Shown here: piece after piece, positions 1 through 64,000 of the stretch
Numbering within the stretch: position 1 is the first letter of the stretch
Layout: every line of letters begins with the position of its first letter
Assembly: GCA_004431415.1 (NCBI GenBank)
Contig: QPMI01000482.1
Location: forward strand, 62,001-126,000
Direction: 5' to 3'
DNA: 64,000 nt
Origin: Cyanophora paradoxa CCMP329
Taxonomy: Eukaryota > Plantae > Glaucophyta
Translations under genes and position numbers: made by a program
Notes under the pieces: model-generated
What the model saw: only the letters and a program-made list of their open reading frames with translations
The model's database searches: none
Told to the model about the DNA's origin: nothing

Positions 1-1864
1 GCGCCTCTCCCGGGGCGGCTGCGGCTGCCTGCTCATGCGCGGCCGCGGCCTGCTCGAACTTGATGCCAGCGAAGCGGCCCCCGATCCGCACGCGCCTGCA
101 CGTGCACCCCGCGTCTCGCGCGTCACGCTCGCACGCTCCGCGGTTGAGGTATACGTAAATTCAAACTCGAACCGGGCTGCAGCCTCGCGGCGGACGTCGT
201 AGAGAATCTTGTACCCCCACGTTCGCCGGGACCGCTTCTCCCTGTAGCGCCGGACGGCCTCCTCCTGCGGGGCGCGGGGCGCGGTGAGGGAGGGGGGGCG
301 GGGGGAGGGGGGGCGGGCCGCGGGGCGGGCTCGGGAGCGGACGCGGGACCAGGGGGTGCCGTCGGAGTAGGCGGCGGGGGGCGCGGGTGCGGGGGCCTCG
401 CGCGCGTGGCCGTGGTCGAGGGCGAGGGCGAAGAGGGCGAGGGAGCCGGGCGGCGAGGAGGAGCAGGCGCCCCGCGCGGCGTCCCGGCCCCGGGCTCGCC
501 GCCCGCGAGCTCGACGAAGGCGGCCCGCTCAGCGCCCGCCGACCCCGCGGCGCTCGGGGGGCGCGGGTGGTGCGAGGGGCGCGCGGGGGCGGCCCCGAGG
601 AGGAAGAAGGGCGGCCCGGACGCCGTCTCGACCCACACGATCGGGCCCGCCCCCGCGCCGCACGCTTCCGGCTCCGGCTCCGCCGTCCAGAGGAGTGCCG
701 GCGCCGGGCCCGGGGCCTCGTGGGGGCCGAGGAAGGGCTGGGGTACCCGCAAAGCGGGTCGCGAGTGCCCCGGGCGGGAGCCCATAGGGGGTAGCGGGGA
801 GAGCACGCCGAGGACGCCGGGGTACGGCGACGGCGGCTCGTCGGGGGCGAACCCGTAGGCGTGGGTGACGGGACTGGCCGCCCCGCTGTCCCCCGGGGCT
901 CCTCCTGGGGCGGCGGTGCGTGGGCTGGAGCCGGCCGCGGGTCCCGGGGCGAGGCGCCGACCGCCGGGGGCGCGGGGCGGGGAGGGGGGAAGAGGGGAGG
1001 GGGAGGGGGCGGAGGGGGGGCGGGCGCTGGCGGCGATTGCGAGCTGGTGGAAGGGGCGGGGGAGGGGGCCGAGGGCGCGCAGCAGCTCGTCGCCTTCGAG
1101 GCGCCTCCCGGCGTCGCCGTCGGGGGCGCTGCAGCTGGCGGACGGGGCGATTGCATCGGGGATCTGGACGGTGGGCAGGAGCCCGGGGGGGATCCAGGCG
1201 CGCTCCGCATCGGGGGCCGGGAGGGGCGGCGCCGGCGGGAGCTCGGAGGCGGGGCGGAAGTCGAAGGGGCGCTGCGCCCCCGGCTGGGGCTCGCCCCGTC
1301 GATGTGGGGGGGGCGGAGGAGGTCGCGATCGTCGCCGCCGGGCTCGGGGCGGCCTGCGGGGCCGGCGCGCGCCCTCCGAGGTGAGAGGAAGCTCGAGGCA
1401 CGCGCACATCATATGTATATGCTTCATCAAGGGGAAGGGGGGGGGAAGGGAGGGGGGGGGAGCGGGTGAGAGGGGGTGGGGGTGGGGGGGGGGGGGGGGG
1501 GGGGGGGTCTCACCGGGAGGAGACTTGCGGGGATTGAGCGGACGATGAGTCGGGCGAGCCCCGCACCCGGCGCCGCCGGCGGGCCGGGGCCTCCGGCGGT
1601 GGAGAGGGGCCTGGGGCGCCTATCCGCTGCGAGGGGGCGGAAGAGGCCGGTGAGGTATGAGCACGACAGAGCGCTGGCTGTCGAGGTCGGCGCCGGGGCA
1701 GACGGCCCCGCAGCTGCGGCCCGTATGGCTTCAAATGCTTGTGCAGGCAAGGATTCCAACTCTGCTTTCACGGAAGCCGCCGAAGGCTGCGGCTGCGATC
1801 TGTGCGATTCTCCAGAGGAGGTCACGCCCGTCGAAATGTTAACGCATCCTAGACCTCTGGACAT
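1..1864 (-). CDS. CCT-motif (CONSTANS/CO-like/TOC1) protein, multi-exon, 3' end runs off the window
   Basis: Spliced minus-strand reading across ~265-60 gives EEAVRRYREKRSRRTWGYKILYDVRREAAAR|RVRIGGRFAG, which matches the CCT consensus (RYREKR..R.F.K.IRY..RK..A..RPR.KGRF). The start (ATG ~1864, MSRGLGC) is tentative. No B-box or receiver domain is recognisable. Confidence 0.8.
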
Positions 1865-2789
1865 CGTTGGGCGCCGCCCAGCGCTTGGCGACGGGTGCAC
1901 AGCCGCGGGCGGCTCGCGACCGAGTTACAACGAAAACGTTTGTCTGCGTCGTGAATATCAATTCCAGTGCAAATGCATAAAAATGCATACGACCTCGCAG
2001 ACCCTGGAAGCTGCTGCAGTTCGTCGGATGCCTGCAGCTGAAAAATGCTTCTACAGAGCTCGAGCTAGCTCATATAGGAAAATTCGAAATAAAGATGCCA
2101 TTGTGAGCGCGCTCAGCCGACACTTCCTAGCGTACGCGTAGCACGTGTACAAATTGACAGAGCGCTTCAGAAGTCTCCAGTCCGTGTGTGCCTCTGAGAC
2201 GGGCCTTCCCCCTGGCTACGGCCGGGCCTGCGACGATGTACATACGCGTGTCATTGGCGTTGCGCAGGGATTGGCATCGATCATCGGTGACGCGCGCGAG
2301 CCCGCCGCGCCCATCCAAAAAACTCACCGAGACAGCTGCAGGCGCATGCATATGATGCAATATTTTTTAATGACCGATGATCCGCCGCGGCGGCGCCCCG
2401 GGCGCGGTGATCCGCATCATGACATGCGCAATGGCTGATCCGATCAGCTGCAGGCTGCAGCCTGCAGGTTGCAGATCTAGAGGCTGCAGCGATAGCGCCG
2501 ATCATAGCGGGCGCGGGCCGCGCGGAGCCGGAGCTAGCGCTGCAGGCTGCAGCTGCGGAGGCGCGGCCGCCGGCCAGTTGTACATGTCGCAGTACTATAG
2601 CTAGTGCGCTGCAGCTGCCGCAGGCCACTATAGCTACTTAGCTATAGGCCTGCCGGGAAGCTGGATCCGGAAGTTGGAAGTTGGAACTAGTGATGCGACT
2701 ACAAACCTCAGGCTGTTCAAGTGTTTAATATTGCGCTAGAAACTGCACTAGATGAGTCTAGATCCTCAGTGACTGCAGCTGTGACTCTG

Positions 2790-3185
2790 ACATCGGAGCC
2801 GATTCGGATCCGGAGAATTCCCGGAGTCCGAGCCTCGGAGAAGTTCGGGTCCTCAGGGCCGGCGCGGCGCGGCGGCGCCGCGCCGGCCGCGGCGCCGGCG
2901 GCGCCCATGCCATGATGCAGCCTGGCAGCCTGCCAGGCTCGAGCGCTAGCTCGCCGGCTCGGTCCGACGGTCCTCGGAGTCTCGGACTCGGCTCGGAGGC
3001 GCCGGCTCCGAGCCTCGGACAGAGTCGGACTCTCGCGGACTCTCGGATTGGAATTCGAAATTGACTCGGAAAAGACTCGGAAATTAGTCGGAATTGTTCG
3101 GGAACCGAACTTGTTCGGATTTCGAATTTCGCGTTGATTTTTTATGATCATGATTTAAATCACGAGTCATTTTTCGTCGGACCCA
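2790..3185. repeat. Array of short GACTCGGA/TCCGAG motifs in both orientations, probable decayed transposon subterminal repeats
   Basis: Many copies of (ga)ctcgga/tccgag between 2790 and 3185. Related motifs recur at ~10120-10200. No TIR/TSD pair could be defined. Confidence 0.4.
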
Positions 3186-3220
3186 TCTGTATATGTATAC
3201 GTATATGAACTTTTATGAAG

Positions 3221-3538
3221 TACCGTAGAACACATAAATACCGCGCCCACTTATAATTACGTATATACCGCGGTACCGTACCAAATTACCGCGCCAAAAG
3301 TTTGTTAAAACGCGGTAATTTGGGACCGCGGTAATTACCTGCTGAGAGGTCGCCCTATACAGTACCCCCTCAACACTACCGCCCCATACAACTTGAATCA
3401 GTTACTTGATACAAGCCTCAAATTTCTAAAACGCGGTAATTTGCTCTATGGCGGGCGCCGGGCCGCCGGCCAGGTTTTAAAACGCGGTAATTTATGCCGA
3501 GGTAATTTAGTGCCCGACGCCGGCCGGGCCGACGGTAT
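3221..3538. mobile_element. Degenerate MITE-like element with imperfect TIRs (TA-CCGT...ACGG-TA), Tc1/mariner/pogo-like
   Basis: Left end taccgtagaacacataaataccgcg resembles the reverse complement of the right end gaggtaatttagtgcccgacg..acggta. CGCGGTAATT/AATTACCGCG repeats occur internally. Confidence 0.4.
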
Positions 3539-4009
3539 ATATATTATGAACGGAGTGGCGCCGCCGGCCCGCCGGCGCCGGCGCCGCGCGCGGGCCGCGG
3601 CGCGGCACGTTTGGCCCTACCCCCTAAGAATCGCCGTGGCTCAAAATTGCCGAATTCGGCTTCTCGGCAATTTACGGCAATTTAAAACATCGGCTAAAAA
3701 AGCATTCCTATAGCTACAGTAGGCGGGCCGCGGGCCAGGCCCCAGCCGCCTAGCCTAGTAGGCTGGGGCCGCTGCAGCGCTAGCTGGCCCAGTGGGCGGC
3801 CTAGCTGGGCCGGGTGGGCCGGGCGGGGACCGTGGGCCCCCTCAGGGCCTACCCGCACTGGTCCCGCAGTACCCGGCCTAGAGGCTGGCGCCCGGCAGGC
3901 AGTGGCAGGCTCTCGAGTCTGGCAGCTGCAGCCTGCAGGCCGGGCTGGCCAGCCTGGCAGTGGGCCCGCTGGGGCCCTGGGGGGCCACCCGGTGATCATG
4001 AGTCGGCGG

Positions 4010-4565
4010 TAGGGTTGCCGCGCTTGAGTTCAAGTGCACTTGAACTCAAGCGTTCAACTTGAGTTCAAGTTTTAGTTCAAGCCGCGCGCCCGCTTGAACT
4101 CAAGCTTGAACGGAGACACCCCGGGTTCGAATCCCCGTGGCAGAACCACCAATTCTAGGACAAAACCCCCTTAAATTTTAAAACGATGTCAGATGTGCAT
4201 AAAAGATACTTTCATCGTCTATAAATTAAAGCTTCTCTGCATTCAAAAAGACCGTCAAACTGCCCGTTTCGAGGCTGGGCCTCCCTCAGGAAGCCTTACG
4301 TTATACCTCCCCTCGGGATGTCGACTGCACTTTATAATAATTATAATTACTGACTGAAAATCGTATGTCTAGCGATGAAAATCGGTAAGAAAGGCACTCT
4401 GTCACATCTGTAACGCGTTTGAGATCGAATTGGTGTCTGTTTCCTCATCTTTAGGGGGCGCTCTCGTGGACTTGATCATGAACTCAAGGGCTTGAACGCT
4501 TGAGTTCAAGCGCCGTTCAAGTTCAAGCCGGGGTGGCTTGAACTCAAGCTTGAACGGCAACCCTA
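4010..4565. mobile_element. Non-autonomous hAT-superfamily DNA transposon (556 bp)
   Basis: Perfect 11-bp TIRs TAGGGTTGCCG (4010-4020) and CGGCAACCCTA (4555-4565), flanked by an identical 8-bp TSD GTCGGCGG (4002-4009, 4566-4573). Dense CTTGAACTCAAG/TTCAAG subterminal repeats lie at both ends. No transposase ORF. An 8-bp TSD with a TAGGG start is characteristic of hAT. Confidence 0.9.
4112..4148 (+). other. tRNA 3'-half-like fragment (B-box/T-loop + CCA) inside the hAT element
   Basis: ggagacaccCCGGGTTCGAATCCCCGtggcagaaCCA: T-arm consensus GGTTCGAATCCC followed by 7+1 nt and CCA. No 5' half is detectable. Confidence 0.4.
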
Positions 4566-7500
4566 GTCGGCGGTGACCTGGGCCAGTGCACGTGGGGCCG
4601 TACTGTACATGTGGGCCAGTCTGTGGCCCGTCTGTAGGGGCCTGGCCCCGCCTGGGGCGGCCGCGGGCAGACTCGCGCGCCGGCACGCGGCAGTGGCCCG
4701 GTGGGGCCCCCTATGTCATGACTCAGTGACGGCCTGCCAAAGGCTGCCATCAGTGAGAGACTGAGAGTCTACCTATGGCCAATGAGCACGCGTGAACAAA
4801 CGAAGCCCTTGAAGCCAATTGCAAGCTTAAGGCTGCCAGTTGCAACTTGCAAGTACAAGTAAGTAACCACCAACACGATGAAAGCTTTGTCCGACGGTCT
4901 TTCTTAAGCTTGAACATGTAACTTACCGTATACGTAGTGCTGGACCACTGCTGGTTATGATGTATTTGTTTTTGGTGAATTACCGGCCACAGTCTCTGAT
5001 GTAAGATCATGTAACCTTTTTTTCGGAGAATTCGAATTACCGGCCACAGTCTCTACTTACTGACTCTCTAGACACCAGCACTGCGGGGGCTGCCCAGGCC
5101 AAGGGGGCACGTGAACAGATCTTGAGACAAAAGAAGCAAATTAAAGTAACTAAGACAAGAGCACGAAGAAAGACAAGACAAATTAAAGAGCCAAAATCGA
5201 CAATAAAAAAGGAAACTGTCTCGACACAGAGCTCGAGACAGATCGAGAAGAGACGATCATCGGATAAGTGAACCAGACCGAGCAGATCTAAGGACAGAAG
5301 ATGACAGACACGATCGCGAAGAAGAGCTAGAGCTAGAGATACCATCAACATCTGAAGGAACCACATCACTAACGTTTAACAAGCGGATCCGGAGGACAGA
5401 ATTAAAAAAGATAAATCACAGGAAGCAGGCAGGTAAGAGGAACAACAAGCTTTAAGACGACGTGGAGGCTGATCATGAGGCGAAGCAGGACGATGCGAAA
5501 GGGCAGAGCTACGGCGCGAGGAGGACACAGAAGGCGGATTGATATCATGATCAGGCGGATGAAGAGCAGGCAAAAGGACAGTCAAAGGAATCACTAAAGC
5601 CGGCCGGGGTCGAGGCGGGCAGTCGAACTGCAAACGTTACTACTAAGTTAACGGGGACGGGGACAAGGCGCCGGGAACCCCCACTTAGCATCGGGCATTT
5701 GAGCGTGGCTAGACACATCGCGAAGTCGCTGGACCTCGCGAGGCAGTAGAAGCGACGAACAGATGATCATGAGAGGCGGAGAGGGAGCATAGAGCAAACG
5801 TGAATTCGAACGCAAGATTAATATTATCATGATCAAGAGTAAGCTTAAGAAAAGCAGAGGGGCCTGCACCTGCACTGCTGAATTCGAACGTGCAGCGGGA
5901 GCAAACAAGACAGAATTGAATTGGAGGATAGGCCCTCAGGGTGGGAAGCCGCAGGGCGGCAAGGAACACGCGGCACGTAATCCAGCACCTGCGGACTTAT
6001 CTGGCAATCGCGAACGGGGAAGCTTAAGGCGACAAAAGTACGTATACGTATACCGCTCGGGCCCCGGAGAAGAGCAACCGAGGCGTCCGGTACCGGTCCA
6101 GACCACCAGAGATGCATATGCTGATCATGAGGTGGCGGGGCAGGGGCCTCGAGGACCTGGCGCCAGGCTGCCGGGACCCCGGAGCACAGACGAGGAAAAA
6201 AGGAATGGAGGGCGGAGGAGGCAGCTGCTGGAGTCCGGAACCTCCGGGTGGCACAATCCCAGATATGGCAGACCCGCAGCAAGCCAGACCGTACGCGTGC
6301 ACAGCGATTCCAGTCGACCTCGGCACCCGGAGCATCGAACAGAGGATCAAAGAAAAGCTTAAGGGGTTGGGATAACACTTTGAGAGATGTACGAGGTTGA
6401 CACACGCCCTGGCGCTGAGCCCACTCCGAGAAAGCCTGCTTCCAAATAGGAGGCAAGTCAAGACCGTCAAGTGGGAGACGAAGCGAGATAAGGGCGGGGC
6501 TGTAGGAAAAGGGCGCCAGCTGAGCGTCCAGTTTGCTCAAGAGGCTTTTCTTGCCATGCAGAATATTGAGCATCAGGGGGGTCAAGCAAATTAAATACAG
6601 AGCATAATGTAGGGATCCCGGATCCAATAAAAACCGCCCAGGCGAGGAGAACGCCGGAGCGCATCGGCATGCGATAGGTTTTCGCTTGCTGCACACGAAT
6701 ATCAAGAGCAGCATTTTTCTTACGCCAGAACCTCGACGCCAGGCCGCATGCGCAGGAATATCGCGGAGCGGGAGAAGGTTAGACTTCTCGAGATTAATAA
6801 GAGCACCAGACAGCCGGCAATATTTATCAAAGCACTCTTTCCAGAAGGGCAGTTCGGCAACATGTACAGAAGAAATTGAAGGAACAGTATCGTCTGCAAA
6901 CTGGAGCACCTTACATAGAGAGTTATAATTATAAATTATAAGAAAGGCGGACACACGAGCTCGTATACGCACGTGCACGTCAATTGCAACATTAATCCGA
7001 TGATCAGAAGGACTAAAAGGTGCGTGCACAGATTATATAAACAGGGCGACAGGGAGCCACCCTGACGCACACCGCATCGAATGGGGAAACGGGCCGAGGT
7101 CCAGCCGTTAATGTGAACAGAGCGAGCCCTGCAGATCAGAGTAGAGCAAGCTAACCCACCTGATAAACTGAGATCCAAAACCGAACTGTTCAAGCTGCAG
7201 TTAACGCGGTCATAAGCTTTTGAAAGATCGAGAAATCCGAAGCACAGTTGTTCAAGCTCAGGATTACCGCCCTCGACGTCGTAATGCATGCGCATTAGGA
7301 GATAAACGAGCATAACCTGGTGCACTGTGGAGCGACGATGAATAAAGCCAGATTGAAAGCGGGATACAAGGCCAAGGCCATGGCCAGATGGTAAGGGCGC
7401 GTTCGATTGTACGCTCCTCAACATTAGAGAAGGAAATGGGCGGTGATTGGCAATCAAAGTAGGGTCCGTCGCCGGCTAGCGCTTAGACTCGGAAGCCTCA

Positions 7501-8559
7501 GCGGCCTGTCCCGTACATAGCAGTGATATAAGCACAGAAGTCGGGGCCAATTTCATCAAAAAAGGGAACGTAAAATTCAGCAGGGAGATCTATATAGCTA
7601 GACCATCGACGCCAGGAGACTCGGCTCCGCGGCCGCCAGACATCTAGATCTCTTTAAAAAAGCGAAGCAGCTCTCCAGGCGAGAGGTCAGATTCAAGATC
7701 AGCGGACTCAGTAGGTAGCAGGCGGTGAGGGGAATAGAGAGAGGCAACTTCAGACCGCTAAGGCAGCGACTGATCGACCGCGGCTTGAGCTGCGGCAAGC
7801 AAAGTACGGGGATCGTCCGACGCGGCCTCCGGACCGTCGGTCTCGGGAGTCCGAAGCCCCTCGGTGAGCTGAGCGTGAGAATCTGCAGCTGGTAAATAGT
7901 ACTAGTGTTCAAAGAAGGCTAAATTTACTAGACCGCCCATCTTGAGCCGCGGCGAATCGAATTTTGTTACGTATACGGGAGTGCTGTCTGGAATAATCAG
8001 ATACGAGTAAATTCAAGTTGCGCATCATAGAGGTGCGCAGTGTACGGAAAGCGGCATCATCCAGAGAGCCAGCAGAGTGGCAACGGATCGTCTCCGGATG
8101 AGAGCCTCGAGAGCGCCAGCTGCGATATTGCAAGGGGGGTACCCCCTCCCTTGCTCCCCTGGTGAATTGGTGCGGCGTACTTTCTGTGTTAGCAATTTTT
8201 GTAAGATGAGATTCTTTGCATGCGCTCTCGTATAGGTGTGATCGCATCGATATCGTAGCCGCTGCGAGCGGCAGAAAAAAATGCAGGGGCGGGGCTGCGC
8301 AAACATGGCGACGTCGCGCCTCACCTGCTATCGCTATATGCGCCAGACCAAGTGCTCCTGAATCCTCACAATGCGCTCTACAAACTCTGTCATAGATGCC
8401 TGGGCTCGAGAAGCGGCCTGTGGCGCGCTAGGCCGCCTCAAGTACCTGTTGTATACGTACCGAGCGCCGGAAATTTGAGTTTGAGTTTTTGTTGGGTACA
8501 ACAAACATCACCTTTGCACATGGCACGGCGCGGCGCCGGCGGGCGAGAGCTCGGTTCCG

Positions 8560-8860
8560 CGCGCGGAGTAGAAGAAGATGAGTGTCCTCTCCAGCCATCC
8601 CGGCTGCCATCCCGGCGGCAAATGCACTAGCTGCGGGAAGCACTGTAGGCGACAACCTGTAGGCGCCCGCTATAGCTACGCAGCGTTCCGGTGCGCGCCC
8701 CGATAGCTGCGGTCTCGGGCCGCGCGGCCGGCGCCGCGGCGTTAACGTTTCGCCCACGTGCACGCTCTGCAGCTGACGGCGCGCGGAGTAGAAGAAGATG
8801 AGTATCAGCTCTGTCCATCCTGGCGGCAAATGCAGTCTCTGCGGGAAGCAGTTTGCTCGC
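8560..8860. repeat. Two diverged direct copies of an ~80-bp unit within the LINE
   Basis: gcgcggagtagaagaagatgagt...ccatcc(c/t)ggcggcaaatgca...ctgcgggaagca at ~8561-8645 and ~8781-8852. Confidence 0.8.
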
Positions 8861-9029
8861 CCCAAGCGCAGTTTCGACGGGCTTGTTTGAAGGGGGCGCG
8901 TATTGACGTCGACCCGCCCACGCCCACACGCGTATGCGTGGCTTGACCCGCGGCCGGCGCTCCGTAGCAGAGGGTGGCGGCGTCGCAGTATTCGCAGCTG
9001 CTCCTAGTACGCCGCGCCGGGCTAGTCCC

Positions 9030-9570
9030 CGCCCCCTCGCCGCGGCTGTCCGGGGCGAGCTGACGCCTCGGCTCTGCGCAGGCTATGCGCAGGGCCCGGC
9101 GCCACCTGCCGCTCCGCCCGCTTCCTCGCCCACCGCCCCGCCGGCTGCTTCAGCTTCGTCGACTCCAGGTTCGCCCCGCCGCTGCTGCTGCGCACCTTAC
9201 GCGGCCGCCGCCGCTGGGCCTCGCCTCCGGGCCGCGGCTCTCCGGGGCGCGCTGACGCCTCGGCCCTGCCCAGGCTATGCGCGGTGCCCGGCGCCACCTG
9301 CCGCTCCGCCCGCTTCCTCGCCCGCCGCCCCGCCGGCTGCTTCAGCTTCGTCGACTAGTACTCCAGGTTCGCCCCGCTGCTGCTGCTGTGCACCTGACCC
9401 GGCCTCCCCAACTGGGCCCGGCGGCCCCGCGCGCCCCCTCACGGCCGCGCGCTGTCCGGGGCGAGCTGACGCCTCGGCTTTTTTCTCCCCATGCGCAGGC
9501 TATGCAGAGGGCCCGGCGCCACCTGCCTCCCCGCCCGCATCCCCGCCCGCCGCCCCACCGGCTGCCCGCC
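9030..9570. repeat. Three tandem ~190-bp units in the 5' part of the LINE
   Basis: ccggggcg(a/c)gctgacgcctcggc...caggctatgc...gcccggcgccacctgcc recurs at ~9050, ~9242 and ~9456. The first two units also share gctgcttcagcttcgtcgact..ccaggttcgccccgc. Confidence 0.85.
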
Positions 9571-10392
9571 AGCCTGGTGCCGCCGCCCGCGTCGCCACCC
9601 CACCCATCCGCCTCGCCACCCCGGGCCCCACCCGCCCGCCTCGCCACAACGCCCGCCTCGCCCGGCCCGGCCGCCAGCCTTGCCTCTCTGCCTCCCCCCC
9701 CCCCCCCCCCCCCCCGCTCCCCAAGTACCCTGCAATGTGTACAAGTACCCCCCCTTGCACCTCCGCGCGCGGCCCGCACTTGCTGCACTTGCACAGGGCC
9801 GGGCGCGGTCTGCTAGTAAGCGTCCTTCTGCCTGCGCTTCTTTCCAAGCTCCCAGGCCCGTACGCGACGCTGGAGCTCGGATTTGAGGGAACTTCATGTA
9901 AGCGGCAGTGAGCGCCGCCTGTAACTTGCTGGCTGTAAGCCTCTTCCGGTAGATCTGTCGACGTCGCGCGTGATCGGCGGTCCCGACTCCCGACTCCCGA
10001 GTCCCGATCGCAAGTCCCGACGGGGGACGGCCGCGAACGTACCTGTCACAGTGTCGTCGCGCCCTCTGCGGGCCGCAATTTAGGCCAGCAATTGAAGTGC
10101 CAGTACTAGTATTGCGTTCGCGACTCAGTGACTCGGAGTCGCGACTCGCGAGTCGCGAACTTCGGAATCGCAATCGGACCCGGGAGCCAGAGTCGGAGCC
10201 TCGTAGGCTACTAGTACCGTAGTAGCACGCTAGGAGTACCAGTAGTTTCGGGGCCTCTTCGTTGAATTTGAATCAGCTGAATCTTCTTTTGATAAAGAAT
10301 CATCATGATCACCATTCTTGAACGAATTTGAACCTCGCGATCGGTATCGATCGCAAGAAGAAATTTAAATGAAGTTAAGGCGATATATTCTC

Positions 10393-10510
10393 TTTTGTTT
10401 TTGGAAAATTATAATCACCGGCCAGTCTCTGCTAGCCTAGTAGACTCTAGATCTCTAGACAGTAGTAGACACCAGCACTGCGGGGGCGCCGGGCTGCCCA
10501 GGGGGCGGCA
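10393..10510 (-). mobile_element. Short 5'-truncated second copy of the same LINE 3' end
   Basis: ttttgtttttgg..aat..accggcc(ac)agtctct...ctctagac..accagcactgcggggg..gctgccca matches 5017-5097 in the same orientation. A third, ~35-bp copy lies at ~4965-4997. Confidence 0.75.
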
Positions 10511-11051
10511 GGGGGCGGCACAGGGAAAACTAGCTGAAGCGAGATTCTCACTCGGGGACGGCCGGCGCGGCGAGGGCCTGCATGCACTGGCCTGCAGCTG
10601 GACTCTGGCCAGCCTGGCAGATCTATATCGATATCTAGCTATAGATATATATAGATCTTCGAGAGGCTATATGCATGGTAACAGTCGTCGCACACATTAA
10701 ACATGCATGCATGCGCACATTCGGAAGGTCATATGCATGTGCACATTCATGCGCACATGCATGCATGCGCACATTCGTGCGCGAAAGTCTGCGAATTCGG
10801 AAGGTCTAGGCAACGTAAATTAAACGTGTACATGTGCGCCTACAGAACGCCCGGCGGCCGGGGCAGGGGACGGCAGCCTGTGGCCCTGTGGGACTTGGAA
10901 GCGCTGCTGTCGACGTCAGCTGGGGCGAGCTTCAGGGCGTCGCGATCGACGTCGCCCCCGCCGAGCCTCGGAGGCGAGATCACTGAAGGCGGCAGCGAGG
11001 GCGCAGAGAGGCTGCCGGTGCCGCCCAGTTGGCGGCGGCCGGCGCCGCGAG

Positions 11052-14000
11052 TCAGGAGGGCGGCTGCGCGCGGCGGAGGCCGTCGAGCTCGGCGCGGGCG
11101 GCCTTGGCGGCGCGCGCCTGCTCGGCGTCGGCCCGCGCCTCCAGCGCCTCCCCCTCCTCCTTCGCCGCCCGCTGCCCCTGCCGCAGGGAGGACAGCCGGT
11201 CCTCCTCCCCCGCGAGCTGCCCCGGCGCCCGAGGTGAGAGGGCCGCGCAACGTCGAGGGGGCGGGGGCGGGGGCGGGGCGCGCCTGGGCGAGATAGCGCC
11301 CTGCAGGCCCTTGTCCGCCACGTCCGCCACCGCCTGCGCGCGCCCGCGCGGGCGATCAGCTGCAGGAGCCGGCGAGGGCCCAAGGGGGGCGCCGGCCTTG
11401 AGGTTCTCCCGCAGGCGGCGCTGGTTCTCGACGACCTCCGCCGCCTCCGCCGCCGCCGCCGCCGCCCGCCGCTCCGCTGCCGCCTTCGATCCCGAGCCGC
11501 GGGAGACGGCCTCAGAGGCGCGCGAGCAGCACGGCGCGGGGCGGCGCGGCGCGGCGCATGCCGGGTGGCCCTTCGCTTCGAGGGCCCGCGGGCGAGCGCG
11601 AGGGGGGCGGACCTTGGCCTCTCGGAGGGAGACGGCGGCCTCGGCGGCCGCCAGCAGCGGGGCCGGGAAGAGCCCCGCCGCGCGCCAGCCCTCCAGCGCC
11701 CCCCGCCCGTACCCGCCCTGCCCCCGTCCCCAGGCGGCCGTCAGCGAGGAGGGGGCTCGAGGGTGGAGCCGGCGGGCGGGGCCGGGGCCGGGGCGGGTGC
11801 CTTGGCGATGGCGTCGAGGGCGGCCCTCCGCTGCGTCCGCTGCAGCGCCCCCGCGCGACGGCGTGCGCCTGCCGGGGCGACGCGGGGCCGCCTCAGAGCG
11901 AGCCGCGGGCCGGAGACGCGCTCGAGCCGCGGGGCGCCTGGTCCGCGAGGAGGCCGGCCTCGCGCCACGAGGCCACCGCCTTCTCCGTCAGCGCCACCGT
12001 CGTCTCGTCGTACCCCCGCTCCAGCACCTGGGGGGGGGGGGGCGGCGGGGACGGGGGGGTCAGGGCGGGGAGCGCTGCAGAGACGAGACGAGAACTCCCT
12101 CCGAGCCGATCACCTCGAATCGGAGCGTCTCGCGGGGGCCCAGGCGGAGGAAGAAGCGGTTGTACCCCTGCAGGGCGGTCGAGGGGGTCGCAGGAGCTGG
12201 GGGGACGAGAGGGGATACCGCGACGCGCTCCCAGTTGCCCTCGGCGGTCTGCAGCTCGCAGCCCGTGCGAACGAAGTGCTCCACGCACCTTTGATTTGCG
12301 GGAGGCGTCAGAGGGGCGAGGTGGGGCGGGGCGGGGCGGGGGGAGGGGAGGGGCGGACAGGGTCTCGATGGCGCGCTCCGTGAGGTTGCGGAAGGCGTAC
12401 CTGCGCCCCGCGCGACGCGCCCGAGCGAGGTCGCAACCAGGCGGGGCGGGGCGGGGCGGGGCGGGGCGGGGCGGGGGGCACGTCGTCTTGTGCACGCGGG
12501 CCTGCGCACGGGCCGGGGCGGGGCCCGGTCAGCTCACCCATCGACGGGTGCGGCCTCTGGCCAGAAGATAGGCCGGGGCGGGGCGGGGCGGGGCGGGGCG
12601 GGGCGGGCCTGGCGGATGCGGGCGAGGAGCTCGTCGGCGAAGGCGGCGGCAAGGACGGGCTCCCCGTCGCCCCGCGCCCCCGGCCCCAGCGCCGACTCCA
12701 CCGTCACCTCCTGCCCGCCCCCGCCCCCTCAGCTTCCCCTGCAAGGTGCAAGACCGTTGCATTTGCCGGGGAGGCGCGGGGCGGGACGGGACGGGGCGCG
12801 CCCTGTGCTTGTCGAGATCGGACGACTCGCTCTTGGCCACCGTCACCCCCGTCTGCGCAAAAGGGTCCGTGTCAGAGGCTGGGAGCGGGGAGGGGGAGGG
12901 GAGGGGGCGCCTCGACGGCGTACGTGATCGTCGCCTCGTCGCCTGCGCGCGCGGGCCGGGGCTGGCGCCGTCACGGCGGGGCGGGCTGGGCGGGGCGGGG
13001 ATGAAGTGGAGGAGCTCAAGGTTCACCCGGGTCGCCCTTAGCGCGCCCTTAGAGGGGAGCACCGGGGCGGCTGATGCGTGAAGCCGGGGGTGCGGGGAGG
13101 GAAGGCGGCACCGGGCTTGAGGGAGTAGAGGACGGCCTCGCCGACGAAGGCCCCCTCCTCGAGCACCACCAGCGGCCCGCCCTCCAGCGGCACCCCTGCC
13201 CCCGCCCCTCAGCCGGGGGGGAGGATGAGGGGAAGGGAGGGGAGGAGGCGCGCACCGGCGTTGTTGCGGAAGAGGAGGGCGGTCACTGAGGGCGGGGGCG
13301 CGTCGGGGGCGGGCGGAGAGGGGCGCGGCGGCGGCCGGCGGCGGGCGCACTCGGGCTCGACCGGCGCACGCTGCGCGGGGGAGGGCAAGAGGGGGCGACG
13401 GCGGTGAGGCGCGCAACGCGGGGCGGGAGAGGGGAGCGAGCCCCCGCCCCGCCCGAGTCTCCGGGGCCGGAGGGGAGGCGGCGGGCGACGGGCGACGGGC
13501 GGCGGCCTCACCTGGGGTTGTACACGGTGGCCCGGCGGCACTCCAGCGCGCTGCCGGCTCGCCTCAGCGCGCGGCGACCGCAGAAGAAGGCACGGGGCCG
13601 GGAGCGGATGAGGAGAAGGGGCGCGCCTCGAGAGGAAGGGGACGAGGCAGGAGTGGCCCCGCCTGACCGTCACCGGCTCCTGCGCCCCGGGGCGCCCCGT
13701 CAGCGGCCGGCCGCCGGCTCGTAGGAAAAGGGGGCGGGGCGGGGCTGCCTTGACGTGGAACGTGTAGAAGTCGCTGAAGTCGTCCCCCCGCACCTGCCCC
13801 CGCGCCCCGCCCCGTGACCTCTCTTCCGGTGAGGAGAGAAGGGGGTACGGTGCCACCTCGACGTCGCCGCCGGGGCTGCGCTCGGGGGCCTCGGGCCCCG
13901 CGGGCCGGCCGGGGAGGGGGAGGAGGAGGTGCAGGGTGGACTCGTGCGGGGGTTCGCTCGGCGCGCTCGCCGCCCCGGACGGCGTTGGAGGCGGCGCGCG

Positions 14001-15993
14001 CCCTCTGGATGCTGAGGTCCGCGAGCCCCCGCCCCTTCTCCACCTGCTTCCCCGCGATGATCAGCCCCTGCTGCCCCACCGCGATGCCTGCCCCTGCCCC
14101 GTGAACCGACGGAAAGAGGGGGGGGGGGAGGAGAAGCGCGCCCTCCTTGTCCATGATGAGCTCCTTGACCTTCTCGACGGTGGAGCCGGTGCGAGGCTGC
14201 GCGGGGCCGCTCTCGAGCTCAGAGAGAAGAAGAGGGACCGCCGGATTCGAGCCCGGCGCGCCTCCACCGTCACAGTCTTCCCCGTGAGAGTCTTGACGAA
14301 GAGCTGAGGGGGGGGAGAATTGCCTCGGAGGGAGCAGGGGTGGAGGGTACGCAGCTCGCACCTGGATCACCTCCCCCCCGGAGGAGGAGGAGGAGGCTGC
14401 GGGCGCCTTGGCCCCCGTACCCAGCAGGTCCGTGTCCATCTGCGCGGGGAGTACAGGCTCAGAGCTGAGGTGAGTTGGAGTACGGGTTCGCATCCGGGGT
14501 ACCCTGTTCATCTCGCCGGAGACGAGCGAGAGCTGCACGTCCTCCCAATCGTCCTCCGTCTATTTGAAGAGTTCGGTGGTTCGGGTCGGCAGGAGGACGA
14601 GGGCGAGGGGGGGTACCTGGTTCTTAACGACGGCGAGCGCCTGGAGCACGGCCCCCGTCGCCGGCGGCCCCTGCAGAGGGGGGGGGGGGGGGGGGGGGGG
14701 TAGAGAAGGTAAGCGGGGGCACGAGCGGCGGACGAAGAGCCGAACCCCCTGGGAGGACTCGGAGCCGGAGGGCGAGGGGGGTACGGTGGAGAGCAGGAGG
14801 CGGTACGAGACGCGCCAGTCGGAGGCGCGCGCCGCGTAGCTCGCGACCACGCTCCGCGGGCCTGGGCGCGGGATCGAGTCCCGGAAGCGGAATCCTAGGA
14901 GCGCGAAGGTCAGGAAATGGCGTACCCTCCCCGACGCAGGCGGCGGAGACGGTGCGGTAGCGCGTGGTGGCAAGGGACGACGACGTGCACCCGAGCAGCG
15001 CCTCCAGGTGGTCCCGTACCCCCCTCCGCAGCTGCCCGGGGGGTGAGGCGGGGCACAGCGGGCGAGGGGGGCGCGGCGGACGTTCTCGTCGAGGACGGAG
15101 AGGGAGGCGATGGAGCGGAGGGGTACGGGCACGACGCGGCCGTCCTCGGACAGCAGCGAGAGCTGCCGGCCGGCGGGGTCGGGGCGGCGGCGCCCGGTGT
15201 CGGGTCGCGGTGTCGGGTCGCGGTGGCGGTGGCGGCGGGGCGCGCACCATCTCGCGCGCCTCGCCCTCGCCGGAGGTGTAGGCGGACAGGACGGCGCCCT
15301 CCACGGGGGCGGCCCCCGGCGGCCCCGCCTCGACCCTGCAGAGCGTCGGCGCGGCCTCCGCGCGGCGGGGCGGGCGCAGGGGGGGCGGGCGGGCGCGGGG
15401 GGCGGGCGGACCGGACGCGGGCGCCCTTGAGGTCGTTGAGGAGGTCGGAGAGGGAGCCGGTGGCGAGGCGGGACCTCGCGCCCCCGTCCTTGGCCCCCGC
15501 CCCGCCCTCCACCGTCTCGTAGCTGCGCCCCCGCGCCCCGCTCGCCGTCCAGCGGGGGGGCGCGCGCACGCGCAACTCGACGTCCCCGCGCGCCTCACGC
15601 TGGTGACGGTGCCACGGCCGCTGACATCGAGCACCGTCAGGCTCTTGACCACGTCGTACAGCTCTGCGCCAGAGGGCGTGAACGCCCGCGTTCGCCGGCG
15701 CAGGGGCGGGCGCGGCGCCGGCGCCGGGGAGCGCTCACCTTCGGCGCCGACGCGCCACGCGAGCGGGGCTGTCCCGATCACGGATCCCGTGCGCTCGAAG
15801 AAGCCCACGTTGCCCTTCGAGTAGAGGCAGACCTGCGCCCGCGGTCCGACCGTCATCACATGAGCGGCTTGAGGCGGAAGTGGGCGCCGCGGCCGTGCGC
15901 TCGTGCCCGCCGGCTCGCCGATGGCGCGCGGCGCGCGCTCAGCTCTAGACGTCGACCTCGGCGCGCCTTTGTGATTGGGAGCGTGCGCGTCAT
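11052..15993 (-). CDS. DUF4139-family protein with internal ubiquitin-like domain (many exons)
   Basis: Spliced peptides MTRTLPITK|VCLYSKGNVGFFERTG, LYDVVKSLTVLD..GTVTSVSYE, WRVSYRL, ALAVVKN..DDWEDVQLSLVSGE, FSDFYTFHVK|EPVTVRRGHSCLVPFL, LEGGPLVVLEEGAFVGEAVL, ENQRRLRENLK and EEDRLSSLR follow the order of DUF4139-type proteins. The Ub-like domain lies at ~14372-13912. Stop TGA at 11052. Confidence 0.8.
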
Positions 15994-16526
15994 TGCTGCT
16001 GGAGACTGCTGGCCGGGCGTACGTGGGCCGATGCTTGATGTAGGTTGCTGCAGCTACGCGTACGTCGGGGATTGCTGTCGATGCTTACGCTTCACCCGAC
16101 TTCGTACGATACGCCACAAGCGGGCGTCCTAGGCCTGTTGAAGGATATCGAAAATTTGGTATTCGAAGAGACTAAGAAAAGCCGGTCGCGCAGCGAGCGG
16201 CTGCAGCTGCCTGTCTTGTCGACGTCCTGTCTGTCTTTTGCGTACCCCCGTTGCCTGTGAATTCCCGCGCGTCCGGGATCCGACGGTCGTCGGCGGTCGC
16301 CTCGCGGCCACCGCAGCTTCGAACGCGGACTCGTCGCGGAGCTGGAGCGCTCAGCTTCGACGTAGTCGCAATATTAATCGGCGGCCGCTGCGCGACGATG
16401 GGCGCGCTGATCTCAGGCATACTGACTGACATATTAATCATAGTACATACACACGCAATGAAAGAGCGCCGAGGAGGGCCCGGGGGGAAATGAGGGGTGG
16501 AGGGGAGCGGGGGCGGCGGGCGGGGG

Positions 16527-19500
16527 CTAGCCGAAGTGGCTGCGGAGGCCGCCGGCGACGACATCGTAGTTGCAGTCGTGCAGCTGCCCCCGCCCCGCCC
16601 CGCCCCGCGTCAGGCCCCGGCCCTCCTGATCAGGCCCCGCCCGCCCCGCGCCCCGCGGCGCTAGCCGAGCAGGGCGCGCACCGAGGTGCCGTCGGCCTGG
16701 AGGGTGGTCGAGCAGTAGACTGAACGCGGCACCATGTACGTCATGTACCTGCCCGGCCCGCCCGGCCCCGTCAGCCCAGGCGAGACCCCTCGCGGCTCTC
16801 TCAGCGGCGCGCGGCGCGGCCGGCGCCGCTCGTGCCGACGCCGGCGCGCGCCTCGGGAAGCTAGGGGGGCGGCGGGGCGGGGGCGCGGGGGGCGGGGCGG
16901 GGGGCGCGGACAGGATGCCGAGGAGGCCCATGGAGGAGGTGCCGTAGATGACGAAGGCGAGGAAGCGCGCCCGCTGCCCCTTGATCTCCCGCCACACCTG
17001 CCGGGCCCCCGCGGGGGGGGCGTCAGCGAGCCCCCGCCGCGGCCCCTGCCCCCTAGGTCTCTGTGCCGGCGCGCTGGGTGTCTCTTCAGCTCTTCCTCTA
17101 GCTCGGGGGGCGGGGCGTGCGGCCGCGCCTCGAAGACGGGGAGCTTAGCGTAGGCGGCGTTGAAGAGGAGGCACCCGAAGTCGAAGACCTGCGCGGCCCG
17201 CGCGCCTCAGGGGCGGGGCCCGGGGCGCGAGGCGCGGGGCGGCGCGGGGCGGGCCCAGGCGACGAGGAGCTGGATGGCGACGTAGTAGACGAGGGTCTCC
17301 GGGCCCTCCATCTGCGGGGCCCCGCGAGGCTCAGCCACGCTCCCCTCGCGGACCCCTCGTCTCGGGGGCGCACGGAGGCGGGGAGGGGGATCATGAACTG
17401 CCCGTGGTGCCGCGAGAAGAGCAGCACGACGCCGGCCGACTGCGCGGGGAGGAGGTGAGGCAGGCGGGGCGGGGCCCCGCTCGAGCCCCTGCAGGCCCCC
17501 AAGCGCCCCCTCCAGCTCGCGGGGGCCCCCCTGGCCCCGCTAAGCCCCCCCCCGCGGGCTTCTGCGGGGAGCTCCCCCGCCCGCGGGCCTGCAGCGCGAG
17601 GCAGGCGGCGCACGACGAGGATCATGGCGTGGTCGATGAGCGTCTCGGAGAGCAGGTGGATCCTGCGCGGCGCACGCGAGTCGGCGAGCTGGCGCGGCGG
17701 GCGGCGCGCTCGGGGCCCGCGCCGGCGGCCTGCGCGCACGCCCGGAGCATGTCCCGGTTCGTGACTTCCGTCTGCGGGGGCGGGGGAGGCGGCGGGGGCG
17801 GCGGGTGAGGGCTGGGGCGCAGGGCAGAGGGGTGGGGCGGGGGCGTGGGGGCGGACCCGCTGGTAGGCCCAGGAGTCGCGGATGCCCTTGGTGCGGCCCG
17901 TGAGGTAGAGCACGGCCCGGTCCTGCCCCCCGCCAGCAGCGCTGAGGCCGGAGGGGGAGCCAAGAGGGGCGGGCGGGCGGGCCTGGAAGCGGAGGGAGGA
18001 GCGGAGGAGGACCTTCACGAGCTGCGCCAGCATCACCAGCAGGATGTACCTGCGGGGTACAGTCATGCGCAGAAGGGGGGGTGGAAATGGGAGGCGGGGG
18101 TGCGCGCCAGCCGGTGCGGTCGACGGAGAAGAGCATGATGCGGCCCATCGTCACGCCGTGCGACAGCGCGTGCACCTGCCGGGCGGTGAGAGGGGAGGGG
18201 GGCGGGGGCGGTGGGGGTGGGGCACCAGCGGGGCGGCCTCGGAGGGCTCCCCCCGCACCATGAAGCTGTACACGTACGAGCGCAGCGGGGCCACCTGGGG
18301 GGGGCGCACCCGCTCGCACGGGTGCGGGGGGACGGCGGGGAGGGGAAGGGAGGGAGGGAGAGGGGGGTACGATGAGGAGGTCGGTGTAGATGGGATGTAA
18401 GGTCACCCGCCAAGCGATCTGCGGGGGCGCGGCGCGCAAGTAAGCGGGCGCAGCGTTCGCGGGAAGGGGCGGGGGAGGGCGGGGGGCGCGCCTTGAGGCC
18501 ATCCGAGACGCGGGCGTACACGGGCATGATGACGAAGCTATACAGCAGGGTGAAGATCTGGGGGAGGCAGGGAGGGCGGGGGCGGGTGACGGGAGGGCGG
18601 GGCGGGGCGGGGGCGGGGCGGGGCGGGGCGGGCGCACGGCAACGGCGACCTCGGCGAGCATGAAGCGGGCGCCCTTCGCCAGCGCCTCCCGCCCCGCAGC
18701 GCCCCGCCTGCCCGCCCGCCCCGTCAGACCCCTCCCGCCCCTCCCCCCGCTCGGCTGCGGGCGGCCTGCCTGCGCTCGGCGAGGAAGGTGCCGCCGAGGG
18801 CGAGCGAGCTGTACACCACGCAGATGTACGCCGCGTCCAGCCAGTAGTACCTGCCCGCCAGGCGCGGTAAGCGAGGCGCTCCGGCCCGCCCCGGGGGGCC
18901 CCCGCTTCGCTGCGCTCTAGAAGGGGGGCGGGAGGGGCACCAGTAGGGGAAGGCGGCGAGGGCGGAGGCGCCCATGAGGACGAGCCCGATGATGAGGACA
19001 CCCAGCAGCCAGGCCCTGCCGGCGGGGGCGGGTGCGGGGGGCGGGTGAGGCGGGCTGGAGGGAGAGGCGGGTGTGCGGGCTCCGGGAGGGGCCCCGGGGG
19101 CACCAGAAGCCGGAGGCGAAGACGGCGTCCCAGGAGCCGTACACGCAGCGGAACTCCACCGCCGAGAAGCCCACCTGCGCCCATCCGTGGGGGGGGGGGG
19201 CGGCGAGGGGTACAGGGGCGCACGAGTCCGAAGGCGATGAGCATGCCGAAGATGCCTGCGCTCGGAGAAGGGGGGGGGGGGGGCGGGGAGGTCAGAGGGC
19301 GCGATGAGATAGAGCGAGCTGCTTTAGATGAGACAGAGAAGGCTGCAGAGGGGACAGTATGGCCAAAAGGGGATGCGGGGAGAGAGGGCACCGTTGAAGG
19401 GGTTCAGCGCCGAGCGCGGGTTAGGTTCCGCAGAGTACTTTATGAAGCTGCAGGCGCGGCCGTTCGTTAGGGAGGGATACAGGGGAAGGGGGGGGGGCAC

Positions 19501-21142
19501 GGGACCTGGCGGGGAGTGCGAAGACGAGAAGGGAGAGGGCGACGATGGCGCATGCTGCGGCGAGCGCGCTCGGGGGTACTGGGCCTTCAGAGGAGACGCG
19601 GGGAGGGGGGTACCGGCGACGGAGATCTCGGCGAGGAGGCGGAGGACGCCGACCCCCGAGGCGGCCGGCGTAAGAGAGCTGTCGCCCTCCACGCGCGCCG
19701 CCCGCTCGTCGACCTGGGGGGGTACCGGCTCGTCGCGGGCTGCGGGGGCGGGGCTCGCTGGGAGGGGGCGGGCACCTCCTCCTCGGCCTCGTCGGACTTG
19801 GCGAGGTACGCGACCCGCGGCTCCAGGTCGAAGCGCACCGAGCTGGGGGGGGGGGGGGGGGGGGGGGATCAGGCGGGGGTGCGCGGTGCAGGGGGCGCGG
19901 CCGCACCGGATGCTTGCGGACCGCGGGACGCGGGCGGTGGGTGCTCGCTGCGCGGGCGTACGCGTCAAGGGCGCACCCGCGGGCGGGGCGCGGGTAATGA
20001 GAAACGGGGCTCGCCTGGTTTGGAGCTCGAGGTCGAGCTCTGCGGCGCCGTGGGAGGAGCGGCGCCGGGCGGCCGCGGCCCCCTCGGCCCGCCCGGCGCG
20101 GCGATGCTGAGCACCTGGGCGCGGGGAGGGCGTCGGGGCGGGGCGGGGAGGGCGGGAGGGAGCAGGGGCGCCTCGGTCCAGATGGCGCGCAGGCTGCGGG
20201 CGCGCTCCCCGCGGCGGCGCCCGCCTCGGGGCGCCCCGCCCGCGGCGCCTCCCGCTCCCCCTCCAGCTCCGCGTCCGTCGGCTCCGCCAAGCCGGAGGGC
20301 CCCGGCCCCGGCCCCGGCCCTGGGGCGGCTGCACGCGGTCCGACACGCCGATGGGCCCGTGGCGGGCGAGGCTCTTCAGCAGGAGCCCCGTGCGCAGGTT
20401 CGCCCGCCGCGCCTCCGACTGGCGCAGGCCCCGCCGCCACCGCCGCCGCCGGAGCTGCGGGAGCTGCCAGAGCTGACCGAGGAGGCGCCGTGCGCCGCCG
20501 CGCCGCGCGCCCGCCCTCGCTGTCCGCCGCGCGGGCGGCCCTCGGGGGCGCTCCGCCGCTGCCGCTGGATCGCGCCGGGCTCGCCGGCCGGGGGGACTCG
20601 TCGGACCCGGTGTGGAGGGCGATGAGGGCGACGCCGTCGCGGTCAGCGGGAGCCGCCGCGGCCGCCGCGGCCCGCTCCCATGACCTGAACGACTCGGCGA
20701 CGCTGTAGGCGTATTCGGAGGAGGTCTCGTCGGGCCCCTCTGAAGAAGGGTCCGCCGAGTTGGTGCGGCTCGCCGACTCGACCGCCGCCTGCACGGCCGC
20801 CGCCACGCCGTCTCCTGCCGCCGCCGCCGCCGCCGCCGGCACCGTGAGTCCCGCCGCGCCCGAGAGCTCGCTATTCAGGTTCAACATGACTGTCGGTGAG
20901 GGGAGGAGGTCCTTCCTCGCCCGCGCCATGATCGCCGAGATTCCGCCGCTGGACCGCGCGCCTGTGCTCGCGCGCCGCTCCGCTAGCGCCGCGTCCCCGT
21001 CCTCGAGCGGATCGAGCGTGGCCGCGTGCGGAGGCTCCGAGCCCGGGGACGGCGTCCTCCGTGAGCGCGAGTGCGCGGAGCCGCCGACCCAGCCGGCTGC
21101 CGCGACGATGCACCGCGGGGAGTCCGAACGCGGCTCCATCAT
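16527..21142 (-). CDS. Uncharacterised multi-pass (~10 TM) membrane protein with long disordered N-terminus
   Basis: A series of short hydrophobic exons bounded by GT/GC..AG, e.g. GIFGMLIAFGLV, LGVLIIGLVLMGASALAAFPYW, YWLDAAYICVVYSSLALGG, IFTLLYSFVIMPVY, YILLVMLAQLVKVLL, FLAFVIYGTSSMGLLGIL. Last exon LHDCNYDVVAGGLRSHFG*. The start is tentative. Confidence 0.7.
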
Positions 21143-21304
21143 CGCACACCTCTCGGGAGCGCGGTCAGATCGCCCCCGCGCGCGCCCTCCCTGCGCGATC
21201 TACGATGCTCCGAGTGTTGTCTATCTGCGCTGAGTCGCTGCAAACGCTGGTCTGACAGCTAGTGACAGGACGAAGAGGGGTACAGCCTCGGCTGGCAGTT
21301 AGTA

Positions 21305-22863
21305 ATGCGCAGCGCGAGCAGCCCGCTGGCGGCGGCGTTCGCCGTCGCCTCGCCCGCAGCGACGCTCCGGGCGCCTTTGGCCGCCGCGCCGGGCTGCTGG
21401 TCGAGCTCCCAGGTCCTCGGCGCCCGTGTCGCCGCCGAGCGGACCCGGCGGCCCCGCCGCCGCGCGTCGTTCGTCGCCGCGGCGCCGGCGCCGACGTTCT
21501 ACGCTTCGGTCGAAGACCAGGCGTCGGCGGCGGCCGGCGAGGAGGAGGAGGGCGGCGTGGTCAACAAGCTCTTCAGCGTCTTCTTCGGCAAGCCGCAGGC
21601 CGCGCCTTCCGGCCTCAAGCGCTTCGACAGGGACCGGTGCGCACCCGCCGGCCGCTCCCTCGCCCGCGCCGCCGCCTCCGGCCCGGCGCGCCGCTCACAT
21701 CGATATCCGTACGCCGCCGCCGCCGCCGCCGCCGCCGCCGCAGCTTCCCCGAGCAGGTGCGCCGCGCGCACGGGGCCCGAGTCTCCCGTCTGAACCGGCC
21801 GCTCGCCAGTTCCCCGCGACTCTCGACGAGTTCGCCGTGCCCGTCGACGGCGACAACGAGCAGGCGCGGCGCCGCACCGGCCGGGCTCGGGCGCCCGCCT
21901 CTGTAATCTGGTCTCCCCCGACAGGTTGCGCTCTTCCGGCCGCTGCTGGCCCGCACGCAGCTCGAGAAGCGCCGCCTGAGGTGCGCGTACGACGCCAACG
22001 TCGACGGCTGGTGCGCCGCGCATCGTACCCCCCCCCCCGCCCTCTTTTTCTTTCTCAAGTGACGTGCGAGAAGGAGCTACGAGGAGTTCCACCGCAACTG
22101 CAACCACCTCGGCGCCGGCGTCGTCCTCGCGCGAACGAAGGGCGGCGCCGTCTGCGGGGGGTACAACCCCAAGGGCTGGGTGGGGTACGGCGAGTCCCGC
22201 GGCTCCATCGCCGCCTTCCTGTTCACGTGGCCTGTGCGTCGTCTACCCCCGCCCGTCCCCGCGCGCCACGTACCCCCCCCCGTGCACCTGACGGGAAATG
22301 GGCGGCAGGACGGGGACACGAGCAAGCCTGCGATCAAGCTCCGCAAGGTGCCGCGATCCCGTACCCCTCGCGCTTCCTGCGCCCATCGTGGGGCAGGTCG
22401 GGGGCGCCAGCATGGCTACCCACGACCTGAGCGATTCCGGCCCGCGGTGCGCTGCCCCCTTATTGCCCTGTACCCCCATTCCTCCGCTCACGCACTCCCC
22501 TCCAGCTTTGGCGCGGGCGACGGCTTTGTCGTGCCCCTCAAGGGCGGAGGCGGCCGCGAGCGCGTCGCCCGCTCCAAGGTCCGGTACCCCGCCCCGCGTC
22601 CGTGCCTCCTCCGCCCGCGAAACGCGTACCCCAGCTGGGCCCGTTCTACGAGGTGCGGCCGGACGGGAAGAAGACGCTCTTCGCGGACGAGGAGGGGAAG
22701 GAGGCGACCCTCGAGGAGCTCCGCGTGTCCGCGGCCCCGTCCCCCGGAACCCTGTACCCCCTCTGCCAGGCTGACCTCCCGGGGTACGCGCAGGTTCGTG
22801 GGGGTGTACGCGGAGGGCGAGTTCATCCCGTTCGACGACGCTCTGCCCCTCGCCCTCGAGTAG
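21305..22863 (+). CDS. Plastid-targeted TLDc-domain protein
   Basis: An Ala/Ser-rich presequence, then FPATLDEFAVPVDGD, CAYDANVDGW..FHRNCNHLGAGVVLARTKGGAVCGGYNPKGWVGYGESRGSIAAFLFTW, KLRK|VGGASMA, RVARSK|LGPFYEVRPDG. This is a TLDc fold of the algal/plant plastid subfamily. Confidence 0.88.
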
Positions 22864-24289
22864 ATTCTGGAGGGGAACCGCGGGTGGCAGGCTTGTCTGC
22901 TGTTTGTGTGCGATTTTTGAAGCGGGGCGGGACACGTCTCACGGGGTGCAGATCTCGGAGGGGGGCTTATTGTTACGGCAGGGGTGATTCCTGGCCAAAT
23001 CATTGAATCCGGCGCGCAAGTCTAAGACGTTCCGGCTACGTAGCCTACTGGCTAGGATTCTCGCCGTTCGTGACATTATGCGTAAGCGTGTCTGTGCGCG
23101 AGACACGCAACCAGTGACCGGCCGATTTTGCAATCGGCCACACGAAGGACGTGGCCATGCCAAGGATGGCGCCCAGCCTGGGCCTGGCAGGCCCGCCGGC
23201 GATCGCGAGCGCGCGCCCGCACTGCGGCAAGCTTAAGGGGAAATTTTTGAAACCTCATTAATTTGGCGGGGGCCGGCCGCGGGGCGCGCGCGGCCGGCGC
23301 GCGGCCCTGCTAGCGCTGGCAGAATTTGAGGCCGGTAATAGGGGTGGCATGCTTCATGATACTTCATCATATGAACTTCGGAAGCCTCGCGACCGGCGCC
23401 GAATCGGCAGCGATTCGGCGCCGGCGCGCATCGCGCGCGGTCCGACGGTCGACGACTCGACGTCCGCGGCCGCGGCCGGGCGCACGGCCGGGGCGGCGCC
23501 GGCGCCGGCGCCCGCGGCCGCGGCCGCGGCGCGTCGACGTCGGCGCGCGCGACGTCGACGTCGGATCCCGGAATCGTCCGGTCGGCGGCTTGCAATAATT
23601 TTTTATAATCTAATTGGCCAGTCGCGATCGGAAAAAACTCGCGACATGAACATGAATCCATATCCATATGAATGCATATGCAACTGCAAGAATTCGAATG
23701 CTGATCAGAGGCAGCTAGCGCGCGATATCGATCGCGATTCGCGATTCGCGATTCCGAAGTTCGCGAATCGCGATCCGGTGCCACCGTGGGCCGTGGGCCG
23801 TGGCACGCCGTGACGGTACCGGTGGCTCGGCGCCGTGCACTGCCAGTGCGGCAGTGCGGCGCCTGCGTGCCGCAGTGCACTGCGTGACAGTGCGTTACTG
23901 TGCGTGTAGCGTGCGCAGCGTTAGCCCGGGGCCCGGGGGTACTCGAGTACTACTAGGCTAGCCCCGTTACTCGGCCGCAGACTCCCCGCAGTCTCCGCGC
24001 CGTACGCGTACGTATATACCGTATTATGGCCGTATACGGTGCGGCGTACGCCGCGTACCGCGGTCACGGGTAAGTTGCCGCCGCCGGTAACGTTAACGGG
24101 CCTAGCGACCCTTCGAATTCGGGGCCATTTTCGGGCTACCGTAGTACTAGCGGCGCGCGGTGCCCCATGCATATGCCATCGTATGCTCCGTCGCCGCTGA
24201 GCGCGCGCGCAGGCGCAGGCCTAGGCCGAGTATCCGCTGCGCGGCGCAGCCCGGCGCAGATCTAGAGCGTCCGAGACTCGGCGAATGCG

Positions 24290-25515
24290 ATGGATATCGA
24301 TACACATACCAGCCGCGCCGGCGCGCGCAGCCAGCTGCAGACGAGCGCCTTTGCGCCGAACATGTACAGATTCTTCACCTCCTCGATCGCGAGCGCGGCC
24401 GACTTCGCGGGGACTCCGGGCTTCTACGACTACTTCAGCGAGCACTTGGCGAAGCAGTCGAGCCTGCGCGGGAACGCCGACAGCGTCACGCAGCTCGGCC
24501 TCGACTTCTTCTGGCTCGCCTTCGGCTTCCACGCCGCCGCCGCCGCCGCCTTCGCCCACCTCACCCTCTTCCACGGCAAGGAGTGGCGCCGCCTCCACGT
24601 GCTCACCCTCGCCATCGCCGCCACGGGCGCCGCCGCCTACTACGCGCTCGCCCGCGGCCAGGGCGCCGTCGCCCTCGCCAACGACGCCGGCACGGGCTTC
24701 CGCCTCTTCTGCTGGGCCCGCTACGTGCAGTGGGCCGCCACCGCCCCCGCCCTCGTCTACGTCCTGGGCCTCCTCGCCGGGGCCGCGCCGGGGGCCATCC
24801 TCGCCGGCGCCGCCGCGGCCGAGGCCTCCGTCGCGGGGCGGCTGTTCGGGGCCCTATCGGGCGGGGCCTCCCGCTGGGGCTGGTTCGCCTGCGCCTGCGC
24901 CGCCCAGCTCGCCCTCTTCGCCCTCCTCTTCGCCGCCTTCCGCCCCGCCGCCTACCGCCGCTCCCTCTCCCGCGGCCACGCCACCAGTGCGACCTCCCCG
25001 CCGCGCGCGGGCTATATCGCGACTCGGATTTTCCTGATTCGATTTGATTCGATCCCCGCGGGCGGCAGCGGTGGCGCTCTTCTTCACGCTGGCGGCGTGG
25101 CTCCCCGAGCTGGCGGCGTGGGTGGTCGGGGAGGGGAGGCGGGCGGCGACGGCGGACGCCGAGGTCCTCCTCTACGCCGTCCTCGACGTCCACAGGCAGC
25201 TCCTCTCCTGCGCCATCGTCCTCCTCTCCGAGCCCGTCCGCGGGCCCCTGGTGCCCCGCATCCCCCGGCCCCCGCTCCCTCGAATTCCTTTCTAGATCTG
25301 TTCGTCTTTTGAGCCCCCCTCCGGATCCGCAGCGTTCTCCCCGCTTTGGCGACGACTCCGGATCCGACTTCGAAGCATCCCCAGTACCCCAAGCTGGCGG
25401 CCTGTATGCGGAGCTGTTCGGGGCCGTGCTCTCCACCGCGCAGCTGAATTCAAAGGTTCGAATTCGCCCCCCTGCATGTACCCTACAATTTCCTACTCCG
25501 CCCCCCAAGACCTAG
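24290..25515 (+). CDS. Microbial (type-1) rhodopsin-fold protein lacking the retinal-binding lysine; may continue into the downstream lipase
   Basis: Seven hydrophobic segments. Helix B AAAYYALARGQG; helix C WARYVQWAATAPAL; helix E SRWGWF; helix F WLPELAAWVVGEG; helix G EVLLYAVLDVHRQLLSCAIVLL aligns without gaps to bacteriorhodopsin ETLLFMVLDVSAKVGFGLILL. Intron at 24987-25068. The C-terminal end is model-dependent. Confidence 0.85.
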
Positions 25516-25607
25516 AAAATCATGATCAACAGCTTGACTCAGTGACTCCCTGCCAGGGCGAGGGCAAGCCCGCCCCTCATGATCATGATCAGGGTCGCAC
25601 CCGCGAC

Positions 25608-28304
25608 ATGGGGGCGAAGCCCGCGGCGGCCGTATCCACCTCCCTCGGAAAAGACCTGAGCGCGTACGCCGTCCTTGCCAACATCCTTCGGGTACCCCTC
25701 CCACTCTCGAGCCCCCCCTCCCGGCCTCTCGTCACCACGTACCCCTGGCCTGCAGAACGCCAAGCACGGACTGGGTCCCTGGTCTCTCGTCGACGTCACG
25801 CTTGGCATCTTTATCTTGGCTCGGAAGGTAGCACGAGATGCACCCCATATGCATGGCCACCCCCTCCGCCTCTAGATCTCCCCCGCCGCGGCGCCTTTCT
25901 TGACTCTGTGTACATGTGTAGGGAAAGCAGCTGCCGGAGCGCCTCGAGGGGGCCCCCGTCGTCACCGACCGCCAGTATCTCACCAGGCGCGCTCCCTCCT
26001 CCCTTAGCTATAGGCCTTGATGTCCCCCTCCTAGGACTCCGTGCACGTGCCTCTGCAGGCTCTTCCCGCCCCCGCCTCGCTCTCTGACGCTGCCGCTCCG
26101 GATCCGGGCCGGGATACAGCGTGCAGTTTTTCTGGATGCTGGCCGGAGGTTGCTACAGGGACTTCCGCTACCTCCACGACGTGCGCCCCCGCCTCCGGAT
26201 CCCGCCTTGCCCCCCGCCTCTCCGGCCGCGGGATCCAATTTCCCCTTCCTTTCCCTCCCCCCGGCCCTGCGCAGTACTGTCCCGTTAGATTCGTGAGTTC
26301 GAACTGGGAGTCGGTACGTATATATACATCCGCTCTCCCGAGTACCCCTGCGCACGCCCTGCACATATGAACGTCATGATCAATTTGCAAGCTTCGATTT
26401 CTTATGTAGCCCGTGTCGCCGCAGGAGTTCCGCGAGCCGGCGTACTGCATCGCGGTGAACGAAGCGTCGCGGCAGGCACGCCCTCCTCTGGATCCATCCC
26501 CCCCCCCCCCCCCCCCCCCGCCCTCTCGAGCTCGAGCTCGCACACCTCCTGAGACCCCCCGCGCCGCGCCGCAGGTCATTCTCGCGATACGGTGCGGGGG
26601 GCATGTACAATCCGGGGCCTCCAATCGCGAGGCATTAATATTGACGTCCGGATCGATATCCCTGGCCCGCGCGCGCTCTTCGGGCACGCAGGGGTACGGA
26701 ATTAGCACACGACGTCCTCACAGATCTCGACTTCGAGCCCGTACCGTTCGGGGTAAGCGCTCGCCCGAGCTCGGGGCCGGGGGTGCATGCACGCGGACTG
26801 CGAGCCCTGACCGGGTACCGGTGGCAGCTGCAGGGGGGGCTGGCCCACGGGGGTATGCTGGAGTCGGCGCGGTACATGCGGCGCACGCTGGGGCCCGAGC
26901 TGGGCCGCCTCCTCGCCGAGAACCAGGGGTTCGGCCTCGCCATCTGCGGGCACTCGGTGCGAATCCCCTCCAGCTCTAGCTCTCTGGACCAGTTGATCGT
27001 TTCGGCGCGTCGAGCTCTGACGAGGCGGGGCCCGGGGTGTGGAAAGCTCGGGGCAGGGGTAGCGGCGCTGCTCACCGTGCTCTATCGGGACGAAGGCATC
27101 CCCGCTGTCTGCTACGCGTTTGCTACACCCGCCTGCGTCGCGCGCAACCTGGTACTCAGCATCGCTGCCGCGCCTCTCTTGCCCCGGCCGAGCGCCGGCC
27201 GCGGGCTGATGCAGGCGCCCGCAGTCCGAGTCGGTCGCCCCATATATTTCGAGCTTCGTGCTGGCAGACGACCTGGTACCCCCCCGCGCCGAATCCCGTC
27301 GGCCTTGTCTCGCACCTGCCGTGTGAGCGCCGTGCCAGGTGCCCCGCCTCTCGGCCGCCCACATCGAGGACCTGCGGCGCGACATCGCCCGGTCCCCCTG
27401 GCAGACCCTCCTCACCGAGGAGGTCCGAGCCCGTACCCCGGCCCCCTTCGAATTCGTTGCGCCTTCGACCTTCAGCTAACCCATTGCAACTCCCGCCCCT
27501 CCTCCCTCCCTCCCGCACGCACAGGAAGCGAAGGCTTTGGATGCGCTGGCTCGCTCCGTCGACCTCGAGGAGAAGGCACGCACCTCATGATCAGGGCCTC
27601 CCTTCCCTCTTTCATTTGCCATGTACCCCCGTCTGATTCCGTGCCCCAGCTGAAGGAGCAGGTGCGGGAGGCGACGGAGTCGGCGTCCGATCGTGAGTCG
27701 CCCGAGGGGCTGTTTGGCACCGGCCCCGCGCCGGCTCCGGCGCCGGCCCCAGAGGTCGAGCACGCGTACGAGCACGAGCGCGAGCGCCTGCGGAACCCGC
27801 TGCTCCGCTGCAAGCTGTACCCCCCGGGCGCCCTGCACTTCATCGTCCTCGAGACGGCCGATCGCGAGGCGCGTCCGCCCTGCGACTCTTCGAATTTGTG
27901 CCCCTGCGCATGCGCCCCCGGCCCCGTGATCGCCCCCTCGCGCAGCAGGCCGCGCCGGTCGAGCGGGGCCCGCGTTCGAGCCTCCTCGGGGCGGCGCCGG
28001 CCCTGCCCGTGGCCTCCCCGGCCTCCCCCCCGCCCGTTCGCGCGACAGCGATGCAGCGGGTCGGCCCCGAGTTCTTCGACCGGGTGCGCGCAACGGCATG
28101 ATATCGATCATATGCATCATGATCATGATCATAGCGTCGTGACCAGTCTGCCAGATGCTGCTCACGCGGACGATGGTCGACAACCACATGCCCGACAAGT
28201 ACACGATGGCTCTGGGCGACTTGCTCTGCCATCCCAACGACCTCCGCGCCCCCCGAAAATCGGGCGCTTCCCGGTTCTATGAGGCTATGGTATCTGCATT
28301 ATAG
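25608..28304 (+). CDS. Class-3 lipase (mono-/diacylglycerol lipase-like, Lipase3_N + Lipase_3)
   Basis: Spliced peptides LGPWSLVDVTLGIFILARK, PAYCIAVNEASRQ|VILAIRGT..DVLTD, AHGGMLESAR, nucleophile elbow ICGHS|LGAG, CYAFATPACV, DDL|VPRLS, KLYPPG, MVDNHMPDKY. The Ser-Asp-His triad appears intact. Stop TAG at 28302-28304. The start may instead be upstream, fused to the opsin. Confidence 0.88.
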
Positions 28305-28471
28305 ACGTATACGTAATTTATATAAGAATCAAACGCTTTTTAATTTACAAAGAACTATATAGCTGTACTAGTGTACCTATGGCATGGTAGGACACGGGCC
28401 CCCCGGGCCCATGGCCAGCCGCACAATTGCAAGAGACTGTCAGGGGCCTGAACATGGTGTACGTCAACATG

Positions 28472-28515
28472 AACACAGAATTTCAAAGAAGTATACTTCT
28501 TTGAAATTCTGTGTT
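28472..28515. repeat. Perfect 44-bp AT-rich palindrome between convergent gene ends
   Basis: aacacagaatttcaaagaagtatacttctttgaaattctgtgtt is its own reverse complement. Confidence 0.95.
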
Positions 28516-28748
28516 GCTATATATATATATGTATACCGCCGCCGGTATCGATCATAGTCTCTCTTCGAAATTAAATCTGTCTTCTGTTGATCGCGCCGCT
28601 TTGCTCTGATTGTAGTGATTGTGAGCAACTCGCTTTTTTGTTGAAAATTCCGAGTTCAGGGGACCGGGCATTCTTAGGCTTTAATTGATAGAAGTCCAGT
28701 CGTTCGTGAGGACCAGGGTGGGCTACAGCCGGCGAGAGCGGAAGGGGC

Positions 28749-31700
28749 TCAGGTGGAGGCGAACTGGGCCTGCCAGGCCTCGAAGCGGCGGAGCTCGGCG
28801 GGGGCGATCGAGGGCCGCGTCCGCGCCAGCGACTCCTCGAAGTCCCTCCGCGTGAGGCTGCCGCGCCGCGGCGGTCCACGTCGGGGTGGAGGGGAAAGGG
28901 AGGGGGGGGGGGGGGGGGGGGGGGCACGCGGAGGCGCGCACCTGACCTCGAGCTGCCCGGCGCCCTTCATCGCGCGGATCTCCGCGGGGGTCTTGTCCTG
29001 CGCGGGAGCCTCACGCCGGCCGGGGGCGCGGCGCCGCAAGGCGGGGGCGCGTGTGCGGGGCGCACGGCGGCGAGGCGGCGGACGGGGGCCATGCTGGCGT
29101 CCCGGCACACCGACCGGATGTCGCTGCCCCCGCCCCCGCCTCAGAGCGATCCGAGACCGGGGCGGGCGGGCGGGGCGGGGCGGGGCGCGCCTGCCGGAGT
29201 AGTTCTCGGTGGCGGCCGCGAGCTCCTCCAGCGAGACCGACGCTGCGCCGCCCGCCCGGGGTGAGGCGCCCCGCTCGGGAGGAGGGGGAGGGCGACTAGG
29301 CTCCCCGCACTCGAGGCGAAGGCACAGCAAAGCCCGCAAACAAGCGGCGGGGAAGGCGTATTCAAATTGGAAGCTGTAATCTGCTTCGTCCTATCGTTCA
29401 CGGCGAGGAGGGGGCGGGGCCGCACGGTCGAGGGGTACGGAGCGGAGGTGGATGGCGAACATCGCCCGCCGCGCCTGCCCCCGCCCCCCGTCAGCGCCCT
29501 GGGCCGGAGCCGGCGTGAAGGCGCGCGCGGGCCTCGGGGTCGGGCGGGGGGATGTAGATGCGCTTCTCGAGGCGGCGGCGCATCGCCTCGTCCAGGTCCC
29601 ACGGCGCGTTCGTCGTCCTGCCCCCGAGGAGGCGCACAGGGGCGTGAGGGGGGCGGAGGAGGGCGGGGCGGCGGCCCGGGCGCACGCGAGGACCATGACC
29701 ATACCGCCCCCGCCGGCGCCGCCGGCCGCCGCCGCCGTCGCGACGCCGTCGATCTGCTGCAGCAGCTCCGACTTGAACCGCCGGCTCGCCTGCGCCCGGG
29801 GGCCGGCTCGAGCGTGGCGCAGAGGCCCCCGGCGGGGCGGGGGCGGGCGGGGCGGGCCTCGTGCTCGTCGGCGGCGCCGCGGGTGGAGGCGAGGGCGTCG
29901 AGCTCGTCGAAGAAGACCACCGACGGGCTGCGAGGAGCCGGCCTCGAGGGGGGCGGCCCGGGCGGGGGGCGGGCGGAGCGGGGACGGCGGGCCTGTAGTG
30001 GCGGGCGAGGTTGAAGAGGGTCCGCACCAGCTTCTCCGACTCGCCCCGCTGCGCGCGGCTCGGGCGGGAGGCGGGGGGAAGAGGGCTCGGGGCGGGGAGG
30101 CGGGGGGAAGAGGGCTCGGGGCGGGAGGCGGGGGGAAGAGGGCTCGGGGCGGGGAGGCGGGGGGGAAGAGGGCTCGGGCGGGGAGGCGGGGGGAAGAGGG
30201 CTCGGGCGGGGAGGCGGGGGGAAGAGGGCTCGGGGCGGGGAGGCGGGGGGGAAGAGGGCTCGGGCGGGGAGGCGGGGGGAAGAGGGCTCGGGGCGGGGAG
30301 GCGGGGGGAAGAGGGCTCGGGGCGGGGAGGCGGGGGGGAAGAGGGCTCGGGGCGGGGAGGCGGGGGGGAAGAGGGCTCGGGGCGGGGAGGCGGGGAGGGC
30401 GCGCCCACTTGGAGACGAGGGAGGCGGCGGAGCAGGCGAAGAAGGTGGTGCCGCCCTGCAGCACGCGCCCCGGGCGTGGGCCCCGCCCCAGGCAAGCGAG
30501 CGGCGGGGGGCGCACCATGGAGGCCACTGCACGGGCCAGCAGCGTCTTGCCTGCCCCCGCCCTCGGCGGTGAGGGGGCGAGGGGGGGAGGAGAGCGGGGG
30601 GAGGGCCCCCGCACCCGTGCCCGGGGGCCCGAAGAGCAGGACGCCCTTCCAAGGCTCCCGGATGCCCGTGAAGTGCCTGTACCCCCGGCGTGGGGGGGGG
30701 GAAGCAGGGGGGGGGGCACGCTGGGCGCACTCGGGGATGATGAGGGGCAGGACCACCGCCTCGTTCAGGAGGCTGCCCGGGGGTACGGTGAACAAAAAGC
30801 TGGCAAGACGTACCCTCTGAGAGGTTGGAGGGGGTACCGCTTCGCGTCGGCGAGGCCGGCGATGTCGTCGAAGGTCACGCCGAGCGGCCTGTCGAGGATG
30901 TCCTGCGGGAGGACGGGATCAGCTGGGGGCACGCTGGACGGGAACGGGGTGCGGGCGCGCCCGCTCGATGGCCTCCACCAGGGCGGGGTCGTCGTTCCCG
31001 GAGTAGCTGGGCGCGGTTCAGACGGGGGAGGGGAGAGAAGGGGCGGGGCGCGCGGGCCGCACGGGGGCGGGGCGCCGGGGCGGCGACGAGTGGGGCGGCG
31101 GGGGCGGCGGAGGCGGTGGCGGCGGGGGGCCCCCCGGGCGCGCCCTGCGGGGCCAGGCTCCAGCCCCGCACCTCCAGCCGCGTCTTCCAGGAGGCCAGGC
31201 CCACCGGCCCTCGCAGCGCATCCCTGCCCACCGCCCCCGCCTCAGATCAGCGGGGGGTACGCTTGCGCGCTGCGGGGCGGCAAGGGGGGTACTCACACTT
31301 GGGGGACCTCGAGGTCCGAGAAGACCGGTTTGCCGTTGCTCACGAGCGTGACGCGGCGGCCGCGGACCTGCGGGGGTGGTGGGTGGGGAGGGAGAGAGGG
31401 GGGGTATTGACGGTGCTTTTTTTCTCAAAAGGGTCCCCGCTCGGTTTCGAACCTTGATCTCAACGGAGGCGCTCGCGTTGGGTGCCAGGCTCCGATCCTG
31501 CGCCTGGCCGTACATCGCCTGTACCCCGCCATCCACGTACCGCTCTGCCTTCCAAACCTGATCGGGTACGTCAAAATTCGGACGAGTCGCCGGGGCGGGG
31601 GTGGGGTGGACGGCCCTCGCCTTCTCTGAGGCGTTCATCGAGAGACAGATGAAGTTGGCGCTGGTACCCGTGATGCCATTGAAGCGGCTGTCGGGGACGC

Positions 31701-32600
31701 TGCGCAGGGGGCTATTGGCTTTGGGTGGAGCAAAACGAGTTTTTGCGTTACGGGTTACGATCGCGCCTCAGGACGACGGACACGTGCGTTGATTCCGCGG
31801 TATCCGTCCGGAGGGCCTTGACCTGCGCGGGTACAGCGATAAGCGAGCGGAAAGGGTACCGCAGAGAGCAGAGGGGACGCGCTTGGAACCGGAGGTCGAA
31901 TCCCGGCGCCGTCTGCAGGGCGCCGCACTCGGGCGCCGAGTCGTACGCGATGAAGAAGAAGCCCTGCGCTCGAATCAGGGCGGGCGAGTTTCGCGCAGCG
32001 AGGTGCGCGACGCGCCGGCCCGAGCCCCTCGATCCTGATCGGGTCGCCCGGAGCGAAGTTGCCACGGCCCGTGCGGAGGGTCCAGCCGTCCGAGAGCCGC
32101 TGCACCGGCTGGTTGTCTGCGGAACGGGCCCGAAGGTTCAGCCAGGCGGTGCGCGGCTTAAGCTTCCGCGCCGGAACCCCGCGCGCACCGAGCTTCAGTG
32201 GCGCTCGCACGCCGTTCCGCGTGCCGGGGCCAGTCCCGCGCGGCGGCGCAGGCGCGCCCGAGCCGCCCCTAGGGGCCCCTGCCGCCGCGTCTGGACGGGG
32301 CCGTGCGGTGACGCGCGGCACCGCGCGGGGGCCGCGTACCGGAGCGGCGCTCGCCCTCGGCCGCATTCGCGTACTCTTTGAAGGCCGCCAGGTACTCGTT
32401 CTTGCGGGGCGCCGGCTGCCGCTCGGACGTGCTGCGCGGCACGGGCGGCCGCGGAGCGGACAGTTTCGCAGGCTCCGCGGAGCCCGACGCCGGCGCCAGA
32501 GGACGGTGGCCTTCCCTCAGGAGCACGTCCCGCCTGCCCGCCGACGCGCTCGGCGGCTGGTCAAGCCCAATTGCAAGCGGTCCGCGCGTCAGCCCGGCCC
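28749..32600 (-). CDS. Katanin p60-family microtubule-severing AAA ATPase (5' end uncertain)
   Basis: Exons give LVEAIER|DILDRPLGVTFDDIAGL, EAVVLPLIIPE, REPWKGVLLFGPPGTG|KTLLARAVA (Walker A), SLVSKW|RGESEKLVR, VFFDELDAL (Walker B), EHE|ASRRFKSELL, TNAPWDLDEAMRRRLEKRIYIP, RFEAWQAQFAST*. Confidence 0.88.
30058..30397. repeat. Intronic G-rich minisatellite, 11 copies of ~29 bp
   Basis: Unit GGGGGGAAGAGGGCTCGGGGCGGGGAGGC varies only in G-run length. It lies in the katanin intron between SKW and RGESEK. Confidence 0.95.
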
Positions 32601-33101
32601 ATGCCATCAAATCGGCCAGGAACTCGCGCCCGGCGCGACGCGCTCACCGGCGCTCCATAACGGGGCGGAGGAGAAGGAAACGAGCTCCGCACTCGCGCGT
32701 CGGCGATGTCGCTGAAGAGCTTGCCCCTGTAGTTGCCCGGGCGTGCCCGTGGTGCCGAGACGAAGCCTGCACCGCGCGCCGCGCGTTAGCGCCGGAAACA
32801 AGCGATTCACTGCCGTCTCGAGCGGGAGGAGCACGCGCTTGGCAGCGAGGAGCGGTTGAACGAGGAGCGCGCCGGCGCAGATGTCTTGATCGAGTTCCAG
32901 ATGGCCGCTTGCAGCTGGCGGTCTTCGTTCATCTGTCTGACGATCCTCGTTCCTCGTACATAAGCGCTGGAGAAACGCTCGGCTGCGCTCGAATTTCTCG
33001 GGTACGGCAGTTAGACGCTCGCAGAAGTCGGCCGTCGACAGGCCGCTTACACACTGAAGCAGTTCCCGCAGGCGAAGGGCTTCGCTTCGTTGAGGCCTCC
33101 A

Positions 33102-33870
33102 ATGGCAGAACGACGGCAGCAGTCCTGGGGGGTGCCGATGTGGGCGCTCGCGGCGGCTGGTGCCCTCGCGCTCGTCCTAGCCATGCGCGGCCGCCGCGCT
33201 GAACCCGTCCACCGCTTCCCGACGCCGGACGAGCAGAAGGAGCTGCAGGCGACCTGGTGCGCTCGCTCGCTTCGCCCGCGCGCCGCGGGCTGAGTTGCGT
33301 ACGGGGCGCATGCAGGGCCCGCGCGGTCGTCGGGATGCAGCTAGAGGGAGGAACGTGGATGCGGCTGCAGGCCACGCGGTTCCAGAGCGCCCCTGCCGCG
33401 GCGAAGCGCCCGGCGGTCCCCCAGGATGTCCTTAGCGGGGTCACGTACTGTGCGCTTCCGCCGGCCGGCTGGGCGCGCCGCGAGCTCGAGCTCACGGCGG
33501 GGCGCAGCGATCACGGGGTGGAACCCGATGGGCCGCAAGGCGGACGAGGCGCAGAACCGGGCGGCGAACGCGCGGCTCGAGGCCGACCTGCGCGGCCTGA
33601 AGGTGCGCGAGCGGCTCGGAGCGCGGCGCCTGGCGCCTCACGAGAGCAGCCGGCGCCGGCGCGGGTGCTCCCGTCCTTCGGGTCCGACGAGGCGTCGGTG
33701 CGCGCGGGGCCCGCCCCGCCCCGCCCCGCGCCGCTCACCGAAGGCCGGCCTCTGAGCTGCGGCCCGCGCGCCCCCGCGCCCGCCGGCCGGGCAGACGTGG
33801 CGTGAGGACGGCTTCTCGGCCGTCTTCCAGCGCCCGACGAGGCGGCCGGTGCGCGGCCCACCCCTCCGCG

Positions 33871-33902
<32 letters not shown>

Positions 33903-34265
33903 CTGGAGCTCGCCCCTTGCTCGTCTGCCGCCGCCGATGCCGCCGCGCGCCGCAGCCGAGCGGGAGATACTGAGGCTGGCGCGCGAGTACGGGCAGGCGG
34001 CGGTGCGCACCGGCGACACCGGACAGCCCTCCTCCGGGCCCGGGGCTCGCTCCGGCATGACCAGGGGCACGCCGGGGGCAGGTGTACAAGTACAGGCGGG
34101 GCCCCGGGGGCGAGCTCCTCCAGGAGGTCGTGCCCTCGTACCCCGAGCTGGACGGCCTCCGGTCCGCCGAGGCCGTCTCCCCGCTCCCCTGAGCTCGGGA
34201 CGAGGCGCCTCGGGCGGCGCGCTTCCTCAGCACTCTTTTATCTTTGCACAAGCGATCGCAAGTAA
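33102..34265 (+). CDS. DUF3293-family protein with N-terminal hydrophobic anchor/signal
   Basis: ITGWNPMGRKADEAQNRAANARLEADL, WREDGF and ILRLAREYGQAAV|YKY match the DUF3293 pattern (ITA.NP...N...N..L...W.E......LA..F/YGQ.A). N-terminal MWALAAAGALALVLAM. The last exon is tentative. Confidence 0.72.
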
Positions 34266-34948
34266 AGTTTACAGAAAAATACACAACCTTGGAAGGAATC
34301 CACGCCTTTCTACAGAGTCTGAGAGCTCTAGCTACCTTGTGCATCGCACGTACGAATGGATTCGAATCTAGAAGTGCACACCTCGGAGCCTCTGACGGGT
34401 CCGGAACGCAGGCTAGAACTAGCAAAACACGCACTCAAAATTAAAGGATTCCAAGTATCCAGTATGATAGTATGATAGCATTCCAGGACTAGGTATAGGC
34501 GGCGGTGGCGCGCCAGGAGACTACAGGCTACAGGCAGCGCAGGCGTGTCCCTGTGAGCACGGACGAGCGGCTGGCGGTACGGGTTCTTCGGTACTGTATC
34601 TGTCACACCCTGGTTGAACTAAGTGAAAGAAGAAAGCGGGCTCTCGCCCATGCATGGAGATAGGCAAGCGAATGGAGACCGAGCACCCTACGAAATCCCT
34701 ATGAAAAGCGTCGAACGCTCAAAATTGTCCCTGCCCTCGCAAACCGGGCGGAAGGAAAGGGTCCTATCCAACTGCACAAAATTGGGAATGGGGGTAACCC
34801 GACTGTCCGGGAAGAAATGTCCCTTGCTAGCAAAGGAAGGCGGCCTGGGTGAAATGAAAAGCAGGCGAAACAAGTAGGGCGCTGTATGCCATGATGGCTG
34901 GCCTCGCGTGGGACGAGCACGCGGCAGGGGCGGTCGCCCGAGGGGCGC

Positions 34949-36172
34949 CTAGCGGGGCGCGAGCATCGGGGAGCCTCGGCTGCCGCCAACGACGGCGCCG
35001 ACGGGGCGGGGGCCCAGGGGCGAGCCCTTGGGGCTCGAAGACGCGCCGATGGCGGGGAATTTGATCCCCGCCGCGGGGGGCGACATGCTGGCCGGGTCCG
35101 CCGAGGCCCGTCGCGAGAGCGTCGAGACGTTGCCCGCCGGCGCGTCCATCGAGCCGCGGCGCGCGTACCCCTGCGGGCGGTGAGTCAGGCAGGGGGGGGG
35201 GGGGGGGTGAGGGCGGCTGGCGGGGCGCACGGAGAAGGCGGGGCTCGCGGGCGAGGTCGGGGCGAGGCGGGAGAAGCCGCCGGCCTCCAGGGGCGGGCTC
35301 CTCGGGCTCCCCGGCCGCCCCGCCCCGCTGATCGTCACCGCCGGCGGCGTCGCGTGCCGCGGCACCGGGGCCGCCGGGGCGGCGCCCAGGGCATCCAATC
35401 CGCGGGAGGGCGAGCGGCCGAGGCGGGGCGGCGAGCGGCGCGGGCTGCGGTTGAGGGAGGGGGAGACCTGCACCCTCCGATCAGTTCTTTCTTTCACTAT
35501 CGAGGACGGGGGGCCGGGGCGGACCTGGCGGTCCTGGAAGCCCATGCCCTCGTCCGAGCTCGGCGGCGTGGCCGAGTCGAGGAGGCGCGGCGGCAGCTCG
35601 AGCTCCGTCGGCTGCGCGGCCGGCGCCGTCAGCGGCGGGACCCGCGGGGGCGTGCCGTGGGGCCGGGCGGGGCGCACGAGGCGGACGAGGGCGGGGGCGT
35701 GGGCGCGCTCGCGGGTGAGGGCGGCGAGGATGGAGGAGCGGCGGGGGCCGGCGGCGGGGGCCCCCGAGGCGCTCGTCGCGGGGGACAGCGAGTCGACCGA
35801 CCAGCGCGGCGTCGACTCCGCCGGCGATGTCGGCGACACCAGCGGCGGCGGCGGCGGCGGCACCGCCCCGGGGCGGATCGCCGGGAGGCCGGCGGGGGCG
35901 GGGGCGGCGCGGCGGGGGCGGGGCGGGGCGGGGCCCTCGCTGGGGTCGCCGAGGTCGGTGAAGCTGGTGGGTCCCGAGGGCGGCTGCAGCTCGATGCCGA
36001 AGCTCGCGAGGTCCTCCTCGCAGAGCAGGTCGAGCACCGTCCCCGTCGGCCTGCGGGCCCCGCTCCGCAGCACCCCCTCCAGGTGCTCCGCCACGCACAC
36101 GCTCATCCGCCGCGGCCGCCCCTCCTCCGCCGGCCGCGCCCACGCCGGCAGCGAGCCTGCCCGCTCCCGCAC
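34949..36172 (-). CDS. Hypothetical Pro/Ser-rich disordered protein
   Basis: Long ORF with GC3-biased codons and plausible in-frame introns (e.g. RRMSVCVAEHLEG..LDLLCEEDLASFGIEL). No family recognised and the start is uncertain. Confidence 0.5.
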   Translation of the reverse strand: MRERAGSLPAWARPAEEGRPRRMSVCVAEHLEGVLRSGARRPTGTVLDLLCEEDLASFGIELQPPSGPTSFTDLGDPSEGPAPPRPRRAAPAPAGLPAIRPGAVPPPPPPLVSPTSPAESTPRWSVDSLSPATSASGAPAAGPRRSSILAALTRERAHAPALVRLVRPARPHGTPPRVPPLTAPAAQPTELELPPRLLDSATPPSSDEGMGFQDRQVRPGPPSSIVKERTDRRVQVSPSLNRSPRRSPPRLGRSPSRGLDALGAAPAAPVPRHATPPAVTISGAGRPGSPRSPPLEAGGFSRLAPTSPASPAFSVRPASRPHPPPPPCLTHRPQGYARRGSMDAPAGNVSTLSRRASADPASMSPPAAGIKFPAIGASSSPKGSPLGPRPVGAVVGGSRGSPMLAPR

Positions 36173-37598
36173 CGGCGACGACGACTGGGCTGCCCGCGCA
36201 GAGCGAAATCGCGTCAGATGGGAAACCTCGGGCCCGGGCCCCGGAGCCGGTCGCGAGGCGCGCGTTGCGCACTCCGCAGCAGGCTCTCATACTGTTGTGC
36301 GGAAAGATAAGACGGTTCGCTGACGCGGCGCTGGAAGCTTGGCTGGCGGTACACGGCGGGCCTCCCGCGAGCACTCGCGTTCGACGCGGCCTTTGGAACG
36401 TTGATATTCCCCGGTACTGCGCGCGGTCTGGAGTCATGCCACAGATTTCCAGGAGCAAGCGCGGGGGCCCGGCGTTGACGTGCGCAGGCGGGGCGCGACT
36501 CTTCGGCGATGCGCACCGGCCAGGCCACCCCCGGTCGAAGCTCCCGTCCCCATTACGCGGCCACGAAACTATGCGCCGCAATTTGCACCGAGCCGGGCTG
36601 GCGCGGCGGCCGTTTGGCAACTTGGGCAACTTGGGCAGACGGCCCAACGCGCGAGGCTGGCGCAGCTGCACACGCGTTGACGGACTGCAAGGCTGTAGGA
36701 CGACGCGCGTTGGGAAACTTCGCGACCTCGAGCTCCGGGCCTCCGGCTCGCTCGGACGAAGCTGGGGCCCCAGGGTACGTTAATCTTGATCCTCGATCGA
36801 GGCTTCGACTTGGCGAATTCGCGATCATTGATCAGCTGCCAAGCTTAGCGCTAGCGCTAGCCTATATGGCCTAGGAACGGTCTAGCGCTTCAGGGATCCC
36901 TGCAGGCTGCTGATCATGATCATGATCATTTCATCATCACGAGGCTGCACATGCATTCATGATCAGCCTTCAAATTAAGCTAGGTCTGCGCCGCGGCGCA
37001 CGCTGCGCTGCGCGCGCCCGGCGCCGGCGGCCTGCATGAGGCTGCATCATGGCATGCATGCGCTGATGCCGACGCCGGGGTGCGCGGCGCTCTGGGGTCC
37101 GACATCGATATCGATGATTCGAATCCCCGGCCCGCGGCCGGCGTCGGCGGCCCGTGCACGCGATGCATCCTATAGCTAGCCGCATGCGCAGTGCAGCCAT
37201 GCCAGACGGCAACCAGAGCCTGCCGCAGTGCTGCTACGCGCGCGGACTCCCGGATCCAGTTTTAATTACAGCGCCGCGGCTAGCTTTAAATTTGCGCATG
37301 CGCAGGGCAGCCGCGCAGCTAGCGGCGCATCATGGCATGCAGCGGCGTGCGGCGCGCGGGCGCGGCGCGCGGGGCACCTGCAGCTGATCATGCATAGGTC
37401 TGCATGAGAGGATCTATATAGCTAGGTCTGCCGGCATGGCGACACATGTACAAGACTGCCGCTGAACCTACACCCTATCACTAGCACATCGGATCGCCGA
37501 GCCTCGGAGAAGCGCATAGCTATCTATGCCTAGGACTAGCCGCGGTCCCGGCCGGCGCCCTCCCGCGGCGAAGCGAAGGGCGCGGGCGGGGCCCCCGA

Positions 37599-38460
37599 TC
37601 AGGGCAGGGCGGCGAGCGCCAGCTTGGCCTCCTCTGCGTTCCTCAGCACGGCCTCCATCGGCCGCCCCGTCCTCCTGCTCTCGAACTCCAGCAAGCTGCG
37701 GTGCCAGGTAGGGGGAGGGTGGGGGACGCGGGGCGGCCCGCCGCCGGCACCTGTTTGCGAGGAACTGGACGGGGTTCGGGGGCCGAGTCTGGACGAGCTT
37801 GTCCAGGCCCCAGGCCACCGCCGCCTGGACGTACCGCTCCATCACTGCGCGCCGCCCCGCTCAGCTGCGCCCGGCCTCGGCGCTGGCGGCGAGCGGGCCA
37901 GCCAGCGCGAGCCGCCGCCCCGCGCGCCTTCCTCGAAGGGGTGCCCCACAATGTCCGCGAGCGCCTGGCCGAACTCTTCTTCCGTCAGATCCTGCGCGCG
38001 CGCGCGGCAGGTTAGCGGCGCGGACTCCGCGACCGCACGGAGCCGAGGGGGCCGAGGGCGGGTGCGAGCCTTCGCCGCATCCGCGCAGCTCTTCACATAC
38101 ATCTCCGCAGACACGGGCGCGCTCGGCATCTCCGAGAGAGTCTGCGGGTCCGCGCTCGGATTTAACCTGCAGCCAAATGAGGCAGGCGAGGCGTGCGGGC
38201 GTGTGGCGAGCGCCGTACCTCATGAGCGCTCTGTCCAAAAGGTCGCCATCGACGCCCGTGAGCCTCTGCAGATAGTGAAATACGATAAACTGCGCAGGGC
38301 GTTAGGCGGACGCAGGCGCACGAAGGCAGAGAGCCGCCCGCTTACTAGCTTCTGCTCCCTTGATATCGGCGCCTGCGCAGCGGAGCGTCAGCTTCCTGCG
38401 AAGCCAACGGGGAGCTAAACGAGGACGGCCCAACGGTGGCACGGCATCACTCTAAAGCAT
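37599..38460 (-). CDS. Small Dpy-30/RIIa-like dimerisation-motif protein
   Basis: Exon MERYVQAAVAWGLDKLVQTRPPNPVQFLAN|SLLE fits the Dpy-30 motif (YL...V...L..GL..L...RP..P..FLA.YL). Stop TGA at 37599. The start is approximate. Confidence 0.65.
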
Positions 38461-38689
38461 TAGCTATCGACTAAAGCCATCAAAGCTAGCTATAGATAAC
38501 CAGTCAACTGCGAAGGCGGAGGCGCGTGGTTGCGGACGTGTATGCGCGCGGGTGGATGCGGCAAGACCGCAACCAGCTCCTATACAACTACAGCTAGCGC
38601 AGATAGCGCATCGCAGCAAGCGAAGAACCGCCTCCACGCACCATTCGGTTTGAGCGTGTAGCCCCCCGAGCTCATTCCCCCTCAAAATC

Positions 38690-40318
38690 ATGGTCGCCTT
38701 CGCTGGGCCCGCGCTCCCGTCCCGGCGGGCTTGCCAAGCGGAGCAGCTCTTGCGGCACGGCGACCCTCAGGCCTTGGCGTGGCACCAGCCGCACGCGCGC
38801 ACGCACGCCGCCTCTCGGCTCCAGCCACCGCGGGCCGCAGCCGACCACAGGGAGCTCCGCTGGCAGCTATGCGAGCTCCCGACAAGCAGGCTTCGGAGGA
38901 GCGTCCCCGCGCCGAGCCTGGCGGGCGCGCGCTTCATCGGCGCCGGACGGATCTTCGCCACCGCGCAACCGCCGCCCAAGGCGCCGCAGGACCTAGCTGA
39001 GCGCGGCGGTACGTTACAAAGCGGTCTTTCTCGCCCTCTTTCGGCTTTAGCTGACGCGAATCGTAGAGGAGGCCATGAACAAGTTTCTGGAGGGCCTCGC
39101 CTCGGCGAGCTCGTCGGATCTGACGCCGGAGTACGACGACCTCGAAGACGTCGAGATGACGCCTCTCGAGCACCTAGAGGAGTTCCGCCAGGTGCGGCCG
39201 CGCCGCTCCGCGCCGCTCCCGTCTCGTGCCGCTCCGCCCTCGCGGCCGCCTCCGACGCGGGGGCGCAGCGGACCATCCGCGCCGGCGTCGCTTTCATCGT
39301 TGCGGTCTGCGCGAGCTTCACGTACGTGCGGCCGCTCGTCGGCCTGCTGGAGGGCCTCGCGCCGGCCACCACCAAGTTCCTGCAGCTCTCCCCGGGGGAG
39401 TACCTCTTCTCCACGGTCCGCCCCCGCATCCAATCCGGGGTCGACCCCGATCCAAGTCGATCGGGTCCCCCGCAGATCAAATTGTCGGCGTACGCCGGGT
39501 TCCTCCTCTCCAGCCCATATATCCTCTACGAGGTGCTCGCCTACATCTCCCCCGCCCTCCGCCGCTCCGAGAAGCGCGTCCTCTTCCCCCTCCTCTTCGG
39601 TGCGCAGACGCCACTCCCCGCCGTGCCACTCTCCCTCCTCCCCCCCCGCCCGAATGACGCGTTACCCCCTCCGCCGCAGGCTCGGCCGGCCTCTTCGCCC
39701 TCGGCCTCCTCTTCTCGTACTACGTCCTCACGCCCGCCGCGATCAACTTCTTCGTCTCCTTCTCCGACGGCGCCGTCGAGGAAATGTGGTCCTTCGACAT
39801 GTGCGCCGTACCCCCCGCCAGCTTTTTCCCCCTCTTCTTCTTACCTCCCTTCTCTTCTCCAGGTACCTCGATTTCGTGTCCCGGATGTTCGTCAGCACGG
39901 GCCTCGCCTCGCAGGTCCCCATCGCCCAGGTGCGCCTCGTACCCCCATCGTTCCCCTGGCACCTGCCGACCCGCGCGTGCCCCCCGCAGGTCCTTCTCGG
40001 GACGCTCGGCATCGTCACCTCCGCTCAGATGTTCGCCGCGGTGCGGCACCCCCGGCGTGTACTCCCCCGCGTGTCGCCCTGAATCGCGTACCCCCAGTGG
40101 CGCTACGTCGTCGTCGGGGCGATGGTCGCGGCGGCCGTCCTCACCCCCAGGTCCCCTCCCCCGCGCCCCTCGCCCCCCGGCCCCGGCCCCGCCACCTCCC
40201 GAGCGGCCGCCTCCTGCGCGCGCGCAGCACGGACCCCGTCACCCAGCTGCTCCTCGCCGGGCCCTTGGTCGGGCTCTACATGGGCGGCTGCGGCGCCGTC
40301 AAGCTGCTCGGCAAGTAG
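38690..40318 (+). CDS. tatC: Plastid twin-arginine translocase subunit TatC with transit peptide
   Basis: MVAF.. presequence; [28 protein letters not shown]|[69 protein letters not shown]|[14 protein letters not shown]. Confidence 0.95.
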
Positions 40319-40512
40319 CTGCTCCACCCCCGGCCTCGCACGCCCCCTGGACGTCGATCGGTTCAGTGTCACTTGCTTGAAAGAACAGCCTGCTTACAAT
40401 ACGAGCGTGCATCGTTGTACGAAATGGCTAGAAAAAAAGGTTAAAAGAAGAACGCTGTCTCGCGCTCTCCAAATTAAAAAAGCTGACTATGCCTCAAAAA
40501 AGAGACCGAGCT

Positions 40513-42397
40513 CTAGGAGCTCTTCAACGAGAGTTGGGCGAGGGCGGGGTGGGGCGGGAGGGGCGGCGGGGCGGGGAATGATCCGGAGCGGGGGGGCACT
40601 GGGGGGACGGCGAGGGGGGGCGGGGCGTGCGGGGGGCCCCAGAAGGGCCCCAGCTGCAGGACGCCGGCGCTGCCCGGGCGGGAGCCGGGGAGGGAGCCGG
40701 GGGGCGACCCCGGGAGGGCCCCGAGGGCCTGCGAGGCGGCCGGCGCGAAGGAGCCGCCGGGGGCCCCGAAGGATCCGAAGGAGAACCCGAAGCCGCCGCC
40801 CCCCGAGGCCCGCCGCGGCGCCAGGTCGAGCAGCGGGGCAGGGTACATCGGCTCCGAGCGGGTGTGGTGCACGGGGGCGGGCGCCCGCGAGGGGAGGGGC
40901 ACGGTGTAGTTGAAGCCCAGGAGATCGCCGAAGGGGTTCCCCTGCGCCCGGAGGATGGGAGCAGGGTGAGGGGTGGCGCGGGGGCTGCGCAGGGGGTGCG
41001 TGTGGGCGCACCGCAAGGGGCAGCGGGGGCGCGCCGGGGCCCGGGAGAGGGGCCGGCGGCGGCCCCAGGAAGGAGAGGGAGTCGCGGCTCGCAGGGCGGG
41101 CGGGCGGCCCGGGGGCGGCGGCGGAGAACGGAAGCGTCGGGGGCAGCGGGGGCGGGAGCGGCGGGGGGAGCACGGCCGAGAGGCTCTTCTCGGATCCCGA
41201 GCGCGGGAACACGGCGGCGGGTGCGGCGCCTGGGGCTGTGCCCGGCAGGGCCGCGAGGGGCGCGAGGGGGGCCAGGGGCGCAAGAGCGGGGCCGAGGGAG
41301 CCCAGCGGCGCGGAGGCCGGCGCGTGCGGGAAGCTAGGCGATCGCCCCAAGGATCCGCTGCGGGGCGGCGCTCGGGTCGGGGCGGGCGGGGCGCGGGGAT
41401 CAGAGCGCGCACCGGCGGCCGGGAGGGCGGGGTCGGAGGCGGGGCCGGGGCCGGCCTGGGGCGCGCTCGCGGATGCGGAGCGCCAGGCCGCGGACCCCGT
41501 GCGGCTCGCCGAGCGCTGCTGCAGGGGGGCCCGCTGGAAGGCGGCGGCGGCGGAGGCGAGGCCGCCGGCGGCGCGGGCGGCGTCCTTGAAGGTGCCCAGC
41601 ATCGAGCTCGAGCGCGCCATCGAGCGCCGCCGATTCCCCTGGCCCCCCTCCTCCTGCTCCGCCAGCGCCGCCGCCGCGTGGATGGCGGCCGCTGCCGAGG
41701 CCCCGCCGCCCCCCGCGACGATCGAGGCCGAGCGCGAGAGCTTCCGGAGGGCGATGGACCGCGCGCGCCGGTCCGCCTCCGCCGCCGCCTGCTCGTCCGT
41801 GTCCGAGAGGATCGCCTGCAGGTCCTCCGACGGCTCTGGCGGCGGCGGCGCCTCCGGCGGCGGCGGCGGCGGAGGGGCCGCCTGTTGCTGCTGCGCCGGC
41901 GATCCCGCGAGCGCGAGCGGGGGGACGGCGGACGCCGCGGCGCGCTTGGACGAAGAGTGCGGGAGCGCCGGTCGCGAAGGTGCGGAGGTGGCGGGGTGCT
42001 GGGAGGCGGAGGCTGCGGGCGCGGGGCGGCTTGGCGGCGGCTGCTGCTGCTGTGGGCGCTTCGGGTCGTTCTTCTTGCTCCAGAAGCGAGGATCGTCCAC
42101 GTCTTCGTCCGAGTACTCCTCCTCGCGGGGCTTCCGCTCGCCGCGCATGGTGTAAAGTAGTTTTGGGGCATCCACCTCCTCGATCGGCTTCAGGTCGTTG
42201 TCCAGTCGCCCCACCATTTTGACGGCATACCGGGACGCTGCCGGGGCCGTCAGCGGGAAGGGGACGGCGGCGTTCGGAGGTTGCGGAGGGTGCACCGAGT
42301 TCGGTTTTGCGGTCAGGCCTCGATCGGGGCGAGCCGTTCTTGGAGGAAGGGCCCGATTCGGCATGAGCGCCGTCGTCGGCCTGGCTCGACGCGCCAC
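40513..42397 (-). CDS. Hypothetical Pro/Ala-rich protein
   Basis: Coding-like stretch VKMVGRLDNDLKPIEEVDAPKLLYTMRGERKPREEEYSDEDVDDPRFW followed by low-complexity exons. The 5' end is unresolved. Confidence 0.5.
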
Positions 42398-42968
42398 TCC
42401 CCATCAAAAACTCCTAGGTGTCCTGCCGAGTGGTCGCTCCGGTGACCTGCATGCTGCCGCGCGCTGGATCGAGCCAGGCCCGCCCAAGCCCAGCTGCAGA
42501 CTGCCCAGACCCAGCAGGCCCAGGCTCCCACTCCGCCAATACTCGCGCCGATCTGCGGCGCCGTGTCGGCCCGGGTACCGGTGCGAAATTCGCGTCGAAG
42601 TTCGAGCGCGCGGCAAGAGCAACGTCCGGCTACGCAGCAGCGCCGCAGAACCAGCATCGCGCGAAGCCGCTGCCGCCGCATCGCAGGCGCGAGGCGAGGA
42701 CCTGCATCGCGCGCGCCGGTTGTTCAAGGCAGCTGACAGCAGCGCGCGCCGCCCACAAAGGCGACCGCCGGACTCGCGTGGTGGTACAAAAGCAAAAAAC
42801 GCGCGGTCTAGGCTTGCTAAGCCGGCCCCGAGTCGCGTCGGCGCGGCGGAGGTGCGCGAGCGACGCCAAGTACCCGCCAGCACTCCGGGGGACGTCTGAA
42901 GGAGTCGCCAGTCCCCGCCAGCGCAAGTTTGAAGGAATCCAGGCTAGGGCGCGCTCTGAGCTGGCGGG

Positions 42969-44847
42969 ATGGGGAGCCCGCGGGGGGAGAACCTGGATGA
43001 GCAGCGGCGCTTCGTGCGGCGGGCGGTGCTGCTGCGCTCATCCTGCTCTCTCTTCCTCGCCCTCGCGGCGCTCGCCCTCTGGGCCCTGTGGGAGCCGGGC
43101 GGCGCCCCGACGCGCGCCCCGGGCTCGGCCGAGATCGTCTTCATGGGGACGGGTACGTCGGCCGGGATCCCCCTTGTGAGCTGCCTCGTGCGGAGGCCCA
43201 TCCCCTGCGCCGCCTGCGCCTCCGCCCTCAAGCCCGGCTCCAAGGACCGCCGCCGCAACACGGGTCCGACCCCCCTTCCCCCTTCACCCCCCCCCCCCCC
43301 CCACCCCCCACCCCCCCCCCCACCCTCGGGGGCCTGGGCCTGGGCCCGGGCCCGGGCCCTTCTCTGACGCAGCCAGCGGGGCGCGTGCGCGCAGGGCTCC
43401 TCATCCGGTACCCGCACGCCGACGGCCGCGTGCGCAACATCGTCGTCGACGTCGGAAAGGTGGCTGGGGCGCAGCGCGCGCGTTGCGTCGCGGCGGGGCC
43501 CCCGCCGCCTCCCCGTGACTCCCCGGGGCCTCAGTTCTGGTGGGCCTCCGCCATGGAGCTCTTCCCCGCCCTCGGCATCGACCGCATCGACGCCAGTGCG
43601 CCCCCGGCCCCGCCCCCGCCCCGCCCCGCTCCCCCTCGCGCGCCTGAGGTGCCCCGCCTCGCCGCGCGGGCAGTCCTGATCACGCACGACCACGCGGACG
43701 CGATGGGCGGGCTGGACGACCTCAGGGACTTCACCAACAGCCTCCAGGCGGGCCGCGCTCCCTCGCACGCGGCCGCCGGCGTCTGAGGGGGCGCCAGGAG
43801 TCGATCCCGGTCTTCATCAAGCGGGAGGACCTGGAGGAGGCGCGGCGCCGCTTCCCCCACCTCTTCGACCCCGAGGTCACCTGGTCCGCCCCCGCCCCTC
43901 CGATGCTGTCCCACCCCGGGCCCCTCTTCGGTCCAACCATCTCGCGCCCCGCCTCCCGCAGGGGCAAGGGCGCCGCGCCGCAGCTCGACTTTCGGGTCGT
44001 CGAGGAGAACACCCCATTCGACGCTGCGGGGCTCAGGGTACCCCTCCTGCCGCGTTTCTGTACCCATCCTGCTCCAATTTCGCTTGCAGGTCGTACCCCT
44101 TCCCGTGATTCACGGGGCCAGGAAGGGGACCCCCTACCACTCCCTCGGATTCCGGTACCCCCCTCTCGCTCAAAAGAGAGTGTACCCCTGAGCTAGCTAC
44201 CCCCCAAAATAGATTCGGCAACTTCAGCTACGTGTCGGACGTGAACAAGGTACCCCCCGCGACGCGGGAGCTGATGCGGGGCTCCCGCTACCTGGTCCTG
44301 GACGGCGCGCCCCGCCCCGCGCCGGCCCCGCCTGCACCTCTGATGCCCGCGCAGGCACGAAGCTGCGGGAGCCGCACCCCTCGCACCTCTCCATCGAGCA
44401 GGTGCCCCCTGCCCCCTGCCCCTCCTCTCGCCCGGGGCGCCGACCGCCGGCGGGGGGCGCTGGGAGGCGGTGGAGCACTTCGCGGACCTGCGGCCCGAGG
44501 TCGGCTGGGTCACGGGCCTCTGCCACGAGGCCAGCCACGCGTGCGCCGCCCCGCCCCGCCCCGCCCCGCCCCCTCCACATCCCCCCTCCGCATCCCATGC
44601 GGAGGGGGTGGGGCGGGGCGGGGCGGGGCGCGCTCAACTATTAGAATCTTGAGAGCTCCCGGTCCACGATTACGTCGTTAATCCGCCCTCGATCCATCCG
44701 ACTGCGATAGCATCGTAGAGTGTTCGGGGGTGTGAGCGGGGCGGGGGCGCCAGGGCGGCGGAGGAGCTGCTGGAGGAGGCGGGGCGGCGCCTCCGCCTCG
44801 ACCTCCGCGTCCCCTGGGACGGCCTCCGCCTCTCCCTCGACCTCTGA
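42969..44847 (+). CDS. Metallo-beta-lactamase-fold hydrolase (PhnP/YcfH-adjacent phosphodiesterase-like)
   Basis: IVFMGTGTSAGIP..C..C, DRRRNT, IVVDVGK, VLITHDHADAMGGLDDLR (HxHxD), SYVSDV, HPSHLS, GLCHE, final exon VPWDGLRLSLDL*. Has an N-terminal hydrophobic segment. Confidence 0.9.
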
Positions 44848-45853
44848 CCGCGGCGCGGGGACCGCGCCCGAGGGGCACACGGCGTCACGTGCACCGAAGA
44901 AGACCGGCGCGGCACTGGCACGTGCAGACGGATGATCATGACGGAGAAGCACCGGATCTACAGACTTTCGTTGCAATTGCATGTGCAACTTGGCAAAGCC
45001 GCTGAGCAATATAGATACCGGAATGATTCGAATCGAATTCGAATGCCTGCAATTCCGAGCGCAAATCACATGCATTTATATGCCCCGATACCCCGGAGTC
45101 TTGCCTCTAGCCTACCGTAGTACGAGGCTAGTAGATCTAGATCTGTTGGGAAACATGAATTTTTGAAGGACGTGCTCAGTGCTACTGACCTACAAACATT
45201 GATCATGAGCTGCAGCGGATGAACGGAGTCGCTAGATCTAGATCTGGACAGAATGTGCACGCACTGGACTGGCACTGTACAGGTGCGGTTCGACGGTCAC
45301 TGTCACTCGCACATGGCGAACTGATCATGAGAACTCAGACTGGAGAGGAAAAGAAGAGATCGAAACGGAAAGAAAGAGCGCTCGGGCCGGCCGGCCCGGC
45401 GGGAACCTACGACTACACGATATCGGACATGGTCGCGATGGGAACCTACAACTTCGATAGTGATCGGGCGAGGCGCCCAGGCACTCACTCGGGGGGGTTC
45501 CAGACAGGGTAGGCCCCCCCCGGGGGCGGGGTGGTGGCCTGGGGGGGCGTGGCGAGCATCGGCGAGTCCGGCGTGCGCGCCCGGGCCCGCACGCGCACGG
45601 CCGCCGCGCCGAGGCCGGCGGCGAGCGGGCCGCCGGGGCCGGCGACGGCGCGGGGCCAGGGGCAGGGGCCGGGGCCGGCCGGCCAGCCGGCCATCCCCGC
45701 GTCTGGCGAGGGCGAGTTGCTGGAGTGGACGGGGCTGCGGCGCCGGCGACCCCGTCAGTCGGCGACGCGCAGAGGCGAGAGCGCGCAATGGTCGCGTGCG
45801 TTCTCATCAAGCTGAACGTTAAGCCAGCTGGGCATGGGCCGCAAAGACGACCC

Positions 45854-48760
45854 CTAGTCGAGCTGGGGAGAGGGCGGGGCGGACCTGTCGAGGGCGGCGT
45901 CGACCCAGTCCATCGCCTCCCGCGTGCCTGGCGCCGGGCAGGGAAGAAGCGATCGCGAGCGGTGAGGCCGCGCCCCGGGTAGGGGGCGCGCGCGCCCAGC
46001 CGGCTCACTGGGCGAGAAGGGAACGTTCTCGAAGAGCGGAGGGGGCGGCGTGCCTGGGGCGCGGAGATCAGCGGGGGCAGCGCAGGGAGCGGGGGCAGTC
46101 GGCGCACCCGGGAGGCCGGCAGGGAAGGGAGGCGGCGGCGGGCCGGAGGCCTCGAGGAACTGAGGGGGCGCCGTGAGGCGGGCGGGGAGGCGTACAAGGG
46201 GGAGGGGTACCGAGGGCTCGGGGGGCGGCAGGGGCGCCTGCGATTTCGGCGGGGCGGGGACGGCAGCGACTTCGGTGGAGGACGTCGGGGGCGGCGGGGT
46301 CAGCTGCGCGACGGGGCGAGGGGCGCGCGGGGCGAGGGGCGCACCCCGCGGTGGAGCGGGGAGCTGCGCGCGGGGGGCGGAGGTCGAAGCGACCCGCACC
46401 CGCTGCACCGGCCCGCCGGCCCGCGTCGCCACCCTGCACAAGGCCGTCAGTGCCGCGTCGGACGCGAGCGAACAGCGCGGAAGCGGAATGCAGCGGGTCT
46501 CACGTCGCTCGGATCGCGTGGATGGCTCCGACCGCGCTCGCGCTCGCGCTCGCGCTCGGGGCGGGGGCGGCATCGGCGGCAGCGGCGGCGGCGGCGGCAG
46601 GGGCGCCGGGACGGGCTGCGCCTTGCCCGCCTTGGCCGCCCGGCCCGCCCGGCCGGCGGCGGCGGCGCTTCCTCCTCCTCCTCCTCCTCCTCCTCCTCGC
46701 CGGGGCTCTGCAGGGGGGAAGGTTGGGACAGGGCGGGGCGAGGGCGGCGGGGCGAGGGCGGGGGAGGGCGAGGGGGCGGCACCTCCTCGCCGTCGCCCTC
46801 CTCGCCCTCCTCGTCCGCCTCCGTCAGCTCCTGCCCCGGCCCTCAGCGCTCTCAAGCGCCCCCTCCCCCGCGCCCCCCTCCTCTCTTCCTTCCCCTCCCG
46901 CCCCCTCGGAGGGGCGCGCCACCTCGTCCTCCTCCTCCTCGCTGCTCTCCTCGCTGCTCTCCTCCCGGCGCCGGCCCCGCCCCCGCCGCGCCCCGCCCGG
47001 CCCCGCCCGGCCCCGCCGCGTCCCGCCGGCCGCCCCGCGCCTCTCCGGCGCCGCCTGCTGCGGGGCGTCAAGGGACGGAGCGCCGTACCGCCCATCCGGG
47101 CACCTCAGCGGCGGCGGCGGCGGCGGCGGCGGCCTCCTCGTCCCCGTCTCCGTCCCCGTCCTCGGAGAGGTCCTACCCCCCGCCGCCGCTCAAGATTCGG
47201 GCGCCGGCCGATAGCCTTCAGCGCTTCCGCGCGGGTACACGCACTCGGATGTCGTCCACCTGAGGCGCCCGCGCCCGCGGCGTCAGACCGTATCCCCGCG
47301 GATGTTTGGATCCCGTAACCCCCTCCAAACGCACGCGGTACACGGAGAACGAGAGGTACCCCGCAGTCTTCACCAGCGCCTGGATCTTGTCCCCTGCCTG
47401 GCACGAAAGGGGGTAGCTCGGTTTTCAGGGGCTACAGAGACGGAAAACACGTCCAGGGGGTACCTGCAGGTCGTGGTGGACAATGAGCTCGTTCAGCGTC
47501 GTCCTGCGGGGGGCTTAGGCGCGGAGCCGGGCACAGCAAGCGGGGCTCGGAGGGGGGTACGTGGTGAATCCGTCCTTGAGCTCGAGAATGCGCCCGACCG
47601 TCGGATTCTTCTTGTCCGTGTTGCGCTCGAAGCGTTGCTGGGGTGGAGGGGATCATCGGGGATATATGGCGAGAGAGGGGCGCCGCAGACCTGCTGAACG
47701 TTGCAGGATATGATCGCCTGAAGCGGAGTACGCTGAGCCAGGAAAGTGGGGTACAATCAGGGTCGGGCCACCGACCTGTTTATTAAAGAGCTCGCTGCGG
47801 ACGCGAGATCCCGGGCTCAGCGAGTGGGGCAGCGGGATGGGGCAAGTGCGGTCGGGGTACCGGAGCGTGATCTTCCCGTCGAACTGGACGGGGTCCTCCA
47901 TGATGTGCTCTGCGGGGGGAGTGCCGCTCAGGGCGCGGACGCGGGGGAGGGGGGTCGGGGGCCTGGGGCGGGACAGGAGCGGGCACCGATGCGGCTTGAC
48001 TTGAGGCGGAACACGAGCTGCGAGACACACGAGCGTAACATGTACGCCTCTCCCCGCGCAGTGCGGGGCGGGGCGGGGCGCGGCGCGGCTCGAGGGCGGC
48101 GGGGGATACGCGGTTCGAGCTCGCCTGCAGCGTGAGGCGCAGCGAGAACGTCCGGTCGAGCTTCCCGTCGCGCTTCTGGTGGGTACGGCTCAGAAAGCGT
48201 ACGCAGAATTGGTGAGGGTACGACGCACCTGAATATAGGCTGGAGGGTGCTTTCGAATCTGCAGATGGGGGGTAAAAAGGACAAGGGCATTCTGCGAATC
48301 CAGGAGGGGCTCGCGCGGGCCTTGTCAGTGTATGAAACCTGGGTGGGCGGGCACGGCGTGAGCCTGGGGCAGAAGCGCCGCAGCGACGCCGTAGGAGGCG
48401 CACCCTGTTGGCGCTCTTGCCGCCGCCTGTGCGCTTCTTGCGGACGATCGGAGCGGGCGCGCCGGGCGCGAGCAGCGAGGGGGCGGAGCCTGCGGGGTAG
48501 AGGTCTCAGGGCTCGCGGGGAGCGGCGCTGGGGCGGCCGGGGGGGCGCACGGGCCGGCTCGCCGGCCTCGTCCGACTCGAGCTCCATCGCCCGCTCGACG
48601 CCCTCGGGCACCACAACCTCCATCCCGTTCTCCTGCCCGCGGCGGCTTCAGTTCGAATTCTGGGCGCGGCGCGGCGCGGAGGGCGATCTAGAGCCCGGTC
48701 CTGCGGGATGCACGCGTGGGCCCGCACCCCCTGCTGCAGCATCGTGTTTAGAAGGGACTT
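45854..48760 (-). CDS. Hypothetical protein (multi-exon, low complexity, acidic/Pro-rich C-terminal half)
   Basis: Coding-like exons such as SWIRRMPLSFLPPICRFESTLQPIF, EHIMEDPVQFDGKITLRYPD, RTTLNELIVHHDLQ and EAMDWVDAALDR. No family recognised and both ends are approximate. Confidence 0.4.
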
Positions 48761-49299
48761 CCTCTTCGTCCGCGTCGCTGCACCGAGCCCGGGTTCACGC
48801 CTGCGCGTCGGTTGAGACTGCGCAAGCCCGGCAGGGCGCCCCGCGGCTCGCACGCACCGCGCGCGGGTCGAGGCCGGGGTAAGTTCGAATCTGGCGGGCT
48901 CCGGCAAGGGCGGCGGGGTTGGGAGCGGAGTCGGCTGTGAGTCATCGACGCTGGGGGTCGACAGTGTCGGAATGCGGGGCGGCGCGGGCGCGCGGAATGG
49001 CGGGTGTCCTGACCGCTTGGATTTGGGAGGCCGGCCGCGCCCGCGTTTGACTGTCGGAGAGGCTACCTCCGAAGCAGCGGCGAATGACCCCTGGACGCCG
49101 CGCTTCCTCGCTGACGGGTCGGCCTGCGAACGCGTGGCGCGGGCTCGGACATGCCATGATGCGTACGCGGGCTCCGCGCGCCCGCGCGAGTGCTATTGCG
49201 AGCATGCAATGAAGAAAGCGCGTCGCGTGAAGCGAGCGCAGACGTGTGGCATTCCCGACTGACCGCTGCATTCCGAGTTCCGGGAGGTCGGCGTGCGTA

Positions 49300-50707
49300 C
49301 CATGTGAATGTCGCCAGCGCGGCCGCACCCGAGCGTGCCGATATCCGTGCGTCGGCTTCGGAGCGCTCCTAGCGCTGTACCGACGAGCAAGCAGCAACCG
49401 ACGCGCGCACTGTACCCGGCCACCACCGTCACCACCGTACCCGGACGGCCCAAAACAAGAGCTCGGAGCGTGGGCACCCCCAGGCGCTTCGCATGCAGGA
49501 CCCCATGTTAGCGAGCTCGGCAGTGCGTCCAGCGACTTTCAGAAGCTCACCGTGCAGGTTTCGCTGATGCTGTTGCCGCCACGCCTCCGCAGGACTTTGG
49601 CTTCCAGAACCCGCTCCTTGCGGCGAAGAATGCTAGGAAACGGGCAGAGACCGATGCACAGCTTCTGGACAACCGGTTACGGAGGCTGAAGGCAAGCTGC
49701 CCCGTGGCTCCAGCAGGCTCGCTCAAGCTAACGCCCCGGATGGCGGTCTGCAGATTGAAGAGGATCGGGCGAGGAAAAAGATCGAGGAGACCCGCCGCCG
49801 GGCCGCCGAGATTCTGCAGCTGAAGGAGCGCAACGTTGCCAAGGTGCAGGTCAAGCAGCAGGTGCGGGGCCGCCTCGGAGCGCGTGCGGTGATCAGAGGG
49901 ATCACGCCTCATCGCCGGAGAACAGATGGAACAGGAGGAAGAGGAGCGATTGAGGCGGGAGCGCGAGATCATCGCTATTCAGAACGCGGAGCGGCGGGAG
50001 GTCAAGAAGGCGAGCCCCCGGGCGCCGCCGGGGACCCGTGAGACGCAGCGATGCTAAGCGCGCGGCAGGCGATCGAGCTCGCCATCGTCCAGACGAAGAA
50101 GGCGGAGGCCGCTACTCTCAAGAAGCTAAGCAGGGTGCGGATTCCGGTGGCGTCAGCTCTGCGCCGGCCTGGGCCGACTACCGCCCGCAGGAGAATCAGA
50201 TCGCGGCCGCGCGCTTCAAGGAGATGGAGGTCAAGCGGGCGCAGGTCCGACGCGGCGCCCTCCGCTCCGCCGCAGCACGCCGAGCCGGGCCGCGCCGGGC
50301 CGCAGATGATCCGGGATTCCATCAAGGCGCGAGAGATCGAGGCGGTGGCCCGCATCCAGAAGCAGCGGGTGCGCGCCGCGGCACATCGGGGCCAGCCGCA
50401 GGCGCTGAGATGCCCCCGCCGGGGCGGGCGCGCGCGCGCAGGTGCTGCACGAGCAGTCGCTGGGGCAGACGTTCGAGGAGCGGGTGGCGGTGGAGGAGGA
50501 CCGGCGCCGCCGCGCCGAGGAGGAGGTCCTCCGCATGGAGCAGGCGCGATTCGATCTCGGATTCGATCCCGCCCGGCCGCTGAGTCTGGCGCGCAGGAGG
50601 AGGCGGCCCTCATCGAGCGCCTCCGGCACATGCAGGCACGGCAGCGCAAGGCCTACGAGGAGCTCGAGGGCGCCCTCACCGCGCAGGCCGGCGGCGGCCC
50701 GGGGTGA
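49300..50707 (+). CDS. Coiled-coil protein (E/K/R-rich), possibly cytoskeletal/flagellar
   Basis: Exons RKRAETDAQLLDN|RLQIEEDRARKKIEETRRRAAEIL ... EEDRRRRAEEEVLRMEQ|EEAALIERLRHMQARQRKAYEELEGAL. Stop TGA at 50705-50707. The start is uncertain and the function is inference. Confidence 0.7.
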
Positions 50708-51071
50708 GGCGCCACGCCGCGCGGCCCTTCCCCGCCCTCTCCTCGCCCTCCGTACCCCTCCCCGTCTTCGCCCCCGCCCCACCCGCCACTCCCCCGCCCC
50801 GCTTTGCCCTCGGCGGGCCCCCGCACGGGGCCCTTGCTCCTGCCCGTAGATCTAGGCAGGACCGCCGTTAGCCGTGTAAATGTACGATTCGCAACCGCGG
50901 AGCTGCAACGTTCTAGCCGTGGCATCGGCCCGTCCCGATACTAGTAGCCTGGAAGCATGGCACCGCCGACGGAATCGAAAGAGCTGCAGATTAACTTAAA
51001 AAGACAGACTTTACACGGAAGTACAGCAGCCCGCGGGGCGCGGCGCTGCGAGGGGGGTACACGACACGGGC

Positions 51072-54016
51072 CTAGACGTCGCCGGCGGCGAGGCGGCAGA
51101 GGAGGGAGTGGACGGGGTAGAAGATGGAGGTGAAGGCGAGCCAGAGGGGGGTGTCGAGGACGAGCTGGGCGAAGGGGGCGCGGGCGAAGAGGGCGTCGTG
51201 GTAGGCGGCGAGGAGGCCGAGGGCGGCGGCGGGGGAGGCGAGGGCGAGCCAGAGGACGGAGAGGCGGTTCGAGTCCGGGCGGGCCGGGGGCGGGGCCTGG
51301 GGGTCGAGGAGGGGCAGCGGGGCGGGGCGGGCGAAGGCGAGGGCGGGGACGAGGAGGAGCATGGCGGCGAGGCCGAGGGCGAGGTTGTAGAAGGAGAGCA
51401 TCGCGAGGGTGATCGCCAGGTGCGTGAGGGCGAGCGCCCGCGCGAACGACGGGTCGTGCCCCAGCTGGATCTGCCAGTCCGCCTCCAGCCGCGCCCGCGC
51501 CTCGTCGTCGGCCCCCAGGGCGGACGCCTCCTCCTCCTGCACCGGCTGGCCCGGGAAGGGCGCCCGCTCCGCGTGCTCGTCGGGGTCCCGGCCGGCCGCC
51601 TTGGCCTTCTCCCGGGCCGCCGCGGCGAGGGCGGCCGCGGTGAACGAGAAGCGCGCCTCGGCGTCGACGTGCGGCGGGCGCCCCTGCGACAGCATCCGCG
51701 AGGCCCGCAGCAGCGTGTACGCCGCCATCAGCATGAGGACCTGCCGGCGCCCCGGCTCAGGCCCGCCCTCGGGGGGGAGCCGGAGGGGCGCACCTGGGCG
51801 TCGGGGAGGGCGAAGCGGGGGGAGAGCTCGCGCAGCTTGAAGACGGCGGGCGGGAAGAAGAAGAGCAGGGCCGAGTCTGCAGGGAAGGGCGAGTCAGGCC
51901 CGGGCTGCCGAGGGCGAACGGTCCGAGGAAGAAGAAGCGCGGTGAAAAGAGGGGGCTGGGATGAGATGGGACCCGCGATTGACGGGCAGGCGCCACGGGG
52001 AGGGCGCGCGCCTCTGAATGGTCGCGGGCCGCCCCGCGGCGATGGCCGGGGGCCCCCCGGAGCGGCGCCCGCGCAAAACGCGCGGGCGCCAAGGGGGGCG
52101 GGTCCCGGGTCGCCGCGGGATTCCTCTGCCACGGCTGTAACAGCTCGCCGGCACCAAGGCCCGGCGAGCTTGACTGGCACATGGCGCTCCAAAAGAACAG
52201 GTGGATAGCGAGCTAGATAGATAGATATAGATAGATAGCTAGCTAGATAAATAGGAAAGATACGAATTAACACATAAATTCTGCGGACCGGCGGCGGTGA
52301 TGAGGAGGTTGCCGGTGAGGTACATGTTGAGGCCGGACTTGCGCTTGGAGGCGAGCCAGACGACGTGGACGGCCGGCACGGCGAGGAGAAGGCCGCCGAG
52401 GACGCTCAGGTGCGCGAAGGGGACGTAGAATGGCGGCGTGGAGAGGAGGTAGAAGTGCGAAGAGTGGTGCAGCCGCTCCAGCAGGTTGTTGATCGACCGG
52501 ATGTACCCCTCCGCCGTCCTGGAGGGGGATGAGGCGCGGGGCGGCGGGAAGGGGCTGGGCGACGCTCACCGCCCGATGATGTGCATGTCGCGGACCGAGG
52601 GGGTGCGGAGGCCCTCCGCGGGGCTCAGCGTGAACGAGTCGACCGTGCGCCTGGGGCCCGCGCGCGCGTGAGAATGCGCCAGGAGAACGGCCGGGGCACG
52701 GCGGCGGCCGCACATGAGGAAGTGGGCGTGGTCGCCGGTGGGGAGGCCGAGGGCGAGCCGGGCGGCGAAGCCAAGCGTGGAGACCATGCGCTCCCAGTAC
52801 GTTGCGGGCACGACCTCCATGACGGGCACGACGAGCGGGTGGTCAACGCTCAGCACGAGCTCCCAGAGGGGAATGGCCGCCTTCACAAACCACTCCGGGG
52901 CCGCGTTCTGCGGATGCGCGGGGGCGGGGGCGTTGGAGCCGGCGCGGAAAGAGAAAGGAGAAAGGAGGGAGGCCTCACCTGAGCGGGGTATGGCCACACG
53001 ACGACGCGGCGCTCATTGACGAGGACCTCGTTCAACGTGGCGATCACGTCGAGGTTCGGGAGGCGTCCGCCGATGCCGTCTGCTCCGTCGCATAAGCGCC
53101 GGGGGCGCCGCCTCGAAAAGAGAGGAGCGCACCGGCGGAGACAGCGATGCGGTCGAAGGTGCCGCGCGTGAAGTCCAGGGCGAGCGCGGCGCGGATCAGG
53201 CCGGAGCGGCGGAGGCCGAGGGAGTTGGCGCAGTCGAGGCCCGTGCAATGGTACGCGTCCAAGAACGCTTTGACCCCGTTCGGGCATGCCGGGCTCGATC
53301 CATCGTGCAGGATGACGATCACGTCCATGGCGAGCCACGTCCTGTCTGCCGGAAGGCGGTCAGGGCTGGGGCACGTACATACAAAGGAGATGGAGCCAGA
53401 AACGACTCACGTTTCGCGAACGCGAGCTCCGCGACGCTGATCGCGATGGCGGCACCGGTGTTGAGGCCCTCGAGTGTGTTGTTCGCGCTGCTTTCCTCGG
53501 GGTCGGGCCGGTGGTGATAGTAGCGCGCGGACAGCGCAATCGCCTCCTTGCCATCGCCAGATCGAGATCGGATGCGGCCGATGAGCGCCGGCCCGCACTC
53601 GACCGGTCCATTCACGGGGATCGATGTCACCTCCGCCCCGGCCGTACGAAGAGCCCGCGCCACAGTGCCGATCACGTAGTCGTTTGGTGGATCCGGGAAG
53701 CTCGCCACGACCGCCTTGTCGATCTCCTCGAGGAACTGCTCCGCGAGCTGCGCGAAGCCTTCATCGTAGCTGTACTCCGCCGCATTGACTAGAAGCGCGT
53801 TTTCGTCTGTCCGCGTCCTCCGACTCGCGAACGGCAGCAGCAGCAGCCAGACGATCGCCGCGAAGAACAACAGCCAGCTGCGACCGTGTTTAAGAACCTG
53901 GCAGGAGAAAACGGGCGGGCGGCGAACCTCACTGCCGTTATCGACCGCTCTGAGAGCTTCGCAAACACATTCTCTCTCCGCTTCGGCGGCTCCTTGGCCG
54001 GCTCCCGCGGATTCAT
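51072..54016 (-). CDS. GAA1: GPI transamidase component Gaa1/GPAA1
   Basis: LLLPFASRRTRTDENALL, RSRSGDGKEAIAL, WLAMDVI, GVKAFLDAYH, GLIRAAL, GRLPNLDVI, EGYIRSINNLLERLHHSSHFYLL, and a C-terminal TM block with YNLALG. Confidence 0.92.
52213..52252. repeat. Short imperfect (GATA)n microsatellite in a GAA1 intron
   Basis: ctagatagatagatatagatagatagctagctagataaat. Confidence 0.7.
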
Positions 54017-54259
54017 CCGTACCCCGGGCCGGCCGTTCCCCCCACTCCTAAACTTCAGCAAGTTCGTTCGCGCTTCTCGCGGCTTATACTCGCCCGCCGC
54101 TTGGCGTGGCTATCAGCTCCATCAGCTCACCTCACTAACTTCTCGAGGTGCGCCGCGCGCGGTTTTCGGGCGCGCGCAGGACGCACGAGCTTTCATTATA
54201 GGCTGCGTGGGCTTGCGGAAGCTGCGGATTTGTGTCACAAAGGCTCATACCTTCAACAG
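54017..54259. promoter_or_regulatory. Putative bidirectional promoter between GAA1 and ferredoxin
   Basis: The divergent start codons are 243 bp apart. Inferred from geometry only. Confidence 0.5.
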
Positions 54260-54993
54260 ATGGCAGCTTTCACTACTTCCTTCCTCCCGGCCGCCCGCAA
54301 CTTCACTACTTCCTTCGCGGGCGTGGCCATCCGGCGACAGGAGCGCAACATCGAGCCCAGCACTCCCCAGCGCACTACCACCGTTGCCCAGGTTTGTTAC
54401 CATCGAAGCGCCGCGCGCGCGCGCGCAGCAAGTTTGTCGTTTCGTTCCGGGACCTTCCATATGATCTAGGCGGCCCCGATCTCGAGCAGTCCTGCACAAG
54501 CAGTCCTGCACAAGCAGTCCTAACTCGCGCTTTGTTGCAGGCGCCCAACCCGTTCACCAAGCAGCTCAATCGCACCACCGAGGTGAAGGTCGACGGCGCT
54601 AAGTCGGCCATGGCCGGCCCGGCGGAGAACCTCCGCTTCGTCCTTCAGCGCGAGAAGGTAGACCTCTACGCGTTCAAGGGCAAGGTGTGCTGCTCCGAGT
54701 TTTCATGGCCTTATGTCCGAACCAACACGGTCCGGGCTGGCAGCTGCTGAACTGCGGCGGCTACGGCAACTGCGGCACGTGCATCGTCGACATCACCGAG
54801 GGTGCTAGCAACTGCAACGCGCGGACCCCCGCTGAGGAGAAGCTCCTCCGCAACAAGCCCGAGTCGTGGCGCCTCGGTCCGCTCCCCCGCGCCGTTTCGT
54901 TCGGTCCCTCTTCTGATTCCTGTCTGTGCAGCCTGCCAGTGCGTGGTCAACGGGCCGATCGCCATCGCTACCAAGCCCCAGGCGAAGAAGTAA
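54260..54993 (+). CDS. Plastid-targeted 2Fe-2S ferredoxin-like protein (cyanobacterial minor ferredoxin / PnsB3-NDF4-like)
   Basis: MAAF transit peptide; ENLRFVLQREKVDLYAFKGK|LLNCGGYGNCGTCIV..ARTPAEEKLLRNKPESWRL|ACQCVV..TKP, giving the Cx5Cx2C...C cluster ligands. Confidence 0.9.
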
Positions 54994-55370
54994 GGGGCTT
55001 TGAACGCGACCCGGGCGGACGCCCAGCTACACACAGGACCAGACTAGCATACTTTCCCTATCAGACAGCACTTTCGGCGACTGCCCAGTTGGGGGCGGGC
55101 CACTTTCATCCAGCATTTCGATTCAGCTCCCTTTCACTCTTTGTTTAGCTTCAGTTGTGATTGTCGTGCTCTGAATGGCATGCGTTGGAGAAGGCATGGC
55201 TGGGCCCCGGGGATTTGATTATGAAATTGCATATTTACACACATCGTGGCATCGTGGATGCGCACGTCGCGCGATGATACAGCGAGAGCTGACAGCTCCG
55301 CGGAGGGGCCGACCGGACGCCCCCCGTGCGAATGAGTCTAAGCTCTCAATTATTATCTGCCTCAAGCTAG

Positions 55371-57195
55371 CTAGTAAACGAATATTCTCTTGAAAAGAAG
55401 GACGGAAAGCTCGTCGAGGCGGTCGACGATGACGTCCGCGCCGGTGAGCTGCGGACCGGTTCAAAAGAGAGGGAGAGGGCGGCAGGGCAGGGGGGGCGGA
55501 CCGCGTAGGGCGGGTGCGTGGAGCTGACCACCACGCACTTCATCTGAGCGACAGGAGCTAAGACGAGAAGTGGGGCGGACAAGCGCGCTGCCCGGGCACG
55601 GCACCTGGCCGGCCCTGGCCGCCTCGATGCCGACCGGGGTGTGGTCGAAGACGCAGCAGAACATGGGGGCCCGCTCCACCTGCAGAGAGCATCCTTGAGA
55701 GGACGGGAACGTTTACACGAAGATCGAAATAAGGAAAAGGACCTCCTTGGCCATCGTGAGGTACATGTGCGGGCTGGGCTTCAGCCGCAGGAAGTCTGAG
55801 CGGAGCGATAAGGAAGAAGAAGGAAGGGGAGAGGGCTGAGGGCAGCAAGGAGGGCGCGCCGGCGCCGGAGACGAGGGCCTTGAAGTAGGACTGGAGGCCC
55901 GTCGCCTCTATTATCGCCTCGACGGACTTGCGTGGCTGCAGCGAGCCCAGGGCGCTGAGGGCGGCGGGGCAAGGGGCATCAGAAGAGGGGGGAGAGGGTG
56001 GAGCAGGGGCGCGGCGGGAATCGGACCAGGGGACCTCGTTGTCCTTCAGGATATCCAGCATTTGCTTGGCGCCCGGGATGAGCTCGAGCCTGCAGCCGCC
56101 GGCCGATCGGCGCTCGGGGAACGGGAAGGGGGCCGCGGGCGGGGCGACGGGGACGCGTACCCCTTCTCCTTGAGGAGGTCGCGGAAGATCTCCTCTTTCC
56201 TCTCCACCAGGCTCATGATCTCGCGGGGATCCCCGGTCCAGTCGAGGACCTGAAAAAGGGACGGTCGGCGGAAAGGCAGGGCAGGGGACGGGCAGGGCTG
56301 AGCGAGGCGGCGGCGGCGCGCCTCGAAGATGAACTGCTCGTTGCGCATGATGAGCATCTTCTCGAGCTGCCGCTCGTGCGCGGCGAAGACGTAGTTGTTG
56401 CCCTGCTCCTGCTCCTCGTCCGCGAGCTTGAGCCACGCGTCCCGCTGCAGCTCCTTCGTGTCCACAAGCACGCTGCACGGCCGTTTAGAGCGGGCTGGGC
56501 CGAAGATCTAGCCAACAAGCTTGGAAGGCGCACCCCTCGAGCTCGAAGAGGGCGCCAAAGCCGCGCTCGGGCTTGAGCATGAGGCGCTTCTTTTCGAGGA
56601 AGTCAGGCTGAAGGTCCCGGTTTAAGGCCTCCAGCATGTCAATGTCCTCGCGCTCGAGCGGCACGCCCCACCACTCACGCAGTGGCTCCTCCTCCTCCAT
56701 CTCCATCTCTTGCGGGCCGCCGCCGCCCCGGCCCGGACGAGAGCGGACGCCGCCAGCCCGCGGCACTTCCACTGCCGCACTGGAGCTTGCCCTGACTGGA
56801 GCAAGCGTCGCTTGCCGGCACTCGATCGGCGCCGGCGCTGAGCTGGACGGGGAGGCCCGTGCTGCATGATAGCTGCGGTGCAGCTGATCTGCGGTGGCCG
56901 GGGCGCCCCAAATTGGCCTCCAAGACGAGAAGGTCCCGATCAACACCCGCCGGCTGCTACAGGGCGCGGGCGAGTTCCCCATACTCTCGGCAGCAACACG
57001 CGCTGCACGCGCCGTCGCCCTAGCGGCCGCCGCGCCGCTGCTGCTGGTCGCAACGGGACATGCTTGAGGAGCCTTAGACTGCCGCAACGACGCACGTCCG
57101 GCCACGGCGACGGGACCGGCCGCGCAGAAGGCCGGAGAGGAATCGCCCGCCGGTGGCGGTGCACTCGGCGCACTCCAAGCCCTTCGGAGCGCCAT
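55371..57195 (-). CDS. Plastid HAD-family phosphatase, PyrP2-like (riboflavin-pathway ARPP phosphatase-like)
   Basis: GFGALFELEG|VLVDT..AWLKLADEE, MRNEQFIFE|VLDWTGDPREIMSLVERKEEIF, CCVFDHTPVGIEAA, MKCVVV..HPPY, ADVIVDRLDELSV. Has a long N-terminal presequence. Confidence 0.85.
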
Positions 57196-57357
57196 GTCGC
57201 TCCCGGGGCCGCTGCTGTTTCAGATGGGATCGCTCCGCGGGCGGGGTACGTGTTACCTCCAGGTCTTGCGTGGTCCGAAGCAGCGCTCGAGCGCGAGGCT
57301 GCCGGGAGCGCAGTCTACTTAATTGAACGACAATGCACAGTTGACTTGGCGCGTGCG
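57196..57357. promoter_or_regulatory. Putative bidirectional promoter between HAD phosphatase and NEK
   Basis: The divergent ATGs are 162 bp apart. Inferred from geometry only. Confidence 0.5.
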
Positions 57358-60300
57358 ATGGCGGCCACCGGCAGCTCGTCCCGGCTGACGGACTTCGTCT
57401 TCGGAGAGCGCCTGGGAAAAGGGAGCTATGGCGTCGTCTATAAGGTCCAGAGAAAGTCCGACCAGCAGTCCTATGTTTGCAAGCAGATCAACATCTGTTC
57501 GTCGGCCGCCGCGCCGCCCTTAGCTTCGCCACGCGTAACGGCACGCAGCTGCGATGCCGCGCAAGGAGCAAGAGGAGGCCATCACCGAGTGCCGCATCCT
57601 CGCGTCCCTCTCCAATCGCTTTGTCGTGAAGGTGCCGAGCGCTCCCCGTTCTGCTCGGCAGCGCTCGGCAGACTCGATCCGTGCAGTACTACGACTCGTT
57701 CTGTGACGGCGGACACCTCAATATCATTATGGTACTTCGAATTCCCGCGCGGCGCCGCCGCCCGCCTGACACTGCGAGCAGGAGCTGGTGGGCCGCCCGC
57801 AGGTTGGGGGCCCATCACGCCTGCTTGCCCCCTTACTCCCATCCCGCAGGCCGAGAAGGGCTCCCTGCACCAGCGTCTGATGGCGCGCTGCCCTCGCCCG
57901 CTTGCCCGCCCGCCCGCCCGTCCCCGCGCTCACGCCCCCGGACCCTTGCAGGAGCAGCGGGGCAAGCGCCTGCCCGAGGACCAAGTATGGAGTTACTTCA
58001 TACAGATCTGCCTGGGGCTGCACCGTGCGTGGCGGGGCTGTACCCCCGCCCCGCCCCGCCCCGCCCCGCCCCACTGACGCCCGCCCTCTTACAGACATCC
58101 ACGGCAAAAAAGTGCTCCACAGGGATATCAAATCGATGAACGTCTTCTTGGACCGCAACGACTGCGTGAAGATTGGGTGCGCCGAATGCCGAAGCGACGG
58201 CGTGCGGGGTTGAAGCAACCGCGTGCCCCCCGCAGCGACCTCGGGGTGGCGAAGGTGCTGGGCACCTCCGCGTACGCCCACACGCTCGTCGGCACGCCCT
58301 ACTACCTGAGCCCCGGTGCCGCGTACCCCCAGCTCCTCCCCTCTCACCCTCTCACCTCACCGACTGCCGCCCGCCTCTATAAGAGCTCTGCGAGGACAAG
58401 CCGTACAACGGTACCCCTCCCCGACCACTTCTCCATCCCGTGTTCTTCCTCCTCTTAGTTTTCGCGTGCAGAGAAGTCGGACGTGTGGGCGATGGGCTGC
58501 GTCCTCTACGAGCTGTGCACCCTCAAGCACCCCTTCGACGCCCAGAACCAGGTGCCCCTGCTCCGGGAGCAGCGTGTCCCCCCTCTGATCAGCCCCTACC
58601 CCCCTCCAGGGCGCCCTCATCCTCAAGATCATTCGGGGGAAGTACCCCCCGATCCCCTCTTCGTACTCCCGCGAGGTGTGCGGCTTGGCTCTCCCCAGCG
58701 TCTGCTCGCGCTCCTGATCTCTCCCCCGCCCTCGGCCGGCAGCTCTCGGAGGTGCTGTCGAAGTGCCTGACGCGGGAGACGAGCCGGCGGCCCGACGCCG
58801 AGGGCATCCTCTCCAACGCCCACGTCGTCTCCCGCGTGCGCTGCCGCCGCCCCCATCGCCCTCTACCCCCTAGAGCCATCGCCCCCAGGCGCGCGAGCTC
58901 GACCTCTACCAGCACTGGCCCCCGAGCGCCCGCGCCCGCGTGGAGGCCGCCGCGCCCCCCGCCGCAGCGCTCCAGCCCCGGCGGGAGGCGCCGCCTCCCG
59001 CAGCCGCCGCTCCGGCCGCCGCGCTCGCGCGGCTCAAGTCTCCGGGGCCGGGGCCTCCCCCCAAGCCCGCCGCCGCCAAGCCGGCCCCGCCCCCGCCGGC
59101 CCCTCTCTCCGCCCCGCGCCCCGCCCGCCCGCGCCAGCGCCCCCGCCGCTGACAAGGAGCGGCCGGCTCCCAAGCCGGCTCCGAAGCCGGCGCCCACCCC
59201 GGCCGCCCCGCCCGCCCCCGCCCGGCACCCGTGCCCTCGCACTCCCTCCCGCTACCCCCGCGCAGCCCGCCCCCGCCCCGGCCGCGGCGCCGCAGGGCGC
59301 CCCGCGCGTCCGCAAGTCACCCTCGATGGACGCCGCGAGGGCGGAGGCCAAGGCGAGCGTGTCCCCCGCACTCACCCCCAACCGCACCCTCCCTCTGAGA
59401 GTTCCGCTCTCAGGCCTCACCAGCGGTGGCCGGGGCGCCCTCGCCCATGGGCCCCCGGCGGGTGCGGGTCAAGCCGCCCCTCCCCAAGGTCGCTTCCGCC
59501 CCCGCCCCGGCCCGCAAGCCGCCCCCGCCGCCCGCCCCGCCGCTCCCGCGGGGGGCGGCGACGCCGCTGGGGCGGCGCCGGCGGCAAAGGCCCCCGCCAA
59601 GGCCGCCGCGGCCCGGCCGGCCGGCCCCGCCCCGCTCGTCGACTTCGTCTTCGCGGGCTCCGCCCCCTCCCCCGCCCTCCCCTACCGCCTCTCCTCCCCA
59701 GCCGGCCACAGCGGCCGCGACTCCTCCCGCGGTACCCCCCGCCCCTCTCCGCCCTTCCGGCCGCCGCTCAGAAAGCGGCCCTGGCAGGACCCGATCCCGA
59801 GGTCGAGGAGGTCAGGAACCTTCCCGACGAGCCCGGCGTACCCTCCGGCCGCGTCCCCTCCCCCTACATCCCGGGCCAGCGCCCCTCCATCGACAACCTC
59901 CTCCACGCGAGCCGAACCCTCGCCCGTCGCCCCTTCGGCCCTTTGACGCGCGCCCGCAGGTGGGCCAGGCGTGCCCCCCCGACCCGTTCTTCGAGCTGGG
60001 CGTGCCCCGGCCCGCCTCGGCCTCCTCCGCCGCTTCCGCGTCCCACCTGGTGCGTCCGGAGCTCGCTGGGCCGCCCGCGTGCCTCCACGATGAGGCCGCG
60101 CGCCCCGCAGCCCCGCGGGCCCGGCCGGCCCGACTCGGCGAGGCCGGGTAGCGTCCCTTCCGCTATAGAGGTGCTGGGCGCAACCCCGACCCCCCGCGCC
60201 CCCACTTCCCCCCCCCCCCCCCCCCCCCCCCGCGCCCGAATTCACTTAACCCCCGCAGGAGGAGCAGGCGTACGCGGACGAGACGTTCGAGGGGGGCGAG

Positions 60301-60516
60301 GAGGGCCCCGAGGAGGGTGCTCTCGGCATCTCCGAGAGTGCGGCGTACCCCCTCGCGTCGTACCCCGGCCCTGCCGACGCTGTGCCCCAGCGCACGTGGT
60401 CTCGGGGGACTTCTCGGAGCTGAACCTGGGCGAGGACGAGGGCGGGGAAGGGTACCCCGATGCCGAGGCGGCGGGGGCCGCGCCCGGGTACGGGGATGCA
60501 CCCCAGTGGCGGGTCT

Positions 60517-60548
<32 letters not shown>

Positions 60549-61251
60549 GCGGATCCCAGCCCTTGGCCAGAGTCCATCCCGGTAACCTCCGTACCCCCAA
60601 GCGAATTGCAGAGACCTGTACCCCATTCGAACGGGGCACCGGGGCGCAGGAGGGGGAGGAGGGCGACTCGAACGACGCGGACATTCTGAGGAGGGGCGAG
60701 CGCACGACCCGGCTGCTGGGCCGCCGGTGCGCCGCGTGCCCCCGCCCCGCCCGTCCTCTCCACGCCACCCCTCACGGCCCTCTCTCGTCAGGGAGGAGCT
60801 GCGGAGGGCCGTCTCGACGGCCCAGCGGCAGTGCATCGACCTCGTCAACGCCTCCGTCTTCTGGGAGCTGTGCGTACCCTTCAGAAAAATGGAAAAAAGG
60901 AAAGCTGGGGTCTGAGAGTAGGGCAGGTACGGGCTCTTCAAGAGGCGAGCGGACGAGGAGGAGATGGGAGCCGGGGACGGGGGCGAGCTGGAGGCGTTCA
61001 TCGGGCGCCGCCTCGGGGACCGCGGCGAGGTCCGGCCGAGCCGCGTCGAGCCAGATCGGATCTCACCTCGCCTGACTTGCTTTCGGGACCGGCAGGTCAT
61101 CACGAAGCTGTACCACATCCTCTTCTGGTGCGCACGCGGCCCCGCCCCGCCCCGCCCCGCGCCGCCTCCGCCGCTCCTGCGCGGCGCCATTCACACTTGA
61201 GCCAGCGAGGAGGAGCTGCGGGAGACGGAGGCGGCCCTGTCCCGCGCGTAG
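57358..61251 (+). CDS. NIMA-related (NEK) serine/threonine kinase with long Pro-rich tail
   Basis: [63 protein letters not shown]|[17 protein letters not shown]|ELCEDKPYN|[24 protein letters not shown]. Stop TAG at 61249-61251. Confidence 0.95.
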
Positions 61252-61729
61252 CGAGGCCGCCCGCTCGCTCCCGCTCTAGGGCGACCCGGGCCCCCACTCC
61301 AGAGTTCCGGACCCAGAGGCCGTAGTCGCAGGCCTAGGCAGCTCAGCGTGCGATCGAACGGCCTTCCAGCCCCTTGCGCATTGCGCTGCTTAAGCTTTGG
61401 GGGCCGGCTGGGCCATCGGGCCATGTTCCGCAGCTGGGAGGGGGGCGGGCGCCTCGAACGCCAGCCGCTCGAGCTTGAGCTCTTTGATTTATCTGAGTTC
61501 TAGTTTCGAATTCAGGCCGGCTATAAATACCTACGATATTTCGGCGTTGATGGCGGTATACGTGCGTGCGGTTTGCTTCGAAATTCGCAAATGAAACAGA
61601 CTCCCGGTACATGTCCTGCCTCGAGCTTGAAATAAAATGGTAATAACAGCTTGAAAGAAGGCGCGGCCGCCTCCGACGCCGCGCGAATCCTGCCTGCTCA
61701 TCTCTCAGCTCCCAATAAAACGCCTGTCC

Positions 61730-63770
61730 CTAGAACTCGGAGGCGATCTGGCGGTTGATGTCCTTGCCGAGCAGGCCGGCCCGCTTCGCCGCGGCCTCGA
61801 GGTACCGCAGCCGGTTGTAGTAGGCGACCTGCGCGCGCGCGGGCGCGTGAGAAAGAGAGGGGGCGGGGCCGGGGGCGGGGTGCGCGGGCCCCGGCGATGG
61901 CGATGGAGATGCCGAGGGCGTTCATCGCGGAGATCTTGTTCCCGAAGATGAGCACCGACGAGACGATCACCACCTGCCGCCCCGCCACCGTGGGCCCCAG
62001 GGGACGCCGGCTGGGCGCGCAGAAGGCGGGCGGGCGCGCACGAGCCGCTTGGCGGTGCCGAGGACGGTGTGAGTCACGGCGGACATGTGGTGCAGCACGA
62101 TGAACGAGAAGAGGTTCTGGCGGGATCCGACCCGTCAGCGGCGGGGCGGGGCGGGGGGGGCGAGAGAAAGCGGGCTCGGGTGCACCTGCAAGAAGTAGCA
62201 GAGACCGGAGGCGGCCTGCAGGAGAGGCGCCGACGCGTCCGGTCAGAGGGGCGCGCGAGTTACGAGAAGTCCCAAGGGGCGCGCCAGCATGAGCCAGATG
62301 GCCTGCTTGGAGATGGCGCCCGGGTCGCCGGGGGCCCCCGGGGCCGCCAGCTTCGCGTAGTCGAAGTAGAAGGCCGCCGGCGAGAGCACGCACATCGCCC
62401 TGGACGAGGGGGAGAGGTGAGCGGGGTGGGGGGCAGGGGTGGCGGGGTGCGGCGCCGCACAGGAACGACATGTAGAAGGAGAGATTGACGGAGTCCATCC
62501 GCGTCTCGTTGAAGAGCTGGGGGGTACAGGATTGGCTGCGGTCGCTGGGTGGGGGAAGGGAAGGGCGGGCACCATCTTCGAGAGGAGGCTCTGCGAGCGG
62601 TTGGGGAGGTGAGTCGGACGGGGTACACGAAAGTGACTCGCACGGGGGTACACCCAAGGAGGCGAAGGACAGGAGCGCACCTGGGCGACCTGGGAGACGG
62701 TCGAGAGGAGGGCCGTAAAAAGCGCCATGAAAGTGACCTCCATGCGCAGCTTTGGGAAAGGTGCGTCGGCCAGATTCGGACCCGAGGCACAGAGAGCGGG
62801 AATGGGGCACCTCGGCGAGGGAGGCGAGGGAGACGCCGCCGCAGATGAAGAAGAGGCAGAGGTACGTCTGCGGGCTCGGGTGCTCCTGCAGGAAGATACG
62901 CGCCAGCAGCACCGCGAAGATCGGCGAGCTCGATTTGATCTGGCGGCCCCTCAGCGGCCCGGCGCGGGGCGCGGGGCGGCGCGGCGCGGCGCGGGGCGGG
63001 GGTGCCGCACCGTGTGCGTAAAGGAGAGCGGGGCCTCTCCGAGTGAGAGGAGGAAGCACACTTTGGAGACGATGAGAGCGAGGACGATGGGGAGGAGCCG
63101 CGCGAGCACGGGCTGCGCGAGGCTTCGGGACGGGGCGGGGCGGCGGCGGCGGGCGGGCCGCACCTGCGTGAGGCGGTGGAGGCGGTGGCGCTCCTTGTTG
63201 CTCTTGATCATGCACAGCGCGAAGGAGGCGCTGAATCCGAACTGGAAGATGGAGATCATCAGGGGGAACTGGACGCCCTGCGTCATCAGCGACTTCGACA
63301 GGAAGGAGCTGCACGAGCTGCGCGGCGGCGGAGTCGGCTACGCAGCGCTATGCGCCGCAGCGTTACCACGCCCGCGCGCTTACCTGAACAGGTACCAACC
63401 CGTAATCATCAAGGCAAACAGACCGAACTCGCTTGTCCACTTTTGGCAGTCTCCGGTCAGCCTGCAGGACAAGAAGCGCATCAGAGATTGATGGGTCCTT
63501 GCATTTGGAGCCTGGGAGGCGATAGGCTCCGATAGCTGGCGAGAGGCGGGACCGCAAGTTCCGCAACCGATGCGGGCGGTAAGCGGCACACACCGCGCCA
63601 AGTGCGGGCTCGCGCGGGCGCTTTGGTGCACAAAGCCCGGTCGCGGCGCTCTCTAAGATTCAGGGGGAAGCGCACGTGTGATGAGCCTGGCCGGAGGAAA
63701 GCTTGCTTCCGCCCCGCGAGCGGTCCGCAAGCTCCTCATCGGCTTCCCCGCCATTCGTTGAGTCGCTCAT
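61730..63770 (-). CDS. Triose-phosphate/nucleotide-sugar transporter family (TPT/SLC35E-like DMT)
   Basis: GWYLF, FPLMISIFQF, SLGEAPLSFTHT|IKSSSPIFAVLL, GGVSLASLAE, LSAVT-like MSAVTHTVLGTAKR|VVIVSSVLIFGNKISAMNALG, YYN. No obvious plastid presequence. Confidence 0.9.
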
Positions 63771-64000
63771 GGCAACGACCCAGGCGTCGTTCTTGGTCCC
63801 GGAGAGCGAGCGGAGGCTCGCGCCGTCGCCCCGCCTTCGTCCAGGCTCCAATTTTGAGCCCGCCTCTAACCTTGCTGCGGCACTGGCCGCAGAGTCCCGC
63901 TGGCAGTTGCTTTGGAGCTCGCCGGATAATGCCTGGTACCCCGCCGTCTTCGTTCGCAGAAATCGTACAGGGCCTGTACTTCGAGAAACATGCAGGCTGC

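What the first reader, a model, noticed from the sequence alone, without database searches (positions are those of the whole stretch)
24290..28304. Candidate opsin-lipase fusion: a 7TM rhodopsin-fold domain spliceable in frame to a class-3 (DAG/MAG-type) lipase
Seen in sequence: after opsin helix G, a phase-0 GT donor (25251, alternative 25236) and a CAG acceptor (25332) lead to a 123-nt stop-free, ATG-less exon (25333-25455, RSPRFGDDSGSDFEASPVPQAGGLYAELFGAVLSTAQLNSK). Its GT donor (25456) can use CAG acceptors at 25532, 25556 or 25592, all in frame with the lipase N-terminus (..MGAKPAAAVSTSLGKDLSAYAVLANILR|NAKHGLGPWSL). The competing model uses an AAG acceptor at 25509 and stops at 25515, which leaves only 92 bp before the lipase ATG (25608) for both a 3'UTR and a promoter. 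Established: the enzyme-rhodopsin fusions I know carry histidine kinase, guanylyl cyclase or phosphodiesterase domains; I know of no lipase fusion. The C-terminus of the 7TM fold is cytoplasmic, which suits a membrane-acting lipase. Inference: this may be a membrane-tethered sensor-lipase for lipid signalling, perhaps with alternative splicing producing opsin-only and fused forms.
Basis: partly seen in the sequence, partly recalled or inferred. Interest (0 to 1): 0.88.

Follow-up and report, generated by a model that had tools for sequence, protein, structure and literature searches.

The report
Lysine-less opsin possibly fused to lipase
In the alga Cyanophora paradoxa, a rhodopsin-like membrane protein that cannot bind retinal lies directly upstream of a complete lipase gene, and sequence evidence (no RNA data could be had) gives about even odds that the two are spliced into one membrane-anchored lipase, an architecture not seen elsewhere.

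Summary

The window is Cyanophora paradoxa. The public Augustus model tig00020830_g14407.t1 (P0001, 660 aa) already makes this fusion. That model keeps one intron and stops early. My hand-curated model has 19 exons and codes 815 aa without a stop.

**For a real fusion**
- The 41-codon linker exon carries a motif (GGLYAELFGAVLS) that matches the region just upstream of the lipase core in the paralogous lipase P0152.
- This is the best match in all six frames of the 64-kb window (score 42; next best 29).
- No ATG in any frame lies between 24363 and 25405, so the motif can be translated only from the opsin start.
- The linker is flanked by strong splice sites (97th to 99th percentile).

**Against**
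- No RNA contig covers the gene.
- No other protein found combines the two domains.
- The downstream acceptors are mediocre.
- A methionine (25608) conserved in both lipase paralogs could be an independent start.

The opsin domain has Q in place of the Schiff-base lysine. It is a retinal-free (Rh-noK) 7TM domain, most likely an anchor and not a light sensor.

Odds: fused about 0.5, two genes about 0.35. This scan also noted the missing lysine on this same window (s1-513331).

The parts
24290..24986 (+). Opsin exon 1: N-terminal tail and helices A to E, ending in phase 1. The helix C motif reads RYVQW (BR D85 position is Q).
   Evidence: Pfam PF01036 E 2.3e-16. 100% identical to P0001 residues 1-232. 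GC3 is 0.97.
24987..25068 (+). Opsin intron 1 (82 nt, GT-AG).
   Evidence: tblastn of P0002, P0003, P0004 and P0159 jumps from 24988 to 25062-25080 with a change of frame. Splice sites shown.
25069..25250 (+). Opsin exon 2: helices F and G. Helix G reads LDVHRQ, so the Schiff-base lysine position is Q. Homology to other opsins ends at SEPVRGPL.
   Evidence: Alignments to PDB 6gyh and 5awz and to glaucophyte opsins. AF2 pLDDT is 82-98 over residues 61-290. GC3 is 1.0.
25251..25332 (+). Candidate intron 2 (82 nt). It contains the read-through stop TAG at 25293-25295 of the unspliced opsin-only model.
   Evidence: Donor at the 97th percentile and acceptor at the 98th. The read-through tail scores -1.25 bits per codon, which is intron-like. 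It has 6.1 AT-containing palindromic hexamers per 100 nt, like other introns.
25333..25455 (+). Linker exon (41 codons, phase 0 to 0, no in-frame ATG). The conserved motif lies at 25372-25434, with its core GGLYAELFGAVLS at 25396-25434.
   Evidence: BLASTP to lipase paralogue P0152 residues 579-599: E 5e-4. Best of about 104,000 six-frame positions in the window, score 42 against 29 for the next. Codon score is +0.05 per codon in frame and about -0.35 in the other two frames. AF2 predicts a helix at residues 317-330 with low confidence.
25456..25556 (+). Candidate intron 3. The donor is at 25456. The acceptor is uncertain: 25532 (77 nt), 25556 (101 nt) or 25592 (137 nt, the one used by public model P0001). 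It contains ATG 25476, which is in frame with the lipase.
   Evidence: Donor at the 99th percentile. Acceptors at the 65th, 71st and 36th percentile. The stretch 25456-25532 scores -0.7 to -0.8 bits per codon in all frames.
25557..25691 (+). Exon holding ATG 25608 (MGAKP...) and the first well-conserved lipase block (DLSAYAVLANILR). If the genes are separate, this is the first coding exon of the lipase.
   Evidence: BLASTP to P0152 residues 607-648: E 3e-6. P0152 has M-S-A-E-P at the same distance from the conserved block, give or take one residue.
25756..28304 (+). Lipase exons 5 to 19: 25756-25827, 25922-25986, 26120-26180, 26275-26313, 26425-26475, 26575-26591, 26692-26752, 26834-26956, 27047-27151, 27225-27275, 27339-27422, 27525-27575, 27650-27868, 27946-28083, 28155-28304 (stop TAG at 28302-28304). 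The nucleophile GHS|LGAG is split by the intron 26957-27046, which has an AAG acceptor. The Asp lies in DDL|VPRLS and the His in NHMPDKY.
   Evidence: Exon ends fixed by frame and by homologues P0152, P0153, P0155 and P0156. Pfam PF01764.
28323..28749 (-). 3' UTR of the convergent neighbour, a Vps4/katanin-like AAA ATPase. Its poly(A) site lies 19 nt from the lipase stop. This marks the downstream edge of the unit.
   Evidence: A run X9 contig ends at 28323 with an untemplated run of T. Pfam Vps4_C E 2.7e-6 on 28752-29339, minus strand.

Best explanation
This is one composite gene of Cyanophora paradoxa. The opsin ATG at 24290 opens a reading frame that runs through two opsin exons. It is spliced at 25250^25333 to a 41-codon linker exon, and from 25455 to an acceptor at 25532-25592, and it continues through 15 more exons of a complete class-3 lipase to TAG at 28304 (19 exons, about 815 aa).

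The N-terminal domain keeps the full seven-helix microbial-rhodopsin fold but has lost the retinal-binding lysine, so it is an Rh-noK type domain. It most likely serves as a polytopic membrane anchor that holds the lipase at the membrane face where the opsin C-terminus emerges. This parallels the way the four-helix N-terminal domain anchors animal sn-1 diacylglycerol lipases.

Shown here: the fold, the missing lysine, the intact catalytic Ser/Asp/His, an open frame over the whole path, and the homology of the linker to another lipase's N-terminal region. Inferred: that the splices are used, that the protein is made, where it is located (perhaps the cyanelle envelope, as reported for other Cyanophora opsins), and the anchor role.
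For: 1. The linker motif at 25372-25434 matches residues 579-599 of the paralogous lipase P0152. There it lies 36 aa upstream of the conserved lipase N-terminus and in the same order (BLASTP E 5e-4; collinear tblastn chain). It is the single best match in all six frames of the window, at 42 against 29 for the next best.
2. No ATG exists in any frame between 24363 and 25405. The motif can therefore be translated only from the opsin start.
3. Splice sites: donor 25251 at the 97th percentile, acceptor 25332 at the 98th, donor 25456 at the 99th. Candidate introns are 82 and 77-137 nt, and the genome mean is 86 bp (PMC6704402).
4. The unspliced opsin tail is intron-like (-1.25 bits per codon). It also lacks the ...SKL tail that P0002, P0151 and P0004 share.
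5. The full path is open, with 2448 nt and no internal stop.
6. Between the two coding parts, GC does not fall below 0.48 over 100 nt. The flanking intergenic regions fall to 0.29-0.35.
7. Relatives of this lipase family carry other N-terminal modules, for example a FYVE-like finger in P0156. Animal DAGL carries four TM helices (PMC2173631).
Against: - No RNA evidence. The two runs guessed to be RNA hold nothing of the gene, and the two runs that hold it are unspliced DNA.
- P0001 is an Augustus model with obvious errors. Its authors warn that tightly packed genes are hard to model in this genome.
- No other protein with PF01036 plus PF01764 was found.
- All other glaucophyte opsins end 12-40 aa after helix G.
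- The intron-3 acceptors are mediocre, and 25533-25607 has non-coding-like codon usage (-0.49 per codon).
- The linker's own codon score is borderline (+0.05).
- Met 25608 with the pattern M-x-A-x-P lies at the same place in both lipase paralogues, in a good start context. That fits an independent start.
Confidence: 0.5

Rival explanations
1. These are two separate, tightly packed genes that Augustus merged. The opsin-like gene ends at TAG 25293-25295 by read-through (about 308 aa). The lipase gene has its own promoter in the roughly 300 bp that follow and starts at ATG 25608 (or 25476). The linker motif would then be a conserved leader element, or a recently silenced remnant of a longer ancestral lipase N-terminus.
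For: - No RNA support for any junction.
- The fusion architecture is unique.
- Every other family member is opsin-only.
- M-x-A-x-P is conserved at Met 25608 in both lipase paralogues, with G at -3 and G at +4.
- Weak intron-3 acceptors and non-coding-like codon usage in 25533-25607.
- Mean intergenic distance is only 770 bp, UTRs overlap, and the genome's authors warn that their models need curation (PMC6704402).
Against: - The linker motif is conserved at the protein level with a paralogue whose catalytic part is only 68% identical. Neutral DNA of that age should be unrecognisable.
- The motif sits between a very strong acceptor and a very strong donor, like an internal exon.
- A strong in-phase donor lies exactly where opsin homology ends.
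- The read-through tail looks like an intron.
- No AT-rich trough of intergenic depth is present.
Confidence: 0.35
2. The linker exon is spliced to the opsin but only as its C-terminal tail. Either the AAG acceptor at 25509 gives T-stop at 25515, or intron 3 is retained and the frame runs to the same TAG. The lipase is made separately from ATG 25608. Opsin-only and fused isoforms might also coexist through alternative splicing.
For: The splice signals for opsin-to-linker are strong, while every acceptor after the linker is only middling. Acceptor 25509 scores 2.9, about the same as 25532 (3.5) and 25556 (4.1).
Against: - The 54-nt intron would be shorter than all 16 reference introns, which span 58-133 nt.
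- Only 92 bp would remain for a 3' end plus a promoter.
- The motif is homologous to a lipase N-terminal region and not to opsin tails. The apparent SKL likeness is at noise level.
- Six of the seven AG sites from 25532 to 25619 are in the lipase frame.
Confidence: 0.1
3. This is a true enzymerhodopsin, meaning a light-gated lipase in which retinal photoisomerisation in the 7TM domain controls the lipase.
For: Only the architecture, which resembles known rhodopsin-enzyme fusions with a cytoplasmic C-terminal enzyme.
Against: The Schiff-base lysine is Q, and the neighbouring residue is R, not K. The BR D85 position is Q and the BR Y185 position is E. Proteins of this kind (Rh-noK) are held not to bind retinal (PMC7714340).
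Confidence: 0.03

Closest known systems
Enzymerhodopsins (histidine-kinase rhodopsins, rhodopsin guanylyl cyclases, rhodopsin phosphodiesterases; PMC8575461)
   Same: An N-terminal microbial-rhodopsin fold followed, if the splices are used, on the same chain by a cytoplasmic enzyme domain.
   Different: There is no Schiff-base lysine, so no covalent retinal. The enzyme is a class-3 lipase, not a kinase, cyclase or phosphodiesterase. The fusion is not shown at the RNA or protein level.
Rh-noK: rhodopsin-like proteins without the retinal-binding lysine (yeast ORPs, nine of the 42 Guillardia theta genes; PMC7714340)
   Same: A complete Bac_rhodopsin fold with the lysine replaced. The function is presumably independent of light.
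   Different: The known Rh-noK proteins I found described are stand-alone. Here the domain may be joined to an enzyme, which would give a functional lead for this class.
Cyanophora and glaucophyte opsins ('cyanophopsins': opsin 2 = P0151/D1MER6, P0002, P0004, P0159)
   Same: These are the nearest relatives, at about 40-70% identity. They share the same fold and the same conserved blocks (LTLFHGKE, FYWARY, SRWGWF, SEPxxG).
   Different: Most keep the lysine (DVxxK) and end in ...SKL soon after helix G. This copy has Q at the lysine position, as does P0002, lacks the SKL tail, and is followed in frame by lipase exons.
sn-1 diacylglycerol lipases DAGL alpha and beta (PMC2173631)
   Same: A polytopic N-terminal membrane domain followed by a cytoplasmic Lipase_3 catalytic domain with a serine-lipase motif.
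   Different: The DAGL anchor has four helices and is unrelated to rhodopsins. Orthology of this lipase to DAGL was not tested. Its nearest database relatives are soluble-looking protist Lipase_3 proteins at 28-39% identity.
Paralogous Cyanophora lipase tig00000178_g12761 (P0152/P0160)
   Same: 68% identical over the part of the lipase that aligns (56% of the query; the P0152 model stops before the GHSLG nucleophile), and it shares the pre-catalytic motif GGWFNEIFGGVLS.
   Different: In its model, the motif is preceded by about 580 aa of Ala/Pro-rich low-complexity sequence with no TM helix and no opsin. That model is also an unchecked Augustus prediction, and I could not fetch its DNA.

Membership tests
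Microbial rhodopsin (Pfam PF01036, retinal-binding) | Seven-helix Bac_rhodopsin fold | tested here: met
   PF01036 E 3e-17 over residues 73-273. PDB hits 6gyh (E 5e-21) and 5awz cover residues 66-292. AF2 gives seven helices with pLDDT 82-98.
Microbial rhodopsin (Pfam PF01036, retinal-binding) | Schiff-base lysine in helix G (BR K216) | tested here: not met
   LDVHRQ aligns with LDIAAK of 6gyh and with DVITK, DVLSK and DVLTK of P0003, P0004 and P0159. The lysine column holds Q.
Microbial rhodopsin (Pfam PF01036, retinal-binding) | Carboxylate counterion in helix C (BR D85) and aromatic retinal pocket (BR Y185) | tested here: not met
   RYVQW places Q at the D85 position. AWLPELAAW aligns with SWIAYPVIW of opsin 2, which places E at the Y185 position. 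BR numbering is from established knowledge.
Enzymerhodopsin | Rhodopsin and enzyme domain on one polypeptide | tested here: inconclusive
   An open spliced path exists, and the linker homology argues for it. No transcript or protein evidence.
Enzymerhodopsin | Light control through bound retinal | tested here: not met
   The lysine is absent.
Rh-noK (lysine-less rhodopsin-like proteins) | Rhodopsin fold with the K216 position substituted | tested here: met
   Class as defined in PMC7714340.
Glaucophyte opsins (cyanophopsins) | Closest sequence relatives are glaucophyte opsins | tested here: met
   P0002 70%, P0003 51%, P0004 46%; the sources are Cyanophora and Cyanoptyche.
Glaucophyte opsins (cyanophopsins) | Short C-terminal tail ending in SKL | tested here: not met
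   The read-through tail ends in ...RIPF. The likeness of the linker to SKL tails is at noise level.
Class-3 lipase (Pfam PF01764) | Lipase_3 profile match | tested here: met
   E 6.5e-16 on P0001. The single exons also match.
Class-3 lipase (Pfam PF01764) | GxSxG nucleophile plus Asp and His of the triad | tested here: met
   GHS|LGAG spans the intron 26957-27046. DDL|VPRLS and NHMPDKY align with the same blocks in P0153, P0155 and P0156. The assignment of Asp and His as catalytic residues is by homology.
sn-1 diacylglycerol lipase (DAGL) | Orthology to DAGL alpha/beta and a four-helix N-terminal anchor | not tested
   No DAGL reference sequence was available to the tools. The resemblance is in architecture only (PMC2173631).

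The most novel reading that the evidence does not exclude
The fusion is real, and the lysine-less opsin domain is more than a passive anchor. It would work with the lipase in cis as a light-independent lipid-handling module, for example a scramblase or lipid-presenting groove (a scramblase activity is reported for a proteorhodopsin in the title of PMC10730872), or as a sensor of a non-retinal ligand. The site might be the cyanelle envelope. That would be the first enzyme fusion of an Rh-noK domain, and a Rosetta-stone clue to what retinal-free rhodopsins do.
Probability: 0.12. Interest if true: 0.85.

Novelty: new variant of a known kind. Interest (0 to 1): 0.55.

Why it matters
Rhodopsin-fold proteins that have lost the retinal lysine are common, at roughly 600 of 5,558 catalogued genes (PMC7714340), and their function is largely unknown. 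A natural fusion of such a domain to a lipase would tie the class to membrane-lipid metabolism. It would also add a fourth kind of enzyme partner, one not gated by light, to the rhodopsin-fusion repertoire.

In practical terms, the public Cyanophora model g14407 is wrong in at least two places. It keeps the intron inside GHSLG, and it lacks about 270 C-terminal residues, including the catalytic His. If the fusion proves false, this locus is a documented example of gene merging by Augustus in this compact genome.

Tried and rejected
- **RNA evidence.** The one run search and the one read-laying run gave DNA contigs only (X1, X2). The runs guessed to be RNA (X3, X9) hold only the neighbour's 3' end at 28312-28500.
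- **Linker as the ancestral opsin tail.** I asked whether the linker's end (...LNSK plus L from acceptor 25532) matches the ...SKL tail of the opsin family. A gapped scan of four opsin tails against all six frames does not place the linker among the top hits. Rejected as chance.
- **The APHDHD / APHGHD likeness upstream of Met 25608.** The top hit scores 44, but noise hits score 42. I did not use it.
- **P0152's 585-aa N-terminal region against the window**, with composition correction. No hit, so there is no sign of upstream lipase exons or of an opsin nested in a lipase intron.
- **DNA of the paralogous lipase locus.** Not on record.
- **Third homologue search**, with P0152 residues 575-797, looking for fragments of 123-390 aa. 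Nothing found.
- **Metagenome scans.** Opsin exon 1 gave no relative. Alignment A1 gave three distant rhodopsin loci (about 30% identity) with no lipase nearby.
- **GC troughs as gene-boundary markers.** Suggestive but not decisive, because troughs are rarer than genes.
- **TGTAA as a poly(A) signal.** Uninformative.
- **AF2 of public model P0001.** The opsin part is excellent. The linker and lipase are below pLDDT 55, so it says nothing about domain contacts.
- **ESM Atlas.** It only confirms class-3 lipase.
- **Joined models.** I sent no joined model of my own to any search or fold tool. In local scripts, exons were concatenated only to count frame and stops, and nothing was printed.
Full report
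**Source and status.** The window has 69.5% GC. Opsin exon 1 is 100% identical to residues 1-232 of a 660-aa protein, P0001. P0001 is EukProt's Cyanophora paradoxa model tig00020830_g14407.t1. That is a prediction and not evidence. The genome paper gives a mean intergenic distance of 770 bp and a mean intron of 86 bp, reports overlapping UTRs, and warns that the models need manual curation (PMC6704402). P0001 also has clear errors. It reads through the 90-nt intron that splits the nucleophile motif GHS|LGAG, and it runs past the donor at 27423 into a stop at 27477-27479, losing the catalytic His.

**Checking the observation.** Every coordinate holds.
- Exon 1 (24290-24986, phase 1) and exon 2 (25069-25250) together give a full microbial-rhodopsin fold. 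Pfam PF01036 scores E 3e-17. PDB relatives 6gyh and 5awz cover residues 66-292. AF2 gives seven helices at pLDDT 82-98.
- Homology to all other opsins stops at SEPVRGPL, which ends at 25250. A GT follows directly.
- The exon 25333-25455 is open and has no in-frame ATG. The GT at 25456 can reach AG sites at 25532, 25556 and 25592, all in the lipase frame.

**A corrected gene model.** I fixed exon ends by frame and by homology to the lipase paralogue P0152 and to the protist lipases P0153, P0155 and P0156. The result is 19 exons and 2448 nt with no internal stop, ending at TAG 28302-28304. The Ser (GHSLG), Asp (DDLVPRLS) and His (NHMPDKY) blocks are all present. At least two introns (starting at 25987 and 26476) use GC donors that homology requires, and one uses an AAG acceptor (27046). 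I concatenated exons only in a local script to count frame and stops. The only joined sequence used in any tool was the public model P0001, by its id.

**Is the linker a real coding exon?**
- *Splice signals.* A small matrix from 16 other introns of this locus places donor 25251 at the 97th percentile, acceptor 25332 at the 98th and donor 25456 at the 99th, among all GT/GC or AG sites in 24000-28400. The downstream acceptors are ordinary: 25532 at the 65th, 25556 at the 71st, 25592 at the 36th and 25509 at the 59th percentile.
- *Codon usage.* Codon usage trained on the lipase exons gives the linker +0.05 bits per codon in the proposed frame and about -0.35 in the other two. True exons, scored leave-one-out, give +0.10 to +0.84. 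Introns give -0.02 to -1.6. The linker is therefore borderline. The read-through opsin tail scores -1.25 per codon and looks like intron. The stretch 25533-25607 scores -0.49, which is also not exon-like.
- *Homology.* The decisive new fact comes from the second Cyanophora lipase, P0152 (tig00000178_g12761.t2), which is 68% identical over the part of the lipase that aligns. It carries GGWFNEIFGGVLS 36 residues upstream of its first conserved lipase block. The linker carries GGLYAELFGAVLS in the same order and at similar spacing. BLASTP gives E 5e-4 over 21 residues.
- *Is that match chance?* In an ungapped scan of all six frames of the 64-kb window, this is the top hit, at 42 against 29 for the next, with mean -17 and SD 8. 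I estimate the chance of such a hit falling within 300 nt upstream of the lipase, on the right strand, at about 1e-4. This rough figure comes from the tail of that distribution.
- *Is it a neutral relic?* The aligned lipase regions of the two paralogues are only 68% identical, so neutral DNA of that age should not be recognisable. The motif is therefore under constraint, most simply as protein.

**Why this argues for fusion.** Between 24363 and 25405 there is no ATG in any frame. The only ATGs upstream are the opsin start (24290), an in-frame Met at 24362, and an out-of-frame ATG at 24285. If the motif is translated, it must be translated from the opsin start through the two splices. The N-terminal 585 residues of P0152 have no counterpart anywhere in the window once composition is corrected. 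There is therefore no sign of other 5' lipase exons. The candidate introns (82 nt and 77-137 nt) are of normal size. Between the two coding parts GC never falls below 0.48 per 100 nt, which matches an ordinary lipase intron (0.47). The flanking intergenic regions at 23569-23734 and 28243-28713 fall to 0.35 and 0.29.

**Why it is not settled.**
- No RNA is available. Runs X1 and X2 carry the locus with its introns, so they are DNA. Runs X3 and X9, guessed to be RNA, carry only 28312-28500.
- Among the best 150 relatives of the opsin, out of 1.84 billion representatives, only P0001 continues into a lipase. Among lipase relatives, only P0001 carries PF01036.
- All other glaucophyte opsins, including transcript-derived ones (P0004, P0159, P0008), stop 12-40 residues after helix G.
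- Both lipase paralogues have a Met followed by x-A-x-P at 27 or 28 residues before the conserved ...ILR block. The Met at 25608 has G at -3 and G at +4. This would suit an independent start.
- P0152 is itself an unverified Augustus model, and I could not obtain its DNA. I cannot see whether its motif is an internal exon, and I cannot measure dN/dS.
- A constrained non-coding leader remains possible.

**What the 7TM domain is.** Helix G reads LDVHRQ where opsin 2 has DVITK and PDB 6gyh has DIAAK, so the Schiff-base lysine is Q. Helix C reads RYVQW (BR D85 position is Q), and the BR Y185 position is E. The closest paralogue, P0002, also has Q at the lysine position, with a K one residue earlier. 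This agrees with the scan's separate note s1-513331. The domain belongs with the lysine-less rhodopsin-like proteins (Rh-noK), which are thought to act without retinal (PMC7714340). A light-gated lipase is therefore very unlikely.

**How it would work.** If fused, the likeliest role of the 7TM domain is a polytopic anchor. That arrangement parallels animal DAGL alpha and beta, where four TM helices precede a Lipase_3 domain (PMC2173631). No relative of this lipase has a TM-like N-terminus by hydropathy, and one has a FYVE-like finger. Membrane-targeting modules thus seem to vary in this family. The motif itself is hydrophobic and aromatic, and AF2 makes it a helix, though at low confidence. 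It may be an interfacial helix. Other Cyanophora opsins are reported at the cyanelle envelope (PMC4510345). The location of this one is unknown.

**Verdict.** My odds are about 0.5 for a real fusion, 0.35 for two genes merged by the predictor, and 0.1 for the linker serving only as an opsin tail or for mixed isoforms. If real, the architecture is new, but the domain would not be a photoreceptor.

Noticed in passing
window 25987, 26476, 27576, 27869 (intron starts): Four of the 18 introns in my model start with GC, all in the form AG|GC[AG]CG[CT]. Two of them (25987 and 26476) are required by homology to P0152. That share is very high for GC-AG introns. Missed GC donors and AAG acceptors may explain some errors in the Augustus models.
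   Followed up: partly
window 24290-28304, introns against exons: AT-containing palindromic hexamers that look like restriction sites (GGATCC, GAATTC, TGATCA, AGATCT, CATATG, TCCGGA and others) occur at about 5.0 per 100 nt in introns and 1.6 per 100 nt in exons (my sums). This may relate to the scan's note s1-512784 on 6-bp inverted micro-duplications.
   Followed up: partly
proteins P0002, P0151, P0004, P0159 (relatives, not in the window): Glaucophyte opsins of this clade end in ...SKL (P0159 in ...SKLS), a conserved C-terminal tripeptide that resembles a PTS1 signal. That is odd for 7TM proteins reported at the cyanelle envelope. The window's copy lacks it.
   Followed up: no
protein P0002 (Cyanophora tig00020553_g10775.t1): The closest paralogue (70% identity) also has Q at the Schiff-base position, but it has a lysine one residue earlier (DVYKQ). 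This suggests a small glaucophyte subclade with a shifted or lost lysine.
   Followed up: no
window 26957-27046 and 27423-27479: The public model g14407.t1 keeps an in-frame 90-nt intron inside the GHSLG nucleophile motif. It also reads through the donor at 27423 into a stop, and so omits about 270 C-terminal residues, including the catalytic His.
   Followed up: yes
window 28323 (minus strand) and 28752-30795 (minus strand): The convergent neighbour is a Vps4/katanin-like AAA ATPase (Vps4_C, E 2.7e-6). A contig of run X9 ends at 28323 with an untemplated run of T, which places this gene's poly(A) site 19 nt from the lipase stop. The two 3' UTRs must therefore overlap.
   Followed up: partly
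window 24285: An out-of-frame ATG lies 5 nt upstream of the opsin ATG and opens a 250-codon alternative frame (24285-25037). Which one is used depends on the transcription start, which is unknown.
   Followed up: no
proteins P0005-P0008 (P0006 = Cyanophora tig00001206_g7510.t1): A second glaucophyte opsin subfamily has long N-terminal extensions and tails ending in ...STIYxGVLE. The tail faintly resembles the linker and P0152 motif (..F/Y-G-x-VL-S/E), with scores too weak to count. P0006 is probably the protein in the scan's note s1-512823.
   Followed up: no
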